A DNA stretch of 64,000 nucleotides from Nemertoderma westbladi (Eukaryota > Animalia > Xenacoelomorpha). The notes beneath the pieces were generated by a model. It was not told the DNA's origin. It worked only from the letters and a program-made list of their open reading frames with translations, and did no database searches. A program made the position numbers and the translations under genes. Location: positions 1-64,000 of the forward strand of contig JAUCBJ010008428.1 of NCBI GenBank assembly GCA_032718475.1, written 5' to 3'. The first letter of the stretch is position 1, and each line of letters begins with the position of its first letter. This document shows positions 1 to 64,000 of this stretch, one piece after another.

Positions 1-179
1 CTCCCCAATAGTTCTGTACTCCTCCCCAATAGTTCCGTACTCCTCCCCAATAGTTCCGTACACTTCCCCAATAGTTCCGTAGGTTACTGATCCCCAATAG
101 TTCCGTACTCCTCCCCAATAGTTCCGTAGGCTACTGATCCCCAATAGTTCCGTACTCCTCCCCAATAGTTCCGTAGGCT

Positions 180-3100
180 ACTGATCCCCAATAGTTCCGT
201 ACTCCTCCCCAATAGTTCCGTACTCCTCCCCAATAGTTCCGTACTCCTCCCCAATAGTTCCGTAGGCTACTGATCCCCAATAGTTCCGTACTCCTCCCCA
301 ATAGTTTCGTAGGCTACTGATCCCCAATAGTTCCGTACTCCTCCCCAATAGTTCCGTACTCCTCCCCAATAGTTCCGTACTCCTCCCCAATAGTTCCGTA
401 GGCTACTGATCCCCAATAGTTCCGTACTCCTCCCCAATAGTTCCGTACTCCTCCCCAATAGTTCCGTACTCCTCCCCAATAGTTCCGTAGGCTACTGATC
501 CCCAATAGTTCCGTACTCCTCCCCAATAGTTCCGTAGGCTACTGATCCCCAATAGTACCGTACTCCTCCCCAATAGTTCCGTAGGCTACTGATCCCAAAA
601 AATTTCGTACTCCTCCCCAATAGTTCCGTACTCCTCCCCAATAGTTCCGTACTCCTCCCCAATAGTTCCGTAGGCTACTGATCCCCAATAGTTCCGTACT
701 CCTCCCCAATAGTTCCGTACTCCTCCCCAATAGTTCCGTACTCCTCCCCAATAGTTCCGTACTCCTCCCCAATAGTTCCGTAGGCTACTGATCCCCAATA
801 GTTCCGTACTCCTCCCCAATAGTTCCGTAGGCTACTGATTCCCAATAGTTCCGTACTCCTCCCCAATAGTTCCGTACTCCTCCCCAATAGTTCCGTACTC
901 CTCCCCAATAGTTCCGTACTCCTCCCCAATAGTTCCGTAGTCTACTGATCCCCAATAGTTCCGTACTTCTCCCCAATAGTTCCGTACTCCTCTCCAATAG
1001 TTCCGTACTCCTCCCCAATAGTTCCGTAGGCTACTGATCCCCAATAGTTCCGTACTCCTCCCCAATAGTTCCGTAGGCTACTGATCCCCAATAGTTCCGT
1101 ACTCTTCCCCAATAGTTCCGTAGGCAAGTGATCCCCAATAGTTCCGTACTCCTCCCAAACAGTTCCGTACTCCTCCCCAATAGTTCCGTACTCCTCCCCA
1201 ATAGTTCCGTACTCCTCCCCAATAGTTCCGTACTCCTCCCCAATAATTCCGTAGGCTACTGATCCCCAATAGTTCCGTACTCCTCCCCAATAGTTCCGTA
1301 CTCCTCCCCAATAGTTCCGTACTCCTCCCCAATAGTTCCGTAGGCTACTGATCCCCAATAGTTCCGTACTCCTCCCCAATAGTTCCGTACTCCTCCCCAA
1401 TAGTTCCTTACTCCTCCCCAATAGTTCCGTAGGCTACTGATCCCCAATAGTTCCGTACTCCTCCCCAATAGTTCCGTAGGCTACTGATCCCCAATAGTTC
1501 CGTACTCCTCCCCAATAGTTCCGTACTACTCCCCAATAGTTCCGTAGGCTACTGATCCCCAATAGTTCCGTACTCCTCCCCAATCGTTCCGTACTCCTCC
1601 CCAATAGTTCCGTAGGCTACTGATCCCCAATAGTTCCGTACTCCTCCCCAATAGTTCCGTACTCCTCCCCAATAGTTCCGTACTCCTCCCCAATAGTTCT
1701 GTACTCCTCCCCAATAGTTCCGTACTCCTCTCCAATAGTTCCGTACACCTCCCCAATAGTTCCGTAGGCTACTGATCCCCAATAGTTCCGTACTCCTCCC
1801 CAATAGTTCCGTAGGCTACTGATCCCCAATAGTTCCGTACTCCTCCCCAATAGTTCCGTACTCCTCCCCAATAGTTCCGTACTCCTCCCCAATAGTTCCG
1901 TAGGCTACTGATCCCCAATAGTTCCGTACTCCTCCCCAATAGTTCCGTACTCCTCCCCAATAGTTCCGTACTCCTCCCCAATAGTTCCGTAGGCTACTGA
2001 TCCCCAATTGTTCCGTACTCCTCCCCAATAGTTCCGTACTCCTCCCCAATAGTTCCGTACTCCTCCCCAATAGTTCCGTAGGCTACTGATCCCCAATAGT
2101 TCCGTACTCCTCCCCAATAGTTCCGTACTCCTCCCCAATAGTTCCGTAGGCTACTGATCCCCAATAGTTCCGTACTCCTCCCCAATAGTTCCGTACTCCT
2201 CCCCAATAGTTCCGTACTCCTCCCCAATAGTTCCGTACTCCTCCCCAATAGTTCCGTACTCCTCCCCAATAGTTTCGTACTCCTCCCCAATAGTTCCGTA
2301 CTCCTTCCCAATTGTTCCGTACTCCTCCCCAATAGTTCCGTACTCCTCCCCAATAGTTCCGTACTCCTCCCCAATAGTTCCGTAGGCTACTGATCCCCAA
2401 TAGTTCCGTACTCCTCCCCAATAGTTACGTAGGCTACTGATCCCCAATAGTTCCGTACTCCTCCCCAATAGTTCCGTAGGCTACTGATCCCCAATAGTAC
2501 CGTACTCCTCCCCAATAGTTCCGTAGGCTACTGATCCCAAAAATTTTCGTACTCCTCCCCAATAGTTCCGTACTCCTCCCCAATAGTTCCGTACTCCTCC
2601 CCAATAGTTCCGTAGGCTACTGATCCCCAATAGTTCCGTACTCCTCCCCAATAGTTCCGTACGCCTCCCCAATAGTTCCGTACTCCTCCCCAATAGTTCC
2701 GTACTCCTCCCCAATAGTTCCGTAGGCTACTGATCCCCAATAGTTCCGTACTCCTCCCCAATAGTTCCGTAGGCTACTGATTCCCAATAGTTCCGTACTC
2801 CTCCCCAATAGTTCCGTACTCCTCCCCAATAGTTCCGTACTCCTCCCCAATAGTTCCGTACTCCTCCCCAATAGTTCCGTAGTCTAATGATCCCCAATAG
2901 TTCCGTACTTCTCCCCAATAGTTCCGTACTCCTCTCCAATAGTTCCGTACTCCTCCCCAATAGTTCCGTAGGCTACTGATCCCCAATAGTTCCGTACTCC
3001 TCCCCAATAGTTCCGTAGGCTACTGATCCCCAATAGTTCCGTACTCCTCCCCAATAGTTCCGTAAGCTACTGATCCCCAATATTTCCGTAGGCTACTGAT

Positions 3101-6100
3101 CCCCAATAGTTAGTTCCGTACTCCTCCCCAATAGTTCCGTAGGCTACTGATCCCCAATAGTTCCGTACTCCTCCCCAATAGTTCCGTAGGCTACTGATCC
3201 CCAATAGTTCCGTACTCTTCCCCAATAGTTCCGTACTCCTCCCCAATAGTTCCGTACTCCTCCCCAATAGTTCCGTACTCCTCCCCAATAGTTCCGTACT
3301 CCTCCCCAATAATTCCGTAGGCTACTGATCCCCAATAGTTCCGTACTCCTCCCCAATAGTTCCGTACTACTCCCCAATAGTTCCGTACTCCTCCCCAATA
3401 GTTCCGTAGGCTACTGATCTCCAATAGTTCCGTACTCCTCCCCAATAGTTCCGTACTCCTCCCCAATAGTTCCTTACTCCTCCCCAATAGTTCCGTAGGC
3501 TACTGATCCCCAATAGTTCCGTACTCCTCCCCAATAGTTCCGTAGGCTACTGATCCCCAATAGTTCCGTACTCCTCCCCAATAGTTCCGTACTACTCCCC
3601 AATAGTTCCGTAGGCTACTGATCCCCAATAGTTCCGTACTCCTCTCCAATCGTTCCGTACTCCTCCCCAATAGTTCCGTAGGCTACTGATCCCCAATAGT
3701 TCCGTACTCCTCCCCAATAGTTCCGTACTCGTCCCCAATAGTTCCGTACTCCTCCCCAATAGTTCTGTACTCCTCCCCAATAGTTCCGTACTCCTCCCCA
3801 ATAGTTCCGTACACCTCCCCAATAGTTCCGTAGGTTACTGATCCCCAATAGTTCCGTACTCCTCCCCAATAGTTCCGTAGGCTACTGATCCCCAATAGTT
3901 CCGTACTCCTCCCCAATAGTTCCGTAGGCTACTGATCCCCAATAGTTCCGTACTCCTCCCCAATAGTTCCGTACTCCTCCCCAATAGTTCCGTACTCCTC
4001 CCCAATAGTTCCGTAGGCTACTGATCCCCAATAGTTCCGTACTCCTCCCCAATAGTTCCGTACTCCTCCCCAATAGTTTCGTAGGCTACTGATCCCCAAT
4101 AGTTCCGTACTCCTCCCCAATAGTTCCGTACTCCTCCCCAATAGTTCCGTACTCCTCCCCAATAGTTCCGTAGGCTACTGATCCCCAATAGTTCCGTACT
4201 CCTCCCCAATAGTCCCGTACTCCTCCCCAATAGTTCCGTACTCCTCCCCAATAGTTCCGTAGGCTACTGATCCCCAATAGTTCCGTACTCCTCCCCAATA
4301 GTTCCGTAGGCTACTGATCCCCAATAGTACCGTACTCCTCCCCAATAGTTCCGTAGGCTACTGATCCCAAAAATTTTCGTACTCCTCCCCAATAGTTCCG
4401 TACTCCTCCCCAATAGTTCCGTACTCCTCCCCAATAGTTCCGTAGGCTACTGATCCCCAATAGTTCCGTACTCCTCCCCAATAGTTCCGTACTCCTCCCC
4501 AATAGTTCCGTACTCCTCCCCAATAGTTCCGTACTCCTCCCCAATAGTTCCGTAGGCTACTGATCCCCAATAGTTCCGTACTCCTCCCCAATAGTTCCGT
4601 AGGCTACTGATTCCCAATAGTTCCGTACTCCTCCCCAATAGTTCCGTACTCCTCCCCAATAGTTCCGTACTCCTCCCCAATAGTTCCGTACTCCTCCCCA
4701 ATAGTTCCGTAGTCTACTGATCCCCAATAGTTCCGTACTTCTCCCCAATAGTTCCGTACTCCTCTCCAATAGTTCCGTACTCCTCCCCAATAGTTCCGTA
4801 GGCTACTGATCCCCAATAGTTCCGTACTCCTCCCCAATAGTTCCGTAGGCTACTGATCCCCAATAGTTCCGTACTCTTCCCCAATAGTTCCGTAGGCAAG
4901 TGATCCCCAATAGTTCCGTACTCCTCCCAAACAGTTCCGTACTCCTCCCCAATAGTTCCGTACTCCTCCCCAATAGTTCCGTACTCCTCCCCAATAGTTC
5001 CGTACTCCTCCCCAATAATTCCGTAGGCTACTGATCCCCAATAGTTCCGTACTCCTCCCCAATTGTTCCGTACTCCTCCCCAATAGTTCCGTACTCCTCC
5101 CCAATAGTTCCGTAGGCTACTGATCCCCAATAGTTCCGTACTCCTCCCCAATAGTTCCGTACTCCTCCCCAATAGTTCCTTACTCCTCCCCAATAGTTCC
5201 GTAGGCTACTGATCCCCAATAGTTCCGTACTCCTCCCCAATAGTTCCGTAGGCTACTGATCCCCAATAGTTCCGTACTCCTCCCCAATAGTTCCGTACTA
5301 CTCCCCAATAGTTCCGTAGGCTACTGATCCCCAATAGTTCCGTACTCCTCCCCAATCGTTCCGTACTCCTCCCCAATAGTTCCGTAGGCTACTGATCCCC
5401 AATAGTTCCGTACTCCTCCCCAATAGTTCCGTACTCCTCCCCAATAGTTCCGTACTAATCCCCAATAGTTCTGTACTCCTCCCCAATAGTTCCGTACTCC
5501 TCTCCAATAGTTCCGTACACCTCCCCAATAGTTCCGTAGGCTACTGATCCCCAATAGTTCCGTACTCCTCCCCAATAGTTCCGTAGGCTACTGATCCCCA
5601 ATAGTTCCGTACTCCTCCCCAATAGTTCCGTACTCCTCCCCAATAGTTCCGTACTCCTCCCCAATAGTTCCGTAGGCTACTGATCCCCAATAGTTCCGTA
5701 CTCCTCCCCAATAGTTCCGTACTCCTCCCCAATAGTTCCGTACTCCTCCCCAATAGTTCCGTAGGCTACTGATCCCCAATAGTTCCGTACTCCTCCCCAA
5801 TAGTTCCGTACTCCTCCCCAATAGTTTCGTAGGCTACTGATCCCCAATAGTTCCGTACTCCTCCCCAATAGTTCCGTAGGCTTACTGATCCCCAATAGTT
5901 CCGTACTCCTCCCCAATAGTTCCGTACGCTACTGATCCCCAATAGTACCGTACTCCTCCCCAATAGTTCCGTAGGCTACTGATCCCAAAAATTTTCGTAC
6001 TCCTCCCCAATAGTTCCGTACTCCTCCCCAATAGTTCCGTACTCCTCCCCAATAGTTCCGTAGGCTACTGATCCCCAATAGTTCCGTACTCCTCCCCAAT

Positions 6101-6560
6101 AGTTCCGTACTCCTCCCCAATAGTTCCGTACTCCTCCCCAATAGTTCCGTACTCCTCCCCAATAGTTCCGTACTCCTCCCCAATAGTTCCGTACTCCTCC
6201 CCAATAGTTCCGTACTCCTCCCCAATAGTTCCGTAGGCTACTGATCCCCAATAGTTCCGTACTCCTCCCCAATAGTTCCGTAGGCTACTGATTCCCAATA
6301 GTTCCGTACTCCTCCCCAATAGTTCCGTACTCCTCCCCAATAGTTCCGTACTCCTCCCCAATAGTTCCGTAGGCTACTGATCCCCAATAGTTCCGTACTC
6401 CTCCCCAATAGTTCCGTACTCCTCCCCAATAGTTCCGTAGTCTACTGATCCCCAATAGTTCCGTACTTCTCCCAAATAGTTCCGTACTCCACTCCAATAG
6501 TTCCGTACTCCTCCCCAATAGTTCCGTAGGCTACTGATCCCCAATAGTTCCGTACTCCTC
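180..6560. repeat. Higher-order repeat of about 1.6-1.9 kb, alternate copies offset 3772 bp
   Basis: Marker GATCCCAAAAATTTTCGT (or a one-base variant) at 591, 2533, 4363 and 5981. Marker TAGGCAAGTG at 1121 and 4893 (offset 3772). ORF-track translations repeat at the same offset (942/4714, 1769/5541). Confidence 0.85.
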
Positions 6561-9500
6561 CCCAATAGTTCCGTAGGCTACTGATCCCCAATAGTTCCGT
6601 ACTCCTCCCCAATAGTTCCGTAGGCTACTGATCCCCAATAGTTCCGTAGGCTACTGATCCCCAATAGTTCCGTACTCCTCCCCAATAGTTCCGTAGGCTA
6701 CTGATCCCCAATAGTTCCGTACTCCTCCCCAATAGTTCCGTAGGCTACTGATCCCCAATAGTTCCGTACTCCTCCCCAATAGTTCCGTAGGCTACTGATC
6801 CCCAATAGTTCCGTAGGCTACTGATCCCCAATAGTTCCGTACTCCTCTCCAATAGTTCCGTAGGCTACTGATCCCCAATAGTTCCGTACTTCTCCCCAAT
6901 AGTTCCGTACTCCTCCCCAATAGTTCCGTAGGCTACTGATCCCCAATAGTTCCGTACTCCTCCCCAATAGTTCCGTAGGCTACTGATCCCCAATAGTTCC
7001 GTACTCCTCCCCAATAGTTCCGTAGGCTACTGATCCCCAATAGTTCCGTACTCCTCCCCAATAGTTCCGTAGGCTACTGATCCCCAATAGTTCCGTACTC
7101 CTCCCCAATAGTTCCGTACTCCTCCCCAATAGTTCCGTACTCCTCCCCAATAGTTCCGTACTCCTCCCCAATAGTTCCGTACTCCTCCCCAATAGTTCCG
7201 TACTCCTCCCCAATAGTTCCGTAGGCTACTGATCCCCAATAGTTCCGTACTCCTCCCCAATAGTTCCGTACTCCTCCCCAATAGTTCCGTACTCCTCCCC
7301 AATAGTTCCGTAGGCTACTGATCCCCAATAGTTCCGTACTCCTCCCCAATAGTTCCGTACTCCTCCCCAATAGTTCCGTACTCCTCCCCAATAGTTCCGT
7401 ACTCCTCCCCAATAGTTCCGTACTCCTCCCCAATAGTTCCGTAGGCTACTGATCCCCAATAGTTCCGTACTCCTCCCCAATAGTTCCGTACTCCTCCCCA
7501 ATAGTTCCGTACTCCTCCCCAATAGTTCCGTAGGCTACTGATCCCCAATAGTTCCGTACTCCTCCCCAATAGTTCCGTACTCCTCCCCAATAGTTCCGTA
7601 GGCTACTGATCCCCAATAGTTCCGTACTCCTCCCCAATAGTTCCGTACTCCTCCCCAATAGTTCCGTACTCCTCCCCAATAGTTCCGTAGGCTACTGATC
7701 CCCAATAGTTCCGTAGGCTACTGATCCCCAATAGTTCCGTACTCCTCCCCAATAGTTCCGTAGGCTACTGATCCCCAATAGTTCCGTTCTCCTCCCCAAT
7801 AGTTCCGTAGGCTACTGATCCCCAATAGTTCCGTACTCCTCCCCAATAGTTCCGTACTCCTCCCCAATAGTTCCGTACTCCTCCCCAATAGTTCCGTAGG
7901 CTACTGATCCCCAATAGTTCCGTACTCCTCCCCAATAGTTCCGTACTCCTCCCCAATAGTTCCGTAGGCTACTAATCCCCAATAGTTCCGTACTCCTCCC
8001 CAATAGTTCCGTACTCCTCCCCAATAGTTCCGTACTCCTCCCCAATAGTTCCGTAGGCTACTGATCCCCAATAGTTCCGTACTCCTCCCCAATAGTTCCG
8101 TAGGCTACTGATCCCCAATAGTTCCGTACTCCTCCCCAATAGTTCCGTACTCCTCCCCAATAGTTCCGTAGGCTACTGATCCCCAATAGTTCCGTACTCC
8201 TCCCCAATAGTACCGTACTCCTCCCCAATAGTTCCGTAGGCTACTGATCCCAAAAATTTTCGTACTCCTCCCCAATAGTTCCGTACTCCTCCCCAATAGT
8301 TCCGTACTCCTCCCCAATAGTTCCGTACTCCTCCCCAATAGTTCCGTAGGCTACTGATCCCAAAAATTTTCGTACTCCTCCCCAATAGTTCCGTACTCCT
8401 CCCCAATAGTTCCGTACTCCTCCCCAATAGTTCCGTAGGCTACTGATCCCCAATAGTTCCGTACTCCTCCCCAATAGTTCCGTACTCCTCCCCAATAGTT
8501 CCGTAGGCTACTGATCCCCAATAGTTCCGTACTCCTCCCCAATAGTACCGTACTCCTCCCCAATAGTTCCGTAGGCTACTGATCCCAAAAATTTTCGTAC
8601 TCCTCCCCAATAGTTCCGTACTCCTCCCCAATAGTTCCGTACTCCTCCCCAATAGTTCCGTAGGCTACTGATCCCAAAAATTTTCGTACTCCTCCCCAAT
8701 AGTTCCGTACTCCTCCCCAATAGTTCCGTACTCCTCCCCAATAGTTCCGTACTCCTCCCCAATAGTTCCGAAGGCTACTGATCCCAAAAATTTTCGTACT
8801 CCTCCCCAATAGTTCCGTACTCCTCCCCAATAGTTCCGTACTCCTCCCCAATAGTTCCGTAGGCTACTGATCCCCAATAGTTCCGTACTCCTCCCCAATA
8901 GTTCCGTACTCCTCCCCAATAGTTCCGTACTCCTCCCCAATAGTTCCGTACTCCTCCCCAATAGTTCCGTAGGCTACTGATCCCCAATAGTTCCGTACTC
9001 CTCCCCAATAGTTCCGTAGGCTACTGATTCCCAATAGTTCCGTACTCCTCCCCAATAGTTCCGTACTCCTCCCCAATAGTTCCGTACTCCTCCCCAATAG
9101 TTCCGTACTCCTCCCCAATAGTTCCGTAGTCTACTGATCCCCAATAGTTCCGTACTTCTCCCCAATAGTTCCGTACTCCTCTCCAATAGTTCCGTACTCC
9201 TCCCCAATAGTTCCGTAGGCTACTGATCCCCAATAGTTCCGTACTCCTCCCCAATAGTTCCGTAGTCTACTGATCCCCAATAGTTCCGTACTCCTCCCCA
9301 ATAGTTCCGTACTCCTCCCCAATAGTTCCGTACTCCTCCCCAATAGTTCCGTAGTCTACAGATCCCCAATAGTTCCGTACTTCTCCCCAATAGTTCCGTA
9401 CTCCTCTCCAATAGTTCCGTACTCCTCCCCAATAGTTCCGTAGGCTACTGATCCCCAATAGTTCCGTACTCCTCCCCAATAGTTCCGTAGGCTACTGATC

Positions 9501-9599
9501 CCCAATAGTTCCGTACTCCTCCCCAATAGTTCCGTACTCCTCCCCAATAGTTCCGTACTCCTCCCCTATAGTTCCGTACTCCTCCCCAATAGTTCCGTA

Positions 9600-12500
9600 G
9601 GCTACTGATCCCCAATAGTTCCGTAGGCTACTGATCCCCAATAGTTAGTTCCGTACTCCTCCCCAATAGTTCCGTAGGCTACTGATCCCCAATAGTTCCG
9701 TACTCCTCCCCAATAGTTCCGTACTCCTCCCCAATAGTTCCGTAGGCTACTGATCCCCAATAGTTCCGTACTCTTCCCCAATAGTTCCGTAGGCTACTGA
9801 ACCCCAATAGTTCCGTACTCCTCCCAAACAGTTCCGTACTCCTCCCCAATAGTTCCGTACTCCTCCCCAATAGTTCCGTACTCCTCCCCAATAGTTCCGT
9901 ACTCCTCCCCAATAATTCCGTAGGCTACTGATCCCCAATAGTTCCGTACTCCTCCCCAATAGTTCCGTACTCCTCCCCAATAGTTCCGTACTCCTCCCCA
10001 ATAGTTCCGTAGGCTACTGATCCCCAATAGTTCCGTACTCCTCCCCAATAGTTCCGTACTCCTCCCTAATAGTTCCTTACTCCTCCCCAATAGTTCCGTA
10101 GGCTACTGATCCCCAATAGTTCCGTACTCCTCCCCAATAGTTCCGTAGGCTACTGATCCCCAATAGTTCCGTACTCCTCCCCAATAGTTCCGTACTACTC
10201 CCCAATAGTTCCGTAGGCTACTGATCCCCAATAGTTCCGTACTCCTCCCCAATCGTTCCGTACTCCTCCCCAATAGTTCCGTAGGCTACTGATCCCCAAT
10301 AGTTCCGTAGGCTACTGATCCCCAATAGTTCCGTACTCCTCCTCAATAGTTCCGTACTCCTCCCCAATAGTTCCGTAGTCTACTGATCCCCAATAGTTCC
10401 GTACTTCTCCCCAATAGTTCCGTACTCCTCTCCAATAGTTCCGTACTCCTCCCCAATAGTTCCGTAGGCTACTGATCCCCAATAGTTCCGTAGGCTACTG
10501 ATCCCCAATAGTTCCGTACTCCTCCCCAATAGTTCCGTAGGCTACTGATCCCCAATAGTTCCGTACTCCTCCCCAATAGTTCCGTAGGCTACTGATCCCC
10601 AATAGTTCCGTACATCTCCCCAATAGTTCCGTACTCCTCTCCAATAGTTCCGTAGGCTACTGATCCCCAATAGTTCCGTACTCCTCCCCAATAGTTCCGT
10701 AGGCTACTGATCCCCAATAGTTCCGTACATCTCCCCAATAGTTCCGTACTCCTCCCCAATAGTTCCGTAGGCTACTGATCCCCAATAGTTCCGTACTCCT
10801 CCCCAATAGTTCCGTAGGCTACTGATCCCCAATAGTTCCGTACATCTCCCCAATAGTTCCGTACTCCTCCCCAATAGTTCCGTAGGCTACTGATCCCCAA
10901 TAGTTCCGTACTCCTCCCCAATAGTTCCGTAGGCTACTGATCCCCAATAGTTCCGTACATCTCCCCAATAGTTCCGTACTCCTCTCCAATAGTTCCGTAC
11001 TCCTCCCCAATAGTTCCGTAGGCTACTGATCCCCAATAGTTCCGTACTCCTCCCCAATAGTTCCGTAGGCTACTGATCCCCAATAGTTCCGTACTCCTCC
11101 CCAATAGTTCCGTAGGCTACTGATCCCCAATAGTTCCGTAGGCTACTGATCCCCAATAGTTCCGTAGGCTACTGATCCCCAATAGTTCCGTACTCCTCCC
11201 CAATAGTTCCGTAGGCTACTGATCCCCAATAGTTCCGTAGGCTACTGATCCCCAATAGTTCCGTAGGCTACTGATCCCCAATAGTTCCGTACTCCTCCCC
11301 AATAGTTCCGTAGGCTACTGATCCCCAATAGTTCCGTACTCCTCCCCAATAGTTCCGTACTCCTCCCCAATAGTTCCGTAGGCTACTGATCCCCAATAGT
11401 TCCGTACTCCTCCCCAATAGTTCCGTACTCCTCCCCAATAGTTCCGTAGGCTACTGATCCCCAATAGTTCCGTACTCCTCCCCCAATAGTTCCGTAGGCT
11501 ACTGATCCCCAATAGTTCCGCAGGCTACTGATCCCCAATAGTTCCGTACTCCTCCTCAATAGATCCGTACTTCTCCCCAATAGTTCCGTGCTCCTCCCCA
11601 ATAGTTCCGTAGGCTACAGATCCCCAATAGATCCGTACTCCTCCCCAATAGTTCTGTACTCCTCCCCAATTGTTCCGTACTCCACCCCAATAGTTCCGTA
11701 CTCCTCCCCAATAGTTCCGTACTCCTCCCCAATAGTTCCGTAGGCTACTGATCCCCAATAGTTCCGTACTCCTCCCCAATAATTCCGTACTCCTCCCCAA
11801 TAGTTCCGTACTCATCCCCAATAGTTCCGTAGGCTACTGATCCCCAATAGTTCCGTACTCCTCCCCAATAGTTCCGTACTCCTCCCAAATAGTTCCGTAC
11901 TCCTTCCCAATAGTTCCGTACTCCTCCCCAATAGTTCCGTAGGCTACTGATCCCCAATAGTTCCGTACTCCTCCCCAATAGTTCCGTACTCCTCCCCAAT
12001 AGTTCCGTACTCCTCCCCAATAGTTCCGTACTACTCCCCAATAGTTCCGTAGGCTACTGATCCCCAATAGTTCCGTACTCCTCCCCAATTGTTCCGTAGG
12101 CTACTGATCCCCAATAGTTCCGTACTCCTCCCCAATAGTTCCGTAGGCTACTGATCCCCAATAGTTCCGTACTCCTCCCCAATAGTTCCGTAGGCTACTG
12201 ATCCCCAATAGTTCCGTACTCCTCCGCAATAGTTCCGTACTCCTCCCCAATAGTTCCGAACTCCTCCCCAATAGTTCCGTACTCCTCCCTAATAGTTCCG
12301 TACTCATCCCCAATAGTTCCGTACTCCTCCCCAATAGTTCCGTAGGCTACTGATCCCCAATAGTTCCGTACTCCTCCCCAATAGTTCCGTGGGCTACAGA
12401 TCCCCAATAGTTCCATACTCCTCCCCAATAGTTCCGTACTCCTCCCCAATAGTTCCGTACTCCTCCCCAATAGTTGCGTACTCCTCCCTAATAGTTCCGT

Positions 12501-15500
12501 ACTCCTCCCCAATAGTTCCGTAATCCTCCCCAATAGTTCCGTACTCCTCCCCAATAGTACCGTAGGCTACTGATCCCCAATAGTTCCGTACTCCTCCCCA
12601 ATAGTTCCGTAGGCTACTGATCCCCAATAGTTCCGTTCTCCTCCCCAATAGTTCCGTACTCCTCCCCAATAGTTCCGTACTCCTCCCCAATAGTTCCGTA
12701 CTCCTCCCCAATAGTTCCGTAGGCTACTGATCCCCAATAGTTCCGTACTCCTCCCCAATAGTTCCGTAGGCTACTGATCCCCAATAGTTCCGTACTCCTC
12801 CCCAATAGTTCCGTAGGCTACTGATCCCCAATAGTTCCGTACTCCTCCCCAATAGTTCCGTACTCCTCCCCAATAGTTCCGTAGGCTACTGATCCCCAAT
12901 AGTTCCGTACTCCTCCCCAATAGTTCCGTAGGCTACTGATCCCCAATAGTTCCGTACTCCTCCCCAATAGTTCCGTACTCCTCCCCAATAGTTCCGTACT
13001 CCTCCCCAATAGTTCCGTACTCCTCCCCAATAGTTCCGTAGTCTACTGATCCCCAATAGTTCCGTACTTCTCCCCAATAGTTCCGTACTCCTCTCCAATA
13101 GTTCCGTACTCCTCCCCAATAGTTCCGTAGGCTACTGATCCCCAATAGTTCCGTACTCCTCCCCAATAGTTCCGTAGGCTACTGATCCCCAATAGTTCCG
13201 TACTCCTCCCCAATAGTTCCGTACTCCTCCCCAATAGTTCCTTACTCCTCCCCAATAGTTCCGTAGGCTACTGATCCCCAATAGTTCCGTACTCCTCCCC
13301 AATAGTTCCGTAGGCTACTGATCCCCAATAGTTCCGTACTCCTCCCCAATAGTTCCGTAGGCTACTGATCCCCAATAGTTCCGTACTCCTCCCCAATAGT
13401 TCCGTAGGCTACTGATCCCCAATAGTTCCGTAGGCTACTGATCCCCAATAGTTCCGTACTCCTCCCCAATAGTTCCGTAGGCTACTGATCCCCAATAGTT
13501 CCGTAGGCTACTGATCCCCAATAGTTAGTTCCGTACTCCTCCCCAATAGTTCCGTAGGCTACTGATCCCCAATAGTTCCGTACTCCTCCCCAATAGTTCC
13601 GTACTCCTCCCCAATAGTTCCGTAGGCTACTGATCCCCAATAGTTCCGTACTCTTCCCCAATAGTTCCGTAGGCTACTGAACCCCAATAGTTCCGTACTC
13701 CTCCCAAACAGTTCCGTACTCCTCCCCAATAGTTCCGTACTCCTCCCCAATAGTTCCGTACTCCTCCCCAATAGTTCCGTACTCCTCCCCAATAATTCCG
13801 TAGGCTACTGATCCCCAATAGTTCCGTACTCCTCCCCAATAGTTCCGTACTCCTCCCCAATAGTTCCGTACTCCTCCCCAATAGTTCCGTAGGCTACTGA
13901 TCCCCAATAGTTCCGTACTCCTCCCCAATAGTTCCGTACTCCTCCCCAATAGTTCCTTACTCCTCCCCAATAGTTCCGTAGGCTACTGATCCCCAATAGT
14001 TCCGTACTCCTCCCCAATAGTTCCGTAGGCTACTGATCCCCAATAGTTCCGTACTCCTCCCCAATAGTTCCGTACTACTCCCCAATAGTTCCGTAGGCTA
14101 CTGATCCCCAATAGTTCCGTACTCCTCCCCAATCGTTCCGTACTCCTCCCCAATAGTTCCGTAGGCTACTGATCCCCAATAGTTCCGTAGGCTACTGATC
14201 CCCAATAGTTCCGTACTCCTCCCCAATAGTTCCGTACTCCTCCCCAATAGTTCCGTAGTCTACTGATCCCCAATAGTTCCGTACTTCTCCCCAATAGTTC
14301 CGTACTCCTCTCCAATAGTTCCGTACTCCTCCCCAATAGTTCCGTAGGCTACTGATCCCCAATAGTTCCGTAGGCTACTGATCCCCAATAGTTCCGTACT
14401 CCTCCCCAATAGTTCCGTAGGCTACTGATCCCCAATAGTTCCGTACTCCTCCCCAATAGTTCCGTAGGCTACTGATCCCCAATAGTTCCGTACATCTCCC
14501 CAATAGTTCCGTACTCCTCTCCAATAGTTCCGTAGGCTACTGATCCCCAATAGTTCCGTACTCCTCCCCAATAGTTCCGTAGGCTACTGATCCCCAATAG
14601 TTCCGTACATCTCCCCAATAGTTCCGTACTCCTCCCCAATAGTTCCGTAGGCTACTGATCCCCAATAGTTCCGTACTCCTCCCCAATAGTTCCGTAGGCT
14701 ACTGATCCCCAATAGTTCCGTACATCTCCCCAATAGTTCCGTACTCCTCCCCAATAGTTCCGTAGGCTACTGATCCCCAATAGTTCCGTACTCCTCCCCA
14801 ATAGTTCCGTAGGCTACTGATCCCCAATAGTTCCGTACATCTCCCCAATAGTTCCGTACTCCTCTCCAATAGTTCCGTACTCCTCCCCAATAGTTCCGTA
14901 GGCTACTGATCCCCAATAGTTCCGTACTCCTCCCCAATAGTTCCGTAGGCTACTGATCCCCAATAGTTCCGTACTCCTCCCCAATAGTTCCGTAGGCTAC
15001 TGATCCCCAATAGTTCCGTAGGCTACTGATCCCCAATAGTTCCGTAGGCTACTGATCCCCAATAGTTCCGTACTCCTCCCCAATAGTTCCGTAGGCTACT
15101 GATCCCCAATAGTTCCGTAGGCTACTGATCCCCAATAGTTCCGTAGGCTACTGATCCCCAATAGTTCCGTACTCCTCCCCAATAGTTCCGTAGGCTACTG
15201 ATCCCCAATAGTTCCGTACTCCTCCCCAATAGTTCCGTACTCCTCCCCAATAGTTCCGTAGGCTACTGATCCCCAATAGTTCCGTACTCCTCCCCAATAG
15301 TTCCGTACTCCTCCCCAATAGTTCCGTAGGCTACTGATCCCCAATAGTTCCGTACTCCTCCCCCAATAGTTCCGTAGGCTACTGATCCCCAATAGTTCCG
15401 CAGGCTACTGATCCCCAATAGTTCCGTACTCCTCCTCAATAGATCCGTACTTCTCCCCAATAGTTCCGTGCTCCTCCCCAATAGTTCCGTAGGCTACAGA

Positions 15501-16730
15501 TCCCCAATAGATCCGTACTCCTCCCCAATAGTTCTGTACTCCTCCCCAATTGTTCCGTACTCCACCCCAATAGTTCCGTACTCCTCCCCAATAGTTCCGT
15601 ACTCCTCCCCAATAGTTCCGTAGGCTACTGATCCCCAATAGTTCCGTACTCCTCCCCAATAATTCCGTACTCCTCCCCAATAGTTCCGTACTCATCCCCA
15701 ATAGTTCCGTAGGCTACTGATCCCCAATAGTTCCGTACTCCTCCCCAATAGTTCCGTACTCCTCCCAAATAGTTCCGTACTCCTTCCCAATAGTTCCGTA
15801 CTCCTCCCCAATAGTTCCGTAGGCTACTGATCCCCAATAGTTCCGTACTCCTCCCCAATAGTTCCGTACTCCTCCCCAATAGTTCCGTACTCCTCCCCAA
15901 TAGTTCCGTACTACTCCCCAATAGTTCCGTAGGCTACTGATCCCCAATAGTTCCGTACTCCTCCCCAATTGTTCCGTAGGCTACTGATCCCCAATAGTTC
16001 CGTACTCCTCCCCAATAGTTCCGTAGGCTACTGATCCCCAATAGTTCCGTACTCCTCCCCAATAGTTCCGTAGGCTACTGATCCCCAATAGTTCCGTACT
16101 CCTCCGCAATAGTTCCGTACTCCTCCCCAATAGTTCCGAACTCCTCCCCAATAGTTCCGTACTCCTCCCTAATAGTTCCGTACTCATCCCCAATAGTTCC
16201 GTACTCCTCCCCAATAGTTCCGTAGGCTACTGATCCCCAATAGTTCCGTACTCCTCCCCAATAGTTCCGTGGGCTACAGATCCCCAATAGTTCCATACTC
16301 CTCCCCAATAGTTCCGTACTCCTCCCCAATAGTTCCGTACTCCTCCCCAATAGTTGCGTACTCCTCCCTAATAGTTCCGTACTCCTCCCCAATAGTTCCG
16401 TAATCCTCCCCAATAGTTCCGTACTCCTCCCCAATAGTACCGTAGGCTACTGATCCCCAATAGTTCCGTACTCCTCCCCAATAGTTCCGTAGGCTAATGA
16501 TCCCCAATAGTTCCGTTCTCCTCCCCAATAGTTCCGTACTCCTCCCCAATAGTTCCGTACTCCTCCCCAATAGTTCCGTACTCCTCCCCAATAGTTCCGT
16601 AAGCTACTGATCCCCAATAGTTCCGTACTCCTCCCCAATAGTTCCGTAGGCTACTGATCCCCAATAGTTCCGTACTCCTCCCCAATAGTTCCGTAGGCTA
16701 CTGATCCCCAATAGTTCCGTACTCCTCCCC
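9600..16730. repeat. 3880-bp-offset higher-order duplication (about 9600-12850 vs 13480-16730)
   Basis: Marker ATAGTTAGTT at 9641 and 13521. Identical variant-bearing translations at 9679/13559, 11383/15263 and 12195/16075, all offset 3880. Confidence 0.9.
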
Positions 16731-17229
16731 AATAGTTCCGTAGGCTACTGATCCCCAATAGTTCCGTACTCCTCCCCAATAGTTCCGTAGGCTACTGATC
16801 CCCAATAGTTCCGTACTCCTCCCCAATAGTTCCGTACTCCTCCCCAATAGTTCCGTACTCCTCCCCAATAGTTCCGTACTCCTCCCCAATAATTCCGTAG
16901 GCTACTGATCCCCAATAGTTCCGTACTCCTCCCCAATAGTTCCGTACTCCTCCCCAATAGTTCCGTACTCCTCCCCAATAGTTCCGTAGGCTACTGATCC
17001 CCAATAGTTCCGTACTCCTCCCCAATAGTTCCGTAGGCTACTGATCCCCAATAGTTCCGTACTCCTCCCCAATAGTTCCGTAGGCTACTGATCCCCAATA
17101 GTTCCGTAGGCTACTGATCCCCAATAGTTCCGTACTCCTCCCCAATAGTTCCGTAGGCTACTGATCCCCAATAGTTCCGTACTTCTCCCCAATAGTTCCG
17201 TACTCCTCTCCAATAGTTCCGTACTCCTC

Positions 17230-18950
17230 CCCAATAGTTCCGTAGGCTACTGATCCCCAATAGTTCCGTACTCCTCCCCAATAGTTCCGTAGGCTACTGA
17301 TCCCCAATAGTTCCGTACTCCTCCCCAATAGTTCCGTAGGCTACTGATCCCCAATAGTTCCGTAGGCTACTGATCCCCAATAGTTCCGTACTCCTCCCCA
17401 ATAGTTCCGTAGGCTACTGATCCCCAATAGTTCCGTACTCCTCCCCAATAGTTCCGTAGGCTACTGATCCCCAATAGTTCCGTACTCCTCCCCAATAGTT
17501 CCGTAGGCTACTGATCCCCAATAGTTCCGTAGGCTACTGATCCCCAATAGTTCCGTACTCCTCCCCAATAGTTCCGTAGGCTACTGATCCCCAATAGTTC
17601 CGTAGGCTACTGATCCCCAATAGTTCCGTACTCCTCCCCAATAGTTCCGTAGGCTACTGATCCCCAATAGTTCCGTACTCCTCCCCAATAGTTCCGTACT
17701 CCTCCCCAATAGTTCCGTAGGCTACTGATCCCCAATAGTTCCGTACTCCTCCCCAATAGTTCCGTACTCCTCCCCAATAGTTCCATAGGCTACTGATCCC
17801 CAATAGTTCCGTACTCCTCCCCTAATAGTTCCGTAGGCTACTGATCCCCAATAGTTCCGCAGGCTACTGATCCCCAATAGTTCCGTGCTCCTCCTCAATA
17901 GATCCGTACTTCTCCCCAATAGTTCCGTGCTCCTCCCCAATAGTTCCGTAGGCTACAGATCCCCAATAGATCCGTACTCCTCCCCAATAGTTCTGTACTC
18001 CTCCCCAATTGTTCCGTACTCCACCCCAATAGTTCCGTACTCCTCCCCAATAGTTCCGTACTCCTCCCCAATAGTTCCGTAGGCTACTGATCCCCAATAG
18101 TTCCGTACTCCTCCCCAATAGTTCCGTAGGCTACTGATCCCCAATAGTTCCGTACTCCTCCCCAATAGTTCCGTAGGCTACTGATCCCCAATAGTTCCGT
18201 AGGCTACTGATCCCCAATAGTTCCGTACTCCTCCCCAATAGTTCCGTAGGCTACTGATCCCCAATAGTTCCGTACTCCTCCCCAATAGTTCCGTAGGCTA
18301 CTGATCCCCAATAGTTCCGTACTCCTCCCCAATAGTTCCGTAGGCTACTGATCCCCAATAGTTCCGTAGGCTACTGATCCCCAATAGTTCCGTACTCCTC
18401 CCCAATAGTTCCGTAGGCTACTGATCCCCAATAGTTCCGTAGGCTACTGATCCCCAATAGTTCCGTACTCCTCCCCAATAGTTCCGTAGGCTACTGATCC
18501 CCAATAGTTCCGTACTCCTCCCCAATAGTTCCGTACTCCTCCCCAATAGTTCCGTAGGCTACTGATCCCCAATAGTTCCGTACTCCTCCCCAATAGTTCC
18601 GTACTCCTCCCCAATAGTTCCATAGGCTACTGATCCCCAATAGTTCCGTACTCCTCCCCTAATAGTTCCGTAGGCTACTGATCCCCAATAGTTCCGCAGG
18701 CTACTGATCCCCAATAGTTCCGTGCTCCTCCTCAATAGATCCGTACTTCTCCCCAATAGTTCCGTGCTCCTCCCCAATAGTTCCGTAGGCTACAGATCCC
18801 CAATAGATCCGTACTCCTCCCCAATAGTTCTGTACTCCTCCCCAATTGTTCCGTACTCCACCCCAATAGTTCCGTACTCCTCCCCAATAGTTCCGTACTC
18901 CTCCCCAATAGTTCCGTAGGCTACTGATCCCCAATAGTTCCGTACTCCTC
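17230..18950. repeat. 837-bp tandem higher-order duplication
   Basis: Variant-bearing blocks at 17722/18559 and 17885/18722, offset 837. Confidence 0.85.
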
Positions 18951-20349
18951 CCCAATAGTTCCGTACTCCTCCCCAATAGTTCCGTAGGCTACTGATCCCC
19001 AATAGTTCCGTACTCCTCCCCAATAATTCCGTACTCCTCCCCAATAGTTCCGTACTCATCCCCAATAGTTCCGTAGGCTACTGATCCCCAATAGTTCCGT
19101 ACTCCTCCCCAATAGTTCCGTACTCCTCCCAAATAGTTCCGTACTCCTTCCCAATAGTTCCGTACTCCTCCCCAATAGTTCCGTAGGCTACTGATCCCCA
19201 ATAGTTCCGTAGTCCTCCCCAATAGTTCCGTAGGCTACTGATCCCCAATAGTTCCGTACTCCTCCCCAATAGTTCCGTAGGCTACTGATCCCCAATAGTT
19301 CCGTACTCCTCCCCAATAGTTCCGTACTCCTCCCCAATAGTTCCGTACTCCTCCCCAATAGTTCCGTACTACTCCCCAATAGTCCGTAGGCTACTGATCC
19401 CCAATAGTTCCGTACTCCTCCCCAATTGTTCCGTAGGCTACTGATCCCCAATAGTTCCGTACTCCTCCCCAATAGTTCCGTAGGCTACTGCTCCCCAATA
19501 GTTCCGTACTCCTCCCCAATAGTTCCGTAGGCTACTGATCCCCAATAGTTCAGTACTCCTCCGCAATAGTTCCGTACTCCTCCCCAATAGTTCCGAACTC
19601 CTCCCCAATAGTTCCGTACTCCTCCCTAATAGTTCCGTACTCATCCCCAATAGTTCCGTACTCCTCCGCAATAGTTCCGTAGGCTACTGATCCCCAATAG
19701 TTCCGTACTCCTCCCCAATAGTTCCGTGGGCTACAGATCCCCAATAGTTCCATACTTCTCCCCAATAGTTCCGTACTCCTCCCCAATAGTTCCGTACTCC
19801 TCCCCAATAGTTGCGTACTCCTCCCTAATAGTTCCGTACTCCTCCCCAATAGTTCCGTAATCCTCCCCAATAGTTCCGTACTCCTCCCCAATAGTACCGT
19901 AGGCTACTGATCCCCAATAGTTCCGTACTCCTCCCCAATAGTTCCGTAGGCTACTGATCCCCAATAGTTCCGTTCTCCTCCCCAATAGTTCCGTACTCCT
20001 CCCCAATAGTTCCGTACTCCTCCCCAATAGTTCCGTACTCCTCCCCAATAGTTCCGTAGGCTACTGATCCCCAATAGTTCCGTACTCCTCCCCAATAGTT
20101 TCGGAGGCTACTGATCCCCAATAGTTCCGTACTCTTCCCCAATAGTTCCGTAGGCTACTGATCCCCAATAGTTCCGTACTCCTCCCCAATAGTTCCGTAC
20201 TCCTCCCCAATAGTTCCGTACTCCTCCCCAATAGTTCCGTACTCCTCCCCAATAGTTCCGTAGGCTACTGATCCCCAATAGTTCCGTACTCCTCCAAAAT
20301 AGTTCCGAAGGCTACTGATCCCCAATAGTTCCGTACTCCTCCCCAATAG

Positions 20350-23300
20350 TTCCGTAGGCTACTGATCCCCAATAGTTCCGTACTCGTCCCCAATAGTTCC
20401 GTAGGCTACTGATCCCCAATAGTTCCGTACTCCTCCCCAATAGTTCCGTAGTCCTCCCCAATAGTTCCGTACTCCTCCCCAATAGTTCCGTACTCCTCCC
20501 CAATAGTTCCGTAGGCTACTGATCCCCAATAGTTCCGTACTCCTACCCAATAGTTCCGTACTCCTCCCCAATAGTTCCGTACTCCTCCCCAATAGTTATG
20601 TACTCCTCCCCAATAGTTCCGTACTCCTCCCCAATAGTTCCGTACACCTCCCCAATAGTTCCGTACTCCTCCCCAATAGTTCCGTACTCCTCCCCAACAG
20701 TTGCGTACTCCTCCCTAATAGTTCCGTACTCCTCCCCAATAGTTCTGCAATCCTCCCCAATAGTTCCGTACTCCTCCCCAATAATACCGTAGGCTACTGA
20801 TCCCCAATAGTTCCGTACTCCTCCCCAATAGTTCCGTAGGCTACTGATCCCCAATAGTTCCGTTCTCCTCCCCAATAGTTCCGTACTCCTCCCCAATAGT
20901 TCCGTACTCCTCCCCAATAGTTCCGTACTCCTCCCCAATAGTTCCGTAGGCTACTGATCCCCAATAGTTCCGTACTCCTCCCCAATAGTTCCGTAGGCTA
21001 CTGATCCCCAATAGTTCCGTACTCCTCCCCAATAGTTCCGTAGGCTACTGATCCCCAATAGTTCCGTACTCCTCCCCAATAGTTCCGTAATCCTCCCCAA
21101 TAGTTCCGTACTCCTCCCCAATAGTACCGTAGGCTACTGATCCCCAATAGTTCCGTACTCCTCCCCAATAGTTCCGTAGGCTACTGATCCCCAATAGTTC
21201 CGTTCTCCTCCCCAATAGTTCCGTACTCCTCCCCAATAGTTCCGTACTCCTCCCCAATAGTTCCGTACTCCTCCCCAATAGTTCCGTAGGCTACTGATCC
21301 CCAATAGTTCCGTACTCCTCCCCAATAGTTCCGTAGGCTACTGATCCCCAATAGTTCCGTACTCCTCCCCAATAGTTCCGTAGGCTACTGATCCCCAATA
21401 GTTCCGTACTCCTCCCCAATAGTTCCGTACTCCTCCCCAATAGTTCCGTACTCCTCCCCAATAGTTCCGTACTCCTCCCCAATAGTTCCGTAGGCTACTG
21501 ATCCCCAATAGTTCCGTACTCCTCCCCAATAGTTCCGAAGGCTACTGATCCCCAATAGTTCCGTACTCCTCCCCAATAGTTCCGTACTCCTCCCCAATAG
21601 TTCCGTAGGCTACTGATCCCCAATAGTTCCGTACTCGTCCCCAATAGTTCCGTAGGCTACTGATCCCCAATAGTTCCGTACTCCTCCCCAATAGTTCCGT
21701 AGTCCTCCCCAATAGTTCCGTACTCCTCCCCAATAGTTCCGTACTCCTCCCCAATAGTTCCGTAGGCTACTGATCCCCAATAGTTCCGTACTCCTACCCA
21801 ATAGTTCCGTACTCCTCCCCAATAGTTCCGTACTCCTCCCCAATAGTTATGTACTCCTCCCCAATAGTTCCGTACTCCTCCCCAATAGTTCCGTACACCT
21901 CCCCAATAGTTCCGTACTCCTCCCCAATAGTTCCGTACTCCTCCCCAATAGTTGCGTACTCCTCCCTAATAGTTCCGTACTCCTCCCCAATAGTTCCGCA
22001 ATCCTCCCCAATAGTTCCGTACTCCTCCCCAATAATACCGTAGGCTACTGATCCCCAATAGTTCCGTACTCCTCCCCAATAGTTCCGTAGGCTACTGATC
22101 CCCAATAGTTCCGTTCTCCTCCCCAATAGTTCCGTACTCCTCCCCAATAGTTCCGTACTCCTCCCCAATAGTTCCGTACTCCTCCCCAATAGTTCCGTAG
22201 GCTACTGATCCCCAATAGTTCCGTACTCCTCCCCAATAGTTCCGTAGGCTACTGATCCCCAATAGTTCCGTACTCCTCCCCAATAGTTCCGTAGGCTACT
22301 GATCCCCAATAGTTCCGTACTCCTCCCCAATAGTTCCGTACTCCTCCCCAATAGTTCCGTACTCCTCCCCAATAGTTCCGTACTCCTCCCCAATAGTTCC
22401 GTAGGCTACTGATCCCCAATAGTTCCGTACTCCTCCCCAATAGTTCCGAAGGCTACTGATCCCCAATAGTTCCGTACTCCTCCCCAATAGTTCCGTACTC
22501 CTCCCCAATAGTTCCGTAGGCTACTGATCCCCAATAGTTCCGTACTCGTCCCCAATAGTTCCGTAGGCTACTGATCCCCAATAGTACCGTACTCCTCCCC
22601 AATAGTTCCGTAGTCCTCCCCAATAGTTCCGTACTCCTCCCCAATAGTTCCGTACTCCTCCCCAATAGTTCCGTAGTCCTCCCCAATAGTTCCGTACTCC
22701 TCCCCAATAGTTCCGTACTCCTCCCCAATAGTTCCGTAGGCTACTGATCCCCAATAGTTCCGTACTCATCCCCAATAGTTCCGTACTCCTCCCCAATAGT
22801 TCCGTACTCCTCCCCAATAGTTCCGTACTCCTCCCCAATAGTTCCGTACTCCTCCCCAATAGTTCTGTACTCCTCCCCAATAGTTCCGTACTCCTCCCCA
22901 ATAGTTCCGTACACCTCCCCAATAGTTCCGTAGGCTACTGATCCCCAATAGTTCCGTACTCCTCCCCAATAGTTCCGGAGGCTACTGATCCCCAATAGTT
23001 CCGACCTCCTCCCCAATAGTTCCGTAGGCTACTGATCCCCAATAGTTCCGTACTCCTCCCCAATAGTTCCGTACTCCTCCCCAATAGTTCCGTACTCCTC
23101 CCCAATAGTTCCGTAGGCTACTGATCCCCAATAGTTCCGTACTCCTCCCCAATAGTTCCGTACTCCTCCCCAATAGTTCCGTACTCCTCCCCAATAGTTC
23201 CGTACTCCTCCCCAATAGTTCCGTAGGCTACTGATCCCCAATAGTTCCGTACTCCTCCCCAATAGTTCCGAAGGCTACTGATCCCCAATAGTTCCGTACT

Positions 23301-26300
23301 CCTCCCCAATAGTTCCGTACTCCTCCCCAATAGTTCCGTAGGCTACTGATCCCCAATAGTTCCGTACTCGTCCCCAATAGTTCCGTAGGCTACTGATCCC
23401 CAATAGTTCCGTACTCCTCCCCAATAGTTCCGTAGTCCTCCCCAATAGTTCCGTACTCCTCCCCAATAGTTCCGTACTCCTCCCCAATAGTTCCGTAGGC
23501 TACTGATCCCCAATAGTTCCGTACTCCTCCCCAATAGTTCCGGAGGCTACTGATCCCCAATAGTTCCGTACTCCTCCCCAATAGTTCCGTACTCCTCCCC
23601 AATAGTTCCGTACTACTCCCAATAGTTCCGTACTCCTCCCCAATAGTTCCGTAGGCTACTGCTCCCCAATAGTTCCGTACTCCTCCCCAATAGTTCCGTA
23701 GGCTACTGCTCCCCAATAGTTCCGTACTCCTCCCCAATAGTTCCGTACTCCTCCCCAATAGTTCCGTAGGCTACTGATCCCCAATAGTTCCGTACTCCTC
23801 CCCAATAGTTCCGTAGGCTACTGATCCCCAATAGTTCCGTACTCCTCCCCAATAGTTCCGTAGGCTACTGATCCCCAATAGTTCCGTACTCCTCCCCAAT
23901 AGTTCCGTACTCCTCCCCAATAGTTCCGTACTCCTCCCCAATAGTTCCGTACTCCTCCCCAATAGTTCCGTAGGCTACTGATCCCCAATAGTTCCGTACT
24001 CCTCCCCAATAGTTCCGAAGGCTACTGATCCCCAATAGTTCCGTACTCCTCCCCAATAGTTCCGTACTCCTCCCCAATAGTTCCGTAGGCTACTGATCCC
24101 CAATAGTTCCGTACTCCTCCCCAATAGTTCCGTAGGCTACTGATCCCCAATAGTTCCGTACTCCTCCCCAATAGTTCCGTAGTCCTCCCCAATAGTTCCG
24201 TACTCCTCCCCAATAGTTCCGTACTCCTCCCCAATAGTTCCGTAGGCTACTGATCCCCAATAGTTCCGTACTCCTCCCCAATAGTTCCGTACTCCTCCCC
24301 AATAGTTCCGTACTCCTCCCCAATAGTTCTGTACTCCTCCCCAATAGTTCCGTACTCCTCCCCAATAGTTCCGTACACCTCCCCAATAGTTCCGTACTCC
24401 TCCCCAATAGTTCCGTACTCCTCCCCAATAGTTCCGTACTCCTCCCCAATAGTTCCGTACTCCTCCCCAATAGTTCCGCACTCCTCCCCAATAGTTCCGT
24501 ACTCCTCCCCAATAGTTCCGTAGGCTACTGATCCCCAATAGTTCCGTACTCCTCCCCAATAGTTCCGTAGGCTACTGATCCCCAATAGTTCCGTTCTCCT
24601 CCCCAATAGTTCCGTACTCCTCCCCAATAGTTCCGTACTCCTCCCCAATAGTTCCGTACTCCTCCCCAATAGTTCCGTAGGCTACTGATCCCCAATAGTT
24701 CCGTACTCCTCCCCAATAGTTCCGTAGGCTACTGATCCCCAATAGTTCCGTACTCCTCCCCAATAGTTCCGTAGGCTACTGATCCCCAATAGTTCCGTAC
24801 TCCTCCCCAATAGTTCCGTACTCCTCCCCAATAGTTCCGTACTCCTCCCCAATAGTTCCGTACTCCTCCCCAATAGTTCCGTAGGCTACTGATCCCCAAT
24901 AGTTCCGTACTCCTCCCCAATAGTTCCGAAGGCTACTGATCCCCAATAGTTCCGTACTCCTCCCCAATAGTTCCGTACTCCTCCCCAATAGTTCCGTAGG
25001 CTACTGATCCCCAATAGTTCCGTACTCGTCCCCAATAGTTCCGTAGGCTACTGATCCCCAATAGTACCGTACTCCTCCCCAATAGTTCCGTAGTCCTCCC
25101 CAATAGTTCCGTACTCCTCCCCAATAGTTCCGTACTCCTCCCCAATAGTTCCGTAGTCCTCCCCAATAGTTCCGTACTCCTCCCCAATAGTTCCGTACTC
25201 CTCCCCAATAGTTCCGTAGGCTACTGATCCCCAATAGTTCCGTACTCCTCCCCAATAGTTCCGTACTCCTCCCCAATAGTTCCGTACTCCTCCCCAATAG
25301 TTCCGTACTCCTCCCCAATAGTTCCGTACTCCTCCCCAATAGTTCTGTACTCCTCCCCAATAGTTCCGTACTCCTCCCCAATAGTTCCGTACACCTCCCC
25401 AATAGTTCCGTAGGCTACTGATCCCCAATAGTTCCGTACTCCTCCCCAATAGTTCCGGAGGCTACTGATCCCCAATAGTTCCGACCTCCTCCCCAATAGT
25501 TCCGTAGGCTACTGATCCCCAATAGTTCCGTACTCCTCCCCAATAGTTCCGTACTCCTCCCCAATAGTTCCGTACTCCTCCCCAATAGTTCCGTAGGCTA
25601 CTGATCCCCAATAGTTCCGTACTCCTCCCCAATAGTTCCGTACTCCTCCCCAATAGTTCCGTACTCCTCCCCAATAGTTCCGTACTCCTCCCCAATAGTT
25701 CCGTAGGCTACTGATCCCCAATAGTTCCGTACTCCTCCCCAATAGTTCCGAAGGCTACTGATCCCCAATAGTTCCGTACTCCTCCCCAATAGTTCCGTAG
25801 GCTACTGATCCCCAATAGTTCCGTACTCGTCCCCAATAGTTCCGTAGGCTACTGATCCCCAATAGTTCCGTACTCCTCCCCAATAGTTCCGTAGTCCTCC
25901 CCAATAGTTCCGTACTCCTCCCCAATAGTTCCGTACACCTCCCCAATAGTTCCGTAGGCTACTGATCCCCAATAGTTCCGTACTCCTCCCCAATAGTTCC
26001 GGAGGCTACTGATCCCCAATAGTTCCGACCTCCTCCCCAATAGTTCCGTAGGCTACTGATCCCCAATAGTTCCGTACTCCTCCCCAATAGTTCCGTACTC
26101 CTCCCCAATAGTTCCGTACTCCTCCCCAATAGTTCCGTAGGCTACTGATCCCCAATAGTTCCGTACTCCTCCCCAATAGTTCCGTACTCCTCCCCAATAG
26201 TTCCGTACTCCTCCCCAATAGTTCCGTAGGCTACTGATCCCCAATAGTTCCGTACTCCTCCCCAATAGTTCCGAAGGCTACTGATCCCCAATAGTTCCGT

Positions 26301-27760
26301 ACTCCTCCCCAATAGTTCCGTACTCCTCCCCAATAGTTCCGTAGGCTACTGATCCCCAATAGTTCCGTACTCATCCCCAATAGTTCCGTATGCTACTGAT
26401 CCCCAATAGTTCCGTACTCCTCCCCAATAGTTCCGTAGTCCTCCCCAATAGTTCCGTACTCCTCCCCAATAGTTCCGTACTCCTCCCCAATAGTTCCGTA
26501 GGCTACTGATCCCCAATAGTTCCGTACTCCTACCCAATAGTTCCGTACTCCTCCCCAATAGTTCCGTACTCCTCCCCAATAGTTATGTACTCCTCCCCAA
26601 TAGTTCCGTACTCCTCCCCAATAGTTCCGTACACCTCCCCAATAGTTCCGTACTCCTCCCCAATAGTTCCGTACTCCTCCCCAATAGTTGCGTACTCCTC
26701 CCTAATAGTTCCGTACTCCTCCCCAATAGTTCCGCAATCCTCCCCAATAGTTCCGTACTCCTCCCCAATAATACCGTAGGCTACTGATCCCCAATAGTTC
26801 CGTACTCCTCCCCAATAGTTCCGTAGGCTACTGATCCCCAATAGTTCCGTTCTCCTCCCCAATAGTTCCGTACTCCTCCCCAATAGTTCCGTACTCCTCC
26901 CCAATAGTTCCGTACTCCTCCCCAATAGTTCCGTAGGCTACTGATCCCCAATAGTTCCGTACTCCTCCCCAATAGTTCCGTAGGCTACTGATCCCCAATA
27001 GTTCCGTACTCCTCCCCAATAGTTCCGTAGGCTACTGATCCCCAATAGTTCCGTACTCCTCCCCAATAGTTCCGTACTCCTCCCCAATAGTTCCGTACTC
27101 CTCCCCAATAGTTCCGTACTCCTCCCCAATAGTTCCGTACTCCTCCCCAATAGTTCCGTAGGCTACTGATCCCCAATAGTTCCGTACTCCTCCCCAATAG
27201 TTCCGAAGGCTACTGATCCCCAATAGTTCCGTACTCCTCCCCAATAGTTCCGTACTCCTCCCCAATAGTTCCGTAGGCTACTGATCCCCAATAGTTCCGT
27301 ACTCGTCCCCAATAGTTCCGTAGGCTACTGATCCCCAATAGTACCGTACTCCTCCCCAATAGTTCCGTAGTCCTCCCCAATAGTTCCGTACTCCTCCCCA
27401 ATAGTTCCGTACTCCTCCCCAATAGTTCCGTAGTCCTCCCCAATAGTTCCGTACTCCTCCCCAATAGTTCCGTACTCCTCCCCAATAGTTCCGTAGGCTA
27501 CTGATCCCCAATAGTTCCGTACTCCTCCCCAATAGTTCCGTACTCCTCCCCAATAGTTCCGTACTCCTCCCCAATAGTTCCGTACTCCTCCCCAATAGTT
27601 CTGTACTCCTCCCCAATAGTTCCGTACTCCTCCCCAATAGTTCCGTACACCTCCCCAATAGTTCCGTAGGCTACTGATCCCCAATAGTTCCGTACTCCTC
27701 CCCAATAGTTCCGGAGGCTACTGATCCCCAATAGTTCCGACCTCCTCCCCAATAGTTCCG
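20350..27760. repeat. Domain of 1.25-2.5-kb higher-order repeats
   Basis: The block with AGTTATGTAC/CCTACCC markers recurs at 20543, 21794 and 26530. The block with paired GTAGTCCTC markers recurs at 22453, 24933 and 27210. Confidence 0.8.
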
Positions 27761-30700
27761 TAGGCTACTGATCCCCAATAGTTCCGTACTCCTCCCCAAT
27801 AGTTCACGTACTCCTCCCCAATAGTTCCGTACTCCTCCCCAATAGTTCCGTAGGCTACTGATCCCCAATAGTTCCGTACTCCTCCCCAATAGTTCCGTAC
27901 TCCTCCCCAATAGTTTCGTAGGCTACTGATCCCCAATAGTTCCGTACTCCTCCCCAATAGTTCCGTACTCCTCCCCAATAGTTCCTTACTCCTCCCCAAT
28001 AGTTCCGTAGGCTACTGATCCCCAATAGTTCCGTACTCCTCCCCAATAGTTCCGTACTCCTCCCCAATAGTTCCGTACTCCTCCCCAATAGTTCCGTAGG
28101 CTACTGATCCCCAATAGTTCCGTACTCCTCCCCAATAGTTCCGTACTCCTCCCCAATAGTTTCGTAGGCTACTGATCCCCAATAGTTCCGTACTCCTCCC
28201 CAATAGTTCCGTACTCCTCCCCAATAGTTCCTTACTCCTCCCCAATAGTTCCGTAGGCTACTGATCCCCAATAGTTCCGTACTCCTCCCCAATAGTTCCT
28301 TACTCCTCCCCAATAGTTCCGTAGGCTACTGATCCCCAATAGTTCCGTACTCCTCCCCAATAGTTCCGTACTCCTCCCCAATAGTTTCGTAGGCTACTGA
28401 TCCCCAATAGTTCCGTACTTCTCCCCAATAGTTCCGTACTCCTCCCCAATAGTTCCGTACTCCTCCCCAATAGTTCCGTAGGCTACTGATCCCCAATAGT
28501 TCCGTACTCCTCCCCAATAGTTCCGTACTCCTCCCCAATAGTTCCGTACTCCTCCCCAATAGTTCCGTAGGCTACTGATCCCCAATAGTTCCGTACTCCT
28601 CCCCAATAGTTCCGTAGGCTACTGATCCCAAAAATTTTCGTACTCCTCCCCAATAGTTCCGTACTCCTCCCCAATAGTTCCGTACTCCTCCCCAATAGTT
28701 CCGTATGCTACTGATCCCCAATAGTTCCGTACTCCTCCCCAATAGTTCCGTACTCCTCCCCAATAGTTCCGTACTCCTCCCCAATAGTTCCGTACTCCTC
28801 CCCAATAGTTCCGCAGGCTACTGATCCCCAATAGTTCCGTACTCCTCCCCAATAGTTCCGTAGTCTACTGATTCCCAATAGTTCCGTACTCCTCCCCAAT
28901 AGTTCCGTAGGCTACTGATCCCCAATAGTTCCGTACTCCTCCCCAATAGTTCCGTACTCCTCCCCAATAGTTCCGTACTCCTCCCCAATAGTTCCGTACT
29001 CCTCCCCAATAGTTCCGTACTCCTCCCCAATAGTTCCGTACTCCTCCCCAATAGTTCCGTACTCCTCCCCAATAGTTCCGTAGGCTACTGATCCCCAATA
29101 GTTCCGTACTCCTCCCCAGTAGTTCCGTACTCCTCCACAATAGTTCCGTACTCCTCCCCAATAGTTCCGTACTCCTCCCCAATAGTTCCGTATTCCTCCC
29201 CAATAGTTCCGTAGGCTACTGATCCCCAATAGTTCCGTACTCCTCCCCAATAGTTCCGAAGGCTACTGATCCCCAATAGTTCCGTACTCCTCCCCAATAG
29301 TTCCGTACTCCTCCCCAATAGTTCCGTAATCCTCCCCAATAGTTCCGTACTCCTCCCCAATAGTTCCGTAGGCTACTGATCCCCAATAGTTCCGTACTCG
29401 TCCCCAATAGTTTCGTAGGCTACTGATCCCCAATAGTTCCGTACTCCTCCCCAATAGTTCCGTAGTCCTCCCCAATAGTTCCGTACTCCTCCCCAATAGT
29501 TCCGTACTCCTCCCCAATAGTTCCGTACTCCTCCCCAATAGTTCCGTACTCCTCCCCAATAGTTCCGAACTCCTCCCCAATAGTTCCGTAGGATACTGAT
29601 CCCCAATAGTTCCGTACTCCTCCCCAATAGTTCCGTACTCCTCCCCAATAGTTCCGTACTCCTCCCCAATAGTTCCGTAGGCTACTGATCCCCAATAGTT
29701 CCGTACTCCTCCCCAATAGTTCCGAACTCCTCCCCAATAGTTCCGTACTCATCCCCAATAGTTCCGTACTCCTCCCCAATAGTTCCGTAGGCTACTGATC
29801 CCCAATAGTTCCGTACTCCTCCCCAATAGTTCCGTACTCCTCCCCAATAGTTCCGTACTCCTCCCCAATAGTTCCGTACTCCTCCCCAATAGTTCCGCAG
29901 GCTACTGATCCCCAATAGTTCCGTACTCCTCCCCAATAGTTCCGTAGGCTACTGATTCCCAATAGTTCCGTACTCCTCCCCAATAGTTCCGTACTCCTCC
30001 CCAATAGTTCCGTACTCCTCCCCAATAGTTCCGTACTCCTCCCCAATAGTTCCGTACGCTACTGATCCCCAATAGTTCCGTACTCCTCCCCAATAGTTCC
30101 GTACTCCTCCCCAATAGTTCCGTAGTCTACTGATCCCCAATAGTTCCGTACTTCTCCCCAATAGTTCCGTACTCCTCTCCAATAGTTCCGTACTCCTACC
30201 CAATAGTTCCGTAGGCTACTGATCCCCAATAGTTCCGTACTCCTCCCCAATAGTTCCGTAGGCTACTGATCCCCAATAGTTCCGTACTCCTCCCCAATAG
30301 TTCCGTACTACTCCCCAATAGTTCCGTAGGGTACTGATCCCCAATAGTTCCGTACTCCTCCCCCAATAGTTCCGTAGGCTACTGATCCCCAATAGTTCCG
30401 CAGGCTACTGATCCCCAATAGTTCCGTACTCCTCCTCAATAGATCCGTACTTCTCCCCAATAGTTCCGTGCTCCTCCCCAATAGTTCCGTAGGCTACAGA
30501 TCCCCAATAGATCCGTACTCCTCCCCAATAGTTCTGTACTCCTCCCCAATAGTACTCCACCCCAATAGTTCCGTACTCCTCCCCAATAGTTCCGTACTCC
30601 TCCCCAATAGTTCCGTAGGCTACTGATCCCCAATAGTTCCGTACTCCTCCCCAATAGTTCCGTACTCCTCCCCAATAGTTCCGTAGGCTACTGATCCCCA

Positions 30701-31444
30701 ATAGTTCCGTACTCCTCCCCAATAGTTCCGTAGGCTACTGATCCCCAATAGTTCCGTACTCCTCCCCAATAATTCCGTACTCCTCCCCAATAGTTCCGTA
30801 CTCATCCCCAATAGTTCCGTAGGCTACTGATCCCCAATAGTTCCGTACTCCTCCCCAATAGTTCCGTACTCCTCCCCAATAGTTCCGTACTCCTCCCCAA
30901 TAGTTCCGTACTCCTCCCCAATAGTTCCGTACTCCTCCCCAATAGTTCCGTAGGCTACTGATCCCCAATATTTCCGTACTCCTCCCCAATAGTTCCGTAG
31001 GCTAATGATCCCCAATAGTTCCGTACTCCTCCCCAATAGTTCCGTACTCCTCCCCAATAGTTCCTGTAGGCTACAGATCCCCAATAGTTCTGTACTCCTC
31101 CCCAATAGTTCCGTACTCCTCCCCAATAGTTCCGTACTCCTCCCCAATAGTTCCGTAGGCTACTGATCCCCAATAGTTCCGTACTCAACCCCAATAGTTC
31201 CGTATTACTCCCCAATAGTTCCGTAGGCTACTGATCCCCAATAGTTCCGTACTCCTCCCCAATAGTTCCGTACTCCTCCCCAATAGTTCCGTACTCCTCC
31301 CCAATAGTTCCGTAGGCTACTGATCCCCAATAGTTCCGTACTCCTCCCCAATAGTTCCGTACTCCTCCCCAATAGTTCCGTACTCCTCCCCAATAGTTCC
31401 GTACTCCTCCCCAATAGTTCCGTACTCCTCCCCAATAGTTCCGT

Positions 31445-34400
31445 AGGCTACTGATCCCCAATAGTTCCGTACTCCTCCCCAATAGTTCCGTACTCCTCCC
31501 CAATAATTCCGTACTCCTCCCCAATAGTTCCGTAGGCTACTGATCCCCAATAGTTCCGTACTCCTCCCCAATAGTTCCGTACTCCTCCCCAATAGTTCCG
31601 TAGGCTACTGATCCCCAATAGTTCCGTACTCCTCCCCAATAGTTCCGTAGGCTACTGATCCCCAATAGTTCCGTACTCCTCCCCAATAGTTCCGTACTCC
31701 TCCCCAACAGTTCCGTACTCCTCCCCAATAGTTCCGTAGGCTACTGATCCCCAATAGTTCCGTACTCCTCCCCAATAGTTCCGTACTCCTCCCCAATAGT
31801 TCCGTACTCCTCCCCAATAGTTCCGTACTCCTCCCCAATAGTTCCGTACTCCTCCCCAATAGTTCCGTAGGCTACTGATCCCCAATAGTTCCGTACTCCT
31901 CCCCAGTTCCGTACTCCTCCCCAATAGTTCCTTACTCCTCCCCAATAGTTCCGTAGGCTACTGATCCCTAATAGTTCCGTACTCCTCCCCAATAGTTCCG
32001 TACTCCTCCCCCATAGTTCCGTACTCCTCCCAAATAGTTCCGTAGGCTACTGATCCCCAATAGTTCCGTACTCCTCCCCAATAGTTCCGTAGGCTACTGA
32101 ACTCCAATAGTTCCGTACTCCTCCCTTATAGTTCCGTAGGCTACTGATCCACAATAGTTCCGTACTCCTCCCCAATAGTTCCGTACTCCTCCCCAATAGT
32201 TCCGTAGGCTACTGATCCCCAATAGTTCCGTACTCTGCCCCAATAGTTCCGCAGGCTACTGATCCCCAATAGTTCCCTACTCCTCCCCAATAGTTCCGTA
32301 GGCTACTGATCCCCAATAGTTCCGCACTCCTCCCCAATAGTTCCGTAGGCTACTGATCCCAAATAGTTCCGTACTCCTCCCCAATATTTCCGTACTCCTC
32401 CCCAATAGTTCCGTAGGCTACTGATCCCCAATAGTTCCGTACTCCTCCCCAATAGTTCCGTAGGCTACTGATCCCCAATAGTTCCGTTCTCCTCCCCAAT
32501 AGTTCCGTACTCCTCCCCAATAGTTCCGTACTCCTCCCCAATAGTTCCGTACTCCTCCCCAATAGTTCCGTAGGCTACTGATCCCCAATATTTCCGTACT
32601 ACTCCCCAATAGTTCCGTAGGCTACTGATCCCCAATAGTTCAGAACTCCTCCCCAATAGTTCCGTAGTTTACTGATCCCCAATAGTTCCGTACTCCTCCC
32701 CACTCCCCAATAGTTCCGTACTCCTCCCCAATAGTTCAGTACTCCTCCCCAATAGTTCCGAACTCCTCCCCAATAGTTCCGTACTCCTCCCTAATAGTTC
32801 CGTACTCCTCCCCAATAGTTCCGTACTCCTCCCCAATAGTTCCGTAGGCTACTGATCCCCAATAGTTCCGTACTCCTCCCCAATAGTTCCGTGGGCTACA
32901 GATCCCCAATAGTTCCGTACTCCTCCCCAATAGTTCCGTACTCCTCCCCAATAGTTCCGTACTCCTCCCCAATAGTTGCGTACTCCTCCCCAATAGTTCC
33001 GTACTCCTCCCCAATAGTTCCGTAATCCTCCCCAATAGTTCCGTACTCCTCCCCAATAGTTCCGTAGGCTACTGATCCCCAATAGTTCCGTACTCCTCCC
33101 CAATAGTTCCGTATGCTACTGATCCCCAATAGTTCTGTACTCCTCCCCAATAGTTACGTACTCCTCCCCAATAGTTCCTTACTCCTCCCCAATAGTTCCG
33201 TAGGCTACTGATCCCCAATAGTTCCGTACTCCTCCCCAATAGTTCCGTAGGATACTGATCCCCAATAGTTCCGTACTCCTCCCCAATAGTTCCGTAGGCT
33301 ACTGATCCCCAATAGTTCCGTACTCCTCCCCAATAGTTCCGTACTCCTCCCCAATAGATCAGTACTCCTCCCCAATAGTTCCGAACTCCTCCCCAATAGT
33401 TCCGTACTCCTCCCTAATAGTTCCGTACTCCTCCCCAATAGTTCCGTACTCCTCCCCAATAGTTCCGTAGGCTACTGATCCCCAATAGTTCCGTACTCCT
33501 CCCCAATAGTTCCGTGGGCTACAGATCCCCAATAGTTCCGTACTCCTCCCCAATAGTTCCGTACTCCTCCCCAATAGTTCCGTACTCCTCCCCAATAGTT
33601 GCGTACTCCTCCCCAATAGTTCCGTACTCCTCCCCAATAGTTCCGTAATCCTCCCCAATAGTTCCGTACTCCTCCCCAATAGTTCCGTAGGCTACTGATC
33701 CCCAATAGTTCCGTACTCCTCCCCAATAGTTCCGTAGGCTACTGATCCCCAATAGTTCTGTACTCCTCCCCAATAGTTACGTACTCCTCCCCAATAGTTC
33801 CTTACTCCTCCCCAATAGTTCCGTAGGCTACTGATCCCCAATAGTTCCGTACTCCTCCCCAATAGTTCCGTAGGCTACTGATCCCCAATAGTTCCGTACT
33901 CCTCCCTAATAGTTCCGTACTCCTCCCCAATAGTTCCGGAGGCTGCTACTGATCCCCAATAGTTCCGTACTCCTTCCCAATGGTTCCATAGGCTACTGAT
34001 CCCCAATAGTTCCGTACTCCTCCCCAATAGTTCCGTACTCCTCCCCAATAATTCCGTACTCCTCCCCAATAGTTCCGTAGGCTACTGATCCCCAATAGTT
34101 CCGTACTCCTCCCCAATAGTTCCGTACTCCTCCCCAATAGTTCCGTACTCCTCCCCAATATTTCCTTACTCCTCCCCAATAGTTCCGTAGGCTACTGATC
34201 CCTAATAGTTCCGTACTCCTCCCCAATAGTTCCGTACTCCTCCCCAATAGTTCCGTACTCCTCCCAAATAGTTCCGTAGGCTACTGATCCCCAATAGTTC
34301 CGTACTCCTACCCAATAGTTCCGTAGGCTACTGAACTCCAATAGTTCCGTACTCCTCCCCAATAGTTCCGTACTCCTCCCCAATAGTTCCGTAGGCTACA

Positions 34401-37400
34401 GATCCCCAATAGTTCCGTACTCCTCCCCAATAGTTCCGTACTCCTCCCCAATAGTTCCGTACTCCTCCCCAATAGTTCCGTAGGCTACTGATCCCCAATA
34501 GTTCCGTACTCTGCCCCAATAGTTCCGCAGGCTACTGATCCCCAATAGTTCCGTACTCCTCCCCAATAGTTCCGTAGGCTACTGATCCCCAATAGTTCCG
34601 TACTCCTCCCCAATAGTTCCGTAGGCTACTGATCCCCAATAGTTCCGTACTCCTCCCCAATAGTTCCGTACTCCTCCCCAATAGTTCCGTACTCCTCCCC
34701 AATAGTTCCGTAGGCTACTGATCCCCAATAGTTCCGTACTCCTCCCCAATAGTCCCGTAGGCTACTGATCCCCAATAGTGCCGTACTACTCCCCAATAGT
34801 TCCGTACTCCTCCCCAGTTCCGTAGGCTACTGATCCCCAATAGTTCCGTACTCCTCCCCAATAGTTCCGTAGGCTACTGATCCCCAATAGTTCCGTACTC
34901 CTCCCCAATAGTTCCGTAGGCTACTGATCCCCAATAGTTCCGTACTCTGCCCCAATAGTTCCGCAGGCTACTGATCCCCAATAGTTCCGTACTCCTCCCC
35001 AATAGTTCCGTAGGCTACTGATCCCCAATAGTTCCGTACTCCTCCCCAATAGTTCCGTAGGCTACTGATCCCCAATAGTTCCGTACTCCTCCCCAATAGT
35101 TCCGTACTCCTCCCCAATAGTTCCGTACTCCTCCCCAATAGTTCCGTAGGCTACTGATCCCCAATAGTTCCGTACTCCTCCCCAATAGTCCCGTAGGCTA
35201 CTGATCCCCAATAGTGCCGTACTAGTCCCCAATAGTTCCGTACTCCTCCCCAGTTCCGTAGGCTACTGATCCCCAATAGTTCCGTACTCCTCCCCAATAG
35301 TTCCGTAGGCTACTGATCCCCGAAAGTTCCGTACTCCTCCCCAATAGTTCCGTACTCCTCCCCAATAGTTCCGTTGGCTACTGATCCCCAATAGTTCCGT
35401 ACTCCTCCCCAATAGTTCCGTAGGCTACTGATCCCCAATAGTTCCATACTCCTCCCCAATAGTTCCGTAGGCTACTGAACCCCAATAGTTCCGTACTCCT
35501 CCCCAATAGTTCCGTAGGCTACTGATCCCCAATAGTTCCGTACTCCTCCCCAATAGTTCCGTACTTCTCCCCAATAGTTCCGTACTCCTCCCAAATAGTT
35601 CCGTAGGCTACTGATCCCCAATAGTTCCGTACTCCTCCCCAATAGTTCCGTACTCCTCCCCAATAGTTCCGTAATCCTCCCCAATAGTTCCGTACTCCTC
35701 CCCAATAGTTCCGTAGGCTACTGATCCCCAATAGTTCCGTACTCGTCCCCAATAGTTCCGTAGGCTACTGATCCCCAATAGTTCCGTACTCCTCCCCAAT
35801 AGTTCCGTAGTCCTCCCCAATAGTTCCGTACTCCTCCCCAATAGTTCCGTACTCCTCCCCAATAGTTCCGTACTCCTCCCCAATAGTTCCGTACTCCTCC
35901 CCAATAGTTCCGAACTCCTCCCCAATAGTTCCGTAGGATACTGATCCCCAATAGTTCCGTACTCCTCCCCAATAGTTCCGTACTCCTCCCCAATAGTTCC
36001 GTACTCCTCCCCAATAGTTCCGTAGGCTACTGATCCCCAATAGTTCCGTACTCCTCCCCAATAGTTCCGTACTCCTCCCCAATAGTTCCGTACTCATCCC
36101 CAATAGTTCCGTACTCCTCCCCAATAGTTCCGTAATCCTCCACAATAGTTCCGTAGGCTACTGATCCCCAATAGTTCCGTACACCTCCCCAATAGTTCCG
36201 TGGGCTACTGATCCCCAATAGTTCCGTACTCGTCCCCAATAGTTCCGTAGGCTACTGATCCCCAATAGTTCCGTACTCCTCCCCAATAGTTCCGTAGTCC
36301 TCCCCAATAGTTCCGTACTCCTCCCCAATAGTTCCGTACTCCTCCCCAATAGTTCCGTACTCCTCCCCAATAGTTCCGTACTCCTCCCCAATAGTTCCGA
36401 ACTCCTCCCCAATAGTTCCGTAGGATACTGATCCCCAATAGTTCCGTACTCCTCCCCAATAGTTCCGTACTCCTCCCCAATAGTTCCGTACTCCTCCCCA
36501 ATAGTTCCGTAGGCTACTGATCCCCAATAGTTCCGTACTCCTCCCCAATAGTTCCGTACTCCTCCCCAATAGTTCCGTACTCATCCCCAATAGTTCCGTA
36601 CTCCTCCCCAATAGTTCCGTAATCCTCCACAATAGTTCCGTAGGCTACTGATCCCCAATAGTTCCGTACACCTCCCCAATAGTTCCGTGGGCTACTGATC
36701 CCCAATAGTTCCGTACTCCTCCCCAATAGTTCCGTACTCCTCCCCAATAGTTCCGTACTCCTCCCCAATAGTTCCGTAGGCTACTGATCCCCAATAGTTC
36801 CGTACTCCTCCCCAATAGTTCCGTACTCCACCACAATAGTTCCGTAGGCTACTGATCCCCAATAGTTCCGTACTCCTCCCCAATAGTTCCGTACTCCTCC
36901 CAATAGTTCCTTACTCCTCCCCAATAGTTCCGTAGGCTACTGATCCCTAATAGTTCCGTACTCCTCCCCAATAGTTCCGTACTCCTCCCCAATAGTTCCG
37001 TACTCCTCCCAAATAGTTCCGTAGGCTACTGATCCCCAATAGTTCCGTACTCCTCCCCAATAGTTCTGTAGGCTACTGAACTCCAATAGTTCCGTACTCC
37101 TCCCCAATAGTTCCGTAGGCTACTGATCCCCAATAGTTCCGTACTCCTCCCCAATAGTTCCGTACTCCTCCCCAATAGTTCCATAGGCTACTGATCCCCA
37201 ATAGTTCCGTACTCTGCCCCAATAGTTCCGCAGGCTACTGATCCCCAATAGTTCCGTACTCCTCCCCAATAGTTCCGTAGGCTACTGATCCCCAATAGTT
37301 CCGTATTCCTCCCCAATAGTTCCGTAGGCTACTGATCCCCAATAGTTCCGTACTCCTCCCCAATATTTCCGTACTCCTCCCCAATAGTTCCGTAGGCTAC

Positions 37401-40400
37401 TGATCCCCAATAGTTCCGTACTCCTCCCCAATAGTTCCGTAGGCTACTGATCCCCAATAGTTCCGTTCTCCTCCCCAATAGTTCCGTACTCCTCCCCAAT
37501 AGTTCCGTACTCCTCCCCAATATTTCCGTACTACTCCCCAATAGTTCCGTAGGCTACTGATCCCCAATAGTTCAGTACTCCTCCCCAATAGTTCCGTAGG
37601 CTACTGATCCCCAATAGTTCCGTACTCCTCCCCAATAGTTCCGTACTCCTCCCCAATAGTTCCGTAGGCTACCCCAATAGTTCCGTACTCCTCCCCAATA
37701 GTTCCGTAGGCTACTGATCCCCAATAGTTCCGTACTCCTCCCCAATAGTTCCGTACTCCTCCCCAATAGTTCCGTACTCCTCCCCAATAGTTCCGAACTC
37801 CTCCCCAATAGTTCCGTACTCCTCCCTAATAGTTCCGTACTCCTCCCCAATGGTTCCGTACTCCTCCCCAATAGTTCCGTAGGCTACTGATACCCAATAG
37901 TTCTGTACTCCTCCCCAATAGTTCCGTGGGCTACAGATCCCCAATAGTTCGGTACTCCTCCCCAATAGTTCCGTACTCCTCCCCAATAGTTCCGTACTCC
38001 TCCCCAATAGTTGCGTACTCCTCCCCAATAGTTCCGTACTACTCCCCAATAGTTCCGTAATCCTCCCCAGTAGTTCCGTACTCCTCCCCAATAGTTCCGT
38101 AGGCTACTGATCCCCAATAGTTCCGTACTCCTCCCCAATAGTTCCGTAGGCTACTGATCCCCAATAGTTCTGTACTCCTCTCCAATAGTTACGTACTCCT
38201 CCCCAATAGTTCCTTACTCCTCCCCAATAGTTCCGTAGGCTACTGATCCCCAATAGTTCCGTACTCCTCCCCAATAGTTCCGTACTCCTCCCCAATAGTT
38301 CCGGAGGCTGCTACTGATCCCCAATAGTTCCGTACTCCTTCCCAATGGTTCCATAGGCAACTGATCCCCAATAGTTCCGTACTCCTCCCCAATAGTTCCG
38401 TACTCCTCCCCAATAATTCCGTACTCCTCCCCAATAGTTCCGTAGGCTACTGATCCCCAATAGTTCCGTACTCCTCCCCAATAGTTCCGTACTCCTCCCC
38501 AATAGTTCCGTAGGCTACTGATCCCCAATAGTTCCGTACTCCTCCCCAATAGTTCCGTACTCCTCCCCAATAGTTCCGTACTCCTCCCCAATAGTTCCTT
38601 ACTCCTCCCCAATAGTTCCGTAGGCTACTGATCCCTAATAGTTCCGTACTCCTCCCCAATAGTTCCGTACTCCTCCCCAATAGTTCCGTACTTCTCCCAA
38701 ATAGTTCCGTAGGCTACTGATCCCCAATAGTTCCGTACTCCTCCCCAATAGTTCCGTAGGTTACTGAACTCCAATAGTTCCGTACTCCTCCCCAATAGTT
38801 CCGTAGGCTACTGATCCCCAATAGTTCCGTACTCCTCCCCAATAGTTCCGTACGCCTCCCCAATAGTTCCGTAGGCTACTGATCCCCAATAGTTCCGTAC
38901 TCTGCCCCAATAGTTCCGCAGGCTACTGATCCCCAATAGTTCCGTACTCCTCCCCAATAGTTCCGTAGGCTACTGATCCCCAATAGTTCCGTACTCCTCC
39001 CCAATAGTTCCGTAGGCTACTGATCCCCAATAGTTCCGTACTCCTCCCCAATAGTTCCGTACTCCTCCCCAATAGTTCCGTACTCCTCCCCAATAGTTCC
39101 GTACTCCTCCCCAATAGTTCCGTAGGCTACTGATCCCCAATAGTTCCGTACTCCTCCCCAATAGTTCCGTAGGCTACTGATCCCCAATAGTGCCGTGCTC
39201 CTCCCCAATAGTTCCGTACTCCTCCTCAATAGTTCCGTACTCCTCCCCAGTTCCGTAGGCTACTGATCCCCAATAGTTCCGTACTCCTCCCCAATAGTTC
39301 CGTAGGCTACTGATCCCCAATAGTTCCGTACTCCTCCCCGATAGTTCCGTACTCCTCCCCAATAGTTCCGTACTCCTCCCCAATAGTTCCGTTGGCTACT
39401 GATCCCCAATAGTTCCGTACTCCTCCCCAATAGTTCCGTAGGCTACTGATCCCCAATAGTTCCGTACTCCTCCCCGATAGTTCCGTACTCCTCCCCAATA
39501 GTTCCGTACTCCTCCCCAATAGTTCCGTAGGCTACTGATCCCCAATAGTTTCCGTACTCCTCCCCAATAATTCCGTAGGCTACTGAACCCCAATAGTTCC
39601 GTACTCCTCCCCAATAGTTCCGTAGGCTACTGATCCCCAATAGTTCCGTACTCCTCCCCAATAGTTCCGTACTCCTCCCCAATAGTTCCGTACTCCTCCC
39701 CAATAGTTCCGTACTCCTCCCAAATAGTTCCGTAGGCTACTGATCCCCAATAGTTCCTTACTCCTCCCCAATAGTTCCGTAGGCTACTGAACTCCAATAG
39801 TTCCGTACTCCTCCCCAATAGTTCCGTAGGCTACTGATCCCCAATAGTTCCGTACTCCTCCCCAATAGTTCCGTAGGCTACTGATCCCCAATAGTTCCGT
39901 ACTCTGCCCCAATAGTTCCACAGGCTACTGATCCCCAATAGTTCCGTACTCCTCCCCAATAGTCCCGTAGGCTACTGATCCCCAATAGTTCCGTACTCCC
40001 CCCCAATAGTTCCGTAGGCTACAGATCCCCAATAGTTCCGTACTCCTCCCCAATAGTTCCGTACTCCTCCCCAATAGTTCCGTACTCCTCCCCAATAGTT
40101 CCGTAGGCTACTGATCCCCAATAGTTCCGTACACCTCCCCAATAGTTCCGTAGGCTACTGAACCCCAATAGTGCCGTACTCCTCCCCAATAGTTCCGTAC
40201 TCCTTCCCAATAGTTCCGTACTCCTCCCCAATAGCTCCGTACTCCTCCCCAGTTCCGTAGGCTACTGATCCCCAATAGTTCCGTACTCCTCCCCAATAGT
40301 TCCGTACTCCTCCCCAATAGTTCCTTACTCCTCCCCAATAGTTCCGTAGGCTACTGATCCCCAATAGTTCCGTACTCTGCCCCAATAGTTCCGTAGGCTA

Positions 40401-43400
40401 CTGATCCCCAATAGTTCCGTACTCCTCCCCAATAGTTCCGTACTCCTCCCCAATAGTTCCGTAGGCTACTGATCCCCAATAGTTCCGTACTCTGCCCCAA
40501 TAGTTCCGTAGGCTACTGATCCCCAATAGTTCCGTACTCCTCCCCAATAGTTCCGTAGGCTACTGATCCCCAATAGTGCCGTACTCCTCCCCAATAGTTC
40601 CGTACTCCTCCCCAATAGTTCCGTACTCCTCCCCAATAGTTCCGTACTCCTCCCCAGTTCCGTAGGCTACTGATCCCCAATAGTTCCGTACTCCTCCCCA
40701 ATAGTTCCGTAGGCTACTGATCCCCAATAGTTCCGTACTCCTCCCCAATAGTTCCGTACTCCTCCCCAATAGTTCCGTACTCCTCCCCAATAGTTCCGTA
40801 CTCCTCCCCAATAGTTCCGTACTCCTCCCCATTAGTTCCGTTGGCTACTGATCCCCAATAGTTCCGTACTCCTCCCCAATAGTTCCGTAGGCTACTGATC
40901 CCCAATAGTTCCGTACTCCTCCCCAATAGTTCCGTACTCCTCCCCAATAGTTCCTTACTCCTCCCCAATAGTTCCGTAGGCTACTGATCCCTAATAGTTC
41001 CGTACTCCTCCCCAATAGTTCCGTACTCCTCCCCAATAGTTCCGTACTCCTCCCCAATAGTTCCGTAGGCTACTGATCCCCAATAGTTCCGTACTCCTCC
41101 CCAATAGTTCCGTAGGCTACTGATCCCCAATAGTTCTGTACTCCTCCCCAATAGTTACGTACTCCTCCCCAATAGTTCCTTACTCCTCCCCAATAGTTCC
41201 GTAGGCTACTGATCCCCAATAGTTCCGTACTCCTCCCCAATAGTTCCGTACTCCTTCCCAATGGTTCCATAGGCTACTGATCCCCAATAGTTCCGTACTC
41301 CTCCCCAATAGTTCCGTACTCCTCCCCAATAATTCCGTACTCCTCCCCAATAGTTCCGTAGGCTACTGATCCCCAATAGTTCCGTACTCCTCCCCAATAG
41401 TTCCGTACTCCTCCCCAATAGTTCCGTAGGCTACTGATCCCCAATAGTTCCGTACTCCTCCCCAATAGTTCCGTAGGCTACTGATCCCCAATAGTTCTGT
41501 ACTCCTCCCCAATAGTTCCGTACTCCTCCCCAACAGTTCCGTACTCCTCCCCAATAGTTCCGTAGGCTACTGATCCCCAATAGTTCCGTACTCCTCCCCA
41601 ATAGTTCCGTACTCCTCCCCAATAGTTCCGTACTCCTCCCCAATAGTTCCGTACTCCTCCCCAATAGTTCCGTACTCCTCCCCAATAGTTCCGTAGGCTA
41701 CTGATCCCCAATAGTTCCGTACTCCTCCCCAGTTCCGTACTCCTCCCCAATAGTTCCTTACTCCTCCCCAATAGTTCCGTAGGCTACTGATCCCTAATAG
41801 TTCCGTACTCCTCCCCAATAGTTCCGTACTCCTCCCCCATAGTTCCGTACTCCTCCCAAATAGTTCCGTAGGCTACTGATCCCCAATAGTTCCGTACTCC
41901 TCCCCAATAGTTCCGTAGGCTACTGAACTCCAATAGTTCCGTACTCCTCCCTTATAGTTCCGTAGGCTACTGATCCACAATAGTTCCGTACTCCTCCCCA
42001 ATAGTTCCGTACTCCTCCCCAATAGTTCCGTAGGCTACTGATCCCCAATAGTTCCGTACTCTGCCCCAATAGTTCCGCAGGCTACTGATCCCCAATAGTT
42101 CCCTACTCCTCCCGAATAGTTCCGTAGGCTACTGATCCCCAATAGTTCCGTACTCCTCCCCAATAGTTCCGTAGGCTACTGATCCCCAATAGTTCCGTAC
42201 TCCTCCCCAATAGTTCCGTAGGCTACTGATCCCCAATAGTTCCGTTCTCCTCCCCAATAGTTCCGTACTCCTCCCCAATAGTTCCGTACTCCTCCCCAAT
42301 AGTTCCGTACTCCTCCCCAATAGTTCCGTAGGCTACTGATCCCCAATATTTCCGTACTACTCCCCAATAGTTCCGTAGGCTACTGATCCCCAATAGTTCA
42401 GAACTCCTCCCCAATAGTTCCGTAGTTTACTGATCCCCAATAGTTCCGTACTCCTCCCCACTCCCCAATAGTTCCGTACTCCTCCCCAATAGTTCAGTAC
42501 TCCTCCCCAATAGTTCCGAACTCCTCCCCAATAGTTCCGTACTCCTCCCTAATAGTTCCGTACTCCTCCCCAATAGTTCCGTACTCCTCCCCAATAGTTC
42601 CGTAGGCTACTGATCCCCAATAGTTCCGTACTCCTCCCCAATAGTTCCGTGGGCTACAGATCCCCAATAGTTCCGTACTCCTCCCCAATAGTTCCGTACT
42701 CCTCCCCAATAGTTCCGTACTCCTCCCCAATAGTTGCGTACTCCTCCCCAATAGTTCCGTACTCCTCCCCAATAGTTCCGTAATCCTCCCCAATAGTTCC
42801 GTACTCCTCCCCAATAGTTCCGTAGGCTACTGATCCCCAATAGTTCCGTACTCCTCCCCAATAGTTCCGTATGCTACTGATCCCCAATAGTTCTGTACTC
42901 CTCCCCAATAGTTACGTACTCCTCCCCAATAGTTCCTTACTCCTCCCCAATAGTTCCGTAGGCTACTGATCCCCAATAGTTCCGTACTCCTCCCCAATAG
43001 TTCCGTAGGATACTGATCCCCAATAGTTCCGTACTCCTCCCCAATAGTTCCGTAGGCTACTGATCCCCAATAGTTCCGTACTCCTCCCCAATAGTTCCGT
43101 ACTCCTCCCCAATAGATCAGTACTCCTCCCCAATAGTTCCGAACTCCTCCCCAATAGTTCCGTACTCCTCCCTAATAGTTCCGTACTCCTCCCCAATAGT
43201 TCCGTACTCCTCCCCAATAGTTCCGTAGGCTACTGATCCCCAATAGTTCCGTACTCCTCCCCAATAGTTCCGTGGGCTACAGATCCCCAATAGTTCCGTA
43301 CTCCTCCCCAATAGTTCCGTACTCCTCCCCAATAGTTCCGTACTCCTCCCCAATAGTTGCGTACTCCTCCCCAATAGTTCCGTACTCCTCCCCAATAGTT

Positions 43401-46400
43401 CCGTAATCCTCCCCAATAGTTCCGTACTCCTCCCCAATAGTTCCGTAGGCTACTGATCCCCAATAGTTCCGTACTCCTCCCCAATAGTTCCGTAGGCTAC
43501 TGATCCCCAATAGTTCTGTACTCCTCCCCAATAGTTACGTACTCCTCCCCAATAGTTCCTTACTCCTCCCCAATAGTTCCGTAGGCTACTGATCCCCAAT
43601 AGTTCCGTACTCCTCCCCAATAGTTCCGTAGGCTACTGATCCCCAATAGTTCCGTACTCCTCCCTAATAGTTCCGTACTCCTCCCCAATAGTTCCGGAGG
43701 CTGCTACTGATCCCCAATAGTTCCGTACTCCTTCCCAATGGTTCCATAGGCTACTGATCCCCAATAGTTCCGTACTCCTCCCCAATAGTTCCGTACTCCT
43801 CCCCAATAATTCCGTACTCCTCCCCAATAGTTCCGTAGGCTACTGATCCCCAATAGTTCCGTACTCCTCCCCAATAGTTCCGTACTCCTCCCCAATAGTT
43901 CCGTACTCCTCCCCAATATTTCCTTACTCCTCCCCAATAGTTCCGTAGGCTACTGATCCCTAATAGTTCCGTACTCCTCCCCAATAGTTCCGTACTCCTC
44001 CCCAATAGTTCCGTACTCCTCCCAAATAGTTCCGTAGGCTACTGATCCCCAATAGTTCCGTACTCCTACCCAATAGTTCCGTAGGCTACTGAACTCCAAT
44101 AGTTCCGTACTCCTCCCCAATAGTTCCGTACTCCTCCCCAATAGTTCCGTAGGCTACAGATCCCCAATAGTTCCGTACTCCTCCCCAATAGTTCCGTACT
44201 CCTCCCCAATAGTTCCGTACTCCTCCCCAATAGTTCCGTAGGCTACTGATCCCCAATAGTTCCGTACTCTGCCCCAATAGTTCCGCAGGCTACTGATCCC
44301 CAATAGTTCCGTACTCCTCCCCAATAGTTCCGTAGGCTACTGATCCCCAATAGTTCCGTACTCCTCCCCAATAGTTCCGTAGGCTACTGATCCCCAATAG
44401 TTCCGTACTCCTCCCCAATAGTTCCGTACTCCTCCCCAATAGTTCCGTACTCCTCCCCAATAGTTCCGTAGGCTACTGATCCCCAATAGTTCCGTACTCC
44501 TCCCCAATAGTCCCGTAGGCTACTGATCCCCAATAGTGCCGTACTACTCCCCAATAGTTCCGTACTCCTCCCCAGTTCCGTAGGCTACTGATCCCCAATA
44601 GTTCCGTACTCCTCCCCAATAGTTCCGTAGGCTACTGATCCCCAATAGTTCCGTACTCCTCCCCAATAGTTCCGTAGGCTACTGATCCCCAATAGTTCCG
44701 TACTCTGCCCCAATAGTTCCGCAGGCTACTGATCCCCAATAGTTCCGTACTCCTCCCCAATAGTTCCGTAGGCTACTGATCCCCAATAGTTCCGTACTCC
44801 TCCCCAATAGTTCCGTAGGCTACTGATCCCCAATAGTTCCGTACTCCTCCCCAATAGTTCCGTACTCCTCCCCAATAGTTCCGTACTCCTCCCCAATAGT
44901 TCCGTAGGCTACTGATCCCCAATAGTTCCGTACTCCTCCCCAATAGTCCCGTAGGCTACTGATCCCCAATAGTGCCGTACTAGTCCCCAATAGTTCCGTA
45001 CTCCTCCCCAGTTCCGTAGGCTACTGATCCCCAATAGTTCCGTACTCCTCCCCAATAGTTCCGTAGGCTACTGATCCCCGAAAGTTCCGTACTCCTCCCC
45101 AATAGTTCCGTACTCCTCCCCAATAGTTCCGTTGGCTACTGATCCCCAATAGTTCCGTACTCCTCCCCAATAGTTCCGTAGGCTACTGATCCCCAATAGT
45201 TCCATACTCCTCCCCAATAGTTCCGTAGGCTACTGAACCCCAATAGTTCCGTACTCCTCCCCAATAGTTCCGTAGGCTACTGATCCCCAATAGTTCCGTA
45301 CTCCTCCCCAATAGTTCCGTACTTCTCCCCAATAGTTCCGTACTCCTCCCAAATAGTTCCGTAGGCTACTGATCCCCAATAGTTCCGTACTCCTCCCCAA
45401 TAGTTCCGTACTCCTCCCCAATAGTTCCGTAATCCTCCCCAATAGTTCCGTACTCCTCCCCAATAGTTCCGTAGGCTACTGATCCCCAATAGTTCCGTAC
45501 TCGTCCCCAATAGTTCCGTAGGCTACTGATCCCCAATAGTTCCGTACTCCTCCCCAATAGTTCCGTAGTCCTCCCCAATAGTTCCGTACTCCTCCCCAAT
45601 AGTTCCGTACTCCTCCCCAATAGTTCCGTACTCCTCCCCAATAGTTCCGTACTCCTCCCCAATAGTTCCGAACTCCTCCCCAATAGTTCCGTAGGATACT
45701 GATCCCCAATAGTTCCGTACTCCTCCCCAATAGTTCCGTACTCCTCCCCAATAGTTCCGTACTCCTCCCCAATAGTTCCGTAGGCTACTGATCCCCAATA
45801 GTTCCGTACTCCTCCCCAATAGTTCCGTACTCCTCCCCAATAGTTCCGTACTCATCCCCAATAGTTCCGTACTCCTCCCCAATAGTTCCGTAATCCTCCA
45901 CAATAGTTCCGTAGGCTACTGATCCCCAATAGTTCCGTACACCTCCCCAATAGTTCCGTGGGCTACTGATCCCCAATAGTTCCGTACTCGTCCCCAATAG
46001 TTCCGTAGGCTACTGATCCCCAATAGTTCCGTACTCCTCCCCAATAGTTCCGTAGTCCTCCCCAATAGTTCCGTACTCCTCCCCAATAGTTCCGTACTCC
46101 TCCCCAATAGTTCCGTACTCCTCCCCAATAGTTCCGTACTCCTCCCCAATAGTTCCGAACTCCTCCCCAATAGTTCCGTAGGATACTGATCCCCAATAGT
46201 TCCGTACTCCTCCCCAATAGTTCCGTACTCCTCCCCAATAGTTCCGTACTCCTCCCCAATAGTTCCGTAGGCTACTGATCCCCAATAGTTCCGTACTCCT
46301 CCCCAATAGTTCCGTACTCCTCCCCAATAGTTCCGTACTCATCCCCAATAGTTCCGTACTCCTCCCCAATAGTTCCGTAATCCTCCACAATAGTTCCGTA

Positions 46401-49400
46401 GGCTACTGATCCCCAATAGTTCCGTACACCTCCCCAATAGTTCCGTGGGCTACTGATCCCCAATAGTTCCGTACTCCTCCCCAATAGTTCCGTACTCCTC
46501 CCCAATAGTTCCGTACTCCTCCCCAATAGTTCCGTAGGCTACTGATCCCCAATAGTTCCGTACTCCTCCCCAATAGTTCCGTACTCCACCACAATAGTTC
46601 CGTAGGCTACTGATCCCCAATAGTTCCGTACTCCTCCCCAATAGTTCCGTACTCCTCCCAATAGTTCCTTACTCCTCCCCAATAGTTCCGTAGGCTACTG
46701 ATCCCTAATAGTTCCGTACTCCTCCCCAATAGTTCCGTACTCCTCCCCAATAGTTCCGTACTCCTCCCAAATAGTTCCGTAGGCTACTGATCCCCAATAG
46801 TTCCGTACTCCTCCCCAATAGTTCTGTAGGCTACTGAACTCCAATAGTTCCGTACTCCTCCCCAATAGTTCCGTAGGCTACTGATCCCCAATAGTTCCGT
46901 ACTCCTCCCCAATAGTTCCGTACTCCTCCCCAATAGTTCCATAGGCTACTGATCCCCAATAGTTCCGTACTCTGCCCCAATAGTTCCGCAGGCTACTGAT
47001 CCCCAATAGTTCCGTACTCCTCCCCAATAGTTCCGTAGGCTACTGATCCCCAATAGTTCCGTATTCCTCCCCAATAGTTCCGTAGGCTACTGATCCCCAA
47101 TAGTTCCGTACTCCTCCCCAATATTTCCGTACTCCTCCCCAATAGTTCCGTAGGCTACTGATCCCCAATAGTTCCGTACTCCTCCCCAATAGTTCCGTAG
47201 GCTACTGATCCCCAATAGTTCCGTTCTCCTCCCCAATAGTTCCGTACTCCTCCCCAATAGTTCCGTACTCCTCCCCAATATTTCCGTACTACTCCCCAAT
47301 AGTTCCGTAGGCTACTGATCCCCAATAGTTCAGTACTCCTCCCCAATAGTTCCGTAGGCTACTGATCCCCAATAGTTCCGTACTCCTCCCCAATAGTTCC
47401 GTACTCCTCCCCAATAGTTCCGTAGGCTACCCCAATAGTTCCGTACTCCTCCCCAATAGTTCCGTAGGCTACTGATCCCCAATAGTTCCGTACTCCTCCC
47501 CAATAGTTCCGTACTCCTCCCCAATAGTTCCGTACTCCTCCCCAATAGTTCCGAACTCCTCCCCAATAGTTCCGTACTCCTCCCTAATAGTTCCGTACTC
47601 CTCCCCAATGGTTCCGTACTCCTCCCCAATAGTTCCGTAGGCTACTGATACCCAATAGTTCTGTACTCCTCCCCAATAGTTCCGTGGGCTACAGATCCCC
47701 AATAGTTCGGTACTCCTCCCCAATAGTTCCGTACTCCTCCCCAATAGTTCCGTACTCCTCCCCAATAGTTGCGTACTCCTCCCCAATAGTTCCGTACTAC
47801 TCCCCAATAGTTCCGTAATCCTCCCCAGTAGTTCCGTACTCCTCCCCAATAGTTCCGTAGGCTACTGATCCCCAATAGTTCCGTACTCCTCCCCAATAGT
47901 TCCGTAGGCTACTGATCCCCAATAGTTCTGTACTCCTCTCCAATAGTTACGTACTCCTCCCCAATAGTTCCTTACTCCTCCCCAATAGTTCCGTAGGCTA
48001 CTGATCCCCAATAGTTCCGTACTCCTCCCCAATAGTTCCGTACTCCTCCCCAATAGTTCCGGAGGCTGCTACTGATCCCCAATAGTTCCGTACTCCTTCC
48101 CAATGGTTCCATAGGCAACTGATCCCCAATAGTTCCGTACTCCTCCCCAATAGTTCCGTACTCCTCCCCAATAATTCCGTACTCCTCCCCAATAGTTCCG
48201 TAGGCTACTGATCCCCAATAGTTCCGTACTCCTCCCCAATAGTTCCGTACTCCTCCCCAATAGTTCCGTAGGCTACTGATCCCCAATAGTTCCGTACTCC
48301 TCCCCAATAGTTCCGTACTCCTCCCCAATAGTTCCGTACTCCTCCCCAATAGTTCCTTACTCCTCCCCAATAGTTCCGTAGGCTACTGATCCCTAATAGT
48401 TCCGTACTCCTCCCCAATAGTTCCGTACTCCTCCCCAATAGTTCCGTACTTCTCCCAAATAGTTCCGTAGGCTACTGATCCCCAATAGTTCCGTACTCCT
48501 CCCCAATAGTTCCGTAGGTTACTGAACTCCAATAGTTCCGTACTCCTCCCCAATAGTTCCGTAGGCTACTGATCCCCAATAGTTCCGTACTCCTCCCCAA
48601 TAGTTCCGTACGCCTCCCCAATAGTTCCGTAGGCTACTGATCCCCAATAGTTCCGTACTCTGCCCCAATAGTTCCGCAGGCTACTGATCCCCAATAGTTC
48701 CGTACTCCTCCCCAATAGTTCCGTAGGCTACTGATCCCCAATAGTTCCGTACTCCTCCCCAATAGTTCCGTAGGCTACTGATCCCCAATAGTTCCGTACT
48801 CCTCCCCAATAGTTCCGTACTCCTCCCCAATAGTTCCGTACTCCTCCCCAATAGTTCCGTACTCCTCCCCAATAGTTCCGTAGGCTACTGATCCCCAATA
48901 GTTCCGTACTCCTCCCCAATAGTTCCGTAGGCTACTGATCCCCAATAGTGCCGTACTCCTCCCCAATAGTTCCGTACTCCTCCCCAATAGTTCCGTACTC
49001 CTCCCCAGTTCCGTAGGCTACTGATCCCCAATAGTTCCGTACTCCTCCCCAATAGTTCCGTAGGCTACTGATCCCCAATAGTTCCGTACTCCTCCCCGAT
49101 AGTTCCGTACTCCTCCCCAATAGTTCCGTACTCCTCCCCAATAGTTCCGTTGGCTACTGATCCCCAATAGTTCCGTACTCCTCCCCAATAGTTCCGTAGG
49201 CTACTGATCCCCAATAGTTCCGTACCCCTCCCCGATAGTTCCGTACTCCTCCCCAATAGTTCCGTACTCCTCCCCAATAGTTCCGTAGGCTACTGATCCC
49301 CAATAGTTTCCGTACTCCTCCCCAATAGTTCCGTAGGCTACTGAACCCCAATAGTTCCGTACTCCTCCCCAATAGTTCCGTAGGCTACTGATCCCCAATA

Positions 49401-51250
49401 GTTCCGTACTCCTCCCCAATAGTTCCGTACTCTTCCCCAATAGTTCCGTACTCCTCCCAAATAGTTCCGTAGGCTACTGATCCCCAATAGTTCCTTACTC
49501 CTCCCCAATAGTTACGTAGGCTACTGAACTCCAATAGTTCCGTACTCCTCCCCAATAGTTCCGTAGGCTACTGATCCCCAATAGTTCCGTACTCCTCCCC
49601 AATAGTTCCGTAGGCTACTGATCCCCAATAGTTCCGTACTCTGCCCCAATAGTTCCACAGGCTACTGATCCCCAATAGTTCCGTACTCCTCCCCAATAGT
49701 TCCGTAGGCTACTGATCCCCAATAGTTCCGTACTCCCCCCCAATAGTTCCGTAGGCTACAGATCCCCAATAGTTCCGTACTCCTCCCCAATAGTTCCGTA
49801 CTCCTCCCCAATAGTTCCGTACTCCTCCCCAATAGTTCCGTAGGCTACTGATCCCCAATAGTTCCGTACACCTCCCCAATAGTTCCGTAGGCTACTGAAC
49901 CCCAATAGTGCCGTACTCCTCCCCAATAGTTCCGTACTCCTTCCCAATAGTTCCGTACTCCTCCCCAATAGTTCCGTACTCCTCCCCAGTTCCGTAGGCT
50001 ACTGATCCCCAATAGTTCCGTACTCCTCCCCAATAGTTCCGTACTCCTCCCCAATAGTTCCTTACTCCTCCCCAATAGTTCCGTAGGCTACTGATCCCCA
50101 ATAGTTCCGTACTCTGCCCCAATAGTTCCGTAGGCTACTGATCCCCAATAGTTCCGTACTCCTCCCCAATAGTTCCGTACTCCTCCCCAATAGTTCCGTA
50201 CTCCTCCCCAATAGTTCCGTAGGCTACTGATCCCCAATAGTTCCGTACTCTGCCCCAATAGTTCCGTACTCCTCCCCAATAGTTCCGTACTCCTCCCCAA
50301 TAGTTCCGTAGGCTACTGATCCCCAATAGTTCCGTACTCTGCCCCAATAGTTCCGTAGGCTACTGATCCCCAATAGTTCCGTACTCCTCCCCAATAGTTC
50401 CGTAGGCTACTGATCCCCAATAGTGCCGTACTCCTCCCCAATAGTTCCGTACTCCTCCCCAATAGTTCCGTACTCCTCCCCAATAGTTCCGTACTCCTCC
50501 CCAGTTCCGTAGGCTACTGATCCCCAATAGTTCCGTACTCCTCCCCAATAGTTCCGTAGGCTACTGATCCCCAATAGTTCCGTACTCCTCCCCAATAGTT
50601 CCGTACTCCTCCCCAATAGTTCCGTACTCCTCCCCAATAGTTCCGTACTCCTCCCCATTAGTTCCGTTGGCTACTGATCCCCAATAGTTCCGTACTCCTC
50701 CCCAATAGTTCCGTAGGCTACTGATCCCCAATAGTTCCATACTCCTCCCCAATAGTTCCGTACTCCTCCCCAATAGTTCCTTACTCCTCCCCAATAGTTC
50801 CGTAGGCTACTGATCCCTAATAGTTCCGTACTCCTCCCCAATAGTTCCGTACTCCTCCCCAATAGTTCCGTACTCCTCCCCAATAGTTCCGTAGGCTACT
50901 GATCCCCAATAGTTCCGTACTCCTCCCCAATAGTTCCGTAGGCTACTGATCCCCAATAGTTCTGTACTCCTCCCCAATAGTTACGTACTCCTCCCCAATA
51001 GTTCCTTACTCCTCCCCAATAGTTCCGTAGGCTACTGATCCCCAATAGTTCCGTACTCCTCCCCAATAGTTCCGTACTCCTTCCCAATGGTTCCATAGGC
51101 TACTGATCCCCAATAGTTCCGTACTCCTCCCCAATAGTTCCGTACTCCTCCCCAATAATTCCGTACTCCTCCCCAATAGTTCCGTAGGCTACTGATCCCC
51201 AATAGTTCCGTACTCCTCCCCAATAGTTCCGTACTCCTCCCCAATAGTTC
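31445..51250. repeat. About 9.8-kb tandem higher-order duplication (about 31445-41270 vs 41270-51100) with nested 623-, 436- and 487-bp duplications
   Basis: Rare markers recur at offset 9758: CCCACTCCCC 32698/42456, GGCTGCTACT 33941/43699, CGAAAGTTCC 35321/45079, GGCTACCCCAA 37667/47425. The offset is 9826 at the ends (31652/41478, 41070/50896). Nested offsets are 32736/33359, 34751/35187 and 35765/36252. Confidence 0.92.
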
Positions 51251-54200
51251 CGTAGGCTACTGATCCCCAATAGTTCCGTACTCCTCCCCAATAGTACCGT
51301 ACTCCTCCCCAATAGTTCCGTACTCCTCCCCAATAGTTCCTTACTCCTCCCCAATAGTTCCGTAGGCTACTGATCCCTAATAGTTCCGTACTCCTCCCCA
51401 ATAGTTCCGTACTCCTCCCCAATAGTTCCGTACTCCTCCCAAATAGTTCTGTAGGCTACTGATCCCCAATAGTTCCGTACTCCTCCCCAATAGTTCCGTA
51501 GGCTACTGAACTCCAATAGTTCCGTACTCCTCCCCAATAGTTCCGTAGGCTACTGATCCCCAATAGTTCCGTACTCCTCCCCAATAGTTCCGTACTCCTC
51601 CCCAATAGTTCCGTAGGCTACTGATCCCCAATAGTTCCGTACTCTGCCCCAATAGTTCCGCAGGCTACTGATCCCCAATAGTTCCGTACTCCTCCCCAAT
51701 AGTTCCGTAGGCTACTGATCCCCAATAGTTCCGTACTCCTCCCCAATAGTTCCGTAGGCTACTGATCCCCAATAGTTCCGTACTCCTCCCCAATAGTTCC
51801 GTACGCCTCCCCAATAGTTCCGTACTCCTCCCCAATAGTTCCGTACTCCTCCCCAATAGTTCCGTAGACTACTGATCCCCAATAGTTCCGTACTCCTCCC
51901 CAATAGTTCCGTAGGCTACTGATCCCCAATAGTGCCGTACTCCTCCCCAATAGTTCCGTACTCCTCCCCAATAGTTCCGTACTCCTCCCCAGTTCCGTAG
52001 GCTACTGATCCCCAATAGTTCCGTACTCCTCCCCAATAGTTCCGTAGGCTATTGATCCCCAATAGTTCCGTACTCCTCCCCGATAGTTCCGTACTCCTCC
52101 CCAATAGTTCCGTACTCCTCCCCAATAGTTCCGTTGGCTACTGATCCCCAATAGTTCCGTACTCCTCCCCAATAGTTCCGTAGGCTACTGATCCCCAATA
52201 GTTCCGTACTCCTCCCCAATAGTTCCGTAGGCTACTGAACCCCAATAGTTCCGTACTCCTCCCCAATAGTTCCGTAGGCTACTGATCCCCAATAGTTCCG
52301 TACTCCTCCCCAATAGTTCCGTACTCCTCCCCAATAGTTCCGTACTCCTCCCAAATAGTTCCGTAGGCTACTGATCCCCAATAGTTCCGTACTCCTCCCC
52401 AATAGTTCCGTAGGCTACTGAACTCCAATAGTTCCGTACTCCTCCCCAATAGTTCCGTAGGCTACTGATCCCCAATAGTTCCGTACTCCTCCCCAATAGT
52501 TCCGTACTCCTCCCCAATAGTTCCGTAGGCTACTGATCCCCAATAGTTCCGTACTCTGCCCCAATAGTTCCACATGCTACTGATCCCCAATAGTTCCGTA
52601 CTCCTCCCCAATAGTTCCGTAGGCTACTGATCCCCAATAGTTCCGTACTCCTCCCCAATAGTTCTGTAGGCTACTGATCCCCAATAGTTCCGTACTCCTC
52701 CCCAATAGTTCCGTACTCCTCCCCAATAGTTCCGTACTCCTCCCCAATAGTTCCGTACTCCTCCCCAATAGTTCCGTAGGCTACTGATCCCCAATAGTTC
52801 CGTACTCCTCCCCAATAGTTCCGTAGGCTACTGAACCCCAATAGTTCCGTACTCCTCCCCAATAGTTCCGTAGGCTACTGATCCCCAATAGTTCCGTACT
52901 CCTCCCCAATAGTTCCGTAGGTTACTGAACTCCAATAGTTCCGTACTCCTCCCCAATAGTTCCGTAGGCTACTGAACCCCAATAGTGCCGTACTCCTCCC
53001 CAATAGTTCCGTACTCCTCCCCAATAGTTCCGTACTCCTCCCCAATAGTTCCGTACTCCTCCCCAATAGTTCCGTACTCCTCCCCAATAGTTCCGTACTC
53101 CTCCCCAATAGTTCCGTAGGCTACTGATCCCCAATAGTTCCGTACTCTGCCCCAATAGTTCCACAGGCTACTCCTCCCCAATAGTTCCGTACTCCTCCCC
53201 AATAGTTCCGTAGGCTACTTATCCTCAATAGTTCCGTACTCTGCCCCAATAGTTCCGTAGGCTACTGATCCCCAATAGTGCCGTACTCCTCCCCAATAGT
53301 TCCTTACTCCTCCCCAATAGTTCCGTAGGCTACTGATCCCTAATAGTTCCGTACTCCTCCCCAATAGTTCCGTACTCCTCCCCAATAGTTCCGTACTCCT
53401 CCCAAATAGTTCCGTAGGCTACTGATCCCCAATAGTTCCGTACTCCTCCCCAATAGTTCCGTAGGCTACTGAACTCCAATAGTTCCGTACTCCTCCCCAA
53501 TAGTTCCGTAGGCTACTGATCCCCAATAGTTCCGTACTCCTCCCCAATAGTTCCGTACTCCTCCCCAATAGTTCCGTAGGCTACTGATCCCCAATAGTTC
53601 CGTACTCTGCCCCAATAGTTCCGCAGGCTACTGATCCCCAATAGTTCCGTACTCCTCCCCAATAGTTCCGTAGGCTACTGATCCCCAATAGTTCCGTACT
53701 CCTCCCCAATAGTTCCGTAGGCTACTGATCCCCAATAGTGCCGTACTCCTCCCCAATAGTTCCGTACTTTTTCCCAATAGTTCCGTACTCCTCCCCAATA
53801 GTTCCGTACTCCTCCCCAGTTCCGTAGGCTACTGATCCCCAATAGTTCCGTACTCCTCCCCAATAGTTCCGTAGGCTACTGATCCCCAATAGTTCCGTAC
53901 TCCTCCCCGATAGTTCCGTAGTCCTCCCCAATAGTTCCGTACTCCTCCCCAATAGTTCCGTTGGCTACTGATCCCCAATAGTTCCGTACTCCTCCCCAAT
54001 AGTTCCGTAGGCTACTGATCCCCAATAGTTCCGTACTCCTCCCCAATAGTTCCGTACTCCTCCCCAATAGTTCCGTACTCCTCCCCAATAGTTCCGTACT
54101 CCTCCCCAATAGTTCCGTACTCCTCCCAAATAGTTCCGTAGGCTACTGAACTCCATTAGTTCCGTACTCCTCCCCAATAGTTCCGTAGGCTACTGATCCC

Positions 54201-56332
54201 CAATAGTTCCGTACTCCTCCCCAATAGTTCCGTACTCCTCCCCAATAGTTCCGTAGGCTACTGATCCCCAATAGTTCCGTACTCTGCCCCAATAGTTCCA
54301 CAGGCTACTGATCCCCAATAGTTCCGTACTCCTCCCCAATAGTTCCGTAGGCTACTGATCCCCAATAGTTCCGTACTCCTCCCCAATAGTTCTGTAGGCT
54401 ACTGATCCCCAATAGTTCCGTACTCCTCCCCAATAGTTCCGTACTCCTCCCCAATAGTTCCGTACTCCTCCCCAATAGTTCCGTACTCCTCCCCAATAGT
54501 TCCGTAGGCTACTGATCCCCAATAGTTCCGTACTCCTCCCCAATAGTTCCGTAGGCTACTGAACCCCAATAGTGCCGTACTCCTCCCCAATAGTTCCGTA
54601 CTCCTCCCCAATAGTTCCGTACTCCTCCCCAATAGTTCCGTACTCCTCCCAAGTTCCGTAGGCTACTGATCCCCAATAGTTCCGTACTCCTCCCCAATAG
54701 TTCCGTACTCCTCCCCAATAGTTCCGTAGGCTACTGATCCCCAATAGTTCCGTACTCTGCCCCAATAGTTCCGTAGGCTACTGATCCCCAATAGTTCCGT
54801 AGGCTACTGATCCCCAATAGTTCCGTACTCCTCCCCAATAGTTCCGTAGGCTACTGATCCCCAATAGTGCCGTACTCCTCCCCAATAGTTCCGTACTCCT
54901 CCCCAATAGTTCCGTACTCCTCCCCAATAGTTCCGTACTCCTCCCCAATAGTTCCGTAGGCTACTGATCCCCAATAGTTCCGTACTCCTCCCCAATAGTT
55001 CCGTACTCCTCCCCAATAGTTCCGTACTCCTCCCCAATAGTTCCGTACTCCTCCCCAATAGTTCCGTACTCCTCCCCAATAGTTCCGTACTCCTCCCCAA
55101 TAATTCCGTACTCCTCCCCAATAGTTCCGTTGGCTACTAATCCCCAATAGTTCCGTACTCCTCCCCAATAGTTCCGTAGGCTACTGATCCCCAATAGTTC
55201 CGTACTCCTCCCCAATAGTTCCGTACTCCTCCCCAATAGTTCCTTACTCCTCCCCAATAGTTCCGTAGGCTACTGATCCCTAATAGTTCCGTACTCCTCC
55301 CCAATAGTTCCGTACTCCTCCCCAATAGTTCCGTAATCCTCCCAAGTAGTTCCGTAGGCTACTGATCCCCAATAGTTCCGTACTCCTCCCCAATAGTTCC
55401 GTATTCCTCCCCAATAGTTCCGTAGGCTACTGATCCCCAATAGTTCCGTAGGCTACTGATCCCCAATAGTTCCGTAGGCTACTGATCCCCAATATTTCCG
55501 TAGGCTACTGATCCCCAATAGTTCCGTAGGCTACTGATCCCCAATAGTTCCGTAGGCTACATATCCCCAATAGTTCCGTACTCCTCCCCAATAGTTCCGT
55601 AGGCTACTGATCCCCAATAGTTCCGTACTCCTTCCCAATAGTTCCGTACTCCTCCCCAATAGTTCCGTACTCCTCCCCAATAGTTTCGTACTCCTCTCCA
55701 ATAGTTCCGTACTCCTCCCCAGTTCCGTAGGCTACTGATCCCCAATAGTTCCGTACTCCTCCCCAATAGTTCCGTACTCCTCCCCAATAGTTCCGTAGGC
55801 TACTGATCCCCAATACTTCCGTACTCCTCCCCAATACTTCCGTACTCCTCCCCAATAGTTCCGTACTCCTCCCCAATAGTTCCGTACTCCTCCCCAATAG
55901 TTCCGTAGGCTACTGATCCCCAATAGTTCCGTACTCCTCCCCAATAGTTCCGTACTCTTCCCCAATAGTTCCGTAGGCTACTGATCCCCAATAGTTCCGT
56001 ACTTTTAAACCACGGGATTCCGGCCAGTCACCGGATATTGGGAGTGGAGAAGGAGTACTTTCTTAAATGCAGGATTGCGGTTGAGAAAAGGTTGCATTAG
56101 TTGGATATAATCGTTTAATGTAACTTTCCTACAGAGAATTGATTGATTGAGAATAAGTTGGGCTTCCCCAAACCAATATACACCAAATATTCACAATAAT
56201 ATATGACAATATAAATTCCTACAGTACATTATTTAATTACCCACTGTTCACTTTAGATTTTAACCTAACTAATGTTCCCCAATTTCCCTCGGTCCTAGTC
56301 TCGGTACCGTGGTGTCGGTGTCGGTCGACCCT

Positions 56333-56915
56333 GTTGCGTGTCCGTCCCACCCTTCCCGAACCCCGAAGGGATCGGTCATCAGGAGAGCGGTATGGCTTGG
56401 CTAAGGGTCGGTCAAGTCGGTAGACCCGGTTGCGTGTCCGTCCCACCCTTCCCGAACCCTGAAGGGATCGGTCATCAGGAGAGCGGTATGGCTTGGCTAA
56501 GGGTCGGTCAAGTCGGTAGACCCGGTTGCGTGTCCGTCCCACCCTTCCCGAACCCCGAAGGGATCGGTCATCGGGAAAGCGGTACGGCTTGGCTAGGGGT
56601 CTGTCGAGTCGGTGGACCCGTTTGCGTGTCCATCCCACCCTTCCCGAACCCCGAAGAGATCGGTCATCAGGAAAACGGTACGGCTTGGCTAGGGGTCCGT
56701 CGGTTCATCACAGGGACCCAACCACCTAAGCTTTCCAAATCCTTTTCAGGCTCGTAGTCGCTTCGGTAGCCAAGAAGCTGCTCCAAACAGTCGGTAGGCC
56801 AGTGGAGTCCGGTCCTTTGTCATTCGACCCAGTTGCGTGTCCGTCCCACCCTTCCCGAACCCCAAAGGGATCGGTCAAAAGGAAAGCGGTACGGCTTGGC
56901 AAGGGGTTTGTCAGC
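56333..56915. repeat. 96-bp tandem repeat (about 3.8 copies from 56333) plus a diverged copy at 56832
   Basis: GTTGCGTGTCCGTCCCACCCTTCCCGAACC... starts at 56333, 56429, 56525, 56621 (T variant) and 56832. Confidence 0.95.
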
Positions 56916-57240
56916 CCATCGTGAGTCCCAACTGTTGGTAGTTTTCTGAGTCCTTATTCAGGCTCGTACTAACGCTGGTCGTGGAACCCACTCCAGGAAG
57001 GCAGTCCTCGTCAAACCCTTCTTCCGTTTAGTCAGTCGACCCATCGCGAGTCCCTGGCGTAGTCGGCAAGCTTTCCAAGTCCTTATTCAGGCTTGTAATA
57101 AATGCCAGTGACCAGGGACCGCTAAGGATCTGTCTGTCGGTTCCCGTCGCAAATCCCTGACACAAGCAGCAGACTTTCCGAGTCCTTATTCAGGTTCGTA
57201 ATAACTGCTGTTGGCCAGGGACCGCTAAGGGCAGTCCTTG
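56728..57240. repeat. Four dispersed copies of a ~25-bp motif TTCC(G/A)AGTCCTT(A)TTCAGGCTCGTA within the LTR
   Basis: Copies at about 56733, 56944, 57073 and 57176. The last two continue with a shared CCAGGGACCGCTAAGG. Confidence 0.85.
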
Positions 57241-57542
57241 TCCCTAGGCCTAGCAAGTTACCAAATCCACCTCTACAAGCCGCAAGAAGTTGGCTAGGCC
57301 TAATAGTATTCAGGTAAACCTGAGTACTGCTTAATTTTGCCTCCCACCCTTGGCCCTTAAATATCTGACATGAGTCCCGCACCCTGTAAGTCGCCCCAAT
57401 ATTCGCCCGTAAATCGCCCCCAGTCCATTGAATGTACCCAAATTCCATGTTCCCACACCAAGTATTGATATTGGAATATTCATTTCAAATAAATCCGAAA
57501 AATATTCAACTCGCGTTAAGAAAAGTTGAAATACCGCGAACA

Positions 57543-57564
57543 GTCCCCCCCCCCCCCCCCCCCC
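57543..57564 (-). other. Polypurine tract (G20 + AC) priming plus-strand synthesis
   Basis: C20 run at 57545-57564 on +, two bases from the TGTT LTR start and about 170 nt downstream of the last ORF. Confidence 0.8.
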
Positions 57565-57732
57565 AATGACCTTCGTGAGGTCTATCGGTAGATCGAGTTT
57601 GCGTAGGTCATTTCCCATATAAAAAACCCAAATTTTAATATTGCATAGTCTTGATGAATTTTTCCTAGAGTTAGTTTATGTAAATATAAAAATAAATGTT
57701 CGATATAAATGTCTCTGGAATATCCTGGTCCT

Positions 57733-58872
57733 CTATTTCTTACTCTGATACGCCTTTCTCCTCTTCGCCCGTCTACTCTCATCGATCGCCAGTGCTGGTA
57801 GGGGAGCATCAATGTCCATCGCAAGCATCGCTTCAGCTTGTCTCCTGGCGGCTCTTCCCTTTGATGGTAGCGGGATCATATCCGTCCATCTCTCCAACTC
57901 GGTAGTGCGTGCCTCTAGGAACCACTTTCCGTCACCGAATTCTTCCTTATAGGAGTATAAACGCCTAAGGATCTCGAAGGGACCGAATAATCCGGCGCTT
58001 AATAATAGATCCACGTAATGGAATGGTAGCGTCACTGTCGTATGGAGGCATTCTGGGAACGAGAAGTATCCGCACGCCATTTCTTGCGCGATATTTCGAG
58101 CGCTTCTCCGCACTTTGGTCTTTACGTGGTTATTGGCGTAGGTTTCAAACATAACCATATTTCCCATAGCTGTTACGTCCTTCGTAGGACACTTTATGTT
58201 ACAACGGGGGCATGCGGAATGTCCACGGAAGCCGCATTCTGTGCAGATGTTGTAAAGGATAGGACAAGCCAAAACATCGTGGCCCGATGTTGCGCAATAG
58301 GGACAGTAAAGTATCCCGAGGAGCTGGAGGCACAAATCGGTAACCCGATTTCTCCTTCTGTGTGGGCACTGCTCCGAGCCGCAGTTTCCACACACCTCCA
58401 GTTGCATCTCCCAGCCGAAGATTATCGGAACCGGTACGCCGGCGTAATACTCCAGTCGTCGATCGCTTTTGGGGATACTCGCCGTGGCCGGTAACCCGCG
58501 GAAAGCTGGGCTTTGGCGCAGTATGTTCTCACTTCGATAACCTTCTTTATATCCTGCCGGTCGCATCCCGGGCGCCCGTTTCTGGCGGTGGATCCATTCG
58601 GTCTGTTCGGCGTACCATCGGGTAAGTCGCATAGGGTCTTGTGGAAAGGAGGGGGCCGTTGCCACAGCTGGTCGGCGAAGAGGTGCCGGGGCGTTCGCTG
58701 GAGGGAGTCCGAGGAGATCTACGGGAGTCGGCGCAACGCTGGGACCCTTAGCAACCTGTATCGCTGAACGGGTCCGTAGGGTGCTGGTACTCGGGATCTC
58801 CGAAGACCAGTCTTCTCCCCCCGGGAACGGATATGGAGACAACCTCTGACATATGTCGCCGAAGTCATTCAA
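57733..58872 (-). pseudogene. C-terminal segment of extra ORF: Pro/Ala-rich linker plus Cys/His cluster with CCHC zinc knuckle
   Basis: CPYCATSGHDVLAC (CX2CX4HX4C) at 58305-58264, followed by CTECGFRGH and preceded by CGNC...CPH. The ORF has only a TTG start and overlaps the end of the upstream ORF in the +1 frame. Confidence 0.7.
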
Positions 58873-60356
58873 CGCGAAGGTAGTTTACTAACTCCCTAGC
58901 GGGACTACCAGAGCCAAGTGGGGTGGATATGCCTGCTTCCGTCGCAGGTTCGGCCGAGGCAACCCGTTTGGCGGCCGGTTCGTACGCAACTTCCGGATCG
59001 AGTTGTCGCTTTGGGGTGGACAGTAGAACACCTTCCTGTAGCCATAATTCCTCCCCATCCAAAGATATCAGTGGTTCCTCTGCACCGAGGAGATCAGCAA
59101 TCGTAGGGATGTCGAACGGTCCATTCTCGTCCCAGGATGCGATGACGTGGAGCGTTTTCGTCTCTCCCGGTGGAATATTCTCTACCGCTTTGAACGCGTG
59201 GTCGATAACTTGATTCGACTCATAGTCGATAAAGGATCTAGGAACCGCCTTAATGAGATTATCGAGAGTCTTACAGATGAACTTGGCAACTGTGTATGAT
59301 TCCATTACGACGTAGATATAGTTCCGTCGGTCCGGGTTCTCCCATTTGTGGTGGATCGTCCACTTTCTTTCTACGTCCTTCCAACGACTCTCTCGCTCAC
59401 TCTTTATCTCTATTTCCGGGTACCCACCATATATCTTATTATAATCCTGGAATTTCTGAGGTTTAAAGTCTATACCGCCGTTTAGCACCGCGAGGTAGCC
59501 GATACCGGATTTCGTCCGTCTCACCTCCCGGAGTCCACACATGATTTCAGTGGATCGTAACCAGGCTAACAGTGTTTGGGTATCAACGCAATGACTAATG
59601 GCGTTGAGATCTTCTCGACGGTTTCTTCCGAAAGGAGCGTTAGCGTAGTTGTTTCAGACGTCCGCCTTTATATCTGACCCAATTTTAATGACATCGAAAT
59701 CAAATAGGATCTGTTGGATCTCCGGTGGTAATAGCCAGATCGCTCCGGCTGTCTGCACCTCCTGATTGGGTGTCGGGAATATTCGACATATCAACACCAG
59801 ACCATCTAGGGTTCCGAGGACGATGACCAATGATCGACCGTATTCCTTCGTCCCATACTTCTCCTGGTAGTCGTCTCGATTCTGGATAACTGATATACGT
59901 TCCTCTCGCAGCGTCGCTGTACACTCCGCTAGGTTTCCCCAGTGGGTGAGGTACGTACGTACTCTTGTCGTCGACGAAACTTTGGCATCGCGCCAACGTA
60001 ATCGCTTTCGAGGTGGGCGTCGCGTTTCCCTCGTTGTCGTATATCAAACATCGGGATTTGTAGACGCTTTGCCGGAACGCATCCCAGAATGACAACTCCG
60101 CTCCTCCGGTTGCCTTTGCTTTCCGAGTTCTTTTCAGTCTCGTACTAGCATCGGACAACCGGAGCTCTCGTAGATTACGGGAATCCGGTCCCTCTCGCCC
60201 GGAGAATTTAATGATTCGCACATTCTCGGATATCAGGGCATTCCATTCTGTATCAAAGTTAGGAGATCCAGGCTGTGGATATTCCAGTAAATCTAGTGTA
60301 TTACGTAGTTCGCCGAGAATTTGGCGATTTGGGTCCATATTTTCCATTATGTCCAT
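58865..60356 (-). pseudogene. N-terminal segment of extra ORF: DEDD-superfamily (WRN/RNase D/EXD-like) 3'-5' exonuclease domain with one frameshift and one nonsense codon
   Basis: Manual translation. ExoI-like LIYDNEG (D 60038-60036, E 60032-60030). The +1 frame continues VIVLGTLDGLVLI...LPPEIQQILFDFDVIKIGSDIKADV* (ExoII-like; TGA at 59656-59654), then in the same frame CVDTQTL...GIGYLAVLNGGIDFKP...KWENPDRRNYIYVVMESY (ExoIII-like, 59314-59294). Confidence 0.65.
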
Positions 60357-60635
60357 TGCAAATTTAAGTAAGTTAATTATAAATCCAGAAAGTCTGATTC
60401 TATAGTGACTGCAGAATAATTCAGTTTATTTGTAATTCAGTTTATTAATTATTATTGCTATATAGGCATCTACCATCTTATTGCTACTATATTCAGTATT
60501 TACAGTTACTATAGCTATACAATTATATCCAACCAGTTTTTGACTTTTTATGTCCTCTTCTTTTTCCAATTCTTTTCCTTTCTACATTTTATACATTTTT
60601 TTGTCTTTTTTCATTTCTCATTTATTACTCGTTAT

Positions 60636-60770
60636 ATTTCATTATTTCTTTCCACATTTCATCATTTATTTCCACATTTCATCATTTATTTCCACATTTC
60701 ATCATTTATTTCCACATTTCATCATTATTTCCACATTTATTTCACATTTCATTTATTTCAATTTCATCAT
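60636..60770. repeat. 20-bp AT-rich minisatellite TCCACATTTCATCATTTATT, about 4 copies plus degenerate flanks
   Basis: Exact period of 20 at 60651-60726. Confidence 0.95.
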
Positions 60771-60944
60771 TGGGGTCATAGCCCCCTGGCTATCATCATT
60801 TGTTATAAGCGCAGCACCAGGGTGCGCATCATTACATTTTCATCATCATACGCGTCATCATTCAGTTTATAGTAGGGTTGTCTGTTTCTTTTCATCATTT
60901 CCAACTACATTCAATCATCTTCTTTTGGAAATTTTCGTTGTGGA

Positions 60945-61370
60945 AGGGTGTTACGTGGCAATCTGGGATCTACAGCTGGGCTAGTTACACCGCCTATGCC
61001 CCAAAGTGCATATGTAACGGACAATGAAGACGCTGGAAGTGAAGTCACGTGGAATGCACCAGGGACCCACCAGAATAACACTACCAACAACATAAAGCTC
61101 AGCCGACAAAGTCATGTGGGATGGGGTTACGCAACATTCTGGGATCTACAGCTGGACTAGTTACACCACCTACGCCCCAAAATCCACGCAACGGTCCCAC
61201 CAGAATAACGCAACTGAGAAACATAAAACCTCTATCGACGAAGTCATGTGGATGCACCATGGACCCACCAGAATAACGGGATAGAGGGGGTGTTGCGCGG
61301 CAATCCGGGATCTACAGCTGGACTAGTTACACCGCCTACGCCCCGAACTGTGCACGCAACGGACAATACA
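60945..61370. repeat. Three diverged ~170-bp repeats in the pol-ORF3 spacer
   Basis: GGGATCTACAGCTGG(G/A)CTAGTTACACC at 60965, 61141 and 61307. CCCACCAGAATAAC also recurs three times. Confidence 0.9.
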
Positions 61371-61637
61371 ATACAACACAATGGATACAATGAATTCCAC
61401 TTCAAATCTTTACCATTTCCAATAATCCAATGTAGTTGGTCCCGATGACCAAAATCAGGGTAAACAATACATAAACGACCCTGCATCAGTCGAAACATCT
61501 GCAGGGTGACGCTGGACTCCACATAACACACGAGGAAACACAAATACCATTGCGTGGTTACAGTTGGTTTAAGGGGGGTCCATTATTCATTGTCGGTAAA
61601 TCACAGTTAAAGAGTTTGTCAACAGGATGAGAAGGGT

Positions 61638-61835
61638 TTAAACGGGTTTAGCATTGTCACCAATGTCTGCAGCAGGATCCGGAGTAGGGAACTTATCCCC
61701 TCTCGTAGAGTCACCACTGTCATTGCCTTCAAGAAGGCACAGCCTCTGGATAGGGCGTTGGTAGTGGCCCTTTGCCGTTCATATCGTCACAGTTCTCGCA
61801 AGTGCCACTGTTCTCGGCCGGTACACTGCTTTATT
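61638..61835 (-). pseudogene. pol: C-terminal tail of BEL/Pao pol (integrase-distal, DUF5641-like)
   Basis: Manual translation AVY...LARTVTI*TAKGHYQRPIQRLCLLE (RPIQRLCLLE at 61757-61728) matches the typical BEL pol end VR-x-V-x-V-K-T-x-x-G-x-x-x-R-P-I-x-K-L-C-x-L. Internal TGA at 61781-61779, terminal TAA at 61640-61638. Not in the ORF track. Confidence 0.8.
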
Positions 61836-61959
61836 TCCAGGGCTCGGTTCGCTACGAATGTGGTGTGTCGCCATGATGGTGAATGGAGGTCGGTCACCGA
61901 ACAATAACCCACGGAGGTTGCGTTCTCTTTGATCTGGCATTTAGGGAGATATGTATAGG

Positions 61960-64000
61960 TGTCGGTAGTCTCCTCTTTGATGCCGCAGAGTGTCCATCCC
62001 ATGATAGTGCGCTCTGCTTAAAAATCGTCGTCCGGCTTTACGGATCGGGCTACGTTTCCGGTTGGTATATGTAATTCCGGTGTGTCAAGTCCGATTAATA
62101 GGGTAATTCGGTTTACGTCCAACGGTGGGCATCGTAGATCTACATCTTCCCAGTCTAGCTGTATGAGGGGTGCAGATGATTGTTCAGATGATTGTCGGAA
62201 CAGCACTCGGAGATCAGTGTGTACCAGAGCGTTCTTGATCGTCAGTTTGACCATCTCGTAACCCTTCCTATCCCCTTCCATCTTGAGTTGTACCTCCCTG
62301 GACTCCACTTCTCTATGGTCGGTGATAGTTTGTATGGGCCGCTTGCAAGGTTCGTAATCTAGGCCTAGTTGTTCGAGGAAATCCCGGTCGATGATGGTTC
62401 CGTCCGACCCGTTGTCAAGGAACGCGAGTGTTGTTAAGGATTTCCCGACCCCTTGGATTCTTACTCTGATCACTTTGGCGAAGACCATGTAACGGCGGTT
62501 TAGAAGATTGACCGTAGCTGATATACTGGTCACGTGTGATACATCGGTGGCGGTTTTAAATGGATTGGTTTCCCTCCGCTGAATCGTCCGGGTACCCTTA
62601 GAGACGTGATTCGTTTCTCCTTTCCATTTGGATTCAATCCGGAATGGTAGGGTGGTAAAATCGAAGTTCGCAGGGATGTGGAGGAGTGTGTGATGGCGTA
62701 GGTCATTACAGACCGCGCAGCATGATCTTTGGTCGCAATCATGGACGTAGTGACCTGTTCCGAGATACCAGAAGCATCCTCGGTGTTTCATGATTGCCTC
62801 GAAGCGTGGAATGAGTTCAGCAAACTGGAACTTTCTGCAGAATTCCACCTTGTGTTTCTCCCTGCTGAAGAGACATAGAAGGGAGGTTGTGGTGCCTTCC
62901 CTTTCGGGTGCCCAATTCGCTAGATAACACGCCCATTCCTCAGCTGATGTCGGTTCCTCGTAGTCCTCGTCGTCGGAATCCTCGGCCATGGTGATGGCCA
63001 TCGTACTCATCAGAGGGGGACGGAATCTCGGTTTCGGAGTGGGTGCCCTGCTCCTAGAGTTGTTCTCTATTCCGTCTAACTTGGAGAGACTTTGTTTGGA
63101 GAACATCGAGTCATTCATGGCTTCGGAGATATCATCTAGGAATGCCGACATTTCGAGGAAACTGGGATCCCGATCCGGGTGTCTGCATCGGAGATCTACG
63201 CATTTATATGCCCATTTGCTTTGCAGCCATCCGGGGAACTTTCGGGCAATCTGTCGGAGGTTTAAAATGTTGTTTACTTGTTCTTCCTTGTTTAATGGTT
63301 TTTAAGTGTAGTAGGCATCTTTCACAGAGTCCGAGAACTCTTGGATATTCTGTGGGTCCCCTAGGGATCCAGCGTCCTGTATCAGATTTTCGAGCATCTT
63401 ATTAATTATAGTTCCGATGTTTCCGTACCTTTTATCTAGAGTTTTCCATGCGTCGTGGTATGCTTCGTGAGATCCTCCTTCGAAACATTTAATGATTCGA
63501 CGTGGTTTGTCACCCAGGTATTGGGATAAATATACCAGTTTTTGTGCGTCGGTTATATCTGTTGAACCGATCTGAGCGAAGAACCGTTTCTTAAATCCGA
63601 GGTAATTGATGGGGTCTCCCTCGAAGGTGCGGATCTCCATTTTGGGCATAGCCAGGCAGTTTTCCAAGGCTCGGATGATGCCGACGTCGTCTGAACTGGA
63701 ATGACTAGGAGGATTATAATTACTAACACTCTCTCCCATGCACGATGGATCGATGAGAAGTGGAGTTTTAATGATGACGCGGTTACGGATTTTCGATGTG
63801 GATGTGAACGGATTGTTGGATCGAGGGGTGGCGTCCCGTTCCGAGTCCTTTTCAGGCTCGTACTGGGGAACGCTCGGTGCCGTGGGATTGGATGGGAAAT
63901 AAGGTTCCTCATTCTTAAGCGTAACCGGTGGGGGGTGGAATACTGGTGCTTGTGCCGATAACGTGGACCGTATGTTTGGCGGAAACTCAGGTTTCGGGGG
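61960..64000 (-). pseudogene. gag: BEL/Pao gag-protease, one reading frame with two nonsense codons; open at the window edge
   Basis: The frame is open from 64000 through MPKMEIRTFEGDPINYLGFKKRF...QKLVYLSQYL...AWKTLDKRYG (DUF1759-like). In-frame TAA at 63304-63302, then IARKFPGWLQSKW, Cys/His boxes (CLFS and CFWY each appear to have lost a Cys; CAVC..HHTLLH intact), protease AFLDNGSDGT (D 62416-62414), in-frame TAA at 62020-62018, then AERTIMGWTLCG. Confidence 0.92.

Follow-up and report, generated by a model that had tools for sequence, protein, structure and literature searches.

A probable exonuclease-type gene with a zinc-knuckle cluster in the env position of a BEL/Pao-type retrotransposon of Nemertoderma westbladi

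The window analyzed here, a stretch of 64,000 nucleotides from Nemertoderma westbladi, is filled from position 1 to ~56000 by a satellite (at least 56 kb) in which 21- and 26-bp units interleave, with a strong strand skew. Its last 8 kb are occupied by a minus-strand LTR element, which directly adjoins the satellite block 1-56000. The element harbours gag and protease genes, scraps of pol, a non-coding spacer, an extra gene (ORF3), a polypurine tract (PPT) and an LTR-like region (Table 1). No tRNA gene was found in 56000-64000.

Table 1 Features of the LTR element and its extra gene, in order along the minus strand
Feature	Position	Strand	Basis or remark
gag with DUF1759	63302..64000	-	PF03564, E 8.4e-11; cut by the window edge, premature stop at its end
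gag zinc fingers and aspartyl protease	62018..63301	-	Asp_protease_2, E 3.6e-05, over the cut-off; ends in a stop
pol remnants	61641..62017	-	post-protease stretch, RNase H scrap, integrase C-terminal scrap
non-coding spacer	60357..61640	-	20-bp and ~80-bp repeats; 1.3 kb between pol remnants and extra gene
candidate splice acceptor	ends at 60409	-	in the spacer; sequence-based candidate
extra gene (ORF3)	57733..60356	-	872 codons as one frame; here with two frameshifts and one stop
N-terminal ~100 residues	60050..60356	-	no known family; ATG at 60356
probable 3'-5' exonuclease domain (DEDDy type), containing long insertions	59290..60050	-	custom profile
putative ExoI Asp and Glu codons	60038 and 60032	-	block chain on YDNE
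break 1, frame-shifting 4-bp triplication	59951..59962	-	absent from the sister records checked
putative ExoII Asp codon	59662	-	block chain on KIGSDIKAD
break 2, premature in-frame stop	59654..59656	-	private to this copy
putative ExoIII Tyr and Glu (replacing Asp) codons	59314 and 59302	-	block chain on YVVME
break 3, single frameshift between nuclease and knuckle halves	58882..58940	-	sister contigs
Cys/His cluster	58189..58392	-	12 Cys and 3 His in 68 residues; flanking knuckle-like units
polypurine tract (G20)	57545..57564	-	AC, then TG at 57542
LTR-like region	56030..57542	-	starts with TG; 96-bp and ~103-130-bp internal repeats; high contig depth

The gag gene carries DUF1759, which we take to be a marker of BEL/Pao gag. 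A gag of this kind, followed by zinc fingers (three Cys/His units are visible) and an aspartyl protease, points to a host element of the BEL/Pao type (Belpaoviridae). Reverse transcriptase (RT) is absent from this copy, as is most of RNase H and integrase. The remaining scraps, presumably RNase H followed by integrase, were named by motif resemblance, and no Pfam match was obtained for the pol remnants. Because gag and protease end in stops and the RT is missing, the copy in the window is a dead, internally deleted one. Two internal deletions within the pol remnants have brought the protease, the scrap of RNase H and the end of the integrase next to one another. One contig from a public run (X5) aligns only over 61902-62170 and has ~300 further letters, as expected of a copy with a longer pol.

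Coding potential of the extra gene is distributed over four frame pieces on the minus strand. The first (60356-59700) encodes 218 aa from an ATG in a good initiation context, and the second (60043-59654) overlaps it in another frame. The third (59653-58865) is 262 aa long from stop to stop, or 225 from its own ATG, and the fourth (58884-57733) measures 383 aa from stop to stop. An earlier note on this DNA had described three minus-strand ORFs here; all three were found in place, with the second piece linking the first two.

Sister copies were sought in public contig sets carrying the same species label (4 runs from at most 3 samples and 3 studies), in which the element family is present at high depth. 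Across break 1, the triplication that the earlier note had recognized as a frame lesion, all 8 records checked among those listed differ in length from the window by an amount that restores the frame. The single in-frame stop that had been noted ahead of the 225-aa ORF (break 2) is equally real, and is read with another letter in 98.6-100% of the contig depth in each of the three high-depth runs (X1, X2, X3). One or two further lesions had been expected near 58870-58750. There is instead a single one, break 3, because the records spanning it have a frame-restoring length (3/3 listed short spanning records, from X1 and X2, and one X5 joint) and 58488-58881 is free of gaps in the 3 records covering it. 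One long X5 record (57688-59605, 25 gaps), the net length of which does not by itself fit the frame, was left out of this count since it includes 3' untranslated sequence. As each break is missing from sister contigs, the sister copies imply one frame of 872 codons starting at the ATG, in agreement with the ~870-codon gene proposed before; among the contigs listed, none spans the whole gene. Indels in sister contigs at 60368 and 60430 lie upstream of the ATG.

The differences between this copy and its sisters were used to analyze selection. In 59280-60060, a region that takes in the reading frame as far as break 1, the middle piece and what follows the stop, 71 positions differ from the window in at least 45% of the depth. 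Forty of these were listed, and 39 were scored after dropping the position at the break 2 stop. Synonymous changes make up 24 of these 39 listed majority differences, against 29% expected at the same transition share (p 3e-5), corresponding to a rough dN/dS of 0.26; in the two wrong frames only 4/39 and 9/39 are synonymous. The nuclease part of the extra gene was therefore under purifying selection. Neutral dN/dS among copies had been named in the earlier note as an outcome that would speak against the gene, and the nuclease part departs from it; in the knuckle half, synonymous changes account for 7 of the 14 listed differences that were available (p 0.07), these 14 being drawn from 40 listed of about 1340.

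The extra gene occupies the env position, between the pol remnants and the PPT. This is where it had been placed before, except that the pol gene supposed to precede it is mostly deleted and that the spacer intervenes. Its stop sits 170 bases ahead of the PPT. A 24-25-nt motif, for which shuffled sequence yields no copies (0 expected by chance), ties the gene to the element. It occurs on the minus strand four times in the LTR-like region (56733-56756, 56944-56968, 57073-57097 and 57176-57200), with single copies in gag (63839-63862) and in the 5' part of ORF3 (60121-60144). Since its codon phase in gag differs from that in ORF3, the motif is a nucleotide signal rather than a trace of protein homology, possibly a protein-binding or packaging signal. 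One X5 contig (57515-57821) runs from the end of ORF3 across the PPT, with only 27 letters reaching into the LTR. Among the contigs listed, none joins ORF3 to gag unambiguously. Joints from 60153 or 57169 to 63837 were excluded from the evidence, as they coincide with the shared motif and have fewer than 30 letters on a side. Joints between motif copies are also seen in sister contigs and could have arisen by recombination or from misalignment.

The first ~100 residues of the predicted protein gave no usable match in an Atlas feature search. The nuclease part that follows had been described as carrying the ordered, established motifs of DEDDy nucleases. Library searches do not establish this. 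Pfam assigned no family to any extra-gene piece or to the read-through (E up to 1 or 10), and PDB sequence searches with the pieces gave a best E of only 0.19 or worse. Two word-indexed searches, one over 2076 candidates of length 198-632 and one over 4223 candidates of length 210-671, returned no homologue at E up to 0.01, and the 262-aa piece had no homologue among 1.84 billion representatives. No related locus was detected in viral contigs (2 candidates) or metagenome contigs (20 candidates), and a motif scan of metagenomes gave 0 matches. Single-sequence fold predictions were of low confidence, with pLDDT values of 33.0 (the part after break 1) and 36.6.

Two custom profiles were built from natural bacterial enzymes. 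The first, from 71 RNase D and NrnC domains, was not significant locally on the query (170/1000 shuffles scored as well); it picked the same ExoI and ExoII places as the second profile, a result reached by 1/300 shuffles. The second was built from 64 stand-alone bacterial exonucleases; the best PDB matches of its 47-member alignment are WRN (1e-29), mut-7 and EXD2. Against the read-through it gave a local P of 0.0012 on the ExoII stretch, a level reached by 3/2000 shuffles. Whole-profile (glocal) alignment yielded z values of 1.2-2.9 over four gap settings, with ExoIII missed in one of the two alignments displayed, and hhalign probabilities were 0.9-2.5%. This WRN-class profile fits the query better than the RNase D/NrnC profile, an assignment that is soft because only bacterial profiles were used.

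Eight ordered ungapped blocks, chosen after seeing the query and with three scoring schemes tried, score 48.5. This is above all 3000 shuffles (maximum 41.2) and all 189 real protein windows of non-DEDD origin (maximum 37.5), and falls at the low end of the 71 true RNase D/NrnC domains (46-84). In the block chain ExoI, ExoII and ExoIII fall into register unaided; the three catalytic blocks alone are matched by 7/3000 shuffles and 0/189 windows, the ExoIII block contributing only 0.2 bits. The resulting catalytic motif reads D-E-D-E. ExoIII has the form YxxxE, with the Glu that had already been noted in YVVME standing where the canonical last Asp is expected. None of the five catalytic-site codons is touched by the listed 40 of 71 majority differences, and three long insertions lie within the putative domain.

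Judged by these alignments, the nuclease part very probably adopts a DEDDy fold, and the custom WRN-class profile gives moderate support to its identity as a DEDDy domain. The product of the extra gene is taken to work like a DEDDy nuclease, but membership of the family is not established, the Pfam score being below threshold and the last acid other than Asp. Exonuclease activity with Glu as the last acid is predicted, with somewhat better than even confidence. A 19-residue window of the nuclease part reaches a Kyte-Doolittle value of 2.1 and aligns to beta strands of the profile; it may, from its hydropathy, be a membrane segment.

The C-terminal half consists of a proline-rich linker and the Cys/His cluster, ~300 residues lying between nuclease and cluster. 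The CX2CX4HX4C spacing of the CCHC zinc knuckle (PF00098) is matched exactly by one unit (residues 194-207 of the 383-aa piece), with a near unit at 214-228. The CCHC knuckles claimed before thus come down to one canonical knuckle within a Cys/His cluster that stays below Pfam thresholds (zf-CCHC_4, E 9, not significant). Atlas features of this piece resemble CCHC/Air-like clusters at 0.75-0.87, all below 0.9 and treated as leads only. In spite of its position, the gene does not encode an env glycoprotein. This identity was rejected because a signal peptide and a terminal membrane anchor are absent (the maximum Kyte-Doolittle value over 19 residues is 0.11 in the N-terminal piece and 1.26, with a basic tail, in the C-terminal piece); Pfam likewise detected no env family among the extra-gene pieces.

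DEDDy ORF3s with a DEED motif have been described in the bdelloid Juno and Vesta LTR retrotransposons and in Athena/Terminon elements, activity being undemonstrated (Rodriguez et al. 2017, PMC5408684). The rotifer precedent cited in the earlier note is thus borne out by the available text of that paper. As described there, the Juno and Vesta ORF3s likewise occupy the env position behind pol as separate ORFs, lack envelope features and encode a DEDDy-type exonuclease with a variant acid motif. The families named in the sections at hand are Juno, Vesta, TelKA and Mag, the string 'Pao' turning up solely as part of an author's name (PMC5408684), whereas the host here is of the BEL/Pao type with a DUF1759 gag. 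The motifs, compared by description only, also differ (D-E-D-E here, DEED in the rotifer ORF3s). Furthermore, the gene described here has 872 codons and a CCHC cluster, whereas the accessible part of the rotifer study reports a Cys-His-Cys motif in Vesta2/5 ORFs and a DEDDy-GDSL fusion, and does not mention a knuckle fusion (PMC5408684).

A DEDD exonuclease followed by C-terminal CCHC fingers is known from Trypanosoma brucei RND (TbRND; PDB 7c42/7c45). According to the consulted text, TbRND is a cellular protein shorter than 400 residues in which a 28-residue linker leads to four regular knuckles, and deletion of its CCHC domain nearly abolishes RNA binding and lowers activity (PMC7797062). 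The present protein differs in the longer distance between nuclease and cluster and in having one canonical knuckle, and no homology to TbRND was detected. It resembles the WRN exonuclease/EXD2/mut-7 class (PF01612, cd06141-like) in the order and content of ExoI, ExoII, ExoIII and the intervening blocks, but differs in scoring below every library threshold, in its three long insertions and in the Asp to Glu change in ExoIII. The giant Burro/GYPSM1 LTR elements of planarians have also captured accessory domains, among them an AIR1-like zinc motif; these elements belong to the gypsy group, carry the domains inside the polyprotein and have an N-terminus treated as Gag with CCHC knuckles, no exonuclease being named in the available text (PMC6431247).

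The earlier note knew of no large nuclease-knuckle fusion in this position. A literature search, lacking most subscription papers and Repbase, found neither a DEDD ORF in BEL/Pao elements nor a knuckle fusion in an ORF3; as a protein architecture, the combination does have a cellular precedent in TbRND, as far as the consulted part of its description goes (PMC7797062). The BEL/Pao host and the knuckle fusion, as read from the sequence, likely extend the rotifer-type DEDDy ORF3 arrangement to another retrotransposon group.

Taken as a whole, there is about an even chance that the extra gene is an accessory gene of a high-copy BEL/Pao family encoding a likely DEDDy-fold 3'-5' exonuclease with a zinc-knuckle cluster, directed at RNA. 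It would be made as a soluble protein from a spliced subgenomic RNA, like other env-slot ORF3s, using the candidate acceptor in the spacer. The CCHC cluster is predicted to bind single-stranded RNA and to feed its 3' end to the two-metal nuclease, and the DEDDy-fold domain would trim this RNA in the 3'-5' direction; the knuckles are modelled as RNA-binding because the CCHC fingers of TbRND bind RNA and raise cleavage. By this analogy RNA is probably the substrate. The benefit to the element would most likely lie in the trimming or removal of RNAs that restrain it, such as small RNAs of the host, the precursors of these, or by-products of the element's RNA, the target being a guess. A bolder version, which we regard as unlikely, is that the BEL/Pao family encodes a counter-silencing ribonuclease that destroys or mis-trims host piRNAs or siRNAs. 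An active D-E-D-E exonuclease and a knuckle adaptor would be combined in one chain (Rrp6-plus-Air or RND-like), and the 24-25-nt motif would act in cis as a signal belonging to this system.

The fold could also have been retained for a catalytically weak or dead pseudo-nuclease that, paired with the knuckles, would bind RNA or act as a decoy. Egalitarian is an example of an inactive DEDD-type adaptor. EXD1 and Maelstrom have been described as inactive DEDD derivatives (PMC5408684, sections at hand). The Glu as last acid, the negligible score of its YVVME context and the long insertions inside the domain are in line with such a role. On the other hand, the ExoI Asp and Glu, the ExoII Asp and the ExoIII Tyr have all been kept, the change in ExoIII is from acid to acid, and the listed majority differences spare all five catalytic-site codons. 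Moreover, the rotifer ORF3s with their variant DEED motif are described as possibly active in the same available text (PMC5408684). A pseudo-nuclease is held to be unlikely.

The nuclease of the preferred, RNA-directed reading might alternatively be active on DNA, trimming or proofreading cDNA ends or clearing single-stranded DNA in the particle, with knuckles that act like nucleocapsid. The profile that fits best belongs to the WRN/EXD2 class, of which WRN acts on DNA (PMC5408684, available part), and env-slot proteins have been tied to the replication cycle. That class assignment carries the softness of its bacterial profiles, and the only solved DEDD-plus-CCHC enzyme seen among the PDB matches of the profile, TbRND, is an RNase with RNA-binding fingers as its accessible description has it (PMC7797062). 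A further argument comes from the host group. To our knowledge, replication of most BEL/Pao elements does not involve a gene of this kind, and a DNA-directed role is considered improbable.

It is a little more improbable still that ORF3 is a real accessory gene of unrelated fold in which the DEDD motifs are chance look-alikes. This would agree with the blank library searches, the low-confidence fold models and glocal z values as low as 1.2. It is opposed by the ordered-block score, which exceeds every shuffle and every real window, by the rarity of the catalytic blocks alone, and by the recovery of the same ExoI and ExoII places with the RNase D/NrnC profile. Finally, it is very improbable that an unrelated element, or a fragment of a host gene, came to lie between pol and PPT by chance nesting: contig depth does vary along the element and no listed contig joins ORF3 unambiguously to gag, but the gene lies on the same strand, stops shortly before the PPT, shares the motif with gag and LTR, is joined to the PPT by the X5 contig, and was found to lack convincing terminal repeats of an independent insertion, the signature by which the earlier note would have recognized a nested insert. 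As possible terminal repeats, an 18-nt inverted repeat (56100/60516) was rejected, since 8 kb of sequence should by estimate contain about two exact inverted matches of 12 bases.

A selected, high-copy BEL/Pao example of a probable exonuclease ORF3, fused to a putative RNA-binding knuckle cluster and lacking any homologue in the collections searched, suggests that RNA-trimming enzymes have been captured repeatedly by animal retrotransposons. It would also provide a concrete protein with which to ask whether elements fight small-RNA silencing with nucleases of their own, and its variant last acid makes it a test case for distinguishing active from dead DEDD domains.

Contig depth is uneven along the element and is highest in the spacer at 60806-61873 and in the LTR-like region. 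In the spacer interval, which contains three ~80-bp repeats, depth exceeds that of the neighbouring genes, above all in run X5; this interval may be a passenger of non-autonomous derivatives or a separate repeat. The LTR-like region (~1.3-1.5 kb), the far end of which is not fixed as the other LTR is outside the window, contains four to five 96-bp tandem units at 56224-56920. Upstream of the candidate splice acceptor lie five 20-bp purine-rich tandem units (60616-60735), the length of which varies among sister contigs.
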